Shown: piece after piece, positions 1-64,000 of the stretch | How positions within the stretch are numbered: position 1 is the first letter of the stretch | How the letters are laid out: the number at the start of each line of letters is the position of its first letter | Source of the DNA: Candidatus Cloacimonadales bacterium | Lineage (GTDB): Bacteria > Cloacimonadota > Cloacimonadia > Cloacimonadales > JAIOQZ01 | Assembly: GCA_963662655.2 (NCBI GenBank) | Contig: CAXXTU010000002.1 | Location: 512,001-576,000 of the forward strand | Reading direction: 5' to 3' | Length of the DNA stretch: 64,000 bases | Made by a program: the position numbers and the translations under genes | The notes under the pieces: model-generated | What the model was told of the DNA's origin: nothing | What the model saw: the letters and a program-made list of their open reading frames with translations, nothing else | Database searches by the model: none

Positions 1-39
1 AAGGAAACACCCCCTAATAGCTTTTGCATTGCTTGTTGA

Positions 40-114
40 GCGGGAATAGCTCAGTGGTAGAGCTCTACCTTGCCAAGGTAGATGTCGCGGGTTCGAATCC
101 CGTTTCCCGCTCCA
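40..114 (+). tRNA. tRNA-Gly (GCC)
   Basis: GCGGGAA...TTCCCGC acceptor stem, anticodon arm CTACC-TTGCCAA-GGTAG, GGTTCGAATCC T-loop, encoded CCA. Confidence 0.97.
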
Positions 115-127
115 TTTTTTTTTGCCA

Positions 128-201
128 GGCGACATCGCCAAGTGGTAAGGCAAGGGTCTGCAAAATCCTCATCCCCGGTTCGAATCCGGGTGTCGCCTCC
201 A
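128..201 (+). tRNA. tRNA-Cys (GCA)
   Basis: GGCGACA...TGTCGCC acceptor stem, CTGCAAA anticodon loop, GGTTCGAATCC T-loop, encoded CCA. Confidence 0.97.
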
Positions 202-209
202 TTTCAAAT

Positions 210-297
210 GCCGGAGTGGTGGAATTGGTAGACACAAGGGACTTAAAATCCCTCGCAGTTTTACTGCGTGCCGGTTCAAGTCCGGCCTCTGGTACCA
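210..297 (+). tRNA. tRNA-Leu (TAA)
   Basis: GCCGGAG...CTCTGGT acceptor stem, CTTAAAA anticodon loop, long variable arm, GGTTCAAGTCC, CCA; Gly-Cys-Leu order as in glyW-cysT-leuZ. Confidence 0.96.
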
Positions 298-302
298 TTT
301 CT

Positions 303-974
303 TTACTTGTCTAAGAGAATAATCTTATCGCCAATCGTAATGATTTGATCAAAAATCCCTTTATAATGCTGTTTCCGATGAGATACGATCAACGCTCCAT
401 ACCCTTCTTGCTTACGTTCCTCGAGAAGCGAAATGAATTGCTGCAACCTGCTCGCGTCGAGTCCGGCCTCCGGTTCGTCCAGAATCCAGAATCTATTTCG
501 CAGTAACGCGATGGAAGAGAGACTGATCCTCTTCTTCTGGCCGCCGCTGAGTTCCCAGAAAGGCGTATCTTGGAAATCATGAACTTCCAGCCTTGATAAG
601 GCATGCAAGCGCTCGACTCGCCTTAGCTCCGAGTCATTTTGCTGAAACCGGTTTTGCCAGATTGCCATATCCTCGCTTGCTGTGGAGGCGAGGAGGTTGC
701 AATCAATCTCCTGCTTGAGGTAAAGAACCTGTTTCGACAGCTCGGAAGGCGTTACCTTTCGGTAGTTCCTGTCATCGAGATAAAGATTTCCCCGATACCT
801 GGTTTCGAGTCCGGCGAGAAGCCTGCAAAGCGTAGTCTTGCCGCACCCGTTAGCGCCATGAAGCAATATAATTTCACTCAGCGGAAGTTCGACGTTCGCG
901 CGATCGAAAATGAGATGGTCGGGCGAGTAGCCAAACGTCAAACCCTCGATTTTTATCTTCGACACTAAGATCAT
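303..974 (-). CDS. ECF/ABC transporter ATP-binding protein (EcfA'-like)
   Basis: Walker A GANGCGKT, signature LSGGQ, Walker B WILDEP, H-loop VSH. Confidence 0.9.
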   Translation of the reverse strand: MILVSKIKIEGLTFGYSPDHLIFDRANVELPLSEIILLHGANGCGKTTLCRLLAGLETRYRGNLYLDDRNYRKVTPSELSKQVLYLKQEIDCNLLASTASEDMAIWQNRFQQNDSELRRVERLHALSRLEVHDFQDTPFWELSGGQKKRISLSSIALLRNRFWILDEPEAGLDASRLQQFISLLEERKQEGYGALIVSHRKQHYKGIFDQIITIGDKIILLDK

Positions 975-1633
975 ACCTCGCTTGTATCCAAGTGGATAAC
1001 TTGATCGGATATGGACAGCAATTCCTCGTCGTGGGACGTTAGCACAACGGTTCCGTGAAGCCCTCGGTATAGATGAATGAAATTGATTACCAGCTTGGCG
1101 GATTCGCCCGAAAGGCCGTTCAGCGGCTCGTCCAGTACGAGAATCGAGGGTCTCAGCGCGAATAGCGCTGACAGCGCCACGAGCTTTTTCTGTCCATACG
1201 ACAAGGAATAGGTATCCTTGTGTTGCAGATGGGCAATATTGAACATTGCAAGCGATTCCTGCAACCTTGATCCGATTTCCTCACGGGGCAGGCATAAGTT
1301 CTCCGGCCCGAACACGATCTCCTGCTCGACCGATGGAAAATGGAGCTGCCACTCGATTTCCTGCATCAGGATACTTGCAACGGGTGCGAGCTGTGGAAGC
1401 GATTGCGTTGAGTAATCCTCTCCGTGAAGCAAAATGGCGCCCTCCAGGAGCCCGTGAATCGATTTGGGTATAATTCCGCAGATCAGGTACAGAAGCGTCG
1501 TCTTGCCGCTTCCATTCTCGCCTGTGACGGTCGTAATGGAGCGTGACGGGATTTCCAGCGAGAAATTGCGAAAGATGCGCTTGTCCTTTTCGGAGTACCG
1601 GAAGGAGACATTGCTGAATTCAATTGCGTTCAT
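971..1633 (-). CDS. ECF transporter ATP-binding protein (EcfA/CbiO-like)
   Basis: GENGSGKT, ECF-typical SVEQEIVFGPENL, LSYGQKK, LVLDEP; 4-nt overlap with next ATPase. Confidence 0.92.
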   Translation of the reverse strand: MNAIEFSNVSFRYSEKDKRIFRNFSLEIPSRSITTVTGENGSGKTTLLYLICGIIPKSIHGLLEGAILLHGEDYSTQSLPQLAPVASILMQEIEWQLHFPSVEQEIVFGPENLCLPREEIGSRLQESLAMFNIAHLQHKDTYSLSYGQKKLVALSALFALRPSILVLDEPLNGLSGESAKLVINFIHLYRGLHGTVVLTSHDEELLSISDQVIHLDTSEV

Positions 1634-1636
1634 CGG

Positions 1637-2041
1637 TTACTGCAAGACGATCTTATTGATATTCTTCAGCCAGCGCTGATGAAACTCGTCCGTCGGTATC
1701 ACCAGACGAAAGGTGTCGTCCTCGTTTATCGCAAGAAAGAGGTCAGGCAGTTCCTCGATTGGAATCTGAATGTTCATTCCGTCGCCGGACACGAAGTCAA
1801 GCAGCGTGATCTGGCTCATGTCAATCTCGAACAGGTCGCATACATCCTGCACTCGAACCGCTTCGTACGATTTATCGTTCCCGACGCTCAACGGAACGAT
1901 CTCGAGTTTTTCTGTTATCGCCCGGCTCAAATGGATCGTCTGGGAGTCTTCGACGACTTCGGGCTCCTGTCCCGCTCTGTAAGCGAGCAGGATCGCGATT
2001 GCGATGAGGGCGACAACCAGTATGGTTAGGGTAAGTTTCAT
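1637..2041 (-). CDS. membrane-anchored hypothetical protein, molybdopterin-oxidoreductase-like small domain
   Basis: N-terminal TM helix; C-terminal FRLVIPTDEFHQRWLKNINKI motif; ATG at 2041 with AGGAGA RBS overlaps upstream stop (ATGA). Confidence 0.7.
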   Translation of the reverse strand: MKLTLTILVVALIAIAILLAYRAGQEPEVVEDSQTIHLSRAITEKLEIVPLSVGNDKSYEAVRVQDVCDLFEIDMSQITLLDFVSGDGMNIQIPIEELPDLFLAINEDDTFRLVIPTDEFHQRWLKNINKIVLQ

Positions 2042-2469
2042 TGAATTCTCCTGTATTTCCATGCGGGATATCCGTTCTTCTCGGACGATCCGATGCGCTG
2101 ATATTGTGTAATCCTGTTGCGGAACGAGAGGGAATCGCCCTCATCGGCTTCGATGCGGAAAAGGCATACTTCCTGGAGCGAATCGACATTGCAGAATGCC
2201 GGCAGCGTTTCGGAGGTCGTGCGCCATACGTTTGCGTTCCGCTCTATCTCTATCTCGGAGAAAGCGGTTTCCGTAATCAGCGCTGCAAGGCCATCCGAGG
2301 CGATAAGCAGTGCGTAATCCGGTTTGTATGACTGAAGGATATCGCTCAGATTGCCGGTCTTGACATATTGTGTTTCCTCGTCGATGTCACCTGTCAGAGC
2401 GGGAGGTTTCTCACAGCAGGCCGCCAGCAAGATGACGAAGGAAAGAAGAAGGATTATTCTTTGTACCAT
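2038..2469 (-). CDS. putative lipoprotein of ECF operon
   Basis: Signal peptide with lipobox LAAC; IASDG motif resembling those of neighbouring genes. Confidence 0.65.
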   Translation of the reverse strand: MVQRIILLLSFVILLAACCEKPPALTGDIDEETQYVKTGNLSDILQSYKPDYALLIASDGLAALITETAFSEIEIERNANVWRTTSETLPAFCNVDSLQEVCLFRIEADEGDSLSFRNRITQYQRIGSSEKNGYPAWKYRRIQ

Positions 2470-3425
2470 AGGAATACCTTCCGGCTTTGCGACCACTGTG
2501 GATCGGCAAAGTTTTTATTATAATCGAGAACGGTTTTGTTCTCGTTATCCGCCTTGATTGATACCGTTTCGGGATCGATGCTCAGCAGGTTCAAGACTTC
2601 CGTCATATCCTTGCAAATTCCCGAATTCACGATGCACAAATCGTCCTTCTGAATGTAGACAAGGTTCTTGATCCACATTCCTGCCGGCATGTCCGGGCTT
2701 TTCAGGTTAAGCGAGTCCCCATTCTCCGCCACGATTGCATTTTCGAGATACGTTTGGTAGTCGAGTACGTGGGTGATGCCATCCTGTGCGATGAGTCGGA
2801 AATTGCCCCGCACATCCGGGAACGCTGTCAGGGCGATATCCTTGAATCGGTAGCCGCTGTCCTTCTCGAACGGCGTGAGTTTCTCCTGGTAGGTCAAGGA
2901 CGCTTCCAGCGAATTGAGCAAGATCAATGCAGTCGGTTTGATCGCGGACTTCTCGGTCTCGAAGATGATCCGGGATGGATTGAAAATCCAGTACATGGCC
3001 CTCATGTTGGGGACGATCAGTCGTGTTGCGCCATCGTTCAGGGTTTTCCCGTCTTTCGCCCAGGCAATGACTGCGCTACTTTGCTCGAGCTCTTCGCGGC
3101 TCAGCCTGACCTGATAATTGTCGTCGGAGCGGAGTATGACGGAAAGGAAGTCTGGTCTGCCCAGCAGTTGCGTGAGTTGGGCCACTTGAATCCCCGTCCA
3201 GTTCTCGGTGATGGTGAGACCCTTCTTCTCGCGGGATGTTTCGATTTGAATAGCGTCCATTTGCTGTAACTGCTCGCGAGTCAACTCGATCGTCTGGTCG
3301 TTGCACTTGATGCTCAGGCGCGGTTCAGCGGACAGAAGGACTGAGCCGCAGAAGGTTAGGATGCAGAAGATGACGAGCGTTCTGTAATGACGCGATACTG
3401 AAGAAGTCGTTGATAAATAATCCAT
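2454..3425 (-). CDS. exported molybdopterin-dependent oxidoreductase-like domain protein
   Basis: ATG at 3425 with GGAGG RBS; signal peptide; WTGIQVAQL...SDDNYQV...TRLIVPN...YWIFNP pattern, partly repeated in a second domain (IAQDG...MWIKNLVYI). Confidence 0.7.
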   Translation of the reverse strand: MDYLSTTSSVSRHYRTLVIFCILTFCGSVLLSAEPRLSIKCNDQTIELTREQLQQMDAIQIETSREKKGLTITENWTGIQVAQLTQLLGRPDFLSVILRSDDNYQVRLSREELEQSSAVIAWAKDGKTLNDGATRLIVPNMRAMYWIFNPSRIIFETEKSAIKPTALILLNSLEASLTYQEKLTPFEKDSGYRFKDIALTAFPDVRGNFRLIAQDGITHVLDYQTYLENAIVAENGDSLNLKSPDMPAGMWIKNLVYIQKDDLCIVNSGICKDMTEVLNLLSIDPETVSIKADNENKTVLDYNKNFADPQWSQSRKVFLWYKE

Positions 3426-3922
3426 GCGAGGATTCCTCCGATTATTCCTGATATGATTGCCGAGAGCGTGGAAATTGCGATCATCAAGCCGGGTAATCGC
3501 ATGATGAGAAGCGTCACGATCAGCGATCCGGCGATATTGGGCAAGCTGCATAACAGAGTCATGTGAAACACCGTCTGCTTTCGGGGTAGCGGAAGCATTG
3601 CCAGATCGCCGAAAATCCCCGGCAATGTGTAGCTGAGAAGCGATACGATTCCGTGACTTCCGAAGAGTCCCATGGCAAGTACTGTGACACCCTGCACGAG
3701 CCCGAATAACGTGCCTGTTCCCGGCTTCCATACGATGGCGATGGTCAGGGCGAGCCACATCATGTACAAGCCTCCAGCAAGCGATCCGCCCGGGATCATC
3801 AGCGGCGCGGAAACAAGATGCACCAATGGCGTCACGATCGGCTTGATCGCGATGCCCAGCGCCGCAAATATCGCGATGGTTAGTAAGTCCTTAGATGAGA
3901 ATCTCGAGAGAAACCGGTTCAT
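3356..3922 (-). CDS. ECF transporter S component
   Basis: 188-aa hydrophobic protein starting FSSKDLLTIAIFAALG, with KPGTG motif; first gene of operon with EcfA ATPases. Confidence 0.85.
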   Translation of the reverse strand: MNRFLSRFSSKDLLTIAIFAALGIAIKPIVTPLVHLVSAPLMIPGGSLAGGLYMMWLALTIAIVWKPGTGTLFGLVQGVTVLAMGLFGSHGIVSLLSYTLPGIFGDLAMLPLPRKQTVFHMTLLCSLPNIAGSLIVTLLIMRLPGLMIAISTLSAIISGIIGGILAWIIYQRLLQYRVITERSSSSAS

Positions 3923-3958
3923 TCTTCTGTGGTTGCCTTGTCGTTTTTTTTGATTTGC

Positions 3959-3987
3959 ATGCTGCCGATGGTTTCGTTTCCTGTCAA
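3959..3987 (-). promoter_or_regulatory. putative sigma70 promoter of ECF operon
   Basis: TTGACA (3987-3982), 17-nt spacer, weak -10 CAGCAT. Confidence 0.4.
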
Positions 3988-4055
3988 GCGTTCTATTCTT
4001 GTCACGCCTTTTCTCCGCCGAAAGAGTTGACACCCCGAAGTCGGTACGCCCGACC

Positions 4056-4166
4056 CCCGCGGCGGCGGCGTTGAAGCCTATCGGCTTCTGCACGACGGCA
4101 AGAAGTTTTCCCGGAAAACTTCTTGCCGCGTGCTAGTGCGCGGAGCGCACACGCCGCCGCCGCGGG
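4056..4166. repeat. structured intergenic element, four-way junction, copy 1
   Basis: 16-bp perfect closing stem CCCGCGGCGGCGGCGT/ACGCCGCCGCCGCGGG enclosing three hairpins (6 bp, ~20 bp, 6 bp); same architecture as 52890-53002. Confidence 0.8.
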
Positions 4167-4266
4167 AGCGTGCTCACGACTTCGTTGCGCGGGTCTATTG
4201 GGCCGGTCGATGGAGAGCTTGGAATCATGAGCCTGCGCTCCCATTTCCTTCAGGAGTATAGCGTGC

Positions 4267-4314
4267 AAAAAGGAAAAGGATTTCCGGGCGATTTGCATCG
4301 AACCGGAAATCCTT
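4267..4314 (-). terminator. intrinsic terminator of the FN3/FlgD protein gene
   Basis: AAGGATTTCCGG/CCGGAAATCCTT stem followed on minus strand by TTCCTTTTT, about 20 nt past the stop. Confidence 0.75.
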
Positions 4315-4335
4315 CCGTTCAAGATATCTTGCAAT

Positions 4336-7300
4336 TTATTTCAGAAGCAGCACCTTGCGTGTTTTCGAGGTTTTGCCGTTAATCTCCAGCTTACAGAAAT
4401 AGATGCCGCTGGATACCTTCTTCCCTCTATCGTCCTGACCTCTCCAGACGATGTCGTGAACGCCGGCGTCCTGAACATCGGAAACAAACTTCTTCACGCG
4501 CTGCCCCTTGATGTTGTAGATCGTAAGCTCAACTTCCGATTGCTTGGGAAGCGAGTATTTGAACGTTGTCTCCGGATTGAACGGATTCGGATAGTTGGTG
4601 AATATCTGCTTGTATTGCAGCGCATCGTCGTCGTTGTTCATGAACTGGTTGTAGATGCGCACGGTTCCGTTCAACGTGAGCTGATTCGGGAAGAAGGAAA
4701 CGGAATCGACCTCCGTCATGTTGAAGAAGTAACTGCCTAAGTTCACAAGGACGGAATGCTCGTCCATGAACTGGCTTCGATCCAGCTTGAGCGTAACTTC
4801 GGATAGCGCCTTCAGTTCAAGCTGGATATCCCACGTCTGGACATCTAAATCCAGGTACGTGAACGGGCGTTTGAACTCCTGATAGAACTTCTGTTCCGGA
4901 TATGGACTGAAGTCCTCTTCCTGCAAGATTTGCAGGTTGACCGCGTTGTAAGCGGGTCTGTCCGGAGGCTTCGGTGTGTCGAGGAATTCATCGAAATCGA
5001 CCGTGGATTCCTCGTTCGCGCCCATGATAATGATGTCCTTGTCTTCATCGCCCTGGGAGGCGATCAATTGAAGTTCCCAGGCATCCCTGAAGTATTCGAA
5101 TTTCGGGTTGTGAGCGAACGGCTTGAGCTTGATTCCGAGATCGGGGATGTGGCAGAACATGAAGAATGATTCCTGTGGCATAATCTCGTTCACGAGGCGA
5201 TACCCATCACGGTACACATAGACCGGCTTGGCGATGTAACCATTTCTTACAGCTTCCGTGTATGTGTAAGTATATCCGTTCACAAGGATGGAGATATCTG
5301 TAACGGGAAGTGGTCCGTAATGCGGGTTCGGAACAAAGTTCCAGCCTTCCCGCAGCGATGACTCCCAATCCGTTTCATAGAAGCTGATTCCCCCCATGTA
5401 AAGCCCCCAATATTCGAAACCATACGTCCAGTAGGGGGTACCGAAGCTGTACGTGTCGTCTGAGGTGAAGCCGTTTTGAGGATTCCACTGATACAACTCC
5501 GTGTTGTCACCGGGGGACATTGCGGCGTTTGTGATAGGATTCGACGAGACTTTCCAGCCCGTACCGATTCCCAGTTCGAAGCTGCTTGGCACAATACCGA
5601 AACGGTACTCCGACTCGTAGTCTGTAAATGATCCGTCTTCGAAGTAGGCACGTACGAGGAGCTTGCAATCGGTCATCCACGTAAGATCCGGGACTGTCCA
5701 GTTGTAGCTGGTAGCGCCACCATTGAGGCTATTCGCCACGACAAGCGTATCCGTTCCGGAAACGGCACAGAGTTTGATCGATTCCACAACGACCGGATAG
5801 CTCGTACTCCAGTTGAACGCCACTTCGTCGTTAGCCTGATAGTATCTGTTCTGCATGCTGCCGACGGTTATATTCGGCTGCAAATCTCCCCAATACAGGG
5901 TGAAAGATATCCAGTCCGTGTTGGAGGCGGTGAATTGCAGAGAGCTCTCGGCAAGATTCGTATAGCTGCCGGTCGATAGATTGCGAAGATACATCTTCTC
6001 GCCATTTCGCTCCGGCATCTCGGGAAGCTCGATGTACATCTGCTGACCGGTTTGATTCGTCCGTACGCGTAAGGTCCATGTGTTCAGCCAGGTTTCTTCA
6101 TCGTAATCGTTGTGAATCTCCTGGAAGAGTCTCCGGTAGTTCGCGTCCCAGTACTGCTCATAGAACTCGGCCTGAACGTAGTTTCCGACCGGAACATCGG
6201 TGTTGAGCATATCGAAATGGGAATCCCAGCTATCGGAAGCGTATGCGTTCTTTCCGAAGCGCACCGAGTCGGATACGGTTTGTGACGCGTTGTAAACGTT
6301 CAATTGGTGAATGTATTGAGGTTGCGCTTCCCGGTAGTCGTTGTTCCATGCGATCGTTCCGTCCGTATGTTCCGCATGAACCCGGTAATAATAGATTAGA
6401 CGCTGATCGATATCGTAATCGACATACGAGTAAGATACGTCTTCCTCTGTACTTCCCGCGAGGTTCATGTTCGTTTCCCAAGATGAGATGGTCTCATAGG
6501 GGCCTTCCGGATCCGTCGCGCGATCGATGATAAATCCAGCGTTGTTGCTCTGAGCCTCGGCTATCCATTGAATATCGACGGATTCGCTGCGTCCGTACGC
6601 TGCATAGTCGTCGATGAGCGCTGGCCCGGTGAAAGTCGTGATCTCTTCCGATAACGCGCTGGTGTGGTTATTGAAATCGACTGCCCTGATCGCCATGTAG
6701 TATGTTGTATTCGCTTCGAGGTTGCCGATGGTCACGGAATTGATTGCCTGCCCGGCCATTGTGCTTCTGTTCGATCTCGAGAAGGTTGAATAGGTTCCGT
6801 TTTCGAGCGGCTCCGTCGAGTACAGGATTTGGTAGGAATAAAAATCGTATGCGCTGGAGCGATCCCACTTGAGCGTGATGGAGTCAAATCCCGAGGTTGT
6901 GGTCGTCAAATTCTCCGGCGCTGTCGGGAATTCTCCGTCATCCATTTCGAAGTAATCGTCCAGCGTGCTGCCGATGGCATCGAAAATGGGCTGATAATAC
7001 TGAATCGCGCGATCGTGAACTTTGCTCAAGTTGTATTTGAGTGTAAGCGGATCGAACGCGTTGAACCAGCGCCAGTAATTGGTGGTGTGCGGGTAACATG
7101 ATGGAAGTTCATCAAACTCGATGTGAACAAACGGCTCATGCTGCTCGTAAACGTTCTGTCCGGAAATCGTGTACTGCATTTGGCGGTTGTATTGGTATCC
7201 GGGGAGATCGATTTCGTTGGGGACCTGAATCGTGTCCCCATCGACAACGTAATCGAAACCGTCGCTGGTGTAATAAACTGTGTAGAATTCCTCGATCGTC

Positions 7301-8250
7301 ACCGGGTCGTGAATGCCGATTGTGTTCTCTGGATGAACGATGTAAGGCGTCGCATTGATGAAGTCCTTGTGATCGTAGGAGAGATCGCGGATGGGAAGAC
7401 ACGGGTAATCTCTGTTCCAGTTCCCGGCCGCAATCTGACAGTTATTATACCCGAGGTGGGCGTTCCAGTCGTAACTGTGAAGCTGAACGCAGAGTTCTCT
7501 TTCGCCGGTATCCTCGCGGATATTGTCGCAAAAACGACGGTAGGCGGTATTGAATGTATGGTCGTAATGCCTGGTCGGGTCGCTGATCGATTTCGAATTG
7601 GTGTAGCCATATCCGTCATCGTTCCACATGACCTCGCGTCCAACGCCGCTGATCAAAAGGTATTCCGCGTTCCACTGGAGGAACGTTCTGATACCGAACG
7701 CTGGGGTGATGTAGTCGTCGTTTGGATGCGGAACGGTTACCAGAATCGGCTTTGCATCCTCTTCGGTATTCTTGATATAAAGCCCCCAACCACGGTTAAA
7801 GCTACCGTGTTCGTCATCATAGGTATCGGCAGTAGCATTGTCGTCGTAATAATCGGGATTCACCAATTCGCGGAGCATGTGGTATGTGTTACCGGTATCC
7901 GAATCATGGAATACAACTACCTCATAGGGAAACTCGTATTGTTCGATCAATTCGTCGGCCCCGGTAAGATCGCCTGCGATAAACGCAAGAATGATCTCCT
8001 CCCACTGGGTGAGTTGATCGGCCGAAGGGGCCACGTACGAGCCGAAACCATTGAGCTGTCTATCGTAGGGGGCATAGATGTTATAGCCCGGAGAGGCGAT
8101 TCCCTCCACGATGTGACTTTGCCAGTTGTCGTATGCACAGCCATCGGCAGATGAATAGACGAACTTCGCAAGGGACTCGTATTCTTCAATATAGGGAAAA
8201 CAAGCTGCCGTAACAAGTAGAAGTGTAAAAAGAATCCAGATGTGTTTCAT
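4336..8250 (-). CDS. large secreted protein with FN3 domains and C-terminal FlgD-Ig / T9SS type A-like sorting domain
   Basis: Signal peptide; FN3 (PTAPENL...ITLKW...LEANTTYYMAIRAVD); C-terminus NYPNPFNPETTFKYSLP...IYNIKGQRV...SGIYFCKL...KVLLLK. Confidence 0.88.
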   Translation of the reverse strand: MKHIWILFTLLLVTAACFPYIEEYESLAKFVYSSADGCAYDNWQSHIVEGIASPGYNIYAPYDRQLNGFGSYVAPSADQLTQWEEIILAFIAGDLTGADELIEQYEFPYEVVVFHDSDTGNTYHMLRELVNPDYYDDNATADTYDDEHGSFNRGWGLYIKNTEEDAKPILVTVPHPNDDYITPAFGIRTFLQWNAEYLLISGVGREVMWNDDGYGYTNSKSISDPTRHYDHTFNTAYRRFCDNIREDTGERELCVQLHSYDWNAHLGYNNCQIAAGNWNRDYPCLPIRDLSYDHKDFINATPYIVHPENTIGIHDPVTIEEFYTVYYTSDGFDYVVDGDTIQVPNEIDLPGYQYNRQMQYTISGQNVYEQHEPFVHIEFDELPSCYPHTTNYWRWFNAFDPLTLKYNLSKVHDRAIQYYQPIFDAIGSTLDDYFEMDDGEFPTAPENLTTTTSGFDSITLKWDRSSAYDFYSYQILYSTEPLENGTYSTFSRSNRSTMAGQAINSVTIGNLEANTTYYMAIRAVDFNNHTSALSEEITTFTGPALIDDYAAYGRSESVDIQWIAEAQSNNAGFIIDRATDPEGPYETISSWETNMNLAGSTEEDVSYSYVDYDIDQRLIYYYRVHAEHTDGTIAWNNDYREAQPQYIHQLNVYNASQTVSDSVRFGKNAYASDSWDSHFDMLNTDVPVGNYVQAEFYEQYWDANYRRLFQEIHNDYDEETWLNTWTLRVRTNQTGQQMYIELPEMPERNGEKMYLRNLSTGSYTNLAESSLQFTASNTDWISFTLYWGDLQPNITVGSMQNRYYQANDEVAFNWSTSYPVVVESIKLCAVSGTDTLVVANSLNGGATSYNWTVPDLTWMTDCKLLVRAYFEDGSFTDYESEYRFGIVPSSFELGIGTGWKVSSNPITNAAMSPGDNTELYQWNPQNGFTSDDTYSFGTPYWTYGFEYWGLYMGGISFYETDWESSLREGWNFVPNPHYGPLPVTDISILVNGYTYTYTEAVRNGYIAKPVYVYRDGYRLVNEIMPQESFFMFCHIPDLGIKLKPFAHNPKFEYFRDAWELQLIASQGDEDKDIIIMGANEESTVDFDEFLDTPKPPDRPAYNAVNLQILQEEDFSPYPEQKFYQEFKRPFTYLDLDVQTWDIQLELKALSEVTLKLDRSQFMDEHSVLVNLGSYFFNMTEVDSVSFFPNQLTLNGTVRIYNQFMNNDDDALQYKQIFTNYPNPFNPETTFKYSLPKQSEVELTIYNIKGQRVKKFVSDVQDAGVHDIVWRGQDDRGKKVSSGIYFCKLEINGKTSKTRKVLLLK

Positions 8251-8303
8251 GCTTACCGCCTTTGTTATTCTCAGAGAATTTCTTTTCCGAATACAAAAAT
8301 CGT

Positions 8304-9209
8304 TCAGACCTTGCCGTTTTTGGCAATCTTTTTTTTATGGATTATTATAAGCACGGCTCCCGCAAGTGCAGGCAGGACGGCAGTAAAGAAGAATATTGAA
8401 AGAGATGCTGCCACGGCTACTGCGGACTCGATGCCATATTTGGGCAAAAAATACAAGGCCACTGTCTCGCGAATCCCCAAACCTCCGTAGGTTATCGAAA
8501 TCTGCGTAGCAGTAAGAATGAACGACACGACAACCGAAGTTGAAAGGAGTGAGATACTGGATGTGTCGATGGGGGAAATTTGGTTGCTCAGCAGAATGAA
8601 GTATTGATAGAAGGTGATGAGAATGTATACGGTCTGCGAGGCGATGATTCTGGGCGTGATGCGCTTCAATTGCTTCGGGAAACGGCTCTCCTTCTTGAAC
8701 AGCCGTAACGTCGGCGGCAGCAGGAACGGCATTGCGAGTACCCCGACCAGCGCCAGAATCTTCCACAGAAGCCTGACTTCCGTGAAATAGATGAAGCAAC
8801 TGAAGGAGGCGAAGAGAAACACGATCCAGGACTGGTAAAATTTCTCGACTCCCACCGAAACGGCTGTCGCTTTCTTCTTGTTCTCCACGAAGAACATCTT
8901 TCCGAAGCTGGCATACCCGCCTGGTATCACGAATCCCAAAGCGAGCCCGATGAAATAGGAGCGCAGGACTTCGTTTTTCTTCGGGACGTAGTTGGGATTG
9001 ATGCGCAAGCACCAGTGCCAGTTGTAATACTGGGTTATGAGCTTGATCGCGGTTGTGAGAAGCAGTACCGTGATAACGCTTGCCTTGTACGATGCCAGGT
9101 GCGTCGCGAGAGACAGGAAATCCACCTTGCGGAAAACGAAGTAGAGGATGGCAACGCTGATCGCGATCTTCAGGAGAAAAACGGTTTGCTTGACGATAAT
9201 CTTCCGCAT
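8304..9209 (-). CDS. lysylphosphatidylglycerol synthase TM / flippase-like (UPF0104) protein
   Basis: Multi-TM; LLKIAISVAILYFVFRKVD start and GGLGIRE motif; start could be 9221. Confidence 0.8.
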   Translation of the reverse strand: MRKIIVKQTVFLLKIAISVAILYFVFRKVDFLSLATHLASYKASVITVLLLTTAIKLITQYYNWHWCLRINPNYVPKKNEVLRSYFIGLALGFVIPGGYASFGKMFFVENKKKATAVSVGVEKFYQSWIVFLFASFSCFIYFTEVRLLWKILALVGVLAMPFLLPPTLRLFKKESRFPKQLKRITPRIIASQTVYILITFYQYFILLSNQISPIDTSSISLLSTSVVVSFILTATQISITYGGLGIRETVALYFLPKYGIESAVAVAASLSIFFFTAVLPALAGAVLIIIHKKKIAKNGKV

Positions 9210-9211
9210 CT

Positions 9212-10228
9212 CTATTTCCATTTCCACTTGCGGAAGAAGCCTGCAATCGTCCAGAAAGAGATATAATAGGGATAGTACAGCAGATAAACGAAGTGACGGA
9301 GATCGAATCTTTGCCTGTGCAGCTTGAGGTTTGCGCCCCACACAACGGAAAAACCGAACCAGTGGAGAAGCAGCGCATCCCAGTTGCCATTGAACAGGTT
9401 CACCGGCAGATAAACGAAGTAGGCGAACACAGCCAGCGTTAGCAGTTGATAGGGGAGACGGGACATTCCGAATTTTGAGTAGCGGCGTAGCTGCTGATCC
9501 GCGTATCCATTTTGAGTGGGAATCGTCCGAACTGGAGCTTCCGGGTTGTAGGCAATCGGGTATCCCGCCTTGTAGACGCGGTTCAGGATGCCTTTATCGT
9601 CTCCGGCTGCAAGATGCCCGTCCGGCTCGTAACCCCTGACGGCAAAAAACACATCCCGCCGGATTGCCAGATTCCGCCCGGTGCAGCTGAAAGGGAATCC
9701 GAGGCCGATGGTGCATGCAAAGGTCGCTGCGGTGCCAAGCTGCGTGAAATTGCGAAACTCGGAAGTCGTGTTTTCGGGCGAGAAGCCCACAACCATGCCA
9801 GTGTTGTCGCCGAAATATCGATTGTACGAATCAAGCCAGTTCGGGGGGGCGATGCAATCCGCGTCCGTGAAGAGGAGGACTGCTTTCCTCGCTTTCCGTG
9901 CGGCGATTGTCAGCGCTGCCTTTTTCCCTCTGAGCTTATCGTCTTTGTGCTCGATCCGAACGCAGGCGGCATTGGCTTTGTCTTTGCAAAAATTGTTTAA
10001 CAGCTCGTAAGTTCTGTCTTCCGAGGCATCATCGACGAGGATGATCTCGAAATCGGGATATTCGATTCCGCCCAGTGAATCAAGCAGCGAAGGCAGGTTT
10101 TTCTCCTCGTTCCGGCAGGCGACGATAATCGAATAGCTTTGCAGTACCGGATCATGAACGGATTTGTTCCGCAATATCCCCCAGGCGAGGATGAGCATGA
10201 ACGCGGTAAACAGCGCAACGATCAGCAT
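9212..10228 (-). CDS. glycosyltransferase family 2
   Basis: SIIVACRNEE, LVDDASED, GKKAAL, FTDADC, GDD, QQLRRY motifs. Confidence 0.9.
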   Translation of the reverse strand: MLIVALFTAFMLILAWGILRNKSVHDPVLQSYSIIVACRNEEKNLPSLLDSLGGIEYPDFEIILVDDASEDRTYELLNNFCKDKANAACVRIEHKDDKLRGKKAALTIAARKARKAVLLFTDADCIAPPNWLDSYNRYFGDNTGMVVGFSPENTTSEFRNFTQLGTAATFACTIGLGFPFSCTGRNLAIRRDVFFAVRGYEPDGHLAAGDDKGILNRVYKAGYPIAYNPEAPVRTIPTQNGYADQQLRRYSKFGMSRLPYQLLTLAVFAYFVYLPVNLFNGNWDALLLHWFGFSVVWGANLKLHRQRFDLRHFVYLLYYPYYISFWTIAGFFRKWKWK

Positions 10229-10244
10229 CGATATCTTTCTCTGA

Positions 10245-11249
10245 CTACCGTAAGCCTACTGCTTTTCGAAGCTTTTCCAGCTTCCTGGCTGCTCTCGGAC
10301 GAACCCGTTCCGATCCTTCATCGAGGATGCGGTCGATTTCCCCAGGATTCTTCATGAGCTCATCGTAATTCTCACGATAGGGCCTGATCACTTCGTTCAT
10401 TTTCTCGAACAGCGCTTGCTTGGCATCGCCCCAGCCCATTCCACCGGCCAGATAGCGATTGCGCATGTCGGAAATTTCCTGCTCGTTCGCGAAGAGCCTG
10501 TACAGCGCGAAGACGTTGCACTGGTCGGGGTCTTTGGATTCCTCGACCGTCTGCGAATTGGTAACGATACGCATGACGACTTTGCGAAGCTGTTTCTCCG
10601 GAAGGAACATGGGGATGGTGTTGTTGTAGCTCTTGCTCATCTTTCTGCCGTCAAGCCCCTGGACGATGCGCGTCTCCTCGCGGATGAGCGGCTCGGGTAT
10701 GTTGAACAATTGCTTCTCGTAGATGTAGTTGATCGTCTGGGCGATATCGACGGCCATCTCGACGTGCTGCTTCTGGTCTTGTCCGACGGGTACGAAATCG
10801 GAATCGAACAGGAGGATGTCGGCGGCCATCAGAACCGGATAGGTAAAGAGGCCCATATTGACACCGTCGTCGGGATCCTTACCGGCTTCCGCGTTTTTCT
10901 GGAGCATCGCCTTGTAGGCGTGCGCGCGGTTCATCAAACCCTTTGGCGTAAAGGACGATAGGAACACCATCAGTTCATAGGTTTCCGGCACGGAAGATTG
11001 ACGATACAGGTTAACCTTTTCGGGATCGAGTCCGCATGCCAGCCACGCTGCCGCGATCTCGCGACTCCACTGCTTGAGCAGCTTGGGGTCGCGGATGGAG
11101 TTCAGGCTGTGGTAATCGGCGATGAAGTAGTACGAGAAGTACTCTTCCGCAAGCTCGAGTCCTGGCTTGATCGCGCCAAAATAGTTCCCGAGATGCGGCG
11201 AACCGGTCGGTTTGATTCCCGTAAGAGAAATCTTCTTTCTATCACTCAT
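10245..11249 (-). CDS. trpS: tryptophan--tRNA ligase
   Basis: TGIKPTGSPHLGNYFG (HIGH), YPVLMAADIL, VPVGQDQ, KMSKS; ATG at 11249 with AAGGAG RBS. Confidence 0.97.
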   Translation of the reverse strand: MSDRKKISLTGIKPTGSPHLGNYFGAIKPGLELAEEYFSYYFIADYHSLNSIRDPKLLKQWSREIAAAWLACGLDPEKVNLYRQSSVPETYELMVFLSSFTPKGLMNRAHAYKAMLQKNAEAGKDPDDGVNMGLFTYPVLMAADILLFDSDFVPVGQDQKQHVEMAVDIAQTINYIYEKQLFNIPEPLIREETRIVQGLDGRKMSKSYNNTIPMFLPEKQLRKVVMRIVTNSQTVEESKDPDQCNVFALYRLFANEQEISDMRNRYLAGGMGWGDAKQALFEKMNEVIRPYRENYDELMKNPGEIDRILDEGSERVRPRAARKLEKLRKAVGLR

Positions 11250-11288
11250 TGAGATGCTCCTTTCAAAATCGATTGCTGCCACGTGGCA

Positions 11289-11594
11289 TCAATAGTCGTT
11301 ATCATGCTCTTCCAGCCACGACTCCGAATACGCCGATCGGAATTTCCGCTTGAAGAGCTCCACCAAATCCTGGGCGGCCACTTCCTCGTCGGGACCCTCC
11401 ACCGTCATTGTAAGTTCGGTACCGTACTCGGCGGCGAGCATCATAAGGCCCATGATGCTCTTGCCATTGACTTCCACATCATCATTGCGGATCATGATTT
11501 CGGACTGGTATTGGTTCGCGGTTTGCGCCAGACACGAAGAGGGGCGCGCGTGCAGCCCATATTTATTTAAAACAGTTACTGTGCGAGTAATCAT
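11289..11594 (-). CDS. ptsH: HPr family phosphocarrier protein
   Basis: GLHARP (His15) and GKSIMGLMML (Ser46) motifs. Confidence 0.93.
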   Translation of the reverse strand: MITRTVTVLNKYGLHARPSSCLAQTANQYQSEIMIRNDDVEVNGKSIMGLMMLAAEYGTELTMTVEGPDEEVAAQDLVELFKRKFRSAYSESWLEEHDNDY

Positions 11595-11716
11595 GATTTT
11601 ATTCCACGCTTTTTTGTGTTCATCTTCATAGCGACAAGGTGTTTCCTGTCAACTGATACATTGCTGATTTTGCGGCAATCGATTTCCGGCAAAGCTCCAT
11701 TCGTCTTTTCGTCCGA

Positions 11717-13729
11717 TTACAACAGGCCCCAGCGCTTACGCAGGAGCAGCTCGAGTCCATAGCAAATCAAGAAGATAGCCAGCAACCAATATTTTCTGTA
11801 GAGGGCCACTTCCCGGAAGGATTCCCTCGGCACCGGTTCGGATTCTCTGATCGAGCCGTCGTTAACCTGCCGCTGCGTGTAAACCTGGCCGCCGGATTCG
11901 TTCGCGATGAAGCGCAAGAGCGGCTCGTTGAATCCACGATCGGCCAATTCGGCGCTGTAATGCGTAACCACGAAGCTGCCTTCCGCCTGTTGAGCGGTCT
12001 CTTCATCACGTAGCGAGAACGTGTATTTCCCGGGTGTTTCCGGCCTGAACGAAATATTGTACCCGTCGTCGTCGGTTTTCAGGTAGTCCTCGAACGCGCT
12101 TTGGGAATCGGGGCCGGTGATGGAAATCTTCGGATTAAGGCCTTTTAACTGTCTCATGGTCTCGTCGAGGGCGTACAGGCGAATGCGAACATCCTCTCCG
12201 CGCTTGATCACGGATGGCTCCGCGATGGCCTGGAATCGATCTTTCGCCTGCGATGTCAGCCAGGAAACGATGTCGCGACAGAAACCGTTGTAGTTGCCGT
12301 CGTCATTCCACATCTGCCACTTCCACAGATTCAGGAACGCGAAGTACAGCGCTTTCCCCTGCCCGTGGTTTCGGAAGAGGATCGCCGGGCTTCGCTGCTC
12401 GTTTGAGATGATCCCCAATAGCTTCGCATCGAGCTTCGGATTCGTGTATAGGTAATCGACCGGAGGGATCGACGCAGCGTTTTGATGAGCAAACGTTTCG
12501 TATTGAGCTGCTTCCTCGGTGAAGAGAAGGCTGCCTTCGAAGCTGCGTTGGATGTTGGATCGATTCGCCGGCAGAATTTCTTCAAGAACCGGGTATCCGA
12601 TCGTCCATAATCCGCTTCCCTGCTGAACGGCTTCGTTGATTCGAGTGGAAAACGGTGCGGGAATACGCAGGTTTCCGTGATTGATAACGATCAACAGATG
12701 ATAGTTCAGCTTTGCCAGTTCGGGGTTCTGGATGCGGTACTTGTCGCGATAGAACATGCCTTTCTGGTAGCGGAGAATATCCAGATTCCAGTGGCGGTCG
12801 AGCTGCAGGGCGTTCTTGATGAATCGCAGATCCCATCCCATGTTGTCCGTGAGGACAAGGATATCCTTGCGTTTGGTCGTTACGCTCACGCCGGTCGGTT
12901 TGAGGTTGTTTCCCAGGTTGGTCTCGGGCGTTTGCGCTTTGATTGCGTCAATGCGAACCTCGACCAGGTGAAGCCCTTCATTCTGAAATCTGTGTTCGAA
13001 GAGGATTTCCTGATATTGATTGCCGCGGAACGAGATGGTCTTCCGGGCAGCTTCCTTTTTATCGATCAGCAACGTAATATTCGCTTCTCCCTCGAAATCT
13101 CTCGCTCCCGCCTCGACTGCGATGGGTGCGATTTCGTCGATGAAAGCTTCGCGGTTAGCTGTGACGGAAGTGATCTCCAGATCGAAATCGGTCTCCCGGT
13201 ACTCCGGGATGAACACGTCGATCGGCACATTGAGCTTGCGAAGAAAGTCGAGATTCTCATCCTGTAGCCAGCCGTCCGACGCGAGCAGGATCCGGTTGAC
13301 GTGTTCGAAGCGCTGACTCTTGATCAACTGCTCCAGCGCAGGCTCGAGTCTGGTGGATTGCCTTCTCAGGCTGTCGCCCTTCTCGATAAGACCGTCCGCG
13401 AAAGCATAGCGGTTTCGAGCGAAATCCTTCCTTTTATATAAATCGTCAATGGGCTCCAGCAGTCCGGAAACCAGTTGAGATTTACTCGCTTCACCCGCTT
13501 TCTGATCCATGCTCATGGAGCGATCTTCCAGGATCACCACCTGTGGATCGATCATTGTACGCTGTATGTATCGCAGCACCGGGTTGAGGAGGTAGATCAA
13601 TACAACAACCGCCGCTGCCGCTCTGAGGGTGAGAAGCAGATATCTCTTCGACGACCCGATTTCGGGAACCGTCTTTCGGTAGTAGAAATAGATGATCGCT
13701 ATGAATATTGCCGAGAAAAAGTAGATCAT
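11717..13729 (-). CDS. conserved membrane-anchored protein (vWA-like and Ig-like domains)
   Basis: Two N-terminal TMs, EDRSMSM and ASDG MIDAS-like motifs, C-terminal TM ending ELLLRKRWGLL. Confidence 0.7.
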   Translation of the reverse strand: MIYFFSAIFIAIIYFYYRKTVPEIGSSKRYLLLTLRAAAAVVVLIYLLNPVLRYIQRTMIDPQVVILEDRSMSMDQKAGEASKSQLVSGLLEPIDDLYKRKDFARNRYAFADGLIEKGDSLRRQSTRLEPALEQLIKSQRFEHVNRILLASDGWLQDENLDFLRKLNVPIDVFIPEYRETDFDLEITSVTANREAFIDEIAPIAVEAGARDFEGEANITLLIDKKEAARKTISFRGNQYQEILFEHRFQNEGLHLVEVRIDAIKAQTPETNLGNNLKPTGVSVTTKRKDILVLTDNMGWDLRFIKNALQLDRHWNLDILRYQKGMFYRDKYRIQNPELAKLNYHLLIVINHGNLRIPAPFSTRINEAVQQGSGLWTIGYPVLEEILPANRSNIQRSFEGSLLFTEEAAQYETFAHQNAASIPPVDYLYTNPKLDAKLLGIISNEQRSPAILFRNHGQGKALYFAFLNLWKWQMWNDDGNYNGFCRDIVSWLTSQAKDRFQAIAEPSVIKRGEDVRIRLYALDETMRQLKGLNPKISITGPDSQSAFEDYLKTDDDGYNISFRPETPGKYTFSLRDEETAQQAEGSFVVTHYSAELADRGFNEPLLRFIANESGGQVYTQRQVNDGSIRESEPVPRESFREVALYRKYWLLAIFLICYGLELLLRKRWGLL

Positions 13730-13745
13730 GTAACGCTCTTGAGTA

Positions 13746-15020
13746 TTAGTATATGAATTTCAGTTGCAAGGAATAACCTGTTCCTTTGGCACTCTCTGTC
13801 GGGAAAATCTGTTCGTAGCTCTGCAGAGCATAATCGATTTCAAGTTTACGGTTTTTGTAGCCAATGCTGTATGTAACTGAGTAGGTGTCGTACTCGGTAT
13901 CGAACGCTGTTCCGATGCGGAACGGAAACATCTCGGCGATGATGTATTCACCCGCGAGGGAAATGAACGGTTTGTCGGAAGCGACGACGGAATTTTCCAC
14001 CGCCTGGCTCCAGTCGAACGAGACAGATGAATTCTCGTCGAAGGTGTAATTCGCGCCTAAGTTGAAGAGGATCGGAAAATTCGTGGTGAAAGCGTCGCCG
14101 TTCTTCGTCGATTCCTCGTTCTCGATCGTATCAGAGTTCATGTCGCTGACATCGACATTGTCCGCGTGAATGTGGTAATATTTCTCTTTTACCTCCGAAT
14201 TCCAACTGATGAATCCGGGCAGGTTGTCGATGGTAAAACCTAGGGAGAGGTTTTCCACCAGCTCTTCCACGGTAATACCAACCAGTCCCTTCAAGCCGAC
14301 TCCGCCTACGCCGTAGCGAACGCGAATGAGTTGGTCCAGGCTCAATGAGGTGCTATCGGCCATAAAGCTTCCCTTGAATTCCTTCATTTCTGCGAAGCCT
14401 CCGCCGAACAACGCGCTGATGGTAAATCCGCCGTATATCTTTGGCAAATCAACATCCCATATACGGGCGATGTAATCATGTAAAGGGTAGCCGCCGTGCG
14501 CGATGGAGAGGTCGCCGTACGCGATCATGTCCATATCGTTCAGGCCACGATCGAAGTAATAGCTTTTGTCCAGTTCGTTGCCCGTGAACAAGAGATCGAA
14601 ATACTGCCTGGATATCCTGGCATTGGCAAACGCATGCGTACTTACAGCATAAGCATCTTTCCCTTGCGACCACGCCAGAATGATACCGTGGAAACTCCCT
14701 TTTGTCGAGAATCTGTTTCCATCGATCGAGCGGATGAACTCCCTGCGGGTTTCGATGGACAGCGTGTCATCGACCATCTTGTTGTACTGGTCGATATCCA
14801 TGGTGTTGTTCCAGAAGTTCCCATTGGTGCTCAGGAGAATCATGTCGCCGTGGCTCTCTTTGTTGAGGAACAAACGCGATGGGTTCCAATACATGGCGTT
14901 GACGCCCTCGCTTCTTTGAAGATAGCTTTCCGAGTACAGCGCCGAGGCAGGAGAGGACGTGCTGGCGAACATCGAAGCGGTAAGCAGGCAGATTATAAAG
15001 ATTATCGTATAGCGCTTCAT
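13746..15020 (-). CDS. outer-membrane beta-barrel protein (DUF5723/PorV-like)
   Basis: Signal peptide MKRYTIIF; AMYWNPSRL motif; alternating beta strands; aromatic C-terminus LQLKFIY. Confidence 0.65.
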   Translation of the reverse strand: MKRYTIIFIICLLTASMFASTSSPASALYSESYLQRSEGVNAMYWNPSRLFLNKESHGDMILLSTNGNFWNNTMDIDQYNKMVDDTLSIETRREFIRSIDGNRFSTKGSFHGIILAWSQGKDAYAVSTHAFANARISRQYFDLLFTGNELDKSYYFDRGLNDMDMIAYGDLSIAHGGYPLHDYIARIWDVDLPKIYGGFTISALFGGGFAEMKEFKGSFMADSTSLSLDQLIRVRYGVGGVGLKGLVGITVEELVENLSLGFTIDNLPGFISWNSEVKEKYYHIHADNVDVSDMNSDTIENEESTKNGDAFTTNFPILFNLGANYTFDENSSVSFDWSQAVENSVVASDKPFISLAGEYIIAEMFPFRIGTAFDTEYDTYSVTYSIGYKNRKLEIDYALQSYEQIFPTESAKGTGYSLQLKFIY

Positions 15021-15021
15021 A

Positions 15022-16590
15022 TCAATCTCCAAAGTGCAACACGATGTCCAGATCGCCATCGATGCCGAGGAAATCCTCGGGTGCAATGTATATTGTTTCA
15101 CCGTCCGTGCTTTCCATGAGCAGTTCGATGCCGAGATAGTATTTCTTCTGCGTGAAGAAGTGGATATCTTCTTCGCTCAGATCGAAAACGAATTCCTCAG
15201 TCGTGTTGGGCGGTGTGTATGTATTTTCCTCTTCTCTCGGTATCAGAAGATTCCATTTGCTGTAGACCGAATCCGGGTAATGGTAGAGGGTGTCGGGATT
15301 ATTGATCGTGCTGAAATGCAGATAGGCGTGCGCTGCCGCCGGCATGGTGTTCACGACTTTGAGCTTGATTTTTGCGGAGTGGGCGTAGTCGCGAATTTGC
15401 CCGCGAACCTCATCGGAAAGCTCTGTGACGAACGTCGAGTCGTTCCGAATCAATCCTTCATTGATTGCGAAGAGGAACGGAACTTTACCCTTGTAGTTTC
15501 CCGACGCCTTCTGGCCCGTACTGATAAAACCTGTCTCGTATTCCGTCTGTCCTACAACAAAATATGCGCCCGTGAGCTCGATTCGGGAGGGGAAGATGTT
15601 CAGCAGATAATCGAGGGAATCCGAAAGCACCTGAGTGCTTGTTACCGGTTCTTCCGGGCTTATTGCCTCATCGAATATGAGGTTGTCTTCCTGGTCAATG
15701 CAAATAGCCCGGGATTCTCCCTGATCATTGAAGCCGGTGAGTTTTCCACAGAATCCCACCTTGAAACCAAGTTCGTTGGTTATAGTGAAGAACATCCGCG
15801 CCTCCGAGATTACGAACGTCGAATCGGCGTTTTCAGGATAATTGAGCTCGAAATCCTCGATGTCGCTCTCGATTGGCAGGTTTCGGTTGAACACATTTCC
15901 TTTGAGTTCTGTGAAGCAAATGCTGTTCTCGTAGGAGACGCGCATCTCACATACTTTCTCGGTGTTCTGTATGTCGATCTGAGGCGTCACACTGAACTGA
16001 AGGCTGTCCAGCAGGACGTCGCTATCTTCGGCGCCGATGGTGTAATACTTATCGGCAGCCTCGTTGGCGTCCAGAGATACGAAAGTGGTGTCGCTGAAAT
16101 CGGTGATCTCAACCTGGAGCGGATTGCCGTCAGGATCGAATACCGAGTGGAACACGATAAAGATCGAAGTTAGCTGGGGATCAGGGTCTCTAACTTCGAA
16201 ATGAAGAGCCCACGATTTCACTTTGCCATAGCTTACGGTGATTCGCTCATCTGAGAAATCCGATTCGTCGAGCCCCAAGGAACCGTTGTTCTGTGTGTTG
16301 CTATAAAGCGGAATCCAGTTGTAGAGCTCCTGGTGCGATTTGATGAACATCAGTGAATCGACACCGCTACTGTTGATATTTCCATCCTGAATATAGAATA
16401 TGCTGTCGCCGTTTTCGTAGTGCTCGATGATGAATTCGGTGGAATCTTCCAGCTCGTAGATGTAGTAGTTCTTGTCGATCAGCGGAAGCTTGAATGTCGT
16501 ATCGAAAACCGGTACGTTGGGTGGTTTCATGCAACCAACAATGATAGCGGTCACGACGGAAATATAGAAAATGAACCGAAATGTCTTCAT
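15022..16590 (-). CDS. hypothetical lipoprotein
   Basis: Lipobox IVGC; acidic beta-rich sequence; adjacent to the OM barrel gene. Confidence 0.7.
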   Translation of the reverse strand: MKTFRFIFYISVVTAIIVGCMKPPNVPVFDTTFKLPLIDKNYYIYELEDSTEFIIEHYENGDSIFYIQDGNINSSGVDSLMFIKSHQELYNWIPLYSNTQNNGSLGLDESDFSDERITVSYGKVKSWALHFEVRDPDPQLTSIFIVFHSVFDPDGNPLQVEITDFSDTTFVSLDANEAADKYYTIGAEDSDVLLDSLQFSVTPQIDIQNTEKVCEMRVSYENSICFTELKGNVFNRNLPIESDIEDFELNYPENADSTFVISEARMFFTITNELGFKVGFCGKLTGFNDQGESRAICIDQEDNLIFDEAISPEEPVTSTQVLSDSLDYLLNIFPSRIELTGAYFVVGQTEYETGFISTGQKASGNYKGKVPFLFAINEGLIRNDSTFVTELSDEVRGQIRDYAHSAKIKLKVVNTMPAAAHAYLHFSTINNPDTLYHYPDSVYSKWNLLIPREEENTYTPPNTTEEFVFDLSEEDIHFFTQKKYYLGIELLMESTDGETIYIAPEDFLGIDGDLDIVLHFGD

Positions 16591-16610
16591 GGTTGATCCC
16601 CTCTTCGTGA

Positions 16611-17603
16611 TTACCAGAAAGATTTAGATAAAATTTTCCTTACGTCGATTATCCCTTTCGGAAGTGATTTGTCAATAAGAATCGGTATTCGCTCGACATT
16701 CCATTTCGCTTTGAGGAGGTGCAGATTCATTCGGTTGTATCCGAGTAGCATCGAGACATCCTGAGGCGCGACGCACAGCGTTCCGGTGAGTTCTGCAGGA
16801 AACTGCCTCAGATAGACTTCCGCGCGTACGAGTTCCCCGAACGAAGGGTGCCAGGGACCTGCTACAACCGAATTGGGATCGACATCTCCGTGCAGGCCAA
16901 TTTTTATAACAGAGATGCTGCTTTCGGTGAACCTCTGGAAGGCGTCGGCGCTCCACTGTATAGCGCTTTCGATGGATAATGGAGTGTATTCGCCGTCTCG
17001 ATAGCTTTTCTCCAGTTGAGTGCCCTTGAGGACAATGCACGGGTAGATGCGCGAGTACCTGGGTTGCAGTGCGATAGCTTGTTCGATGGTCCGATTCCAT
17101 GTGTCGGGCGTATCATCGGGCAATCCGGGAAGCAACTGAATGCAGAGATTGATACCGTGCGCTTTTACCAGCTTGCAGGTCTCGATCGCTTCGATGGAGC
17201 AATAGCCTCTTCTCGCCGAGAGGAGCACGCCATCATCGAAGCTCTGAACCCCTAGCTCGATGGTTGTCACGCCGCGGGATTTCACATACGAGATGAATTC
17301 GCGATCGAGCATGTCAGGTCGGGTTGAGAAGCGAATGCCGGACAGGCCGGGAAGGTAGGGCTCGATGATAGTTAAGAGGCGTTCGATCTCGTCGTGGGGG
17401 AGAGCGCTGAAAGTTCCGCCGTAGAAAGCGATCTCCTTCGGGATGACGGGATTGAACCGGATGAAACGCTCGATATCGGCCTTGAAAGAGGCCGGATCCA
17501 TCTCCGAATGGGTAGGGGAAACGGACGAAAAGGCGTTTTGGTCACAGTAGATGCACTGATTGGGGCAACCTCTGTGCGGAATGAAGACGGGGAGAAGCTT
17601 CAT
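16611..17603 (-). CDS. radical SAM protein (Elp3-like family often found downstream of rnc)
   Basis: PVFIPHRGCPNQCIYC (CxxxCxxC), AFYGGTF, STRPD, IELGVQS. Confidence 0.88.
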   Translation of the reverse strand: MKLLPVFIPHRGCPNQCIYCDQNAFSSVSPTHSEMDPASFKADIERFIRFNPVIPKEIAFYGGTFSALPHDEIERLLTIIEPYLPGLSGIRFSTRPDMLDREFISYVKSRGVTTIELGVQSFDDGVLLSARRGYCSIEAIETCKLVKAHGINLCIQLLPGLPDDTPDTWNRTIEQAIALQPRYSRIYPCIVLKGTQLEKSYRDGEYTPLSIESAIQWSADAFQRFTESSISVIKIGLHGDVDPNSVVAGPWHPSFGELVRAEVYLRQFPAELTGTLCVAPQDVSMLLGYNRMNLHLLKAKWNVERIPILIDKSLPKGIIDVRKILSKSFW

Positions 17604-18373
17604 AGACCGAGTCTATTGCATGCGATCCTTGCGGCATCCTGCTCGGCCTGTTTCTTCGATCGACCCGATCCCGTTCCCAGTATCTCGTTTTGAATGGAGA
17701 CGGATACTGTAAAAGTCTTCTTGTGGTCGGGCCCCTTCTCGTCCACCACCATATAGTCCGGCGGTTTCTGGTACTTGGCCTGAGAGTATTCCTGAAGGAT
17801 GCTCTTGAAATTCATCAGGGCGTCGCTTTCCAGAGCCTCTTCGAAGTCCTTGAGAACCAGCCGGTGAATGAAGCTGCGAGCCTTTGCCATGCCTGAATCG
17901 AGGTAGATGGCGCAAATCAGCGCTTCCATCGCGTCGGAGAGAATCGATTTGCGTTTGCGTCCGCCGGAGCGATCTTCTTCCGCGCTGACAAGCAGGTATC
18001 TGCCGAGATCGATTTGCTCTGCGATCAGCGCGAGGTATTTCTCCGAAACCAGCTTGGACTTCATCTTGGACATGATGCCTTCGGGCTGATCGGGGTACCG
18101 GACAAACAGCTCCTCCGCCACGACGAGCCCCAGAATGGAGTCGCCCAGGAATTCCATGCGCTCGAAAGCGGATACATCCTGATGCTCGCCCGTGATTCGA
18201 TTGATATACGAGGCGTGCATGAACGCGGCCTGAAGGAGGTTGATGTTCTTGAACTTGAATCCGATCGTCTTTTCGAATTCCGGTATGATCTCTTTCCAGG
18301 CGGGATCGTCGATGATCTTGCCTTCGATTCGGTAAGAGAAGAAATCGAGGATTGAGCTTAGTAGTTTTTTCAC
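17600..18373 (-). CDS. rnc: ribonuclease III
   Basis: ERMEFLGDSIL signature, SDAMEALICAIYLDSG, C-terminal dsRBD. Confidence 0.97.
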   Translation of the reverse strand: MKKLLSSILDFFSYRIEGKIIDDPAWKEIIPEFEKTIGFKFKNINLLQAAFMHASYINRITGEHQDVSAFERMEFLGDSILGLVVAEELFVRYPDQPEGIMSKMKSKLVSEKYLALIAEQIDLGRYLLVSAEEDRSGGRKRKSILSDAMEALICAIYLDSGMAKARSFIHRLVLKDFEEALESDALMNFKSILQEYSQAKYQKPPDYMVVDEKGPDHKKTFTVSVSIQNEILGTGSGRSKKQAEQDAARIACNRLGL

Positions 18374-18430
18374 AATCTTATATTGATAAAGGGATCAATC
18401 ATAAAACTGATCCCTTTCAAATTTATAGGG

Positions 18431-19672
18431 TTAACCGTTATATTTCTTGAATACGAGAACACCGTTGTGACCACCGAATCCGAGGGAGTTGCTAACCGCG
18501 ATGTTCACATCGAGGTCGATCGCTCCGCCGGTGATGTAATCGAGATCGCAATCGGGATCCGGATTTACGAGGTTGATGGTCGGATGAACTCTTCCATTCT
18601 GGATCGATTTACAGCATACGATACCTTCGATCGCAGCAGCAGCGCCGAGCGTGTGTCCAACCATTGACTTGGTCGAGCTCACTTTCAGCTTGTAGGCATG
18701 TTCACCGAACACCGTACGGTAGCTCGCGCTTTCGTTCTTGTCGTTGAGCGGTGTCGATGTACCGTGCGCGTTCATGTAATCCACTTCGTGCGGCTGGATG
18801 CCGGCGTCTTTCAGTGCTGCGACAATCGCTCTCGCTCCGCCCTCTCCGTTCTCGGCAGGCGCTGTGATGTGGAACGCGTCGCATGTTGCGCCGTAACCGA
18901 CGATTTCCGCGTAGATTTTCGCGCCGCGAGCCAGTGCGTGATCCCGTTCCTCAAGAACCAGAAGACCTGCGCCTTCCGCCATGATGAATCCGTCACGTTC
19001 CTTGTCGAAGGGACGGCAGGCGGTTTCGGGGCTGTCGTTGCGTGTGCTGAGCGCTTTCATGGAGCAGAAGCCGGCCACAGCGAGGCGTGTGACGGCTGCT
19101 TCGGTTCCGCCGGCGACGATGATGTCTGCGTCACCGTATTGGATCGCTCTGAACGCTGTGCCGAGCGCGTGGTTCGCAGAGGCGCATGCCGACGTCGGAG
19201 TGAAGTTGATACCCCGGAGATTGTGCTCGATGGCTACGTGAGCGCCGGCGATGTTGGATATCATCTTGGGGATGAAAAATGGGCTGATGCGCTTGGGCCC
19301 TTTCTCGAAAAGCTTGAAGGCTTCTTCTTCGAAAGTGGCCATGCCGCCGATTCCCGCGCCGACAATCGCGCCGATCCGGTCGCGGTCCATCTCGTGGTCC
19401 GTGAGCCCGGCGTCCTTGATTGCTTCGCGTGCGCAAACCATAGCGAATTGGGTATATAAGTCGAGTTTCTTGACTTCCTTTTTGTCGAAGTGATCTTCGG
19501 GGTTATAGGCTGCCACCTCTCCGGCGATCTGGCTCGTCAGTTCCGATGCATCAAAGCGCGTGATGGTTCGTACACCGCTTTTTCCGGCAAGAAGATTCTT
19601 CCAGGTGTCATCAACATTCATTCCCAAGGCGTTAATGGTCCCCAGACCGGTTACAACCACTCTCCTTCTCAT
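18431..19672 (-). CDS. fabF: 3-oxoacyl-ACP synthase II
   Basis: RRVVVTGLG, SACAS catalytic Cys, NAHGTST, GHTLGAA, SNSLGFGGHN. Confidence 0.97.
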   Translation of the reverse strand: MRRRVVVTGLGTINALGMNVDDTWKNLLAGKSGVRTITRFDASELTSQIAGEVAAYNPEDHFDKKEVKKLDLYTQFAMVCAREAIKDAGLTDHEMDRDRIGAIVGAGIGGMATFEEEAFKLFEKGPKRISPFFIPKMISNIAGAHVAIEHNLRGINFTPTSACASANHALGTAFRAIQYGDADIIVAGGTEAAVTRLAVAGFCSMKALSTRNDSPETACRPFDKERDGFIMAEGAGLLVLEERDHALARGAKIYAEIVGYGATCDAFHITAPAENGEGGARAIVAALKDAGIQPHEVDYMNAHGTSTPLNDKNESASYRTVFGEHAYKLKVSSTKSMVGHTLGAAAAIEGIVCCKSIQNGRVHPTINLVNPDPDCDLDYITGGAIDLDVNIAVSNSLGFGGHNGVLVFKKYNG

Positions 19673-19743
19673 AAATAAACCTCTCTGTTATAAACTATTT
19701 AGATGAGTTGCAGGCAAATAATGGATGCTGCTTTCAATGTGGT

Positions 19744-19781
19744 AAAAAAGAGTGAATTGCCCGGTTTACACCAGGCAATTC
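19744..19781 (-). terminator. intrinsic terminator/attenuator after acpP
   Basis: GAATTGCC...GGCAATTC hairpin followed by CTCTTTTTT on minus strand. Confidence 0.7.
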
Positions 19782-19789
19782 CAAGTAAC

Positions 19790-20023
19790 TTACTTTACTT
19801 TCTCTTTGAGGTAGTCGATTGCTTTACCAACTGTATCGAGCTTCTCGGCGTCTTCGTCCGGAATGTCAAGATCGAACTCTTCTTCGAATTTCATGATAAG
19901 TTCGACAGTGTCCAGTGAATCTGCACCGAGATCTTCGATGAAATGCGCGTTTTCCGTTACTTCACTGGCGTTTACATCCAGTTCTTCAACGATGATTTCT
20001 TTTACGCGTGCTGCAATATCCAT
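19790..20023 (-). CDS. acpP: acyl carrier protein
   Basis: 77 aa, [14 protein letters not shown] phosphopantetheine motif; AGGAGG RBS; true start lies inside the longer ORF call. Confidence 0.97.
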
Positions 20024-20046
20024 TTTATTACCTCCTGTTGGATTTT

Positions 20047-20787
20047 CTACATGATAAGCCCACCGTCGACCTGTATGGTCTGCCCGGTGATATATGAAGC
20101 TTCTTCCGAAGCAAGGAACACACAAAGATTCGCCACGTCGAGGGGTTTCCCCATGCGGCTCATCGGTATCGCTTCCGCGTACGCCTTCACGACGTCTTCT
20201 GGGAGCTGGGTCATATCGGTTTCGATGAATCCCGGGGCGATCGAGTTCGCTCGTATGCCGCGTTTCGCCACTTCCTTCGCCGTCGATTTGGTGAAGGCGA
20301 TGATCCCGCCCTTGGAAGCGGCATAGTTCGCCTGGCCAATGTTGCCCATGAGGCCGATGACCGACGCAATGTTGATGATGGAGCCGGATTTCTGTTTCAG
20401 CATGGGGCGGATAACCCGCTTCGTGCAGATGAACGTTCCCTTGAGGTTCACGTTCATCACCAGATCCCAATCCGATTCTTTCATCTTCATCAGAATTCCG
20501 TCGCGAGTGATACCCGCGTTGTTGACCAGGATGTCGATATGACCGAACTGGTCGACCACTTCCTTCATGGCGTTTTCGACGGCTTCGTCGTCCGTAACGT
20601 CGAGAACGTGACCTTCCGCTTCAAAGCCTGCGTCCGCAAGCTGCTGAATCGCCGTCTCCATCTGGTCGGCCAGAAGATCGAACAAGACCGGAATTGCGCC
20701 TTCTTCCGCGTAGCGTTTCGCGATTGCGAATCCGATACCGCGCGCGCCGCCGGTCACGATTGCTATTTTACCTTCTAATCTTTTCAT
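20047..20787 (-). CDS. fabG: 3-oxoacyl-ACP reductase
   Basis: [21 protein letters not shown]. Confidence 0.97.
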
Positions 20788-21731
20788 AACTCTTCCAGTT
20801 TCGCTTTTACAGCCTCGACATCCTCGAGCTTATCAACGCTGAAGATCGTGGCGTCGCGATTGATTTTCTTCATCATTCCAGCCAATACTCGCTGCGGTCC
20901 AAATTCTATGAAGATTGGGTTAAACTTGTCAATTATTAATTCCATCGACTGCACCCACTGCACGGTCGAAGTCACCTGCAACGCGAGGTTCTTCTTGATC
21001 GCATCCAGCTCTGTAACGGGCTGCGCGTCGACATTCGACACGAGCGGGATATTCGTATTGTGGAATGAGGTTTGTTCAATTTCTTCCTTGAGCCACTCGC
21101 CTGCACGTGCGATGAGCGGTGAGTGGAACGGGCCGCCAACGGTCAATGGAATGACCCGCTTGGCTCCCTTCTCTCTGGCAATTTCTCCGGCCTTGTCAAC
21201 GCCGGCCTTAGAGCCGGAGATAACGGTCTGAACCGGAGTATTGAAGTTGGCAGCGATCACGATGCCTTCCGATTCGGCTTCCTTGCATATCTCGCGAACT
21301 TCGTCCGGCGAGAGGCCGACGATCGCGGTCATGCCGAAAGGTTTGCCATCGTTTGCGCGGATCATGAAGTCACCGCGCTTGTGGACGAGGTTCATCGCGT
21401 CGGAAAGTTCCAGGACGCCGTTGGCGACCAGTGCGGTAAATTCACCCAGCGAGTGCCCCGCCACGACATCCGGCCGGATGTCGATCAGGTTCTGCAGGCT
21501 GCGCATGGCAGCGATGCTGTGGAAGAGGATCGCGGGTTGCGTATAGGTCGTTTCGGTAAGCCTCTCTTCCGGGCCGTCTTTCATGACCTGGTAGAGCGTC
21601 GTGCCGTTCTTTTCGTCGAACCTGTTGAGGATGGCTTCGTTTTCGTCGTTGATGTAGTCCATCGCCATTCCGACGTACTGCGCCCCCTGGCCGGGAAAAA
21701 CAAATGCTATGTTGTGATTCTTGTAAGCCAT
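20784..21731 (-). CDS. fabD: malonyl CoA-ACP transacylase
   Basis: FPGQGAQ, GHSLGE, PFHS. Confidence 0.97.
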   Translation of the reverse strand: MAYKNHNIAFVFPGQGAQYVGMAMDYINDENEAILNRFDEKNGTTLYQVMKDGPEERLTETTYTQPAILFHSIAAMRSLQNLIDIRPDVVAGHSLGEFTALVANGVLELSDAMNLVHKRGDFMIRANDGKPFGMTAIVGLSPDEVREICKEAESEGIVIAANFNTPVQTVISGSKAGVDKAGEIAREKGAKRVIPLTVGGPFHSPLIARAGEWLKEEIEQTSFHNTNIPLVSNVDAQPVTELDAIKKNLALQVTSTVQWVQSMELIIDKFNPIFIEFGPQRVLAGMMKKINRDATIFSVDKLEDVEAVKAKLEEL

Positions 21732-21744
21732 TTTCGTACCTCCA

Positions 21745-22743
21745 TCAATACCGGAAAATCATACTTCCGGAGGTGAGCCCCGCTCCGAATGCCACGGTCA
21801 TGACCATGTCGCCGCGCCGTATATGGTTCAGCTCGATCGCCTCGCTGAGGGCGCATGGAATCGTCGAAGCGGACGTGTTGCCGTATTTCTCGATGTTGAT
21901 AATCACCTTGTCTTCGTCAACCTTGAGCTTTCTGCCGACGCCCTCGATGATACGGAGGTTCGCCTGATGGGGGATGAGCCAATCGATATCTTTGATGTCG
22001 AGGTTGTTGCGCTTCATCACCACTTCGCAGGCTCCTGCCATCGATTTGATCGCCAGCTTGAATATCTTGTTGCCTTCCATGTAAATGGTATGCTGATTCT
22101 TCCTGATCGTGCTCTTGGACGCCGGATACTTCGATCCGCCGGCCTGCTGGATCAGGAGGTCGCCATACGCGCCGTCAGAGAACATGACGGAATCGAAAAA
22201 GTGCGAAATATCGCTTCGCTCCGCTCTCGAAACAATTGCCGCTCCCGCTGCGTCGCCGAAAAGAACGCAAGTGTTGCGATCTTTCCAGTTCACAATGCGG
22301 GTCAGAATCTCCACGGCCACGACGAGTATGTTCTTGTACACGCCGTTTTCGATGTATTGCCTCGCAATATCGGCCGCGTAGATGAAACCGGTGCAGCCGG
22401 CTGACAGATCGAAAGCCGGGCAGTCGTTCTTGATTCCCAGCTTGTGCTGGAGGATGCAACCCGTCGAGGGGAATGCATGATCGGGGGTAACGGTACCCAC
22501 AATGATCAGGTCGATGTCTTTCGGGCGGATACCCGCCGCCTGGATGGCTCTCTCCGAAGCTTTCAAGGCCAGATCGGAGGACGCTTCGTCGTCAGCGGCA
22601 ATGTGACGTTCGAACATTCCGGTTCGTGTACGTATCCACTCATCGGATGTATCGACGATCTTCTCTAGATCGTAGTTGTTCAGTATTTTCGCAGGATGAT
22701 AGTGTCCCATCCCGGCGATTTTTGCATTGTATTTTTTTTGCAT
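21745..22743 (-). CDS. fabH: 3-oxoacyl-ACP synthase III
   Basis: DTSDEWIRTRTG, SAGCTGF, PHQANLRII, GNTSAS. Confidence 0.97.
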   Translation of the reverse strand: MQKKYNAKIAGMGHYHPAKILNNYDLEKIVDTSDEWIRTRTGMFERHIAADDEASSDLALKASERAIQAAGIRPKDIDLIIVGTVTPDHAFPSTGCILQHKLGIKNDCPAFDLSAGCTGFIYAADIARQYIENGVYKNILVVAVEILTRIVNWKDRNTCVLFGDAAGAAIVSRAERSDISHFFDSVMFSDGAYGDLLIQQAGGSKYPASKSTIRKNQHTIYMEGNKIFKLAIKSMAGACEVVMKRNNLDIKDIDWLIPHQANLRIIEGVGRKLKVDEDKVIINIEKYGNTSASTIPCALSEAIELNHIRRGDMVMTVAFGAGLTSGSMIFRY

Positions 22744-22757
22744 GATAACCTCGCAGG

Positions 22758-23759
22758 TTACGATGATTTATGTTCGAAAAATTCTTTGGCATGCTCAAGG
22801 AAACCCGATTGAGCAATCCTGGCTCCGAACCGGACAGCGTTCTTGATCGCAATCGCGTTCGAGCTTCCGTGGGCTACCAGGACAGTGCCATTCAAACCAG
22901 TCAGTAAGGCTCCGCCGTGCTCCGAATGATCGAGTTTCTTCTTGAGATACTGGTAGACGGGGAAAGAGAGCATCGCGCCAATCTTGGCGATCCAGTCTTT
23001 CTTGATCTGTTCCTTCATCATCCGGAAAATCGATACGGCTGCGCCTTCGAGGGTCTTGAGCATCACGTTGCCTACAAAACCATCACAAATCACGACGTTA
23101 ACTTCACCCTTCATCACCTGCTTGCCTTCGATGTTGCCGACAAAGTTGATGCCGGGCTCCACCAGAAGCAGTTGATAGGTTTTCTTGGCGAGTTCGTTGC
23201 CTTTCATGCTCTCTTCGCCAATATTCAAAAGGGCTACTTTGGGATTATCAATTTTATGGAAAAATTGAGAATATAATGACCCGAGCCTGGCAAACTGAAC
23301 CAGATAATCGGGCGTGCAATCCACGTTAGCGCCAACATCCAGCATAATCGTGTTTCCACTCATCGTGGGGAGGTGGATGGAGATCGCGGGACGCATTACA
23401 TTCTTGATTCTTCCGATATTCAAAAGCGAGGCAGCCATCACAGCGCCGGTGTTTCCCGCGCTGACAACGGTGTCGGCTTTTCCTTCCTTGTGCAGGAGGA
23501 TCGCTTTAACGAGCGAAGAATCTTTTTTCGATTTCACCGAGCTGGAAGCCTTATCGTCCATTGTCACGACTTGAGAGGCGTGGACAACTTCGATTCGAGT
23601 ACTATCGTAATAGTACTTTTCCAGCTCTTTCTTTAAGATATCTTCCTTGCCTGTGAGCAAAATCTTGTCGCAGGCATTCTCCTTAATTGCAAGAACCGCT
23701 CCCTCTACTTCTGGAAAGGGAGCGTTGTCTGAACCAAATGCGTCAAGAGCTACGATCAT
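22758..23759 (-). CDS. plsX: phosphate acyltransferase
   Basis: ALDAFGSDNAP, SAGNTGA, LDVGAN, CDGFVGN, HGSS. Confidence 0.97.
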   Translation of the reverse strand: MIVALDAFGSDNAPFPEVEGAVLAIKENACDKILLTGKEDILKKELEKYYYDSTRIEVVHASQVVTMDDKASSSVKSKKDSSLVKAILLHKEGKADTVVSAGNTGAVMAASLLNIGRIKNVMRPAISIHLPTMSGNTIMLDVGANVDCTPDYLVQFARLGSLYSQFFHKIDNPKVALLNIGEESMKGNELAKKTYQLLLVEPGINFVGNIEGKQVMKGEVNVVICDGFVGNVMLKTLEGAAVSIFRMMKEQIKKDWIAKIGAMLSFPVYQYLKKKLDHSEHGGALLTGLNGTVLVAHGSSNAIAIKNAVRFGARIAQSGFLEHAKEFFEHKSS

Positions 23760-23944
23760 CAGGCTTTTTCTTTAATCTCGATGACCTTTTTCCCTTTGTA
23801 GTATCCACACTTATCGCATACGTTATGCGGACGTGCCGGTTCGCCGCAGTTCGGACAGGTAGTCCAGGTAGGCATCTCAGCTTTGAAATGCGTTCTGCGT
23901 TTGTCACGGCGTGACTTTGAAGTTTTCCGTTTTGGTACTGCCAT
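23759..23944 (-). CDS. rpmF: 50S ribosomal protein L32
   Basis: [21 protein letters not shown]...CDKCGYY zinc ribbon. Confidence 0.97.
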
Positions 23945-24184
23945 TTTCAGCTCCTTGTATTCTTACTTCTACTATATAACAATATGGCATCTCCGCATTG
24001 AAACCATGAGTTTTCTCACCGTTACAATCCAAGATGCAAACAAGATTGTCACAATATTTTCCAATGTTTCCATGTCAAGAAAAATGAGACAAATAGAACC
24101 GAAACGGCTAAATCGCTTTTTCCGGGCGGGATTTGGGTAACTGGAATGAATTCCGCATGTTAGTCGGACTACTGTGACATGGAC

Positions 24185-24217
24185 AAAAAGAAAGCCCGAA
24201 TCAATTGAAACGGGCTT
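24185..24217 (-). terminator. intrinsic terminator
   Basis: AAGCCCG/CGGGCTT stem followed by TCTTTTT on minus strand, after the solute-binding protein stop. Confidence 0.75.
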
Positions 24218-24230
24218 GGAAGAAGTTGAT

Positions 24231-24986
24231 TTATTCCCAGTCTTGCATTCCGTACTTGCTCATGATCTTCGTAAGCGTGCCATTCTTTCTGATTTTCTCC
24301 ATTCCTTCGTCCAACATCTTCGCATATTCTTTCGACTTGGGATTCTTCGGGGAGAATGCCACATAGACTGCGTCGAGCGACTCGTCCGTGCCGGCTATCC
24401 TGATATTGTCGTTCAGCTTGATCTCATTGACCGTGTACTCTCCTACGGCTTTTGTGGCCAGAACCACGTCGATATCACCCTTGCTCAGGGCCGTGAAATT
24501 CTTGATGAGTGGAAGATCGCCAAACGCCCATTTGGCATCCGGGTTGTCTTTAAGAAACTCATCGATATCTGAACCGTAAGAATAGTCGAGAATAACGCCT
24601 AGCTTTTTTCCTTTCAACGATGATATACCTGAATATTTCCAGCCATCGTCCTGCCGGACGAAGAAAGCCAGTTCAGATACGCCCTGAGCCTTTTGAGGAA
24701 AGATAAAACCTTCGGCGTCTTCGTGTGCAGCTCCCACAACTGCCGTGAATTTTCCGTTCTCGGTTTCTTTCAATGCCTTTGTCCAGGGTAAGACACTGTA
24801 CTCCACTTTGTAACCAAGAGGTTCGAATACTGCTCTTGCGATGTCGATCATGAATCCCTCATTGCTTGATATCGCGGGATCCATGTTGAATGGGGGCCAG
24901 GGATCTGCCGCCAATGTAATTGTTTCCTGAGCGGTCAAACCGAATGTGAGCGCAAAGAGAATTACCAATAAAATTGTGTGTTTCAT
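24231..24986 (-). CDS. periplasmic solute-binding protein family 3 (orphan)
   Basis: Signal peptide; AADPWPPF, EGFMIDIARAVF, LPWTKA, GVILDYSYG; no permease nearby. Confidence 0.85.
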   Translation of the reverse strand: MKHTILLVILFALTFGLTAQETITLAADPWPPFNMDPAISSNEGFMIDIARAVFEPLGYKVEYSVLPWTKALKETENGKFTAVVGAAHEDAEGFIFPQKAQGVSELAFFVRQDDGWKYSGISSLKGKKLGVILDYSYGSDIDEFLKDNPDAKWAFGDLPLIKNFTALSKGDIDVVLATKAVGEYTVNEIKLNDNIRIAGTDESLDAVYVAFSPKNPKSKEYAKMLDEGMEKIRKNGTLTKIMSKYGMQDWE

Positions 24987-25101
24987 GATGATCTCCTGAT
25001 TCATAATTATTATAGTACAGTAACATAATAATCGAGAAGAGAATGTCTGTAAAATGGATTAATGTATTTTTCTCGTGAGGAATTGGTTTATGAAAACTTC
25101 C

Positions 25102-26478
25102 TCATGGAGTTTGATTCACATACTCCCAGAGGTCGCCGACAAACCGGTTGCGGAAATAGACGCGATCGTAGGGAGCTTTATCGGGGTAGTTGTTCACGAC
25201 GAAGGTGAAAAGGTAGGTTTTACCATTCTTTGCGACCATCATGCCCGTCATGGCAGCGACGTCGCTCAGTAGGCCGGTCTTGGCCCGTATAATTCCGGAA
25301 ACGTCTTCGAATCCCGGTGTGTCGACGAGCGTTCCTTCCTCGCCATAGACTGGAAGTGAGGAGAGGAAATCGATGCGGAGATGCGGATCGCGGTAGGCGT
25401 ATTTCATCAGATCGATGAACACGGACGCGCTGAGCATGTTCTCGCCGTTGCCGAGTCCGGAGCCGTTGACGATGTCGATTTCGTGGCCCAGCTCTTCGTT
25501 CGCGAAACGCTTGATCAAGGCCAGGCCCTGATCGGGATCTTTCGCCAGCGAATCGCCAATGGTATATTTGAGGGTCTCGGCAATCAGGTTGGATGACCAG
25601 ATATTCATGGTTTCCACGATGTCCCGCAGCGGCTTGGATTCATGCTCGAAGTGAACGATTTCTTCTTGCAGGAACAGCGAATCGGGCAAGTGCCTGCGTT
25701 CGATTGGGGCCGGTTTGTTTCCGAAAACGTGCAGTAACGTTTTTACATAGTGTTCAGTCGGGTGGTGGATCATGCGGGAGAACGTCGATGGCTTTTCTCG
25801 TCCTTCGCCGACCGTTCCGCGAAGCTGGATCGTATCTCCCTGCCCGTTGTCCGCACAACTCACGCTCAGCCTGCGCCGGCTTCCCGCGACTGTTCTCGCC
25901 TGGTTGTCCAGCGAGAAGTAGTTTCCCGGGGTTCGCAGGAAGGCATTCGCTCCCCTTCCCGCCTTGGACGGCGTGACGGAGAATACAACGCTGTTATAGT
26001 TGAGGCAGAGTCCCGATGCGTACGCAAGATAGGCCCTGTCGCTCTTCTCTTGAATTCCTTCGACAGGCCGGAAGCCTGCATCGCCGAACCGGAAGTCGTC
26101 GACGATTACCTTGTTTATATCTCCGATTCCGTGAACCTGGAACCAGTAAGTAAAATTCTCGAAATCTTCGATGACCGTGGTGGGGTCGCCGCCACCCTTG
26201 ATGTACAGGGTATGCGTACCCGGATCGTATCCGAAATCGGTGGAATAGCGGTAGCCTGTGCCCAGGTAGTGCAGCGCAGCCAGGGACGTTAGGAGCTTCA
26301 GGTTGGATGCGAAGCGGAAAGGCTCGTCTTCATTGTGTGATAGGACGGTTTGGTCGTCGTCGACGCAATACACGATATAGGCGACGTCACTTTTCCGCGA
26401 GGGCTTGTAATCGAATTTCGCCGCGTTCAGGCATCCGATCGTAAATACCAAAAGTAGCGGGAGGAGTCTTCTAATCAT
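25102..26478 (-). CDS. dacB: D-alanyl-D-alanine carboxypeptidase/endopeptidase (PBP4, peptidase S13)
   Basis: ASNLK (SxxK), GGGDP, SSN (SxN), NGSGL, AKTG. Confidence 0.9.
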   Translation of the reverse strand: MIRRLLPLLLVFTIGCLNAAKFDYKPSRKSDVAYIVYCVDDDQTVLSHNEDEPFRFASNLKLLTSLAALHYLGTGYRYSTDFGYDPGTHTLYIKGGGDPTTVIEDFENFTYWFQVHGIGDINKVIVDDFRFGDAGFRPVEGIQEKSDRAYLAYASGLCLNYNSVVFSVTPSKAGRGANAFLRTPGNYFSLDNQARTVAGSRRRLSVSCADNGQGDTIQLRGTVGEGREKPSTFSRMIHHPTEHYVKTLLHVFGNKPAPIERRHLPDSLFLQEEIVHFEHESKPLRDIVETMNIWSSNLIAETLKYTIGDSLAKDPDQGLALIKRFANEELGHEIDIVNGSGLGNGENMLSASVFIDLMKYAYRDPHLRIDFLSSLPVYGEEGTLVDTPGFEDVSGIIRAKTGLLSDVAAMTGMMVAKNGKTYLFTFVVNNYPDKAPYDRVYFRNRFVGDLWEYVNQTP

Positions 26479-27232
26479 ATTTCTTCGCGAGGATAATCAT
26501 GTTGTGGGAAACCGATGTGAACGGTCCGCCGTCGAACGAACCGAAGACGTCTTCAATGTGGAAACCGCAGTTCATCAGTAGGAGATTCATGTAGTCGAGA
26601 TCGAGGTCGCGCATGGCGATGGTCATTTCCTGGGACTCGAAGGAACCGTCGTGATGGAAGATGTCGTAGCGATCGTGCCAGGTTCGGGACTTGAACACCC
26701 TGTCGTCCTCCCACGAAGTATAGCAGGCAACGATGGCGTTTCTGGATTCCCACGGAGCCGTGTAGCTGTGTTCCATGTCCGGGGCTTGCCGGTCGTCGAT
26801 CACGGCGGGATCGAGGTCCAGCGCGAGGATGCTGCCGGATTTCAGGTGTCTGCGTGCATTTCGCAGGCAGAGCATCTGTTCTTCCAGGGATTGAAGGAGC
26901 TGGAAAGACGAATACGGAATGAACGCAAAAGCAAAGGTCTCGTCCAGAGCGAATTCCGCCATGCTGGCGCAGATCGTCGTTAGCTTCGGGTGATTTCCCG
27001 CCTTGCGCTTCAGAAGCTCGATCATTCCGGGGGCGTAGTCCAGCGCGGTGACGGTGTGGCCGCCTTCAAGCAGCGGGATGGTTATGCGCCCGCCTCCGCA
27101 GCCGAGTTCGAGGATCGGACCGCCGTATTCTCCGGCGAGCTTCTTCCACATCCCGACGTCGTGCTTCTGGCGAGTACAAACGAGATCGAACTCCCACTCG
27201 TACAGTTCGGCGAAATGACTCCAGTGATGCAT
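26471..27232 (-). CDS. class I SAM-dependent methyltransferase
   Basis: PILELGCGGGR motif I, VTALDYAPGM. Confidence 0.88.
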   Translation of the reverse strand: MHHWSHFAELYEWEFDLVCTRQKHDVGMWKKLAGEYGGPILELGCGGGRITIPLLEGGHTVTALDYAPGMIELLKRKAGNHPKLTTICASMAEFALDETFAFAFIPYSSFQLLQSLEEQMLCLRNARRHLKSGSILALDLDPAVIDDRQAPDMEHSYTAPWESRNAIVACYTSWEDDRVFKSRTWHDRYDIFHHDGSFESQEMTIAMRDLDLDYMNLLLMNCGFHIEDVFGSFDGGPFTSVSHNMIILAKKYD

Positions 27233-27241
27233 GCGGACTCC

Positions 27242-28375
27242 TTACACGACCGTCAATTGCATGTAGCCCATCGAGAATCTTCCGCTCTCCGGGACGAAGC
27301 AGAGAATCTTCTGTCCCTTCTTCAGCTTCCCGGAGTGGAATATCTCGTCGAGGATGATGAAGATGGATGCTGCGCCGGTATTACCCTTATAAGTGAGATT
27401 GGTGAACCATTTTTCGTAGGGGATGGGGAAGCCGATGTCGTGCATACGCTCGAACAGTATCTTGCGGAAATACTCCGATGAATAATGCGGCAGGAACCAG
27501 TCGAAATCATCCGCATTGAGTTGGTGGCGCTCGACGGATGTCTTCAGGGCGCGATTCACGCCGATCTCCGGAATCCAGTGGTTGAGCAGCTTCACGTCCT
27601 GCTTGATGGGGAAATAGTCTTCCTTCACCGCGTCAAGAAGCGATGGCGCGGTTCTCCAGCCGTGGATGGAACCGTCTTCTTTCTTGATCGCGCCGGCGTA
27701 CATGCAGGTTTCGATTTCACCGGCGTAGGAGTGAAGATCGCTCCAGTCGATGCGCAGGGAGAGGGCGTCTTCGTTGGGCCGGTTCTTGATGGTGACGGCT
27801 CCGGCTCCATCGGAAAGCATCCAGCGTAGGAAATCGATGCCGAATGCCATCTCCGGTTGCTTTTCCAGATCGACATCCTCGTCGAGATGGAAACGCTTCA
27901 GGAAATCCGCGCGTAAAAATGTGGAGCACATCTCCGAGCCGGTGGCCGTAGCCTGGGATGCGTTGCCCGTCGCCACGCTCATCCAGGCGTAGTTGAACGC
28001 AGTAACGCCGGCGAGGCATTGTCCCGCCGTGCTCATCACGTGGATGGGGCCCAGGCCGAGTTCGCCGTGAACGAGCGGACCGATTCCCGGCATCACGGTG
28101 TCCGGAGTGGAGGTTCCGCAAGTGATGAGATCGGTTTTCTCGTAATCTTTCAGCTTCCTGATCGCCTCGGCTGCGAGTTGCGCATTGGAATGAGTGAACG
28201 CCCCGGTTTCGGGATCGATCGCGTAATGGCGCAGCTTGATTCCGTTGTTTCGCAGGATGATTCTTCGTGTTCGGGAGGAAAGACCTTCGATGCGTCCCAG
28301 GACGTCCTCGATCCGGTCGTTTCCGATGGGCTCGTTGGGCAGGTAAGATGCTAAATCAACAATGTATGCATCCAT
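27242..28375 (-). CDS. StlD/DarB family beta-ketosynthase (KAS III-like)
   Basis: LPNEPIGNDRIEDVLG, RIILRNNGIKLRHYAID, AGQC catalytic Cys, FLRWMLSDGAGA, FLPHYSS, GNTGAAS, VPESGRFS. Confidence 0.88.
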   Translation of the reverse strand: MDAYIVDLASYLPNEPIGNDRIEDVLGRIEGLSSRTRRIILRNNGIKLRHYAIDPETGAFTHSNAQLAAEAIRKLKDYEKTDLITCGTSTPDTVMPGIGPLVHGELGLGPIHVMSTAGQCLAGVTAFNYAWMSVATGNASQATATGSEMCSTFLRADFLKRFHLDEDVDLEKQPEMAFGIDFLRWMLSDGAGAVTIKNRPNEDALSLRIDWSDLHSYAGEIETCMYAGAIKKEDGSIHGWRTAPSLLDAVKEDYFPIKQDVKLLNHWIPEIGVNRALKTSVERHQLNADDFDWFLPHYSSEYFRKILFERMHDIGFPIPYEKWFTNLTYKGNTGAASIFIILDEIFHSGKLKKGQKILCFVPESGRFSMGYMQLTVV

Positions 28376-29668
28376 TTATCTCGTTTTCCTTTCATGAAAT
28401 CTACGGTATAACTCCGCGAATCGCGAGTAAAAATCTTTCTCAGGCAATCGTGTGGGTACCACCGCGTTCATGTATGTGTAGTAGTCCAGGTCGTGGACCG
28501 TGATCTGGTTCTTCATTTTCCGGAAGAGCGGTGTTCCGGGCATGGGCGTGAGGATGGTGAACACGGGCAACTGGATGTTCATGCTTTCAACGTACGTCTC
28601 GAGCTGCACGAAATTCTTCTCCGAGTAGTCCGGCGACACGATGAAATCGCCGATGATGGTGACGCCCAGTTTGTGGAGGATTTCAACGGCCTGTGGTATG
28701 ATATCCGCCTTGTAATCTTTGTTGAAGCCCGTTAGCTTGTCGTCGCAAATCTCCTCGAAGCCGACAATCGCGAATCCAAGTCCCGCCATCTTCCACTCGG
28801 CAAGGACTTCCTGCTTCTCGATAATCGCGTCGGCCCGGACGTCGATGGCGAACTTCTTTCGGATGTTCCTCGCCTGGATCGACCGGGCGATTTCCAGAGC
28901 CTGATCCGCATCGCCGAATGTATTGGCGTCGACCAGACGAATGACTGGAATCTCCGGTAGCAATTCGATATCGCGGATTACGGACTGCGGGGTTTTGGCA
29001 AAATATTTCCCGCCCGTCATGCGCGGGATCGCGCAAAAGGAGCAAGCGTACGGGCATCCCACGGAGGTTCCCACAAATCCGACAGGCAGGTTCACCCGCT
29101 CCACAATGTATCGATCGCGGTACTGCGAGACAAGATCGTACCGGGGCGGCTTCTCTTCGACGAGGTCGTCGATGGTGTAATTTCTTGGAGTATAAAGCAG
29201 TTCATCTTGCGTAGATGTCTTGGCGATACCAGCAACCGGGTCGGGATCGCCGCTTGCCAGGCGATCGAGCTGCTCGCGCAGGCTTTTCTTGCCCAGCCCG
29301 ATCACGATGTAATCGATCTCCTTGCGGTTGAAAAAATCCGGTTGGTACGTTGGGTGGGTACCGCCTACGAAAACGAGAGCATCGCTATCTCGTTTCACTT
29401 CTGAGGCGAGGCGAAGAACGGTGTTTGCTTCGCATGTAACGGCGGTGAAACCCACGAGCTCCGGCTCGAACGCGGCAAGAGCTTCCGAAAAATCTTCCTG
29501 ACAAATCTTCATGTCCACAATACGGACATCGTGATCTTCCAGATTCCCCGCAAGCTCCTCGAGACCGAGTGGTTCGCCGCGGAAAATCTGCTTGATCGCC
29601 TTGATATCGTACTGTTCTTCAGGAATGCTTTTACCCGCATTCGGCGGATTTACAAGAAGGATCCTCAT
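28376..29668 (-). CDS. cobalamin-binding radical SAM protein (class B methylase-like)
   Basis: N-terminal B12-binding domain (MRILLVNPP, PLGLEELAG, VGGTHPT); GCPYACSFC; LTPMPGTPL. Confidence 0.9.
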   Translation of the reverse strand: MRILLVNPPNAGKSIPEEQYDIKAIKQIFRGEPLGLEELAGNLEDHDVRIVDMKICQEDFSEALAAFEPELVGFTAVTCEANTVLRLASEVKRDSDALVFVGGTHPTYQPDFFNRKEIDYIVIGLGKKSLREQLDRLASGDPDPVAGIAKTSTQDELLYTPRNYTIDDLVEEKPPRYDLVSQYRDRYIVERVNLPVGFVGTSVGCPYACSFCAIPRMTGGKYFAKTPQSVIRDIELLPEIPVIRLVDANTFGDADQALEIARSIQARNIRKKFAIDVRADAIIEKQEVLAEWKMAGLGFAIVGFEEICDDKLTGFNKDYKADIIPQAVEILHKLGVTIIGDFIVSPDYSEKNFVQLETYVESMNIQLPVFTILTPMPGTPLFRKMKNQITVHDLDYYTYMNAVVPTRLPEKDFYSRFAELYRRFHERKTR

Positions 29669-29858
29669 ATTATCTCCAATTTTCCATAAACAACAATGCA
29701 ACTTTCAGCGTCAAGCCAAAAGTGAACTGATGCTCAACTTGTACATGTTTTTCGGCGAGGCTCTACCAGAAATTTCATGCTTGTTCTTGACAAACATTCC
29801 AGAATCCCAACAAGTAAATAAAATCAGTAAAATCAAGAAACTTCAGGTATGATAATCC

Positions 29859-32800
29859 ATGAGCGATGATTTCAAAAGGACATTGATGCGCACCAAGATG
29901 CGTAAGCCGGCGGACGCGACGCGCTCCAGAGGGTATTCGTTCGGCGCTGAGGAGAAGGTGTTTCCTCAGCTCGAACCGGGCGATATCATCGAGAATCGTT
30001 ACCGCGTGATCCGCAAGGTGGGCGAAGGCTCATACGGCGCGGTATACCACGTGTTCGATCAGAAGATGGACATCCCTAAAGCGCTCAAGATTTTCGGACG
30101 TCGCGAAGAGAGCTTCCACATTATACCCGAGCTCCGCGACGAAGCACGCATCATGGCCAGAATCAACCACCCCAATATCGTGCGGATATTCGAGTTCAAC
30201 GAAACCGGCGAATATGTATTTCTCGATATGGAATACGCCGAGGGAGGTAACCTCGAGGAGCATCCCCAAGCGATAAGCAGGGACGACAAATCCGTAATCG
30301 AGGCCGCTCTGCAGATCGCAAGGGGACTGAACGAGGCCCACGAGCAGGGCATCGTGCACCTGGACGTGAAGCCCTCCAACCTCCTGCTGGATTCCGCGCG
30401 CAACATCAAGATCACCGATTTCGGTATCGCAGGGCAGCTCGCTCTGAAAATGACCTCGACGGCCGGTACACCCGCCTATATGGCCCCGGAACATCTGGAC
30501 GAAAAGGAAACGGATCATCGCGCGGACATCTTCTCTTTCGGGATCGTGCTGTACGAGCTTGTTCACGGCCGCTATCCATTCAAGCTGGACGAGCAGGGAA
30601 ACTACCGCTACGATGTCCCGCACCACCTGTTCGAAGAAAAGAGCGACCTCAATCAGATTATCCTCAAGTGCATCGCAGCCAATCCGGAGCACCGCTATCG
30701 TGATTTCACGCGTATCATAGCCGATCTCGAAAGCGCGCAGCAACAGGACAAAGCTCCTGCGATGGGGCAGGCTCCGGGCATTCGCAGTTTCTTCCGCGAG
30801 AAGATGAGCGAAATGGGCGAGGACCTCCGCAAGGAAACCCGAACGCTCATGATCCTTCTGATTCTGCTGCTGCTGATAACGCCATTCTATCTTCAAATCG
30901 TTCATAAACTCTCCGATCGGGAGAAGCCGCTTACGATAGAAGGACCGCCGTTGATTCCATCCGTAAATTTCCAAAGCACGCCGCAGCTCACGCTCGACAA
31001 TCTCCAGGAAGGCGATCTCGTGCAGTTTCGCGACCTACGCAAGGGTGGTGAGACGGCATTCGAGTTCTTTTACGGGGGTGAGGAGCCGCTCAATCTACGC
31101 TTCGAGGGTAACAGGATTTTCCTGAACGACAGCCTCGTTGGCGTGCATGTCAGGAGCCGTGATGATTTACCGTTGCCGCGCAATCTCGCGTTCATCCACT
31201 CCGATATCGAACTGGAGCGCGACGATCTGCTCAACCAGGAGCATCCCAACCTCTCCATTCGTTTGGGGGAAGCGGTATCCGCCCGTACGCTGGAGAATCT
31301 CCCGCAATCGACGCGCTTCTTCGATCTGGGCAGGAACGAGAGGATTACCGACCTACGCAGCCTGGACCGACTGCCAAACCTGCGCGGACTCGATTTGCAG
31401 AACGCCGAAACCTTCTATCCGACTGGCTTGAACGAGCTCGATCAGATCAAGTGGCTGAACCTTTCCGGGAACGGCCTGCGTTCCGTTAATGGTTTGCGAA
31501 CGATGCAAACGCTCGAGCATCTGGATGTGAGCCGAAACCGCTTGCAGAGCCTTGCGCAACTGCGCCGCTTACAGCAGCTTCAGAACATCCAGTACGAGGG
31601 GAATCCGCGTTTGCCGGAATCGGATAAAAAGTGGATGGATGAGGTCAATCAGCGATATCTTGGCGAACGAAGCGGCGAGGTTACGAACCGGCGGCAATTG
31701 CTCTGGCAGCGGTCGTCCGGGTTGGAGAAGCTTGTCTTTGGTGTCGCGCTGATTGTTCTGGGCCTGATCGCGTACCAGTTGATCAAGATTCTCGGGAAAA
31801 ACCTTCCCGCGCTCGTGCCTGCGAAAAAAGATAAAACTGAGAAAAGAAAAACAGATTCCAACCAACCGCTTCCGGAGGAATTTCACAATCGCCTGAAGCA
31901 GGCTGAGGATCTGGAGAAAGAGAATAAACAGTGGTCACCGCCGGAGCAGAACGCCCTGCGGACTCTCCATGAACTGGCGGTGGAATACCCGGGCGAACGT
32001 CAGATTCTTCGCAAGGAGAAGCGCATCGTGCAGGCCGCGGAGCGGAAGATCAAGCGATACATATCTCGAAGCGAGTACGAGCCGGCGTATCTGAATACGC
32101 AGTCGGTGCTTGCCGTCATGGCGACGACTAAGCTGAAGAAGTTTCGAAAGACCTGCCTGGACAAGCTGATCCACGATGAACCGGTCAAGATGATTCCCAT
32201 CCCGGCAGGAAGCTTTGTGATGGGCGATTTCGAGAGCGGGACTCTAACCAGCGCGCTACCGCTGCACAAGGTTACACTCAAGGGCTTCTCCATGAGTGAA
32301 ACGGTCATCACGAACCACCAGTACTGCCAGTTCCTCAACGCGGTTGGAAAGCACTACGAGCCTTTCTACGACTGGATCAATCTCTCCAGCCAGTACTGCC
32401 GGATACGTAAATCGGACCGCGGTAAGTACGAGGCGGTTGAGCCGTATAGCTCGTTTCCGGTGATCGAAGTGAGTTGGCAGGGCGCGATGCGGTTCTGCGA
32501 ATGGTTTGGCGGAAGGCTCCCGACAGAGGCCGAATGGGAGTACGCCGCCAGGAACGCGGGGAAGAAGATTCTCTTCTCGGCCGGCAATCACGCGGATCGC
32601 TCCAAAATGAATTACCTGATCGACAAGAACGATGATCGCTGGCACTCGGTGTTTCCTGTCAAGTCCATGCCCCCGAATCAGTTGGGCTTGTACGAGATGT
32701 CCGGTAACGTGCTGGAGTGGTGCGCTGATTACTTCGACAAGGAGTACTACACCGAGCAGGAAATGGCCAATCCCGCCGGCCCGGACAAAGGTACCCTGCG

Positions 32801-32921
32801 GTCGGTGCGAGGCGGCGCCTGGTGCTTTCAGGCGAAGAACATGAAAACCTACTACCGGGGATCTGCCAAGCCGTCCGCGCGCAACAATTTCATCGGATTC
32901 CGCGTTGTGAAAGATATCTGA
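29859..32921 (+). CDS. Ser/Thr protein kinase - TM - LRR - TM - FGE/SUMF1 domain protein
   Basis: GEGSYG, ALK, HLDVKPSN, DFG, APE; two hydrophobic helices; LRRs (LKWLNLSGNGL-type); RLPTEAEWEYAAR, GLYEMSGNVLEW, RGGAW, IGFRVV. Confidence 0.9.
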   Translation: MSDDFKRTLMRTKMRKPADATRSRGYSFGAEEKVFPQLEPGDIIENRYRVIRKVGEGSYGAVYHVFDQKMDIPKALKIFGRREESFHIIPELRDEARIMARINHPNIVRIFEFNETGEYVFLDMEYAEGGNLEEHPQAISRDDKSVIEAALQIARGLNEAHEQGIVHLDVKPSNLLLDSARNIKITDFGIAGQLALKMTSTAGTPAYMAPEHLDEKETDHRADIFSFGIVLYELVHGRYPFKLDEQGNYRYDVPHHLFEEKSDLNQIILKCIAANPEHRYRDFTRIIADLESAQQQDKAPAMGQAPGIRSFFREKMSEMGEDLRKETRTLMILLILLLLITPFYLQIVHKLSDREKPLTIEGPPLIPSVNFQSTPQLTLDNLQEGDLVQFRDLRKGGETAFEFFYGGEEPLNLRFEGNRIFLNDSLVGVHVRSRDDLPLPRNLAFIHSDIELERDDLLNQEHPNLSIRLGEAVSARTLENLPQSTRFFDLGRNERITDLRSLDRLPNLRGLDLQNAETFYPTGLNELDQIKWLNLSGNGLRSVNGLRTMQTLEHLDVSRNRLQSLAQLRRLQQLQNIQYEGNPRLPESDKKWMDEVNQRYLGERSGEVTNRRQLLWQRSSGLEKLVFGVALIVLGLIAYQLIKILGKNLPALVPAKKDKTEKRKTDSNQPLPEEFHNRLKQAEDLEKENKQWSPPEQNALRTLHELAVEYPGERQILRKEKRIVQAAERKIKRYISRSEYEPAYLNTQSVLAVMATTKLKKFRKTCLDKLIHDEPVKMIPIPAGSFVMGDFESGTLTSALPLHKVTLKGFSMSETVITNHQYCQFLNAVGKHYEPFYDWINLSSQYCRIRKSDRGKYEAVEPYSSFPVIEVSWQGAMRFCEWFGGRLPTEAEWEYAARNAGKKILFSAGNHADRSKMNYLIDKNDDRWHSVFPVKSMPPNQLGLYEMSGNVLEWCADYFDKEYYTEQEMANPAGPDKGTLRSVRGGAWCFQAKNMKTYYRGSAKPSARNNFIGFRVVKDI

Positions 32922-32927
32922 GCCGAT

Positions 32928-34754
32928 ATGACACGATCAACAACTCTATTCCGAGCGCTTTCGATCCTCTTCCTGCTGAGCATTTTCGCGCCGGTCGTCG
33001 CACAGGACGGCTACAAGCTCCGCGACATTGCCTTTGAAGGCAACCAGACGCTTTCCGATTCCGATCTCAAAGACCTCATGGAGCTCAAGGAGGACGACTT
33101 CCTCTACCGGATCCAGTTCTGGAAGGACGACCGTCTGTTCGATTCCGACGCGCTTGTTCGAGACACGACGCGCATCTTGCATCGCTACCGGACAGAGGGT
33201 TTCCTGGATGCGGGCGTTACCTGCGATGTGCAGGTGAATGAAGAGAAGAGTCTTGTTTATCTAAAGCTTGAGATCGATGAGGGGAAGCCAATATTATTGA
33301 ATGATATACGCTATGAAATCCTGGCGGATAATCATGCGGAAATCGAGGAGATTCTAAGCAGGACGGATGATACTCAGGAGCGTGGTGAGCGTTTCCGGGA
33401 CGTTGTGATCACCGGCAGGCAGGAGGCTCTGCTCGAAGCGCTGGGCAACCGCGGATATCCCCTCGCGGATATCGATTTCAAGCTTCATGTGCATCCCGCC
33501 AGGTATCAGGTTGACGTCGACTGGACAGTCGATTCGAAGCATCCTTGTATGTTCGGCGAAATCCGCGTCACGGGTCTGGAGAATCCGCTGGAGAAGCAGG
33601 TTCTCCGGCAGGCGACGAACATGGATAGCGGTGAATATCGGCAATCCGAGCTCAAGAAAGTGCAGCGGCGAATCTATCAGCTCGGGATGTTCCAATCGGT
33701 GGCGGTGAAAGCGCTTCTGGGCGAGGAATTCGCCGGAAAAATCCCTGTCGAGATCGTTCTGGGTGAGGCGCCGCGCCATAACGTGAAAGTCGGTGTGGGC
33801 TGGGGAATCGAGGATCGATTCCGGGTGTTCGCAGAGTACAAGAAGCTGGGATTTCTCGGTGGCGTTCGCAGGTTGCATTTGTATGCCAAGCACTCCTATC
33901 TGGAGCCAGTCAACGTCAGTATGAAGTTCGTCCAGCCCGATTTCCTTCACACCTACGGCGAATTCTCTCTGAGTCCTTACTACAAGCGGGAGCGTGAGAT
34001 CAGCTACACGATGGATCGCCTGGGTGCGAATATGGCTTATCAGAAATCGTACTCAAACTTCGTAACGGCCTACGGGAATGTGAACTACGAGAAGAATGAC
34101 ATCGCCGCGATTCATCTGAGCGACGAAGAGGTGTTCGGCGAGGAGGCGGACGACCTCTACGAGAAAACCGTATTCACCATCGGTGGATTCTACGATTCAT
34201 CGCAGCCGCCGACCGATCCCGAGCGGGGAATCTATGTGGGAAGCTCTTACTCGGTGGCTCCAATACGGGAAGTGAGCGATTACGAATTCTACAAGATCCA
34301 GCTCGATGCCAGAGTCTATCAAAGGATCGCGAGCTGGCTGGTTGTCGCCCTCAAGCTGAAGGGCGGTGCGATGGAGCCGTTCGGCCAGAGCGAGACAACG
34401 CCGGTGGAAGACCGTTTCTACGCGGGTGGAAGCTATTCTGTGAGGGGATGGCAACGCTCTCAGCTCGGTCCGAAGAACGAGAACGGATACCCGCTTGGCG
34501 GAAATAGTCTGGCGGAAGGGAGTCTGGAGCTTCGCTACCCGATCTACGACATTTTCTCGGGCGTTGTGTTCCTCGATGGCGGAAATGTCTGGAAGGATTC
34601 CTACGAATACATAGCGAATGATCTGCGTTTCGCAAGTGGCCTCGGTTTACGCGTAAAAACCCCCGTTGGGCCGATTCGCCTCGACTTTGCTTCACCGGTT
34701 TTCGAGAAGAAGAAGGAGCTGCAGATTCATGCCAGCATCGGGCACGCTTTCTAG
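32928..34754 (+). CDS. Omp85 family TamA/BamA-like outer membrane protein
   Basis: Signal peptide, three POTRA-like domains, FYAGGSYSVRGW, TPVGPIRLD, C-terminal IGHAF. Confidence 0.9.
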   Translation: MTRSTTLFRALSILFLLSIFAPVVAQDGYKLRDIAFEGNQTLSDSDLKDLMELKEDDFLYRIQFWKDDRLFDSDALVRDTTRILHRYRTEGFLDAGVTCDVQVNEEKSLVYLKLEIDEGKPILLNDIRYEILADNHAEIEEILSRTDDTQERGERFRDVVITGRQEALLEALGNRGYPLADIDFKLHVHPARYQVDVDWTVDSKHPCMFGEIRVTGLENPLEKQVLRQATNMDSGEYRQSELKKVQRRIYQLGMFQSVAVKALLGEEFAGKIPVEIVLGEAPRHNVKVGVGWGIEDRFRVFAEYKKLGFLGGVRRLHLYAKHSYLEPVNVSMKFVQPDFLHTYGEFSLSPYYKREREISYTMDRLGANMAYQKSYSNFVTAYGNVNYEKNDIAAIHLSDEEVFGEEADDLYEKTVFTIGGFYDSSQPPTDPERGIYVGSSYSVAPIREVSDYEFYKIQLDARVYQRIASWLVVALKLKGGAMEPFGQSETTPVEDRFYAGGSYSVRGWQRSQLGPKNENGYPLGGNSLAEGSLELRYPIYDIFSGVVFLDGGNVWKDSYEYIANDLRFASGLGLRVKTPVGPIRLDFASPVFEKKKELQIHASIGHAF

Positions 34755-37700
34755 GCGGATTATCAGGGGATTATTCAGAACGATTGCGGCCATCGTGCTG
34801 ATCGTACTGCTGGGTGTCTGCGTGCTATATCTTTTGCTCCAGGCCGGGAAGCTGAATCCGCTGATGAAATCGATCGCAGTCCGCACCGTAAATCGCTCTA
34901 TCAACGGCGAACTTTCGATCGCTTCCATATACGGTAATCCGCTGAAGAATCTCGAAATACGGGATATTCGTCTAAGGATGGATGGTGAGATGATTGCCTC
35001 CATTGGCTCGATTTCCCTCAAATACGATCTCTCCGGCGTGTTGAAGAAAGAGTTCAATATCAAACAGATTCGCATCGATTCGCTCTGGGCATACGCCGCG
35101 CAATCCCCCGACAGCACATGGAATTTCTCGCGTTTGGCAAAGACTTCCGAAGCCACGGCGGATGAAGAGGATCAGGCGTTTTCGCTGCCGGATAATAAAG
35201 CGGAATTGGGCATGTTCGAGATTTCCAGTGCGAATATCGATATCGACGCACTCGATCCGAAGATTCCTTCCCGTATCGAAAATCTGCACCTGAAGTTCGG
35301 TGCAAAGCTGAACAAAGAGGGAATCTACGCTCAATTGATTGATTTCGGGACAAGAATCGATTCCCTGAACATCAAGCGATTCGGTTTCATCGCGATATGG
35401 TCGCAATCTGTGCTAAATGTGGCTCAGTTCGAGTTCGAGACGGACAGAACCAGGATTACAGCGCAGGGAACATATGGATCCGATAACGATCGTGTCAGAC
35501 TTCAATTGAATCCGCTGGATCTACGGGATTTCGAGCGATTCCTCCCTGAATTCCAGCATCCGGACCAGATATTTGTCAACCTCAATGCGACTGCGAACGG
35601 CGACAGCCTCAACGCCAATGCGACAATCCGTTCCGGCGCGGATTCGCTCAGTCTCAACGCGAAAGCGGATTCTTACATCAATCCAACGTATTTCTCCCTC
35701 GAGATGAGCATGCAGAAGGTCAATCTTGCGGATGACTGGGGGATTCCGTTCTACGCCAACGACCTGGAATTGATTGTCAGTGGCTCGGAGGGGATCACGA
35801 AGGAATCAGGCATCCACGCCACTGTAAGCGGTAAACGGCTGCAATACGACAAGTATCCGCTGGAACGCCTCGGTGTAGAGGCGGACTATTCGCCGGAAGA
35901 GGTGGAGTTCAACATCAACGCGGAGAACGATGAGCGAAACAGTGTCTTTTTGAGCGGTAATCTGGAACTCGAGAAGCCGGATCGTCCGTTCGATTTTCGC
36001 GGAAATCTGAGCTTCCATTCCAGCGACTATCCGCAATACGGTATTTCCACGAATTTGAGCACGACGCTTTCTCTCAGCGGAAGTGGGCTCCTGCGTGATG
36101 GAGCGAATCTCAAGAGCGATATTAGCCTCGATTTCAAGCCGACGACAATCGAGGATTTCGAGATTCTATCCGGCACCGTCAAGCTAACATACGACGGCGG
36201 TGCATACGAATTGAAGGCGTTCCGCTTCGATGCGGCAAGCGGGGATGTCAAAGGTTCTGGCAAGGGCAACATCAATGGGGAGCAGCGGATTGATTTCTCC
36301 GTGGGTCTTTCCGATCTGTCGCAGTTTGAAACGCTTTCCGGAATGGACAAGCTCGAGGGAGTTATCCGGGCCGATGTCTCGGCTCGAGGCAAGCTCGATT
36401 CGCTTCAGTTCCAGTTTTCCGCGATGGGTGATAACCTGGATGCGAATGAACTCAGCGTCGAAGCGCTCCGGATTGAGGTTACAGGAAATATTCAGGGAAA
36501 TGATGTCAGTGCCGAAGGTGAGTTCGGGATCGATCATGCGGCTTATGGCGATGTACGTGTCGATAGCCTGCGTTTGGATGCCGGATATTTGGATAATGCG
36601 CTTTCTGCGAAGATGAATCTCTACCAGAGTGAGGAGCGATACGGTCGGATCGATATTCGCTTCCGAACCGGTGAAACAAACACACTGGAAATACCGCTGC
36701 TCGATTTCCACTTGGGCGAAGACCACTGGACACTCGCTCACGACACGACGCAAGTATGTTTCTCCGGTGACTGCTACTCGGTGAACGACTTCACGCTGCA
36801 AGCGCCGCCTCAAGCGATTTCCGCGTCAGGCGTTTACGTAGTTGATGGGGATATGGATGCCCAGCTTACGATCGATTCCCTGAATCTGGCTGTGCTGAAC
36901 GATTTCCTGCCAGAGGATTCCAATGCAGGTGGTGTACTGAATCTTCACGCGCTCGTTCAAGGCCGAATGACCGATCCGCGAGCGAGGCTCGTCCTCAGCT
37001 TGAGCGATCTCTCGTGGGGCGGCTACGACATCACGGGGATCGAGGCGGATCTGACATCGGAGGATCGTATCGCCAAGATGAACGCCGCGGTCCGATTCAC
37101 GCCCAAAGAGAGTTTTAGCCTCGATGCGAACGTACCGCTCGGGCTGATCATTCGGGTTATTCCCATTGCGGAAGATTCCCTGGCCTACGTGCATTTGCTC
37201 AGCGATTCAATCGACATTGGTTTCGTGAATGACTTCACCAGTGAAATCCAACTGGATCGCGGGTACCTGGTGATGGATATATCGCTGACAAGCGATCTGG
37301 TGCGCCACGACGTTGGCGGACGGATCAAGATGACGGGAAAATCCCTGACCATCCGTCAGCTTGGCACACGTTACGACGATCTTCTGTTCGAGCTGACTGG
37401 GGATAACGAATCCATACGTCTGGATACGCTGTACGCCGAAGGAGGCGACGGTACGCTATCCGCTTCGGGCTATGCCATGCTGGGCGATTTCGTGAACGAC
37501 TACATTCGCTCCATCGATTTCCGGCTCCTGGCCAGGAAATTCCAGTTCTCGAAAAAGCGGCAACTACGCCTCGTCTCCGACATGGATATCAAGTTCACCG
37601 GAACGATGGACGATCCTCGCTTCGACGCGGACGTAAATATCATCGAATCCCGTGTGAACATCGATCAATTCACTGGAGGCTCGGGACCGCCACTTCCCAG

Positions 37701-38550
37701 CCAGAAGCCGCTGCTTGTGGCAGCGCTCACCGATACGACGGAGATCGTTTACGAAAAGGTAACGCCCGAGATCAACCTCTCGAAGAACCTTTCAGGCGTC
37801 GCGCATGTGACCATACCGCGAAACACATGGGTGTACGGCAAGGACATGCAGGTCGAGCTGACGGGCGACATCAAAGCGCTGAAGGAAGGCCAGAATCTTT
37901 ATCTGACCGGCCAGGTCAGAACCGTCCGCGGCGACTACAACCTGTACGGGCGGAAGTTCCGCATTTCGTCTGCTAGCGTTACGTTCACAGGCGGAAGGGA
38001 CATCGATCCGATCTTGGACGTGAAAGCCGACTACATCTTCCGCGATCTTCAGCAGAATCAGAGGACGCTACGTGTGATCCTGACGGGACGCATCAACGAT
38101 CCCAAGGCGACCTTCACGCTCGACGGCGCGGAAATCGAGCAGGCGGATGCCGTTTCTTACATCCTGTTCAAACGCAGCGCCAGTCAGTTGACCCAGAACG
38201 AAAAGAGCTCGATGAACGAAAATACCTCCAGCGCCAGCTTTGCACAGGGACTCATCATCAAGGAGCTGTCGTCGCAACTGACAAGCTCCATCCGCGAGCA
38301 GCTCGATCTGGATGTACTGGAGATTCAGGGCAACGAGGACATCAGCAAAACATCCGTCGTGGTGGGAAAATATATTACCAATCGCCTGTTTCTAAGCTAT
38401 GAGAGACGCATCAATCCAAGCAGCACCAATGACGCCGAAACCGAAATTATGACCCTCGAGTACCAGATCAACAAGGCCTTCTCCATTCAGGGAACCAGGG
38501 GCAACGACAGCTCGACGGGCGTTGACCTTATTTGGAAGTATGAGAATTAA
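34729..38550 (+). CDS. tamB: translocation/assembly module TamB-domain protein
   Basis: N-terminal anchor, long beta-rich repeats, C-terminal DUF490-like region (VGKYITNRLFLSY...GVDLIWKYE); ATG 34729 with AAGGAG RBS. Confidence 0.85.
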   Translation: MPASGTLSRRIIRGLFRTIAAIVLIVLLGVCVLYLLLQAGKLNPLMKSIAVRTVNRSINGELSIASIYGNPLKNLEIRDIRLRMDGEMIASIGSISLKYDLSGVLKKEFNIKQIRIDSLWAYAAQSPDSTWNFSRLAKTSEATADEEDQAFSLPDNKAELGMFEISSANIDIDALDPKIPSRIENLHLKFGAKLNKEGIYAQLIDFGTRIDSLNIKRFGFIAIWSQSVLNVAQFEFETDRTRITAQGTYGSDNDRVRLQLNPLDLRDFERFLPEFQHPDQIFVNLNATANGDSLNANATIRSGADSLSLNAKADSYINPTYFSLEMSMQKVNLADDWGIPFYANDLELIVSGSEGITKESGIHATVSGKRLQYDKYPLERLGVEADYSPEEVEFNINAENDERNSVFLSGNLELEKPDRPFDFRGNLSFHSSDYPQYGISTNLSTTLSLSGSGLLRDGANLKSDISLDFKPTTIEDFEILSGTVKLTYDGGAYELKAFRFDAASGDVKGSGKGNINGEQRIDFSVGLSDLSQFETLSGMDKLEGVIRADVSARGKLDSLQFQFSAMGDNLDANELSVEALRIEVTGNIQGNDVSAEGEFGIDHAAYGDVRVDSLRLDAGYLDNALSAKMNLYQSEERYGRIDIRFRTGETNTLEIPLLDFHLGEDHWTLAHDTTQVCFSGDCYSVNDFTLQAPPQAISASGVYVVDGDMDAQLTIDSLNLAVLNDFLPEDSNAGGVLNLHALVQGRMTDPRARLVLSLSDLSWGGYDITGIEADLTSEDRIAKMNAAVRFTPKESFSLDANVPLGLIIRVIPIAEDSLAYVHLLSDSIDIGFVNDFTSEIQLDRGYLVMDISLTSDLVRHDVGGRIKMTGKSLTIRQLGTRYDDLLFELTGDNESIRLDTLYAEGGDGTLSASGYAMLGDFVNDYIRSIDFRLLARKFQFSKKRQLRLVSDMDIKFTGTMDDPRFDADVNIIESRVNIDQFTGGSGPPLPSQKPLLVAALTDTTEIVYEKVTPEINLSKNLSGVAHVTIPRNTWVYGKDMQVELTGDIKALKEGQNLYLTGQVRTVRGDYNLYGRKFRISSASVTFTGGRDIDPILDVKADYIFRDLQQNQRTLRVILTGRINDPKATFTLDGAEIEQADAVSYILFKRSASQLTQNEKSSMNENTSSASFAQGLIIKELSSQLTSSIREQLDLDVLEIQGNEDISKTSVVVGKYITNRLFLSYERRINPSSTNDAETEIMTLEYQINKAFSIQGTRGNDSSTGVDLIWKYEN

Positions 38551-40387
38551 TACTCTGAAGATCGTTTCCCTGCTCCTGCTGCTTCTGGTGGCGAGCTCCG
38601 TGTTGCTGGCACAGCCATCTCAGGAAACCTTCGATGTCGGCGATTCGCTCCGGACGGTGCAATACGAGAAGAGGGTTCTGGATACGGTTCGGGAAATCTC
38701 CAGTCGCGGGACGTGGATGTCGCGCCTGATGCGGAGTATCTTCGTTCTGGAGAAACAGAGCATGGAAACGGATCGCGAGGTGGTCTCCAACCCGATAAGG
38801 AAATTCCTTCGGTACGACAGCCGGAAGATCAGCAGCATCCGCATCATCGTGCTGGATGTCTTCGGCGGCTCGGTGGACGACCTCTCGATTCGGGAGCTCA
38901 CCTGGCTCGAGCGCGTCGGCAACACATTGCACATCAACACGCAAAAGGCAATCATTCGCAACCAGCTCCTCTTCAAGGTCGGCGACAGCCTCGATCCCCT
39001 CTTGATTGCGGAATCCGAGCGTATTCTCCGTGCGAACAACTACATCTACGACGCCCGGATTCGCCCGTTCTCCAACCCGGACGGTTCCGTCGATCTGGAT
39101 GTGATCGTTCGCGATGTATGGACGCTGAAGGCGGAGGTCGCGATGAAGGATGTCGATCAATGGAATATCTCCTTCACCGAGGACAACCTTTGGGGCTGGG
39201 GCGGAAGGCTTCACTCAGAGTTGAAGTTCGATCCCGGTTACCGCGACGGATGGAACTGGGAGGGCAGCTACAAGCGCCGTAACCTTTTCCGTGACAACAT
39301 CACGGGAGAAATCTACCGGAAGGTGAGTCTCGGCAGTACGCGGAAGGGCGTCGGCTTCAACCGGGAATTCTCGTCTCCGCTTATCCGCTGGCTCTACGGT
39401 ACCAATCTCGAGTGGAACCGCCACGAAGAGGTGATGCTCATGGATGAAGAGGTCACTCAAACGGAGGAGTTGCGCTACAACCGTCAGGATTTGTGGCTGG
39501 GCCGGACGTTCCCGATCCACGAAGACGGCAACGAACAGGGTATCGTGAATTACCTCACCGCGGCGGCGCGGATCATCCGCACGGATCACACCATGCAGTC
39601 GGATTACGATCCGGAGGGGCACGTGCAGGATTCCTATATGGGCATCTACAGCCTTGGATTCCTGATCCGGTCGTACAAAAAGGTGAGCTACCTGTTCCGC
39701 TTCGGCGTCACGGAGGATATCCCTGTCGGAAGCAAGTTTCAGTTTACCTCGGGATACGAGCGGGGACGTCACTACAATCGCAATTACTACGCGTTGTACT
39801 ATCAATACAGCTACTACCACGATGGCTACGGGTACTTGTCCAGCGAGCTTTCCGCTTCCGGATTCAAGCGGACCAGCGCTTGGGAGAGCCGTCGGTTCGA
39901 TGTGAGCCTGACCGGCATTTCTCGGATGTGTTACCTGTACGACTACCGTATCCGCCAATACTTTTTCCTGGAGTACACACGCGCCGAGAACCCGATCTAC
40001 TCCAGCCAGTTGCTGAAGATCAGCGATAAAAGCGGAATTCGTGGGCTCACGAGCGATCGAACCGGAAACAAGCGCTTGCGGCTGAATCTGGAGACCAATT
40101 ATCAGATGCCGTTCCGCTTCCTCGGGTTCCATTTCGCGGTTAGCGTATTCGGCGATTTTGCTGTCCTGGCTGCAAAGGACAACAGCCTGAAATCCAGCAG
40201 CGTCTATCAGGGATACGGGATCGGGCTGCGCTTCAAGAACGAGCATCTGATTTTCCGAACCATCGAGCTGTTCATCGGATACTACCCGACCATGGACGAT
40301 AGCGAGGACTGGAACTACTTCTCCAGGTCGTCAAGCTACTATTCTTTCAACAAACTCGGTTTTGGCCGACCGGAGGTTATCGAGTAA
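38540..40387 (+). CDS. Omp85-like outer membrane protein with POTRA-like N-terminus
   Basis: Signal peptide; GNTLHINT...LLFKVGD...AESERILR POTRA-like segment; GIRG and GYGIGLRF barrel motifs. Confidence 0.7.
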   Translation: MRINTLKIVSLLLLLLVASSVLLAQPSQETFDVGDSLRTVQYEKRVLDTVREISSRGTWMSRLMRSIFVLEKQSMETDREVVSNPIRKFLRYDSRKISSIRIIVLDVFGGSVDDLSIRELTWLERVGNTLHINTQKAIIRNQLLFKVGDSLDPLLIAESERILRANNYIYDARIRPFSNPDGSVDLDVIVRDVWTLKAEVAMKDVDQWNISFTEDNLWGWGGRLHSELKFDPGYRDGWNWEGSYKRRNLFRDNITGEIYRKVSLGSTRKGVGFNREFSSPLIRWLYGTNLEWNRHEEVMLMDEEVTQTEELRYNRQDLWLGRTFPIHEDGNEQGIVNYLTAAARIIRTDHTMQSDYDPEGHVQDSYMGIYSLGFLIRSYKKVSYLFRFGVTEDIPVGSKFQFTSGYERGRHYNRNYYALYYQYSYYHDGYGYLSSELSASGFKRTSAWESRRFDVSLTGISRMCYLYDYRIRQYFFLEYTRAENPIYSSQLLKISDKSGIRGLTSDRTGNKRLRLNLETNYQMPFRFLGFHFAVSVFGDFAVLAAKDNSLKSSSVYQGYGIGLRFKNEHLIFRTIELFIGYYPTMDDSEDWNYFSRSSSYYSFNKLGFGRPEVIE

Positions 40388-41694
40388 TGAGTAAGCGAGT
40401 TACCTTCAACGATCACATCACGCGTCTCATCGGAGCGGAAGAGGCTTCGCAACTGATGGAGGCGATCAATCTCTTTGCACCGAAGGCCGTACGCTATCAT
40501 GCGCAAAAGTTTTCACCGGAATCGCTCAGTGGAGAGCCGGTACCCTGGTATCCTTCGCATGGCAGATACTGGCAGGAGAGAGAGAATCCGTCGCAGTCGT
40601 ACGATTACCTGACAGGCGGTTTCTATATCCAGGAAGCGAGCGCGATGCTGCTTGTCTCGGCATTGAGCAATGTTGTAAACCTGCGGGATTTGCGTATCGC
40701 CGATCTCACTGCGGCTCCCGGAGGCAAGGCGACGCATGTAGCCGAGCTTGCTCCGGAGGGACTGGTGCTGGCGAACGAGGTGATCCGCGGAAGAACCGAC
40801 GCGCTCATGTGGAACGTGATCCGTCACAGGCTGCGGAACGTTATCGTGAGCAACATGCAGCTCGGCGAGATCGCGAGTTCCCTGAGCGGATGGTTCGATG
40901 TGGCGATCGTGGACGCACCGTGCAGCGGGGAAGGGCTGTTCCAGAAGAAGAAGCACAATCCCAAGGCGTGGAACCACAAGAACGTAATCTTCAACGCCAC
41001 CAGGCAACGGGCCATCCTTGGCGACGCGATGCGCATCCTGAAGCCGGGAGGGATTCTCGCGTACTCCACGTGTACGTTTGGCGTGGAGGAGAATGAATAC
41101 CAGGTGGCCTCCCTGCTGGAAAACGGTTTCGAGCCGATTGATTTCCCCAGCCTCGAAGGTGTGTCGCCGGCAATCTCGGAGGACGATTCCATCGCAAGAT
41201 GTTCCCGCAGGTTGTTTCCACATCGACAGAAGGCAGCCGGGGCATTTGCCGCTCTCGTTCGCAAGGTCGAGGGAGAAGCGCCGATGGATGTGCGGATGGT
41301 CGCTTGCGAAGATAAGAAGCTCGAGAAGCGTTTACCGGATATCATGAACATGGATGAGGATGTGCACCTATATAGAAGCGGCGCGGTTATCAACGCGCTC
41401 AATCGGGAAGAGATACCGCGAGTGTTGTACGAAAAAGCCATACAGATCGGGGCCGCGATCTTCACGGAACAGCTGGTTCCTGAGCCGATGCATGGGAGCG
41501 TTCTCGTGGCTGACGATGCGCATTGTATTACTCTGGGCGGACAGCAATTGATGAATTACAGGCAGGGTAGCAATCTGCATTTCGATGTCGCGGATGGATT
41601 CTATTACGCAAAACACAACGAGGATGTATTGGGTTTGATGAAGATATCCGGCGGTCGGGCGGTAAATCGCCTGCCGAAGCCGCTAAGGGGTTAG
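40387..41694 (+). CDS. RsmB/RsmF (NOL1/NOP2) RNA m5C methyltransferase
   Basis: YIQEASAM, AAPGGKATH, DAPCSGEG, YSTCT. Confidence 0.92.
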   Translation: MSKRVTFNDHITRLIGAEEASQLMEAINLFAPKAVRYHAQKFSPESLSGEPVPWYPSHGRYWQERENPSQSYDYLTGGFYIQEASAMLLVSALSNVVNLRDLRIADLTAAPGGKATHVAELAPEGLVLANEVIRGRTDALMWNVIRHRLRNVIVSNMQLGEIASSLSGWFDVAIVDAPCSGEGLFQKKKHNPKAWNHKNVIFNATRQRAILGDAMRILKPGGILAYSTCTFGVEENEYQVASLLENGFEPIDFPSLEGVSPAISEDDSIARCSRRLFPHRQKAAGAFAALVRKVEGEAPMDVRMVACEDKKLEKRLPDIMNMDEDVHLYRSGAVINALNREEIPRVLYEKAIQIGAAIFTEQLVPEPMHGSVLVADDAHCITLGGQQLMNYRQGSNLHFDVADGFYYAKHNEDVLGLMKISGGRAVNRLPKPLRG

Positions 41695-41702
41695 AGGCGG
41701 GG

Positions 41703-44234
41703 TTATTCTAGATACTTGGGAATCGTGAAGCAGAATCTGCTGCCTTTCTCCAATTCCGATTCCACCCAGATGTTTCCTTCGTTACGTTCCACAAACTCTC
41801 TACAGAGTAGCAATCCCAGGCCGGTCCCCGTTTCCTTAGCTGTTCCGACCGTCGAGAAGTTCACCTCGGGATCGAATAGCTGCTTCACAATGTCCTCCGG
41901 GATACCTGTCCCCGTATCTTTCACGCAAAATTCGATTAAATCGCCATTGTGTCTGGAACTTACTTCCACGTATCCTCCCGCGGATGTGAATTTGATGGCG
42001 TTGGAAACAAGGTTGCGGATGATTGTCTGGAACATGTTCTTGTCGCAGAAAATTTCATGCTTTTCCGAAGTGGATGACCTAAGCTCGATGCCCTTAGTCT
42101 CGGCAGTGATGTTCAATAGGTTGATAATCTCGTCTACTACTTGCTTTGCATTGACCCGTTCCTGGTTGATAACGATGTTCCCCGCCTGGCTGATCGACCA
42201 CTCGAGAAGGTTGTCGAGGAGGTTGTTCACCTGGCTGGCGGCCGTGTAGATGGTTCGTGCCTGCTTGATCTTCTTCTCGTCGTCGAAGCGATCGTAGAAG
42301 GTATAGAGCAATTCGGCCGAACCCATGAGAGAGCTGAAGGGGCCGCGAAGATCGTGCGCGATGATCGAGAAGAACTTGTTCTTCGTCGCGTTCGCCTGCC
42401 GCAGCTGCATCTCGCGTCGCAGCAGCTCGATTTCCACTACCTTCCTGTCCGTAATGTCCAGGATATAGCCAAAGAATTCCTCAACCGTATCCGCATTGTT
42501 TCCGCGCACGGCTCCCGTAAGATCGTAAACCCAGCGAATGGCGTGATCCGGCGAGACGATGCGGTACTCGGCGGACTGGATATTATGCCCGATTTCGAAG
42601 ACGCGTTCGTTCTTCTCGGGTATGTTCCCGATGTCTTCAGGGTGAACGATATTGAGCCACTCGTGGTAATTCTTCCCGATCAACGATTCCGGAGAATATC
42701 CGTACTTGCTGATGTTGGGTGAAACGTACTCGAGAAAGAGTCCCATGTCGTTCGCGCGCCATTTGAACGTGGTAACCGGACCTTCCATGAAGATGTCCCG
42801 CTCCTCCGACAGCGTGCGCAGCACTTTCTTCTTCTCGGTGATATCGGTGATGATTCCTTCCACGGCAACCGGATCCGAAAGGATGTCCTCGATCACCGCC
42901 AGATAAATGAGAATCCACTTGCATTCGCCATCCTTGGTCTCGATGGCGAATTCATCGTAAGGGTTCGTTTTGCCCATAACGATATTGGCCCAGATATCCT
43001 TGAAATACTCCTTGTAATCGGGATGTATAATGCTGTTGAGGAAATACGGTTTATCATAGCACTCTTCGGGCGTGTAACCTGAGATATCTTGGATAGAGGG
43101 GCTGACGTATTCGAGTACGCCGTCGGTGAGAGACATCCTGAAAAAGATCGCCTGGGCGTTCTGCGCAAGCGAGTAGAACAGGTTGTTGTTCTCGAGGAGG
43201 ACGTCCTGCCAGTCCATGTTGTCATGGCTGTCGTCCACATCGGAGAAAACGACCATCGGTGTATTTTCGCTGTAATTCTCGAATCTGATGGACGTCGACT
43301 GCTTGAATTTGTCCAGGATGGACTGGATGCGTTCCATGGATGTTAGGACGCGAGAGATGTATCGTTTCTGCTTGGGTTCCATGAAGCCCGGCATCATGCT
43401 CATTTCGAGCATTTCGAGATTGCCGCGCAGTATCATCAACGGCTGATTGATCTCGTGGTTTGCCGTGACGGCCATCGCGAAGGCGGAGTTCTTCTTCTCG
43501 AGCTGGATGATCTCTTCCTGCGCTGTTTTCAGCTTCCGGTAGGATTCCTTGAGCTGTTCTTCAGCGCGTACACGCTCATCGATATCCACGATAATGGCGA
43601 TCGCGGAGGTGAACTGAAGCTCGCTGTCGAGAATGGGGGAGACGGAGAAATCGCCCCAGAACACGGAGGAGTCTTTCCGTACAAACCGATTCTGATTGCG
43701 GAATTTCTTGAGCTTGCCTTCGAGCAAATGATGAAAGCAAAGCCGGTTATGTTCGATGTCCTCTTCGTGAATCAATTGCTGGTAGCTCAGGTTGATTACT
43801 TCAGATTGATCGTAGCCGAGCATGTCACCGAAGTTCGTGTTCGCGAATACGATGTTTCCTTCGCAATCGAGCATCATGAGGCCGACGATGGCGTTATCGA
43901 AGATCACGCGAAGCTTTTCTTCTTCCTCGCGCAACTTCTCCATGGCCTGCGTGATTTCGACATCTCGTTTCTTCAGAATATCCTGCGTCGTAATGAGCTT
44001 GTTCTGCACGGAATCGTTGATGTTGGTTATCTTCAGCATTTTCACGAGCAGCTTGTAGTAATTCTTGTTCAGCGAGCGCAGTCTGTCTTTCAGCTGATCG
44101 GGCGAAAGGTTGTCCAAATCTTCTGCATCATGATTCTCGAGAAATATTTCGAATTCTCTTCGATAAAATTTCTGCAGCTCCTCGTCACGAACTTTTTGCT
44201 TTTGAGATGAAATACCCTGTCCAGGTTTTTTCAT
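41703..44234 (-). CDS. multi-PAS sensor histidine kinase with SiaD-like N-terminal helix and an extra internal DHp
   Basis: Three PAS domains; H-box AHDLRGP, N box RNLVSNAIKF, G boxes DTGTG / GTGLGL; second H-box-like ANHEINQPL. Confidence 0.88.
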   Translation of the reverse strand: MKKPGQGISSQKQKVRDEELQKFYRREFEIFLENHDAEDLDNLSPDQLKDRLRSLNKNYYKLLVKMLKITNINDSVQNKLITTQDILKKRDVEITQAMEKLREEEEKLRVIFDNAIVGLMMLDCEGNIVFANTNFGDMLGYDQSEVINLSYQQLIHEEDIEHNRLCFHHLLEGKLKKFRNQNRFVRKDSSVFWGDFSVSPILDSELQFTSAIAIIVDIDERVRAEEQLKESYRKLKTAQEEIIQLEKKNSAFAMAVTANHEINQPLMILRGNLEMLEMSMMPGFMEPKQKRYISRVLTSMERIQSILDKFKQSTSIRFENYSENTPMVVFSDVDDSHDNMDWQDVLLENNNLFYSLAQNAQAIFFRMSLTDGVLEYVSPSIQDISGYTPEECYDKPYFLNSIIHPDYKEYFKDIWANIVMGKTNPYDEFAIETKDGECKWILIYLAVIEDILSDPVAVEGIITDITEKKKVLRTLSEERDIFMEGPVTTFKWRANDMGLFLEYVSPNISKYGYSPESLIGKNYHEWLNIVHPEDIGNIPEKNERVFEIGHNIQSAEYRIVSPDHAIRWVYDLTGAVRGNNADTVEEFFGYILDITDRKVVEIELLRREMQLRQANATKNKFFSIIAHDLRGPFSSLMGSAELLYTFYDRFDDEKKIKQARTIYTAASQVNNLLDNLLEWSISQAGNIVINQERVNAKQVVDEIINLLNITAETKGIELRSSTSEKHEIFCDKNMFQTIIRNLVSNAIKFTSAGGYVEVSSRHNGDLIEFCVKDTGTGIPEDIVKQLFDPEVNFSTVGTAKETGTGLGLLLCREFVERNEGNIWVESELEKGSRFCFTIPKYLE

Positions 44235-44270
44235 TATCAATCACTCCAATCTGGATATTCAACAAGCTTC

Positions 44271-44645
44271 TCAATATAGAATCAACTGGTACGGCAGGTT
44301 CATGTCCTCGAGTAGTTCCTCGCCTGCGTCGTAGATGTCGTCGTCATCCTCTTTGTAATACCAGTTGATCATCACTTCACCGCCGTCAGCCGCGTAGTTC
44401 TCGAGAATCTCGAATATATCGAGGAAGCATTTGGACGAACTGCTGTTGATGTAGTTCATCCGAATATTCAGCGTGATCCCACGCTTGATCTGAGAGATGT
44501 AATTTTCGATCCACTCGTTGATCGGTTCGAAGAAATTCATGGCGTCTTCGGGGTAAGAATTACCCAGCATATTGAAGATGCCGGTATCCGGATCGAGATC
44601 GACTTCTATCGTATATTTCGTTGGTTCAAGTTTTAATCGTTCCAT
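44271..44645 (-). CDS. siaC: SiaC family (DUF1987) phosphoprotein
   Basis: GNSYPEDAMNFFEPI, YINSSSSK, INWYYKEDDDDIYDAGEE. Confidence 0.88.
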   Translation of the reverse strand: MERLKLEPTKYTIEVDLDPDTGIFNMLGNSYPEDAMNFFEPINEWIENYISQIKRGITLNIRMNYINSSSSKCFLDIFEILENYAADGGEVMINWYYKEDDDDIYDAGEELLEDMNLPYQLILY

Positions 44646-44654
44646 GCTGACTCC

Positions 44655-45224
44655 TTAAATTTCCTTATCCAGTTCGATAAAGAAACTGATAAATGATACA
44701 CCGTCACGAATAGGTTTGATCTTGTACTCGATTTTGCTTTTCGCCTTGCGGATGATATCGATCAAACCGATCCCCGCGCCTACTTTGCCTTCTTCCCGTT
44801 CCTTGCGAAGCAGATCCTTGCGGTATTGCTTCAACTCGTCGGGGTCCATCTTGTTGATGATATCGAGATGAGAGGAGAGGTTTGCGATGTGCTTCTGATC
44901 GATGACGTTGCCGGAGATGATGCTGTAATAGCCATCGTATTCATTGACAAGCACGATACCGCAACCGACTTTTTTACCATCGATATCGACACGTTCGGCA
45001 GAGTAGCGGTGTATGTTTTGAGCCAGCTCAACGAAGATGGAGAACATCTTTTTCGTTGATCCCATTTGCGAAAACTGTGTCAGGTTGTTGGCCAGCATTT
45101 CGGCGAGCAAAACCAGAATATCCTGAGTCAAAACGCCTTTGAACATCAGGATCGATTTCTCCAACCCTTTCTTCGAGTATAACTCGAAGAGGTCATCGCT
45201 CGATACAAAGATCGAATGATACAT
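44655..45224 (-). CDS. siaB: SiaB family protein kinase
   Basis: FKGVLTQDIL, KMFSIFVELAQNIHRYS, SGN, GAGIGLIDIIRKA; lies between PP2C gene and siaC. Confidence 0.85.
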   Translation of the reverse strand: MYHSIFVSSDDLFELYSKKGLEKSILMFKGVLTQDILVLLAEMLANNLTQFSQMGSTKKMFSIFVELAQNIHRYSAERVDIDGKKVGCGIVLVNEYDGYYSIISGNVIDQKHIANLSSHLDIINKMDPDELKQYRKDLLRKEREEGKVGAGIGLIDIIRKAKSKIEYKIKPIRDGVSFISFFIELDKEI

Positions 45225-45239
45225 AGTTACAACTCCAAT

Positions 45240-48200
45240 CTATTGATTTTCTTCAAGTTTATAGCGGAACCCCATGATCGTGATATCGTCCCTCTGGTCT
45301 TCGAAGTTCTGGTGATCACTCAGGGTTTTAGCGAGGATATCCTTCTGTTCCTGAACGGGCAGGCCGGATATCTCACTCATCAGGGTTTTCAAGCGACGGG
45401 ACCCGAACTTTTCATCGTAAGGGTTATTCTGATCCACATAACCATCCGTTGTCAGATAAACCATGTCTCCGTCAATCATCTCAATCTCGTGGTCGGTATA
45501 CACACGTTCGTCCTCGCGTTGTTTGCCGCCGATTCCCTTGTTGTTTCCTTTGAACTCGAGCAGGATACCGTTGTCTCTGTTCTCCTGTTTGCGAGAGATA
45601 TAGAGCGGGCGTCCAGCGCCGCAGTAAATCATCGTGGACGAGCCTTTTTCGAGGCGGCAAAGGCAAATCTCCAGGCCGTCGCGCGTTGAGGCGTCCGGGT
45701 CTTCCTGGCGAAGAACGATCTGCATTTGAACGTGCAACTCGCTCAGGATTTTCGAAGGCTCGTAGGTCTTGTGCTGCTTCACGATTTCGTTCAGCAGCAT
45801 GTTGCCGATGATCGAGAGCAGAGCTCCGGGAACGCCGTGTCCCGTGCAGTCCGCAGCGGCGATGAATCGATAATCGCCTTCCACGGAGTACCAGTAGAAG
45901 TCGCCTGCGATGATATCCCGTGGCTTGTATATGATGAATACATCATTGAATACTTTGTTAAGATTATCGATCATGGGGAGGATCGCTCCCTGGATTCGCT
46001 TGGAGTAGCGGATACTGCTCATGATCTGCTGATTCTTGTCGTTCAATTCCTGCGTGCGCTCCTGAACAAGTCGCTCGAGCTCGGCGTTACGCCGTTTGAG
46101 GATTGCCACTCTGCCGCGGATAATCAGGAAAATCAGTCCCCCCAGGATAATGATTTCAAGCGCGTAGAACCAAATGGTTGTCCAAAACGGTTTCTTGATG
46201 GTGAAGCTGAACGCCGCAACATTGCTCTGGTTCCCGTGCCGATCTCTTGAATTGACCTTGAAGGTGTACGTCCCGGGATCGAGGTTCGTGTAGCGGATCT
46301 TGTTTTCGTTTGTCGGAGCGGACCAGTCTTTATCGTAGTTCTCCAGCATATACTGGTACATGACCTGCTTCGGGAAGCGGAAGTCCAGCCCGATATACGA
46401 GAAGTTCACATCGTTGTCGAAGTAGGAGAGAACGATGAGTTCCTTTCCGGGATTGTTGTACTTGCGCTCCTTGGTCTGGAAGTAATTGATGTACAACAAC
46501 GGCGGAATTTTATCGGCATCGGAGCGGTACGGATCGATTTTCATCGCGCCGAACGCTGAATTGAACCACACATTTCCCTTATTGTCGACGTACGAACCAT
46601 TCGATCGGGTCGCGTTTGCGACAAGCCCGTCAACCATCGTGTATTTCTTGTAGTTGCCGTCCTTGTACTCGAAAATGCCGTTAATGGTTCCAATCCATAT
46701 ATTCCCGAGTTTGTCCCGAACGAGTGACTTGATTATCTCAGCGTCTTTGAACTCGTCAACGATCTTTTTGACGTATTTCCCCTGGTCCATGTCAAAGACA
46801 ATGATTCCTTCACCATACGTGGCGCACCACAGGGTATGATCGTCGTATTGAATCAAGTCGACCACGTTGGAGGTAAAAAGCTGGGAGTCTTGCTTGAATT
46901 GGGCGATGATATTGCCTTCGCTATTCAGCTTCAGGAGTCCCAAGTCTCCGGAAGCGCACCACAGGTTACCCTCATGATCCTCGATGATCTCATAGATGGC
47001 GGTGGCTTCATCGAAGTTGATGATCTTCACCTTGCCATTGCTGAATCTCAGCAGCTCTTCATATCGTGGAACCCAAAGGTTGTTCTGGCTATCGAGGAAA
47101 ATCTCCGTAATGTAGGAGGGGTCTTTCTTCACACCCTCCGGCAGCATGTTGACAAATCGCGTGCCGTCGAATCGGAATATCTCACCGTACAGGCATCCGA
47201 CCCACACGTCTCCCTTCGAGTCAAGAGATAATGCCCAAGTATGCTCGTTGGTCAGGCCGTCCTTGGTCGTATAGTTTCGTATTGTGCCGTTCGGGTAAAG
47301 GCGTGCCACGCCCTTGTCGCAACTGAACCAGATCGAGCCGTCGGCTGTTTCAAGGGTGTTTGCCGTCGATTGATGGGGGAGGCCGTTACGCTCCGTGTAA
47401 TTCGTGATCTTGCCGGGGATAAGCATATCGACGCCGGTACCGTTGGTGCCAAACCACAAGTTGTCTTCACGGTCCAGAAGGATCGATTGGATCGAATTGG
47501 ATGATAGACCGTTGTTCTGCGTGTAAAGGATCGTTTTTTTTGTGCTCAGGTCGTACTTGATCAGGCCGTACGCCGTAGCGATCCACAGCCCGTCTTCAAA
47601 GAGAACATTGTCTTCAATATCTTTCAGATTGCCGATAGCGGGATTGACGCGATGCCCGGTTCTTGCCGTCTTACCGGTATCTGGATTGTAGCTCTCGATA
47701 TACCCTTCGCCAGTGAAGAACCAGTAAGCGCTGTCCTCATCTTGGTAAAATCCTACGTCATTATCTTCGTCGCGTCCGTAAATGAACTGGAGCGAGCTGG
47801 AATGTATAATTGGCGATACCGTGTTATCTTTGCGATTGTAATGGAAAATGTAGTCGTTCTCCATGTACAGATCGAAGGTGTATATGAAATATTCATCCTC
47901 TCGATCGTCTATTTCAATGAGCGACGAATAGAAATTGGGGCCGGTGGGGATGTCGAATTCTTCGGAGATGTTTACAATGCGGTCGTACTTCATGTCGACA
48001 ACGAGAACCTTGTTGCTCGATCGAACGTACAGCAGGTCTTGCGTCGCATAGCCAAAACCGGTCTGCTGGTCGGCAATTTCAATGGGGAGCTGCGTAAGAT
48101 CATAGGCCTTTTCGAAATTCTTTGCGTCATTGTCGTAAAGGTAAATGGTCGTTTTCGAAGCAGCGTGTATCCATGTGCGAAGCGAATCTCTGTCCCAATC

Positions 48201-48578
48201 CATCAGGATGATCTCGTCATGGATGTTTTCATGGAACCATTTCTCGTCAAATGCGTACAGGCTGTCGTTCTCGAGCACGGTCAGGGAATTGAACCCAAAA
48301 AAGTAGTAAACTCCCTCCTTTTCATCCTCCATCATTCCCGAGAGATTGTTCGAAGCGAGGCCGTTTGAGACGGTGTAATTCTTGAAATTGAATCCATCGA
48401 ATCTGGATACGCCTCCATGCGTGCGAAACCATATAAATCCCTTGGTGTCCTGAAAGGACGACATCACCTGATTCTGGGGCAAGCCGTCTCTCGTATCGTA
48501 GTTACGAAGGGGTAACATTTGCGCAGAAAGGCATATTGTCGCCAAAAGGAATGTGAAGCAAAGCAATCGCTTGGTCAT
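45240..48578 (-). CDS. SiaA-like membrane PP2C/SpoIIE phosphatase with beta-propeller and Y_Y_Y sensor
   Basis: Repeats of GLSSNSIQSILLDREDNLWFGT type; Y_Y_Y (YQYMLENYD..W..YTNLDPGTYTFKV); TM; KPRDIIAGDFYW, ADCTGHGVPGA, TDG, DDITI. Confidence 0.9.
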   Translation of the reverse strand: MTKRLLCFTFLLATICLSAQMLPLRNYDTRDGLPQNQVMSSFQDTKGFIWFRTHGGVSRFDGFNFKNYTVSNGLASNNLSGMMEDEKEGVYYFFGFNSLTVLENDSLYAFDEKWFHENIHDEIILMDWDRDSLRTWIHAASKTTIYLYDNDAKNFEKAYDLTQLPIEIADQQTGFGYATQDLLYVRSSNKVLVVDMKYDRIVNISEEFDIPTGPNFYSSLIEIDDREDEYFIYTFDLYMENDYIFHYNRKDNTVSPIIHSSSLQFIYGRDEDNDVGFYQDEDSAYWFFTGEGYIESYNPDTGKTARTGHRVNPAIGNLKDIEDNVLFEDGLWIATAYGLIKYDLSTKKTILYTQNNGLSSNSIQSILLDREDNLWFGTNGTGVDMLIPGKITNYTERNGLPHQSTANTLETADGSIWFSCDKGVARLYPNGTIRNYTTKDGLTNEHTWALSLDSKGDVWVGCLYGEIFRFDGTRFVNMLPEGVKKDPSYITEIFLDSQNNLWVPRYEELLRFSNGKVKIINFDEATAIYEIIEDHEGNLWCASGDLGLLKLNSEGNIIAQFKQDSQLFTSNVVDLIQYDDHTLWCATYGEGIIVFDMDQGKYVKKIVDEFKDAEIIKSLVRDKLGNIWIGTINGIFEYKDGNYKKYTMVDGLVANATRSNGSYVDNKGNVWFNSAFGAMKIDPYRSDADKIPPLLYINYFQTKERKYNNPGKELIVLSYFDNDVNFSYIGLDFRFPKQVMYQYMLENYDKDWSAPTNENKIRYTNLDPGTYTFKVNSRDRHGNQSNVAAFSFTIKKPFWTTIWFYALEIIILGGLIFLIIRGRVAILKRRNAELERLVQERTQELNDKNQQIMSSIRYSKRIQGAILPMIDNLNKVFNDVFIIYKPRDIIAGDFYWYSVEGDYRFIAAADCTGHGVPGALLSIIGNMLLNEIVKQHKTYEPSKILSELHVQMQIVLRQEDPDASTRDGLEICLCRLEKGSSTMIYCGAGRPLYISRKQENRDNGILLEFKGNNKGIGGKQREDERVYTDHEIEMIDGDMVYLTTDGYVDQNNPYDEKFGSRRLKTLMSEISGLPVQEQKDILAKTLSDHQNFEDQRDDITIMGFRYKLEENQ

Positions 48579-49037
48579 GTATCCTCCCGATCTTGATATG
48601 TTCTGACGAGATCCACATCAGAAAACAGCACACCGTATTTGTAACACAACACGGTTATAAGACCTTTTCAGTAGCATTTCAGTGCTATAGGAATCACATA
48701 ATTCATGTCATCCATTTATACAGGTTTTACGCCAATTGACGTCAATTAAAATCTGAGGAATCCTGTCTTTTTTTTTACAAAAATCAAATCCAATCAAAAT
48801 ACAACGAACGAAAAATCGCATGACCTTTTCTGGCGTATTCATCTGGCGCTCGATACTTAATATGTTGCTGTGTAATAGAATATGCCGGAGGTTTGCCTTT
48901 TGCAAGTGTTCGCGATTGCTTGATATAGCCTATCGAGATAAGCTTAAGGAAAAATCCATGAAAAACGGGATAGCATTACGTTCCGGCTCGTGTTCTCATG
49001 GAATAGAAACACAATGAAACAATCCATAAGGATGGCG

Positions 49038-49979
49038 TCATTGGCAGTGATCATTTTCGCATCGGACCTCCGCGATAATGCTCGTCCCGCACTTCGTCCC
49101 TGTTTCGAATTGCAGCGTTGTATGATCGATGTTAAAACGTTCGTGCAGAATCGATACGATGCGGTCTTTTAATGCGGTTGTTTCGGAAAGCATCATATCT
49201 TCTACATCAATATGGGCTTCCAGGTAATGCAGGTTTTCATCGTACATCCAGATGTGGACGTGATGGAAGCTCTGAACCTGATCGAGTTCTTCGATGGCCT
49301 GCTGCATCTCATTCAAATCGATTTGCGGGGATGTTTGCATGAGGACATCTGTGGAGGTTTTCAGGATGTGCCAGGTTTCCTTAAGGATGTAGAGGGCGAT
49401 CAGCATGGTTACCAGCGGATCGATCCAGTAGATTTTCCAGATATGGATTGCGACACCTCCTGCGATGACACCCACAGAGGAAATGGTGTCGCCCAGAAGA
49501 TGGAGGTAGCTCGAACGGAGATTGAGGCTTTGCTTCGAGTGAGTGTGAAGCAGAAGCACGGATACGAAATTTGCCAAGAGGCCGATCGTAGCGACAGTGA
49601 TCATCAAACCGCTCCGGATCGGCTCGGGATGGATGAAACGCTGGATGGACTCGTAGATCAGGTAGAAGGAGATGAGGAACAGAAAAGCGGAATTGATGAA
49701 AGCAGCCAGCGTTTGCGCTCGCTTGTATCCGTAGGTTTTTCGCTCGTTGCGGGGCTTTTGCGAAATCAGGATGGCAAGGTAGCTGATGACCATCGCCATG
49801 GTGTCGCTGAGATTGTGAATGGCATCAGAGAGGAGCGCGAGGCTCCCCGAGAGCAGGCCGCCGACGACTTCCGCGACGGTGATCGTGAAGTTCATGAGAA
49901 TGACGAAAAGCAGTCTGCTCTTGGGGATGCCTTCTACGCCATGGTGGTGATGATGGTGCGCGTGGCTGTGGTTATGCAT
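49038..49979 (-). CDS. cation diffusion facilitator (CzcD-like)
   Basis: His-rich N-terminus, SLALLSDAIHNLSD, YLHLLGD, HHVHIW, HTTLQFE. Confidence 0.93.
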   Translation of the reverse strand: MHNHSHAHHHHHHGVEGIPKSRLLFVILMNFTITVAEVVGGLLSGSLALLSDAIHNLSDTMAMVISYLAILISQKPRNERKTYGYKRAQTLAAFINSAFLFLISFYLIYESIQRFIHPEPIRSGLMITVATIGLLANFVSVLLLHTHSKQSLNLRSSYLHLLGDTISSVGVIAGGVAIHIWKIYWIDPLVTMLIALYILKETWHILKTSTDVLMQTSPQIDLNEMQQAIEELDQVQSFHHVHIWMYDENLHYLEAHIDVEDMMLSETTALKDRIVSILHERFNIDHTTLQFETGTKCGTSIIAEVRCENDHCQ

Positions 49980-49986
49980 ATTCTCC

Positions 49987-50202
49987 TCATGGTTGAATCA
50001 GCTCGGGTGTGTAACCGATCCGCTTCATCATATCGCTTATTTCGTGTTCTTCAAGTGTATCGTGCGCGGTGACAACGATCTCCTTTCTATCGAGATCGAA
50101 CGAGACATCCTCGATGCCGTCAAGTTGCGACAGCGCTTTGTTTATCGTGTTCTTGCACATCATGCAGTGCATGTCTTCAACGGTGTATTTGAAGGTTTTC
50201 AT
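49987..50202 (-). CDS. copZ: copper chaperone / HMA domain protein
   Basis: 71 aa with MHCMMC metal-binding motif; adjacent to copA. Confidence 0.88.
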   Translation of the reverse strand: MKTFKYTVEDMHCMMCKNTINKALSQLDGIEDVSFDLDRKEIVVTAHDTLEEHEISDMMKRIGYTPELIQP

Positions 50203-50211
50203 GATCTCTCC

Positions 50212-52443
50212 TCAATTTCTTTGTGTTGATCTGATTTTGCTTTTTCTCAGAAGATTCGCATTTCCGACAACGGTAATGGAACTTCCGGCCATTGCGATCT
50301 CCGCGATAACCGGATGCAGAAGTCCACTGATGGCGAGTGGGATTGCCAGAAGATTGTAGAAGAAGGCCCAGAACAGGTTTTGCTTGATCTTGGCGAATGT
50401 CTTCAGCGATAGATTTATTGCGGCCTCGACGGACATCATATCGTTTCTTACCAGTGTGATATCCGCGCTCTCGATGGCGATGTCCGCTCCCGATCCAACC
50501 GCGATTCCCACGTCCGCTTGTTTGAGCGCCGGGGCGTCGTTGATGCCGTCCCCAACCATCGCGACCTTGCCGTGTTTGCTCTGAAGGTTCTTGATCACAT
50601 TCACTTTGTCGCCGGGCTTCACTTCCGCGACGACCTGATCGATGCCGGCAGCGTCCGCGATGGCCTTGCCGCTGCGCTCGTTGTCGCCGGTGAGAAGCAG
50701 CGTTCTGAATCCGCGTGCTTTCAAGGCAGAAATAGCGGAGCGGGAATCCGGCTTGATCTGGTCCGAGACCGAGAAGTAGCCGAGTAAGTTTTGCATGTCG
50801 GAAATGAAGATGATGGTGTTCGCCTGGTTTTGAAGGAGATCGATGTCTCTTCTGATATCATGCAGGTGGATGCCGTTATCCAGCATGAAGGATTCGCTTC
50901 CGGCATAGAAGGTCTCGTGGCCGATAACCGCACTGATGCCCTTTCCGGGAATGTTGCGGAAGGATGAGATTTCCGGAGCTTTCAGATTTGTGTGTGACTC
51001 CGCGTACTGCGTGATTGCACCGGCAAGCGGGTGCTCGGAGGCGGACTCCAGGGCCCTGGATATGGCGAGAAATTGTCTTTCGTCCATTTCCAGCGTTCGC
51101 ATGGCGTTTACCAGCGGTTTTCCCTGCGTGACGGTTCCAGTTTTGTCGAACACGATAACGGAAACGTCTTTCAGCGTTTGAATGGCCTCGGCGTTACGAA
51201 TCAGGATACCGTTCTTTGCACCCAATCCGCTTCCGACCATCAGCGCGGTTGGCGTGGCAAGGCCCAGTGCGCAGGGACACGCGATCACGAAGACGGCTAC
51301 CATTGCGTAGATGGCCTGCGTTACCGTGTTCATGGATGGATCGACCCAGGGAAGATAGGTTGCAGCCCAGGCAAAGAGTCGGCTGTAGAAAGCGGGGAAC
51401 ACAATATGCGTTCCAAATGTCAGGATTGCAAGGAGAATAACCACGGGAACGAAGAATCCGGTTAATCGGTCCGCAAGCAACTGGATGGGAACCTTGCTGC
51501 TCTGCGCCTCATCGACCATGCGGATGATCTGCGAAAGAAAGGTGTCTTTTCCCACGCGCGTGGCTTGTACACGGATAAATCCGTTTCCGTTGATGGTCGC
51601 GCCGATAACCGGATCTCCTGCTTCGCGCGTGACGGGTATCGATTCGCCGGTTACCATCGATTCGTCGATGGAGGTGATTCCCTCGATAATCTTTCCATCC
51701 GTGGGTATTTTCATGCCGGGCTTGACGATCATGATGTCGCCTTCCATGACGTCCGAGAGCGGGACTTCGTTCACGGAACCGTCTCGCTCGATCAGGGCGG
51801 TCTTGGCTCCGAGCTCGAGGAGTTTGCGGATTTCTTCCGAAGCCTTTCCGCGAGCTTTCTTCTCGATGTAGCGGCCGGTCAGGTGGAATGCCATGATCAT
51901 GGCCGAGATACCGGTAAAGTTTCCGATGGGCAACCAGAATTGGATTACGCCCGTAAGGAAAGCAGAGCCGGTTCCAAGAACAATCAGTACATCCATGTTG
52001 GCGGATCCGTGGAGAACCGAGCGATAGGCGGATGCGAATGTTTGTCTCCCGCTCACGACGAGAACCGGAAGAACCAGGAGCAGCATCCCGATGCGCATCA
52101 TGAGTTCGTTCGGGTAATGGACTCCAGTTGTCATGGACGCGAACATCCATAGCATGGAAGGGAGCGTGAAAGCCCATGCGAAGAACATCTTATTCCGGGC
52201 TGCTTCCCACTGGCGGGAGGCGTCCTGTTCGTCATCGATCACTTTGAATCCGACGTCTACGACCGCCTTGTGAAGCGCTTTCACGTTCGCGAGCGAGTCG
52301 TCGTACTGGACGACAGCCATGTCCGTGGCCAGGTTGACTCCGGCCACACTCACGCCCTCGACTCGCCTGAGCGCGAGTTCCACGGCCCGAGAGCAGGATG
52401 CGCAGGTCATTCCCCCGACTTTTATCTGTGTAGTCTTTATCAT
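50212..52443 (-). CDS. copA: Cu(I)-translocating P1B-type ATPase
   Basis: GMTCASC HMA, TGES, CPC, DKTGT, GDGIND, YN and MAGSS Cu(I) ligands. Confidence 0.95.
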   Translation of the reverse strand: MIKTTQIKVGGMTCASCSRAVELALRRVEGVSVAGVNLATDMAVVQYDDSLANVKALHKAVVDVGFKVIDDEQDASRQWEAARNKMFFAWAFTLPSMLWMFASMTTGVHYPNELMMRIGMLLLVLPVLVVSGRQTFASAYRSVLHGSANMDVLIVLGTGSAFLTGVIQFWLPIGNFTGISAMIMAFHLTGRYIEKKARGKASEEIRKLLELGAKTALIERDGSVNEVPLSDVMEGDIMIVKPGMKIPTDGKIIEGITSIDESMVTGESIPVTREAGDPVIGATINGNGFIRVQATRVGKDTFLSQIIRMVDEAQSSKVPIQLLADRLTGFFVPVVILLAILTFGTHIVFPAFYSRLFAWAATYLPWVDPSMNTVTQAIYAMVAVFVIACPCALGLATPTALMVGSGLGAKNGILIRNAEAIQTLKDVSVIVFDKTGTVTQGKPLVNAMRTLEMDERQFLAISRALESASEHPLAGAITQYAESHTNLKAPEISSFRNIPGKGISAVIGHETFYAGSESFMLDNGIHLHDIRRDIDLLQNQANTIIFISDMQNLLGYFSVSDQIKPDSRSAISALKARGFRTLLLTGDNERSGKAIADAAGIDQVVAEVKPGDKVNVIKNLQSKHGKVAMVGDGINDAPALKQADVGIAVGSGADIAIESADITLVRNDMMSVEAAINLSLKTFAKIKQNLFWAFFYNLLAIPLAISGLLHPVIAEIAMAGSSITVVGNANLLRKSKIRSTQRN

Positions 52444-52454
52444 TACAACTTCCG

Positions 52455-52766
52455 TTATTTCATGGTTTTCATCAGTTTCTGGAGCGTCAACATGAGCTCG
52501 TCGACAACCTCCAGCTTCCCTTCCTGAATCTGCTCGATCACGCAGCTCCTCATGTGCGCTTCCAGCAGCTTGGTTGCAACGGCGGTGAGTCCCGACTGGA
52601 TCGCGGAAATTTGCACCAGAATGTCGTCGCAGTAAACGTCCTCATCGACCATGCGGTTGATTCCGCGGATCTGACCCTCGATCCGGTTCAAACGATTCCT
52701 CAATCCCTTTTTGAATTCCTCCGGATGGTGCGCCATTCGACTGTGTACAGGGCAAGTCTTGCTCAT
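52455..52766 (-). CDS. csoR: copper-sensing repressor CsoR
   Basis: RLNRIEGQIRGI, YCDDIL, HMRSC (Cys-His-Cys); ATG 52766 with AAGGAG RBS; upstream extension in the ORF track is spurious. Confidence 0.93.
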   Translation of the reverse strand: MSKTCPVHSRMAHHPEEFKKGLRNRLNRIEGQIRGINRMVDEDVYCDDILVQISAIQSGLTAVATKLLEAHMRSCVIEQIQEGKLEVVDELMLTLQKLMKTMK

Positions 52767-52785
52767 ACAACTACTCCTTCTTAAA

Positions 52786-52802
52786 ATACCCCTGGGGGGT
52801 AT
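52786..52802. promoter_or_regulatory. CsoR operator
   Basis: ATACCCCTGGGGGGTAT pseudo-palindrome with C/G tracts just upstream of the csoR RBS, matching known CsoR boxes. Confidence 0.85.
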
Positions 52803-52889
52803 ATGGATAAGGTAGTATGTTTCTTGCGATGGGCAAATGGTTTTCTCGCTTTTTTCCGCGTTGGACTGGCGGCGGGTGCCAGCGCACCC

Positions 52890-53002
52890 GCGCGGGGCGG
52901 CGTAGGAAGACCGTTCGGACTTCCTGATACGGAAAAGGTCTGCTACCAGGCGGTAGCAGACCTTTTCCGTATCGTTTGCACAGCAAACACGCCGCCCCGC
53001 GC
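52890..53002. repeat. structured intergenic element, four-way junction, copy 2
   Basis: 14-bp closing stem GCGCGGGGCGGCGT/ACGCCGCCCCGCGC enclosing a 6+2 bp hairpin, a perfect 22-bp hairpin and a 6-bp hairpin; flanking hairpins 52872-52891 and 53004-53036. Confidence 0.8.
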
Positions 53003-53084
53003 TGAGTCGGGCAGACATCTCAAGGATGTCCGACTCGTCCAGAAGGTGGGGAAGGTGAATGTCAAAGCTGAAAGAGATTAGCTA

Positions 53085-53852
53085 TTAATCCTCGCTGGCT
53101 CCCAGAGCGAATCCGCATGCCTTGAGTTGCTCGAGGATTTCGTTGATATCGCCGTGCCATAGACCGTACTTTCGAGAGATGTGCTCGGTCCAGCTGTAGT
53201 TTTCGAACGTGAACGTCTCTTCCATTCCTTCTTCCAGCTTGACCATGTAATTGGCCTTGCGATAGTAGTCTTGAGCGAGATAACCATCGTCCATGACCTG
53301 CATTGCCTTATCGATCATTTCGTCGGTCAGCTCCGAGTATTTATCCTCGAAAACGGTGAACTCGATAGGGAAACGTGGACGAGTCGGAGGATTCTCCGCC
53401 GGATATCCAACGGTTAGCCCCACGAGCGGGAAGACGCGATCGGGAAGTTTGTAAGCCTCTTTGATTCTTTCGGCGATGGAGGGAATCCAGCCGTGATAGC
53501 AGCTTCCCATGCCGAAGCTTTCCGCTGCGATTACCATGTTCTCCGCCGCGTAGGCAGCGTCCTGGATGCCTAAAAGCATGAAGGAAATATCGTTGGAGCG
53601 CATTTTCCACCCGCGTTTCTCCATGATTTTCTCCATCTTGTACGAATCCACGCAGAAAATGAAGAACAAAGGAGCGCTGAAGGGATTTTTCTTGCGGTCG
53701 CGCTTCATGAGAATGCTGTAGGTCTGCCCCGCGAATGGCGCGCTGACGGAAGCCTTCAGGAGAGAATCGAGGATGTCTTGCTCGATCGCCTGATCTGTAT
53801 ATTTGCGTATGGATTTGCGATGGATCATAATATCGATTATCTTCGTATCCAT
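53085..53852 (-). CDS. nitroreductase family protein (NfsA-like)
   Basis: HRKSIRKY, AAESFGMGSC, PLVGLTVGYP, RPRFP. Confidence 0.9.
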   Translation of the reverse strand: MDTKIIDIMIHRKSIRKYTDQAIEQDILDSLLKASVSAPFAGQTYSILMKRDRKKNPFSAPLFFIFCVDSYKMEKIMEKRGWKMRSNDISFMLLGIQDAAYAAENMVIAAESFGMGSCYHGWIPSIAERIKEAYKLPDRVFPLVGLTVGYPAENPPTRPRFPIEFTVFEDKYSELTDEMIDKAMQVMDDGYLAQDYYRKANYMVKLEEGMEETFTFENYSWTEHISRKYGLWHGDINEILEQLKACGFALGASED

Positions 53853-53854
53853 GC

Positions 53855-56659
53855 TTACACTTCCTTATTGCCTGGCTTTGAGTTGATCAGTACTGAGAAA
53901 ACTGCGCTTGTGATCGTCTCCATTGTGAACGGTTTCTGGATGAAATAATCGGCTCCGGCGTTCATGATATCACTCACGCGCTTGTCCTGCCTGAAACCGG
54001 ATGTAAGGATTACCCGCATATCGGGATACAACTCCTTGATTCGGTTGAATGCCTCTTTCCCCGACATGACCGGCATGGAAAGGTCGAGGAGCACAAGATC
54101 GATGTTTTTCACATCTCCAAGTACAAGCAGCGCTTCCAGGCCGTTCTCGGCCGTGAAAACCTCGTACCCGCTTTCCAGAAGAATGTTCTCGGAGATTTGC
54201 CGGATATGCTCCTCGTCGTCAACGACAAGTATCCTTCCTTCCCCTTTAACGAGCGAACCGGTCACGGTTTTTTCCTGGTTGCGCTCATCCTGATTGGAGA
54301 GAACAGGTAAATAGACTTGGAATGTAGAGCCTACACCTTCTTCGGAGTATACATTGATGAATCCGTTATGCATCTTGATGATATTATACACCATCGCAAG
54401 GCCAAGCCCCGTTCCATGCGAAGAATCCTTGGTCGTGAAGAATGGATCGAAGATTCTACGCAGTACCTCGTTGTTCATGCCCACGCCTTCATCGCGAACG
54501 GAAAGCACCCAGTAATAACCCTCTTTCGAGTCGGGGTGATACGCGCTGAAACTCTTTTCCACAAGGTATTTGGAGAGCGATATCTTGAGTTTACCGCCCT
54601 TCTTCTCGTGGTTCTCTCTCATGATGGTCATCGCGTGGGAGGAGTTGACGCACAGGTTGAGAAGTACCTGCTCGATCTGCGTCTGATTTGCATTGATGTA
54701 CGCTTCATCCGTAATATCGCCAACGATGAGGTCGATGCTCTTATCCAGGGTGTTCTTGCAGATTTCCGTTACATTGTGGATCGCGTCTGATAGCTTGACG
54801 GTATCGTATGAAACCTCTTGCCGCCTGGAGAGCGTCAGAAGCTGTTGAACCATCTCGGAAGCTCGGTTTGACGACTGCTCCATCGTGTTGATATACTTGA
54901 CGATCTGACTGTCGTCGATATTCTTCATGTCAAGATAGTATTTAAGTAAGCTGATCGTGGCAGTAATACCGCAGAGGACGTTGTTGAAATCGTGCGCGAG
55001 TCCGCCGGCGAGATTGCCAACCGTTTCCATTTTCTGAGCCTGGAATAGTTGATTGTCCTTCTTGATCATATTGGTGACATCGTCGAGCCGAATGACAGCG
55101 CCACGTGAATTCCCCACCAGCAGTGGAACGACGTACATATCGAAGTAGCGTGTATCCTCGAACTTGATGACAACCTGGTGCATTACGAAATGCTCCATGC
55201 GTTGAATTGCGTCCATGATCCGTTGTCTGTGATTCTCGAACGCCGGATTGATCTCCCAGAAGAATCTTACGTCTTTCTGATTTTGTGAGAAACCGAACAC
55301 CTTCTCCGCTTCGCTATTCCACTCGGTAATTGCAAACTTCTCGTTCAGGGTAATCAGCGATGAAGACAGGGAATTGAAAACATTGCGGAGGTAATTGCGT
55401 GTCTCTTTTAGCTCTCGGGCGTAGCTCCTTCGTTCCTCTTCGTTCTTCACTGCCTGTGCGAGAATCACCATGACATTGATCTCTTCCGGCTTGAACGTTC
55501 GAACATTGTGGTCGCAGAGACAGAAGCAGCCGATGACCTGGTTGTTCAGTGTTACCGGAACGCCTATGTAAGACATGACATTGTATTTCTTCAGGTTCTT
55601 ATCGACTTCCCAGAACTTGTGTTCCTGCATATCTTCGATGATGATGACGCGCCCGTCGTTGTTCCTGATAACCTCGAAGCAAAGACGGTTCTCGGGAGTG
55701 CTGATGAGATTCAAATCCTTGGGCGCATTCCAGAATCCTCGCGTGCAAAGCAGGTTTTTCGATTCCTCGAACCGATTGTACAGAACAAAGCCGCCATGCA
55801 GAAGTTCGCCGGCTGTCTGCGCGATCATGTTCAGGTTCTCGTCAGGGTTTGCGCTCATGTCCAGGAAACACTGGTTCAGGTGGGTGAGAGTTTCCTCGTT
55901 CTTCTTGATCTCGTCGTGGTCGATCTGAAGTTGCCTGTATTGGTGCTGGATGGTGCTAAAACTATTCTTTAGATCCTGCGCCATTTGCTGGAACGATCTC
56001 ATGAGGAAGCCCAGTTCGTCGTTGGGGATTTTATCGAACGACACGTCAAAGCTGCGCTCGGATATCATCGTGGCAGCATCCTTCAAGCTGTTGATCGGTT
56101 TGATGACCGATCGTGATAGCAGCAGGATCACCAGAAAATCAAGCAGCAGAATAATAAGAACGACCGCCAGGATGATAAGAAACCGGATTTTCAGAATCTT
56201 CACGATGGAGGACTTCAGCGAGAACACAATACGAACATATCCGACTCGTTCTTCCGTGCCGTGGAAATCCTTGATGAAGCAGGGGGCGTTCTTGATCAAC
56301 CAGTATTTTCGAGGTGTTTGGATATTCGCCGTATCGATCCCGCTCAGGTTCAGCTTGTAACCGTTGTTGTCGAAAATCTGTACGGAGAGGATGTCGAGTT
56401 GGTCTTTTTCACCATTCTGGAGCTGAATTGTATTCTGTTCGAGGAACATAAAGGTGTAGTTCGAGATATGCGGAGCGCTGATCATTGCGATCGATCGTGT
56501 CAGCTTCTCCGCGCCCTTCTCAACCTCATCCAGAATGCTATTCTCGACGACCTGCAACAGTAGCGTTACGGTTATAAGAAAGAACGATATCAGCAGAATG
56601 CTGATTGTAATTACAAACTTCGTGAAGAGATTATTCTTCAGCTTTTGAACCTTGTTCAT
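53855..56659 (-). CDS. hybrid sensor histidine kinase (HAMP-GAF-PAS-HisKA-HATPase-REC)
   Basis: Two TMs, HAMP, GAF (YIGVPV), AGGLAHDFNN, GTGLGL, REC (LVVDDE, LLDLSMP, QKPF). Confidence 0.92.
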   Translation of the reverse strand: MNKVQKLKNNLFTKFVITISILLISFFLITVTLLLQVVENSILDEVEKGAEKLTRSIAMISAPHISNYTFMFLEQNTIQLQNGEKDQLDILSVQIFDNNGYKLNLSGIDTANIQTPRKYWLIKNAPCFIKDFHGTEERVGYVRIVFSLKSSIVKILKIRFLIILAVVLIILLLDFLVILLLSRSVIKPINSLKDAATMISERSFDVSFDKIPNDELGFLMRSFQQMAQDLKNSFSTIQHQYRQLQIDHDEIKKNEETLTHLNQCFLDMSANPDENLNMIAQTAGELLHGGFVLYNRFEESKNLLCTRGFWNAPKDLNLISTPENRLCFEVIRNNDGRVIIIEDMQEHKFWEVDKNLKKYNVMSYIGVPVTLNNQVIGCFCLCDHNVRTFKPEEINVMVILAQAVKNEEERRSYARELKETRNYLRNVFNSLSSSLITLNEKFAITEWNSEAEKVFGFSQNQKDVRFFWEINPAFENHRQRIMDAIQRMEHFVMHQVVIKFEDTRYFDMYVVPLLVGNSRGAVIRLDDVTNMIKKDNQLFQAQKMETVGNLAGGLAHDFNNVLCGITATISLLKYYLDMKNIDDSQIVKYINTMEQSSNRASEMVQQLLTLSRRQEVSYDTVKLSDAIHNVTEICKNTLDKSIDLIVGDITDEAYINANQTQIEQVLLNLCVNSSHAMTIMRENHEKKGGKLKISLSKYLVEKSFSAYHPDSKEGYYWVLSVRDEGVGMNNEVLRRIFDPFFTTKDSSHGTGLGLAMVYNIIKMHNGFINVYSEEGVGSTFQVYLPVLSNQDERNQEKTVTGSLVKGEGRILVVDDEEHIRQISENILLESGYEVFTAENGLEALLVLGDVKNIDLVLLDLSMPVMSGKEAFNRIKELYPDMRVILTSGFRQDKRVSDIMNAGADYFIQKPFTMETITSAVFSVLINSKPGNKEV

Positions 56660-57710
56660 CAAGATATTCCTTCAAATACTGCTCATGAATGTTGGTTACC
56701 TTGATCTTTCCATCGATAATTTTCTGTCGAACGTTATACACTTCAATGATCAATTTCTCCCCGATGAAATCCCGGGTGTATTTCATGTCCGTTAGCTGGA
56801 TGCCGTCGTTGCCGAGTCCGTACGTGTAAATCGTGTTCCCCTTCAGTTCGCCCTTAATGAATTTACCGACCAGATCGGATATCGAGAGGTCGATCCGCTT
56901 CATCATGCTGGTGAGGACGTATCCCTTAGCCAGGGCGTCCTGATTCGAGTCGACGCCGATCACATATTTTCCGCGATCTTTCGCGGCGGTAATGATGCCG
57001 TTACCGGAGGCGCTTGCGACATTGTAAATCACGTCGATTCCCTGGTCGTACATCTCTGTGGCGAGCTTGTAGCCCTTGTCGGGATCGTTGAACCCATTGA
57101 AATCCGGGGCTTCGCTACAGTATTTTGCCGTGAGGGTCACCTTCGGATCGGCATACTGGATGCCCTCCTTGAAACCTTGCAGGAAAGCCTTGATAACGGG
57201 TATATCTACGCCACCGATGAAGCCGACTTTGCCGGTCCTGCTGAATTTTGAAGCAAGGAATCCAACCAGGAACGACCCCTCGTGCTGCGAATAGATCGCC
57301 GAGGACACGTTGTCAAATCCGCTGAGAGGATTATCCAGCAGAACAAAATGAATCTGAGGGTACATGGGGGCGTAGCGTTTCAAACCTTCCACAGAGAAAA
57401 TCCCGGAGGAGAAGATTAACTCGCAACCTTCGTCTATCAAGTCCTGAATGCATCGTTCCTGCTCGCCGATGGTCTCGGTCGTTGGCACTTTATAGACAAC
57501 ATCGATTGGGTACTCGTGCTTGGCCTGAATCAATCCCCTGTACTGCATATCGTTGAAGGCCATATCGCCAATTCCGGCATACCCGAGGGCAAGACCGATC
57601 TTACGGTATCTCCTTGTCGGTTCTTCATCGGATTTCCCGGCCTTGCCGCATCCGGCTATTAGGATTGAGATCAAGAAAGCGATCGTTATGAATCGATTGA
57701 TATTATGCAT
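56631..57710 (-). CDS. BMP family (PnrA-like) lipoprotein
   Basis: Lipobox IAGC; GIGDMAFND, EGSFLVG, KVGFIGG, IGVDSNQ, LTSMMKRID. Confidence 0.92.
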   Translation of the reverse strand: MHNINRFITIAFLISILIAGCGKAGKSDEEPTRRYRKIGLALGYAGIGDMAFNDMQYRGLIQAKHEYPIDVVYKVPTTETIGEQERCIQDLIDEGCELIFSSGIFSVEGLKRYAPMYPQIHFVLLDNPLSGFDNVSSAIYSQHEGSFLVGFLASKFSRTGKVGFIGGVDIPVIKAFLQGFKEGIQYADPKVTLTAKYCSEAPDFNGFNDPDKGYKLATEMYDQGIDVIYNVASASGNGIITAAKDRGKYVIGVDSNQDALAKGYVLTSMMKRIDLSISDLVGKFIKGELKGNTIYTYGLGNDGIQLTDMKYTRDFIGEKLIIEVYNVRQKIIDGKIKVTNIHEQYLKEYLDEQGSKAEE

Positions 57711-58250
57711 TGTTCCCCCACAAGCTTCATACGAAAACCTATCTATATGTGATTTTTCTATTCGGCCCGGCGTACGTCAAGGCAACGCACCGAAATTCAT
57801 CAATACGCATTAATAGGGATCGAACCGGATTTTTGTCAAATTATTCCTTTGTAAGCGACAGTAAAGGCAACCGCTTCTGTGTGATCCTCGCAAGTTTTCA
57901 GTGGCGAAATCATCCAGGGTACAGTATAGGAAAAATTAACAGGAGTTTATGGAGATTTTCCCGCCCCAGAATGAACGGGGCTTAACGAAACATCCCCTTG
58001 ATGCATTATATTTGTGAAATGTTTAATCTGAAATGTTAATATGAATAAATAGTTTAGAAATTGGAATAAATAATTAGCAGGCCGTGCGAGATGTGTTATA
58101 TTTGCTAATGTTGAGAATTGTTGCCGCGCTGAAACTTGTTTTGTCTTTCATTTACTGGAGAACACGTCAAACACCATCGTCTTGCAGCTGATATTGTACA
58201 ATAATCCAAGGTACTGTGAGTAATTAATTTTTGCCTTTGCAGGAGGTAAT

Positions 58251-58766
58251 ATGAATGGTAATTCGTTACATGGCGATCTTCAACAGGATGGAAAATATCT
58301 GACCTTTTTATTGAATGAGCAACCGTACGGCGTTCATGTCGAGAGCATACTGCAGATCATCGCAATCCCCGAAATAACTCCCATACCGCAGACGGAATCG
58401 TATATCAAAGGCGTTATCAATCGCAGCGGCAGAATCACGCCCGTCATGGACCTCAGGCTTCGGCTGGATCTACCGGGTCGCGATTACGACGACCGTACCA
58501 GCATCATCGTTATCCGTGCCGAGAACATGGACGTTGAGATTTTTATGGGAATGATCGTCGACAATGTGCTTGAGGTGATCGATATCGATATGAGCCAGGT
58601 CGACCAACTATCTTCGATCGGTTCGAAAATTGACAATCGTTACATTCATGGAATGGCCAAGGTGAAAGGCAAGGTAATCATCCTTCTCGATACGAACAGA
58701 ATCCTTTCGCACAAAGAACTCATCCAGATGAAAAACCTTCAGCAGGAATCAGGCACGAGTTCATGA
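58251..58766 (+). CDS. cheW: chemotaxis coupling protein CheW
   Basis: YLTFLL..QPYG, ITPIPQT..YIKGVIN, PVMDLR, GMIVDNV; AGGAGG RBS. Confidence 0.92.
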   Translation: MNGNSLHGDLQQDGKYLTFLLNEQPYGVHVESILQIIAIPEITPIPQTESYIKGVINRSGRITPVMDLRLRLDLPGRDYDDRTSIIVIRAENMDVEIFMGMIVDNVLEVIDIDMSQVDQLSSIGSKIDNRYIHGMAKVKGKVIILLDTNRILSHKELIQMKNLQQESGTSS

Positions 58767-58848
58767 AGAAATCGTTGGATCGTGTTGCTCGTGAATTGAC
58801 TGGAACACATTTATTGGAAACAAAATAAAGAAATACAGAGGAGAAAAT

Positions 58849-61671
58849 ATGCGTTTTTTTATCAATCTTAAATCGAGTGCAAAGTCTTTTATCGGCCTTA
58901 CAACGCTGTTCGCGCTATTACTCGTAATCACCCTGATGAGTATCACCGCGTTTCAGCATCTCAACAACAATGTCGTCAGTGCAGTCGATCACGTTTTACC
59001 GTCGGTTCATTTGCTCTCTGAAATCGATAGAGACTTGCAGCAAACGCTCGTCGCGGAACGATCCATACTCCTGGCGACTCCGGGAACGGACGAGTTCAAC
59101 GGATTCGTCTCTGACATGGAAACGAATATTGAGCAGACGGAAGAACGGTGGCAGGAATTCAGGAAAGTATTCGACCTCACCACCGAAGACAAGTTGATAC
59201 AAACTTATGAGTCGAAGCGGAAGGAGTGGCTGCCGATTACAAGAAGAATCCCAGCTATCCTGCAACAGCAGACTGACACAAGCTATCAGGAAGCAATGGC
59301 GCTGAGCTATGGCCATGCGGCAACCGTCTTCGAAGAGATGCGTGATGCTATCGATGTGCTGGGACAGAAGTCATGGGAGCATGCGGGGTTCGTCAAGCAG
59401 AGGTCGCACGAGGTATATTCAAGCAACCATTTGCTCTTGATCTCATTGCTCATCGCCGGAATTCTCGTTTGGATCGGGCTCTCGATCTTCATTAACTACA
59501 CGGTTTCCAAATCGATCAAGGAAGTTATTTCTGGAATGTCTCAAATCTCCGACAGTATCCTGAACGGTAAGCTCGGAGAAAGAGTCGATCCGTCAGCCTT
59601 TGTTCCCGAGTTCAGACCCATCGGTAACGGAGCAAACGAAATAATCGAAGCCTTTGTGCGTCCTATCAAAGTAATGCAGGAGTACATCGAGAGAATATCA
59701 ACAGGAAGAATTCCGACCCCAATTGATGAGACCTACAATGGAGATTTCGATAAAATCAAAACAAGCCTGAATGTGTGTATCAATACACTCACAACCTTGC
59801 TCAGTGACGTTGAGCATTTTGTCGTGGAGGCTGAACATGGCCGCCTCATGACTCGTGCCGATGCAAGCGTCCAGCAGGGAGATTACAAACGGCTGGTCGA
59901 AGGAATCAATGCCGTCGTAAACACGATTTTGACAATGGTAGACTCCGCGCCTTGCCCATTTATGATTATCGATAGGGAATTCAATATCCAATTCATGAAC
60001 AAAACCGGCGCGGACCTCTTACAGAAAACTCAGGTAGAACTCGTTGGCAAGAAATGTTACAATCATTTCAAAACCCACGATTGCCAGACTGATAAATGCG
60101 CACTCGGCAAGGCTATGAAATCCGGAACAACGCACAGAAGCGAGACAAAAGCAAATCCCGTTGGGCTGGACCTCGATATCAGCTACGAAGGAGTACCGAT
60201 CAGAGACCGATCTGGGGATGTCGTCGGTTCTCTCGAAATCGTGATGGATCAAACAGATATCATGAATGCAAGGCGTTTGTCCGATAAAATTACTCGCTAT
60301 CAGGAAGAAGAGGTTACCAAGCTGGTCGACCGGCTTCAGGACTTGGCAAACGGCAACCTCGAATTCGAAACAACCACCGCGGAAACCGACAAAGACACGA
60401 AGGACACGGGCAGCCGCTTCATGGCGATCAATCAAAGCCTGGATGGCGTCAAGAAAGCGCTGGGGCAGTTGACTGCCGATGCACAGGAGCTTGTTCAGGC
60501 AGCGCTCGATGGAAACCTCAAGAGCCGTGCAAGAGCCGATAAACACCGCGGTGAGTACAAACAACTGGTTCAGGGGATCAATCAGCTCCTCGACGCCATC
60601 ATCGATCCGATCAACGAAGCGATGACGGTCATGGCCGATCTGGCGAACAAGAACCTCACCGCTCGCGTGCAGGGAGATTACATGGGCGACCTCGATGTGT
60701 TCAAGCAGAACATCAACGACGCCGGTAGCAATCTGGAAGACGCTCTCAGTCAGGTGGGGCGAGCCGTGCAGCAAATCACCGCTGCAGCCGGTGAGATTTC
60801 CAATGGCAGTCAATCGCTCGCAGCCGGATCGTCACAGCAGGCCAGCTCTCTGGAAGAGATTGCTTCGAGCCTTGAGGAGATGAATTCCATCACGTTAAAC
60901 AATGCGGATAACTCGAAGCAGGGGATGGACCTTTCAGAGCAATCATTACTGCATGTGCGCAAGGGTAACGATGCGATGGTCCGCATGAACAAGGCAATGG
61001 AATCGATCGCCAAATCCGCCCAGGAAACCAGCAACATTATCAAGACGATCAACGACATCGCCTTCCAGACCAACCTGCTGGCGTTGAATGCCGCCGTTGA
61101 AGCGGCCCATGCCGGTGAGGCGGGAAAGGGATTTGCCGTGGTTGCTGAGGAAGTGAAGAACCTCGCTCTCCGTAGCGCGGAAGCGGCGAAGAATACCGAC
61201 GAACTGATCGAGACGTCATTGAAGAATTCCGAGGATGGCGCGAAGATTGTTGAAGAAGTATCGCATTCATTCGAGAACATCCAGTCGAGCTTCTCAAAGG
61301 TTAACAACATTGTGAAGGAAATCTCTGTTTCTTCCGACGAACAGGCTGAAGGAATTCGGCAGATAAATGTCGCCGTCGGTGAGTTGAATAAGGTCACACA
61401 AGGCAATGCCGCGAACGCCGAGGAATCGGCAAGCGCTGCGGAGGAGTTGAACTCACAATCGGCAGAGCTGAAGACGATGGTCGAGGCGTTCCAGCTATCG
61501 AACTCGATCTCGAAGCGACCGGTGGGTCGACGCATGGACGATCGAGTGAAAATAACCGAGGTTTACAAGAGCAAAACGCTGCCTGCCCCAAGCAAGAACT
61601 CGAACAAATATGGCAACAAAGACATGGAAATCATATTGCCTGACGAAGGGGAGGCAAACGGAGATTTCTAA
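58849..61671 (+). CDS. methyl-accepting chemotaxis protein (four-helix sensor, poly-HAMP, PAS)
   Basis: Two TMs; Y.GDF HAMP repeats; PAS; IAFQTNLLALNAAVEAAHAGEAGKGFAVVAEEV signalling hairpin. Confidence 0.95.
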   Translation: MRFFINLKSSAKSFIGLTTLFALLLVITLMSITAFQHLNNNVVSAVDHVLPSVHLLSEIDRDLQQTLVAERSILLATPGTDEFNGFVSDMETNIEQTEERWQEFRKVFDLTTEDKLIQTYESKRKEWLPITRRIPAILQQQTDTSYQEAMALSYGHAATVFEEMRDAIDVLGQKSWEHAGFVKQRSHEVYSSNHLLLISLLIAGILVWIGLSIFINYTVSKSIKEVISGMSQISDSILNGKLGERVDPSAFVPEFRPIGNGANEIIEAFVRPIKVMQEYIERISTGRIPTPIDETYNGDFDKIKTSLNVCINTLTTLLSDVEHFVVEAEHGRLMTRADASVQQGDYKRLVEGINAVVNTILTMVDSAPCPFMIIDREFNIQFMNKTGADLLQKTQVELVGKKCYNHFKTHDCQTDKCALGKAMKSGTTHRSETKANPVGLDLDISYEGVPIRDRSGDVVGSLEIVMDQTDIMNARRLSDKITRYQEEEVTKLVDRLQDLANGNLEFETTTAETDKDTKDTGSRFMAINQSLDGVKKALGQLTADAQELVQAALDGNLKSRARADKHRGEYKQLVQGINQLLDAIIDPINEAMTVMADLANKNLTARVQGDYMGDLDVFKQNINDAGSNLEDALSQVGRAVQQITAAAGEISNGSQSLAAGSSQQASSLEEIASSLEEMNSITLNNADNSKQGMDLSEQSLLHVRKGNDAMVRMNKAMESIAKSAQETSNIIKTINDIAFQTNLLALNAAVEAAHAGEAGKGFAVVAEEVKNLALRSAEAAKNTDELIETSLKNSEDGAKIVEEVSHSFENIQSSFSKVNNIVKEISVSSDEQAEGIRQINVAVGELNKVTQGNAANAEESASAAEELNSQSAELKTMVEAFQLSNSISKRPVGRRMDDRVKITEVYKSKTLPAPSKNSNKYGNKDMEIILPDEGEANGDF

Positions 61672-61687
61672 GGAATAGAAGCAGTGA

Positions 61688-61812
61688 GAGCTGTTTCACC
61701 ACACCAGAGCGGGTGTTTTTAATAATCTTACCCTAACCACTGTTAAAACAGTGCGTTACAGGGTGTTGCGGGGCTCAATGGTGGTTTCATGGTGAAACAG
61801 CTCGTTTTTTTT
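61688..61812 (+). terminator. long hairpin with U-tract after MCP gene
   Basis: 14-bp inverted repeat GAGCTGTTTCACCA/TGGTGAAACAGCTC enclosing nested stems, followed by a run of Ts. Confidence 0.55.
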
Positions 61813-62009
61813 GTGAATCCGCCCGATGGTTTTTGTTGCGAATTATCTGGTTTGGGTTAGTTTAATCTTAGGACTCTTACAGGTGTTCATAAAAGTTGCC
61901 AGCATTGTGATTACCAGAACGGAATTCATATTAATCTTATTCATGCCGGAAAGATTAACGACAGAGGATATCTATAAATAGCGTGAGCACATATTCGTCA
62001 GGAGGTACT

Positions 62010-62528
62010 ATGGAAAGTTATGCCACGAGTCGTCCAATCGAGCGTAGCACGAAATATCTAACATTCTTCTTGAAAGATCAGCCCTATGGCGTCAACGTAG
62101 AAAACATTCTACAGATTATTGCCATCCCCGAGATCACCCCCATCCCGCAAACTCCACCATACATCAAGGGTGTAATCAATCGAAGTGGAAAGATTACGCC
62201 GGTGATGGACTTGCGGCTCCGTTTGGGGCTGCCCGAGCGTGATTACGATGACCGCACAAGCATCATCATCGTCAAAGTGAACGTGAACGGTACTCAGGTG
62301 TTCATGGGCTGGATTGTCGATAACGTTCTTGAGGTTATCGATATCGATGCGGAACATGTGGATGAGCTTCCGTCGGTTGGTACCTCGATCGATAACAGGT
62401 ACATCGAAGGAATGGCCAAGATAAAAGGGAAGGTGATAACGCTCCTGAATCCCGAAAGAGTGCTTTCGAAGGAAGAACTTATAAAAATGAAGAACCTGCA
62501 ACAAGAAAAAAGTCATACTGCAAAATAA
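62010..62528 (+). CDS. cheW: chemotaxis coupling protein CheW (second paralogue)
   Basis: Closely similar to 58251-58766; ATG 62010 with AGGAGG RBS. Confidence 0.92.
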   Translation: MESYATSRPIERSTKYLTFFLKDQPYGVNVENILQIIAIPEITPIPQTPPYIKGVINRSGKITPVMDLRLRLGLPERDYDDRTSIIIVKVNVNGTQVFMGWIVDNVLEVIDIDAEHVDELPSVGTSIDNRYIEGMAKIKGKVITLLNPERVLSKEELIKMKNLQQEKSHTAK

Positions 62529-62557
62529 AAAATGGGAATAACACGAGGAGATACAAA

Positions 62558-64000
62558 ATGAAGAATTTAACCATTGGAAGGAAAGTACTTTTTCTGGTTG
62601 CGGGAATTGTACTGTCAATATGTCTTATCCTTGGGTTCATTAATTTCAGGGAAGCTTCGTCCGCGTTGATCGACAGCATGGAGCTGACTTTGGTTGAGCT
62701 TGCCAAGACCGCATCGACCAGTATCCGTTTGAAGCTGGACATCTACTTCGCTCAAATCGAAACCATAGCGAATCGTAACGTTTTGAAATCGGGAGACTGG
62801 GAGCAACAGCGAATTGCACTTCTCGAACAAGTTGAGAAATCGGATTTCAAAGCGATGGCCGTTGTCGATCGCAACGGTAATGCTTCATATCCCGATGGCA
62901 ATACTGCCCAGTTAGGTGATCGAGAGTACTTCCAGAAAGCTCTGAAAGGCGAGACCAACATCAGCGATGCGATTACAAGCAGGGTTTCCGGAGAGGTTGT
63001 GTTTATTGTGGCAACTCCACTGCGGAGTGTAAACAACCAGATTCAGGGCGTTCTGATCGGTCGTTTACCGGGGACATTCCTTACCGACGTAACCGATGCG
63101 CTGGCTTATGGTGAGAAGGGTTACGCATACGCTGTAGATCAGCGAGGCGCGATGATCGCGCACAAGAATCGCGATTTGATCATCAATAAAGTCAGCTACA
63201 TCGAAGAAGCGAAAAAAGACAAGAAATACGCCGAGCTTGCTGCACTCTTGACCCGCATGACCAACGGCGAAACGGGAACGAGTAACTACTTCTACGAAGG
63301 CGAAGTCCGCTACATGGGTTATGCGCCGGTGGAAGGGACCACCTGGTCGATCGCGATGGGATCTTACGAGTCGGAAGCGCTTGCTCCGGTGCATAGTATG
63401 CTGGTTATCGTTATCATTTCGTCGCTTGCATTGGGCGTGATCTTTATCCTTATTGCGGTATTCCTCAGCAGATCGATTGGAAATCAGATCAAGAAGGTCA
63501 ACACACAGATTCAGGACATCGCGGACGCGGTTCTTCAGGGCCGTCTCAACGAGCGCGCCGATGTCGACGCGATTGCCGTCGATTTCAAGGGTTCCGCCGA
63601 GAGTATCAACCATCTGATCGATGCGTTTGTAAAACCGATAACCATGACGCTGGAATATCTGGATTCGATTTCGAAGGGCGAAATGCCTTCGCAGATTACC
63701 GAGACCTATCATGGCGATTTCAACAAGATCAAGGCGAGCTTGAATCAGCTGATCGAGGTGATTGCCGGATTGCTCGGCGAAACGAACATGCTCATTCAGG
63801 CCGCATCGGACGGTAACCTAAAGGTTCGTGGTAACACTGCGAAGTTCCAGAACGCATGGCAGGATATGATCACGGGCGTGAACAGCTTGTTCGACGCGTT
63901 TGTTCGCCCCATCAACCTGACCGCGGAATACGTAAAGAGCATTTCTACCGGTGAGATTCCCCCCATTATCACCGATACATACAAGGGCGATTTCAACGAA
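62558..64000 (+). CDS. methyl-accepting chemotaxis protein with dCache sensor (partial, runs off window end)
   Basis: Absent from the ORF track; read by hand: GAGGAG RBS, MKNLTIGRKVLFLV TM, DREYFQKALKG and GYAYAVD dCache motifs, second TM, Y.GDFN HAMP repeats; signalling domain lies beyond the window. Confidence 0.85.
   Translation, partial: MKNLTIGRKVLFLVAGIVLSICLILGFINFREASSALIDSMELTLVELAKTASTSIRLKLDIYFAQIETIANRNVLKSGDWEQQRIALLEQVEKSDFKAMAVVDRNGNASYPDGNTAQLGDREYFQKALKGETNISDAITSRVSGEVVFIVATPLRSVNNQIQGVLIGRLPGTFLTDVTDALAYGEKGYAYAVDQRGAMIAHKNRDLIINKVSYIEEAKKDKKYAELAALLTRMTNGETGTSNYFYEGEVRYMGYAPVEGTTWSIAMGSYESEALAPVHSMLVIVIISSLALGVIFILIAVFLSRSIGNQIKKVNTQIQDIADAVLQGRLNERADVDAIAVDFKGSAESINHLIDAFVKPITMTLEYLDSISKGEMPSQITETYHGDFNKIKASLNQLIEVIAGLLGETNMLIQAASDGNLKVRGNTAKFQNAWQDMITGVNSLFDAFVRPINLTAEYVKSISTGEIPPIITDTYKGDFNE

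Follow-up and report, generated by a model that had tools for sequence, protein, structure and literature searches.

The window, a stretch of 64,000 nucleotides from a Candidatus Cloacimonadales genome (G000), contains a palindromic sequence in the spacer between a csoR-type gene and a nitroreductase-family gene. The locus raises the questions of what this sequence is, whether it acts as DNA or as RNA, and how it came to lie between these two genes. In the sequence-only reading, it was described as the second of two copies of a four-way-junction element. All four of the stems proposed for this copy (copy 2) were recovered at the proposed positions (Table 1); P1 (14 bp) and P3 (22 bp, arms 52926-52947 and 52952-52973) are 100% paired. 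The four-way junction folds on both strands, as had been proposed, with z scores of −14.3 and −13.1 for RNA and −13.0 for DNA, far beyond shuffled sequences (0 of 200). That description also included outer hairpins and a TGGAC/GTCCA closure. These are present in copy 2 but are not a property of the family, because no excess complementarity beyond P1 was detected across the copies.

The csoR-type gene precedes a heavy-metal P-type ATPase gene. A 187-aa open reading frame through copy 2 extends the csoR frame upstream; the matches in congeners are confined to the 103-aa protein with which they were searched. A TAC-C/G-rich-GTA palindrome upstream of csoR (52786-52802) is kept in two congeners (G001 and G003), and we take it to be a candidate CsoR operator. 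Elsewhere in the window, three tRNA genes are located at positions 40-294.

Table 1. Repeat copies and neighboring genes in the window. The plus strand of the repeat is the strand on which the GNA loop is found in most family members.
Feature	Position	Strand	Remarks
Repeat copy 1, short type	4056..4166	+	GGA loop in P4; with respect to the core, the flank types are swapped
Repeat copy 2, short type, P1-closed unit	52890..53002	+ (P1-P2-P3-P4 strand)	113 bp
P1 left arm, copy 2	52890..52903	+	GC-rich; inner GGCGGCG conserved; outer edge ragged across copies
P1 right arm, copy 2	52989..53002	+	
P2 arm, short form, copy 2	52904..52925	+	
P3 hairpin, copy 2	52926..52973	+	22 bp, perfect; sequence-variable across copies
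P4 hairpin, copy 2	52974..52988	+	6 bp, 3-nt loop ACA (GNA in most other copies)
Flank motif, P4 side of copy 2	53003..53032	+	One-sided, weakly conserved, ~10 bits
csoR-type metal-sensing repressor gene	52455..52766	-	Left neighbor, outside element; PF02583
Nitroreductase-family gene	53085..53852	-	Right neighbor, outside element

In copy 1, the long arm has a 16-bp perfect core, which becomes ~21 bp when extended beyond a bulge. The pattern GGCGGCGT-N70-100-ACGCCGCC matched the window exactly twice and was absent from 100 shuffled versions. The sequence-only reading had allowed that these two matches might stand alone and that shuffled sequences might fold alike. Instead, the whole genome (3.81 Mb in 2 contigs, 98.95% complete) was found to contain 76 full intergenic copies, 72 identified by a first rule and 4 by a relaxed rule, together with 2 truncated ends; the family statistics given here rest on the 72 first-rule copies. 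A tight four-way junction was predicted on at least one strand for 64 of the 72. Among the controls, this was the case for none of 216 shuffled sequences and for 4 of the 770 spacers that lack a copy; of these four, two proved to be missed copies and one is a tRNA cluster.

The inspected copies are all intergenic. Their neighbors look like ordinary genes in 72 of 72 cases, apart from ISL3 insertions beside three copies, as judged by eye with a Pfam scan of only a few. The co-directional setting of the two window copies had been regarded as a shared context; it is not a rule, since 39 copies lie between co-directional, 17 between convergent, and 16 between divergent genes (background 858, 248, and 319). 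No replichore bias was observed (35:34).

The conserved junction consists of the P1 core, P4, and the base of P2, and the arm interiors are free in sequence yet paired. P1 combines an invariant inner core with a ragged outer edge. P2 is bimodal, being 16-32 nt long in 33 copies and a 64-97 nt interrupted hairpin with a conserved base in the other 39; we regard the short form as a likely product of symmetric deletion from the long one. The P3 stem has a median length of 19 bp (range 7-25). It is perfect in 50 of the 72 copies and shows 31 mismatches among 1261 pairs, under a parser that chooses the best register and thereby favors pairing, and the median identity of the P3 arm between copies is 0.40. 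When 23 short copies were aligned, pairing was 99% in P1 and 100% in P4. The corresponding value for P3 was 69% because the register differs between subgroups.

In this alignment, P1 and P4 contain 22 both-sided changes and no one-sided change. The proposal of a structure-conserved family with changes on both sides of the stems is upheld, and no one-sided change of the G-U type occurs in P1 or P4. However, the both-sided changes may come from copying one arm off the other instead of pairwise selection, and sequence alone cannot separate the two.

A flank motif (~10 bits) was detected with a trained matrix on the P4 side of 52 of the 72 copies. It is not common to sister copies beyond background and is therefore likely a target preference or a decayed tail; in the sister copies #37 and #38 it lies on opposite sides. 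Solo flank motifs are not enriched between genes (40 of 448 distant matches are non-coding, at a non-coding share of 11%).

The long P3 arm had been suspected to be a cargo or specificity segment, and this idea did not hold. The longest exact match of a P3 arm outside the copies was 12-14 nt in 58 of 61 cases and 16 nt in one, with none in two, while shuffled sequences reach 15 nt. Phage and plasmid searches gave no meaningful match to the repeat or its arms. In contrast to these chance-length matches, 32 of the 72 arms have an 8-mer in common with the arm of another copy (7.4 expected), so the arms are derived from one another.

Sister copies at unrelated sites are 90% (#6 and #25), 87% (#2 and a copy in the congener G002), and 84% (#37 and #38) identical, and the likeness stops at P1. 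Therefore, the unit has moved. A further pair, #49 and #52, is part of a longer duplication. An apparent excess of target duplications at k=4-6 was traced to GCGC within the imperfect ends of P1, which leaves no target duplication. Nor was an empty site found at the nucleotide level, so that the repeat boundaries are inferred. Contigs from two sequencing runs of low depth, from one sample, contained no excised, inverted, or empty form.

The P4 loops bear on whether the repeat acts as DNA or RNA. They are triloops in 68 of the 72 copies, and 57 of the 68 read GNA on one strand or the other. The GNA loops are concentrated on the P1-P2-P3-P4 strand (52 of 68), with 5 on the opposite strand (p ~1e-40 against 8/64). 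Copy 1 retains a GNA loop (GGA), and copy 2 has lost it (ACA). According to one study, among the 64 triloops only GNA gives a very stable GC-GNA-GC mini-hairpin in DNA, the RNA counterpart is much weaker, and such mini-hairpins occur at N4 promoters, at ssiA, and at the origins of ssDNA phages (PMC13037366). No family in Rfam 15 reaches its gathering score on the element. The strict Watson-Crick stems and the GNA triloops are signs that point to a role at the DNA level, as had been suggested in the sequence-only reading and as the lack of one-sided G-U-type changes in P1 and P4 and the Rfam result also support.

The distribution of the repeat is patchy. Among 232 genomes of the phylum, G000 gave 55 pattern matches, three congeners gave one each, and the 228 others gave none; a looser pattern yielded background only. 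The spacer before queD is occupied by a copy in G001 and G003 but is copy-free in G000, and the orthologous copies of G001 and G003 have changed both arms together in place. Outside the phylum, the architecture was multicopy in at least five gut Clostridia MAGs and single in a sixth among the genome-collection matches listed; of these 98 loci, 61 have the full architecture by inspection, including one duplicate stretch, and 37 are chance matches. Within one Clostridia family, 2 of 121 genomes matched, with 28 matches in one of them (G233). A metagenome scan gave six loci, all of the Clostridia type, and searches of viral contigs gave 0, 0, and 44 matches, none of the 44 having both the hairpin and the closing arm.

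The Clostridia copies have the same arm order and P1 core as the G000 family and a similar P4. The search pattern fixed only P1 and P4; therefore, the long perfect P3 and short P2, found unasked, suggest a common origin without proving it. Their P4 loops are mostly AAA, TTT, or AGG, with GNA in 15 of 69 on the opposite strand. Hence, the mini-hairpin is not a general feature, and homology between the two phyla is not proven. Recurring neighbors at 46 Clostridia loci were only open reading frames through the repeats, paralogs, or orthologous sites. In one Clostridia MAG (G232; L052 and L079), copies are found among tandem runs of other hairpin repeats, in a BIME-like manner.

To our knowledge, bacterial palindromic repeats with a known mobilizer use RAYT or DDE transposases. 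Y1 transposases (PF01797) were detected neither in G000 nor in any of five Clostridia carriers, which are MAGs and may be incomplete, with positive controls. A tblastn search with congener Y1 proteins gave a best E value of 0.009, inside a Bmp lipoprotein gene, and the RAYT-like and IS200-like Y1 genes of the congeners carry other, unrelated repeats. G000 has no IS110 (PF02371), Rep_trans (PF02486), or PF03432 relaxase match. Searches for PF04986 (IS91 Y2) and PF01446 (Rep_1) gave no match, and their controls were equally silent. Against the integron integrase model TIGR02249, five of six scanned tyrosine recombinases (PF00589) of G000 fell far below the cut-off, four of the five being scanned as catalytic-domain pieces only, and the sixth is XerD-like.

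Several specific candidates were also rejected. The xerC gene beside copy #42 is an incidental neighbor. A retron msr-msd origin was dismissed because the sole reverse transcriptase (PF00078) best matches Drt3b/Drt4 below the cut-off and lies ~10 kb from the nearest copy. A small GIY-YIG (PF01541) gene flanked by the repeat was not found, and an ssn-like gene is flanked by a different repeat. Derivation as a MITE of a resident DDE element was rejected, because the repeat has no tips in common with two elements that we take, from a reading of their proteins, to be ISL3-type and IS3-type, and no target duplication.

The copies are associated with changes in gene order. In four stretches of G000 with ten copies, the blocks flanking a copy mostly map apart in the congeners, although copy-free spacers break too. 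Within the 2.4 of 3.89 Mb of G001 that could be compared (62% of this one congener), and among pairs with both orthologs present therein, 2 of 19 copy-flanking gene pairs are still adjacent, compared with 203 of 290 pairs around copy-free spacers of 100-400 bp (p 3e-7) and a matched expectation of 12.7 of 19. The two pairs that remain adjacent are separated by long spacers, in which a small open reading frame lies between the scored genes. For convergent and divergent pairs together, adjacency is kept at 0 of 9 copies and 73 of 111 other spacers. A stricter control, by stem length in the spacer, weakens this contrast: adjacency is kept in 248 of 317 pairs for stems below 9 bp, 34 of 66 for 9-11 bp, 12 of 31 for 12 bp or more, 5 of 7 for SRM-bearing spacers, and 1 of 18 for copies. 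The difference between copies and stem-bearing spacers has p 0.0006 for stems of 9 bp or more and p 0.017 for 12 bp or more. Hence, the breakpoint excess is smaller against strong-stem spacers, and the link between copies and breaks is suggestive.

Copies mark 47 of 280 broken G001 adjacencies, in an 80-entry set that includes two false candidates from a duplicated region. In only 2 of these 47 cases is the gene that used to be the partner marked by a copy as well, which is no excess. A simple reciprocal exchange among surviving copies was rejected as a general rule. Most breaks have no direction because G000 is an outgroup to G001-G003. One break can be polarized to the G000 lineage: an adjacency present in G001, G002, G003, and the outgroup G006 is broken up in G000, where copy #64 occupies the junction.

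Copy 2 itself lies at a place where the gene neighborhood differs between genomes. In G001 and G003, csoR follows a large secreted-protein gene and is not adjoined by the nitroreductase-family gene. In G000, both of the gene ends that adjoin in these congeners carry copies, copy 2 and its counterpart at C2 675 kb, and lie 110 kb apart. Short-read contigs, from runs that may be the genome's own source, bridge copy 2 and three other copies, so that these junctions are not assembly errors.

Three orthologous sites were usable in Christensenella MAGs, whose junctions at repeats could be assembly errors. At one site in two MAGs with ~95% identical flanks, the arrangement a-copy-b in one corresponds to a-copy-1.45 kb-copy-b in the other. 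At another, the left flank is kept and the neighbor changes at the P1 edge, and the third is unchanged except for symmetric arm changes. Several near-identical strain pairs retain both flanks of a copy. The pair L071/L090 was dropped as an N-gap artifact, and L115/L178 was rejected as a junction switch because the difference lies ~65 bp outside the copy.

We think it probable, if by no means assured, that the repeat is a non-autonomous element, that it is processed in its folded single-stranded form by an enzyme that has been lost, acts in trans, or belongs outside the tested families, and that its copies raise the chance of rearrangement. While the DNA is single-stranded, the repeat would fold on one strand (the GNA strand), and the resulting four-way junction would be recognized by a putative nuclease or recombinase. 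This enzyme, whether since lost or acting in trans, would excise and insert the P1-closed unit. Arm symmetry could be restored when one arm serves as the template for its partner, and short copies would arise as symmetric deletions of the long P2. New gene junctions may result from palindrome breakage or from exchange through the shared ends, and the copies would likely act as rearrangement hot spots.

An unlikely alternative is that the copies serve, much as attC does in principle, as sites for structure-specific recombination, at which a putative recombinase shuffles, inserts, or excises whole transcription units. The position of copies at synteny breaks, the 1.45-kb segment between two copies and the neighbor switch at the P1 edge in Christensenella, and the location of copy 2 and the C2 675 kb copy at two gene ends that are neighbors in G001 and G003 would fit such sites, and a conserved junction with variable arms resembles, by analogy, attC recognition. 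However, no integron integrase was found in G000, the copies are dispersed with no array, and former partner ends are not enriched for copies. Moreover, the neighbors are not unusually lineage-specific (69 of 144 have an ortholog in the compared sequence, versus 1317 of 2718), nearby copy pairs have no bias toward direct orientation, near-identical strains keep both flanks, and MAG junctions at repeats can be artifacts, as in the L090 pair. We are equally doubtful of the broader proposal of a cross-phylum class of ssDNA sites that form a four-way junction and are recognized, as attC is, by their structure, and at which a putative recombinase or nuclease would both multiply the site and reshuffle, insert, and excise transcription units.

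It is about as improbable that no dedicated enzyme is involved and that host processes maintain and spread the palindromes, namely template switching by which arms become perfect, hairpin breakage, repair, and gene conversion between copies, with the palindromes marking rearrangement junctions as scars. Such processes would be compatible with the absence of a detected transposase in six carriers, the lack of target duplication, the ragged outer ends, the link to breakpoints, and the in-place changes of both arms in orthologous copies (L062/L063; G001/G003). They do not account for why the arms have a fixed order and fixed sizes, why the junction bases are invariant, why GNA loops are selected on one of the strands, why repeats in two phyla have the same layout, or how new spacers receive insertions.

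Least likely of all, an RNA role (a structured small RNA, mRNA-end stabilizer, or attenuator) would suit the very stable predicted RNA fold, the intergenic position nearer to 3' ends (median 75 bp) than to 5' ends (130 bp), the orientation bias at co-directional sites (27:12, p 0.024), and the reported transcription of bcr1 (PMC3184786). It is opposed by the lack of G-U covariation in P1 and P4 and by loops that fit DNA GNA; moreover, the orientation bias makes the GNA strand the template, and 16 of the copies are flanked by divergent genes. In addition, P1 is not followed by a U-tract, the element received no terminator call and matches no Rfam family, and it is absent from most relatives.

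Several known families are close to the repeat. REPINs are likewise dispersed intergenic palindromes of ~100-190 bp with inverted conserved ends, a patchy distribution, and proposed ssDNA handling, and their spacers are kept for length and pairing, with both-sided changes (PMC3116915, PMC3733652); the first of these states that pairing is kept rather than sequence (PMC3116915). However, a REPIN is one long hairpin, whereas in the G000 repeat a tight four-way junction bears three hairpins inside, its ends are not separate REP hairpins, no GTAG/CGTC tag occurs in its conserved ends or flank consensus, and its six carriers have no detected Y1 transposase while the congener RAYTs accompany unrelated repeats.

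As reviewed in PMC3184786, bcr1 of the Bacillus cereus group is ~155 bp long, has a cruciform-like fold kept by compensatory change, and occurs at non-conserved positions, with no mobilizer named in that account; all of this is reminiscent of the G000 repeat. By description, bcr1 differs in having direct repeats of 5 bp on its flanks and two stem-loops in its interior, compared with three hairpins and no target duplication here (PMC3184786). MITEs are similar in being small, non-coding, and multicopy with terminal inverted repeats (PMC3184786), but the G000 repeat has ragged outer ends, no target duplication, and no ends common to the ISL3-type or IS3-type elements. The SRM/NTS repeats of the Ssn GIY-YIG nucleases are comparable, being ssDNA hairpins with strand specificity that number in the tens to hundreds and affect recombination; SRMs are single hairpins of 20-50 nt flanking ssn (PMC11893778). 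The ssn-like genes of G000 and its congeners are flanked by a repeat different from the one described here.

Integron attC sites are read as a folded single strand, conserve structure over sequence, and bound recombining units. The G000 repeat differs from them in lacking an IntI, an array, and the RYYYAAC...GTTRRRY layout. An attC site is a bulged hairpin, whereas the repeat is a four-way junction with housekeeping neighbors, and no one-orientation cassette array of accessory genes was found at the copies in G000. A literature search, with poor coverage of subscription journals and with supplements outside its range, returned no description of the family. We conclude that the repeat is an undescribed REPIN/bcr1-like family and a new structural variant of REP/MITE-like repeats, set apart from bcr1 by description. 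Also new here is the suggestive link between copies and gene-order change.

The presence of ~76 copies in a near-complete genome with no detectable RAYT or DDE partner, the cross-phylum layout, and the clear ssDNA signature point to an unrecognized ssDNA-processing enzyme or host-driven spread. If the breakpoint link is true, the family provides a testable handle on gene-order shuffling, and a structure-reading recombinase, if there is one, would be a useful tool; if the link is false, this is an undescribed repeat family of moderate interest.

Other mobile or repeated sequences were observed in these genomes. In G003 (L036) and G001 (L037), an IS200-like Y1 gene accompanied by palindromic repeats of its own lies between xerC and dinB; G002 lacks it at that site. 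The single reverse transcriptase gene of G000 (L028, C2 981 kb) is split by a stop codon and is nearest to the Drt3b/Drt4 defense reverse transcriptases. The ISL3-type element is located at C2 365544-366891 and 12 other sites (13 matches, one partial); it inserts in A/T tracts, with 8-bp duplications at several sites, and three insertions lie no more than a few hundred bases away from a copy of the repeat. The IS3-type element has 8 full copies in G000. Related multi-kb blocks with 85-99% identity (C1 11-25 kb; C2 1-10 kb, 476-509 kb, 2.73-2.76 Mb, and 3.29-3.32 Mb) are probably prophage- or ICE-like copies. A broken ssn-like GIY-YIG gene (L173, C2 885122-885292) is flanked by a second hairpin repeat family with 71 motif matches in G000, and an intact version of the gene with the same repeats is present in G001 (L160). 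Finally, a 94-aa GIY-YIG open reading frame occurs in two copies in G003 (L165 and L167), inside apparent 23S rRNA sequence, where it may be part of an intervening sequence.
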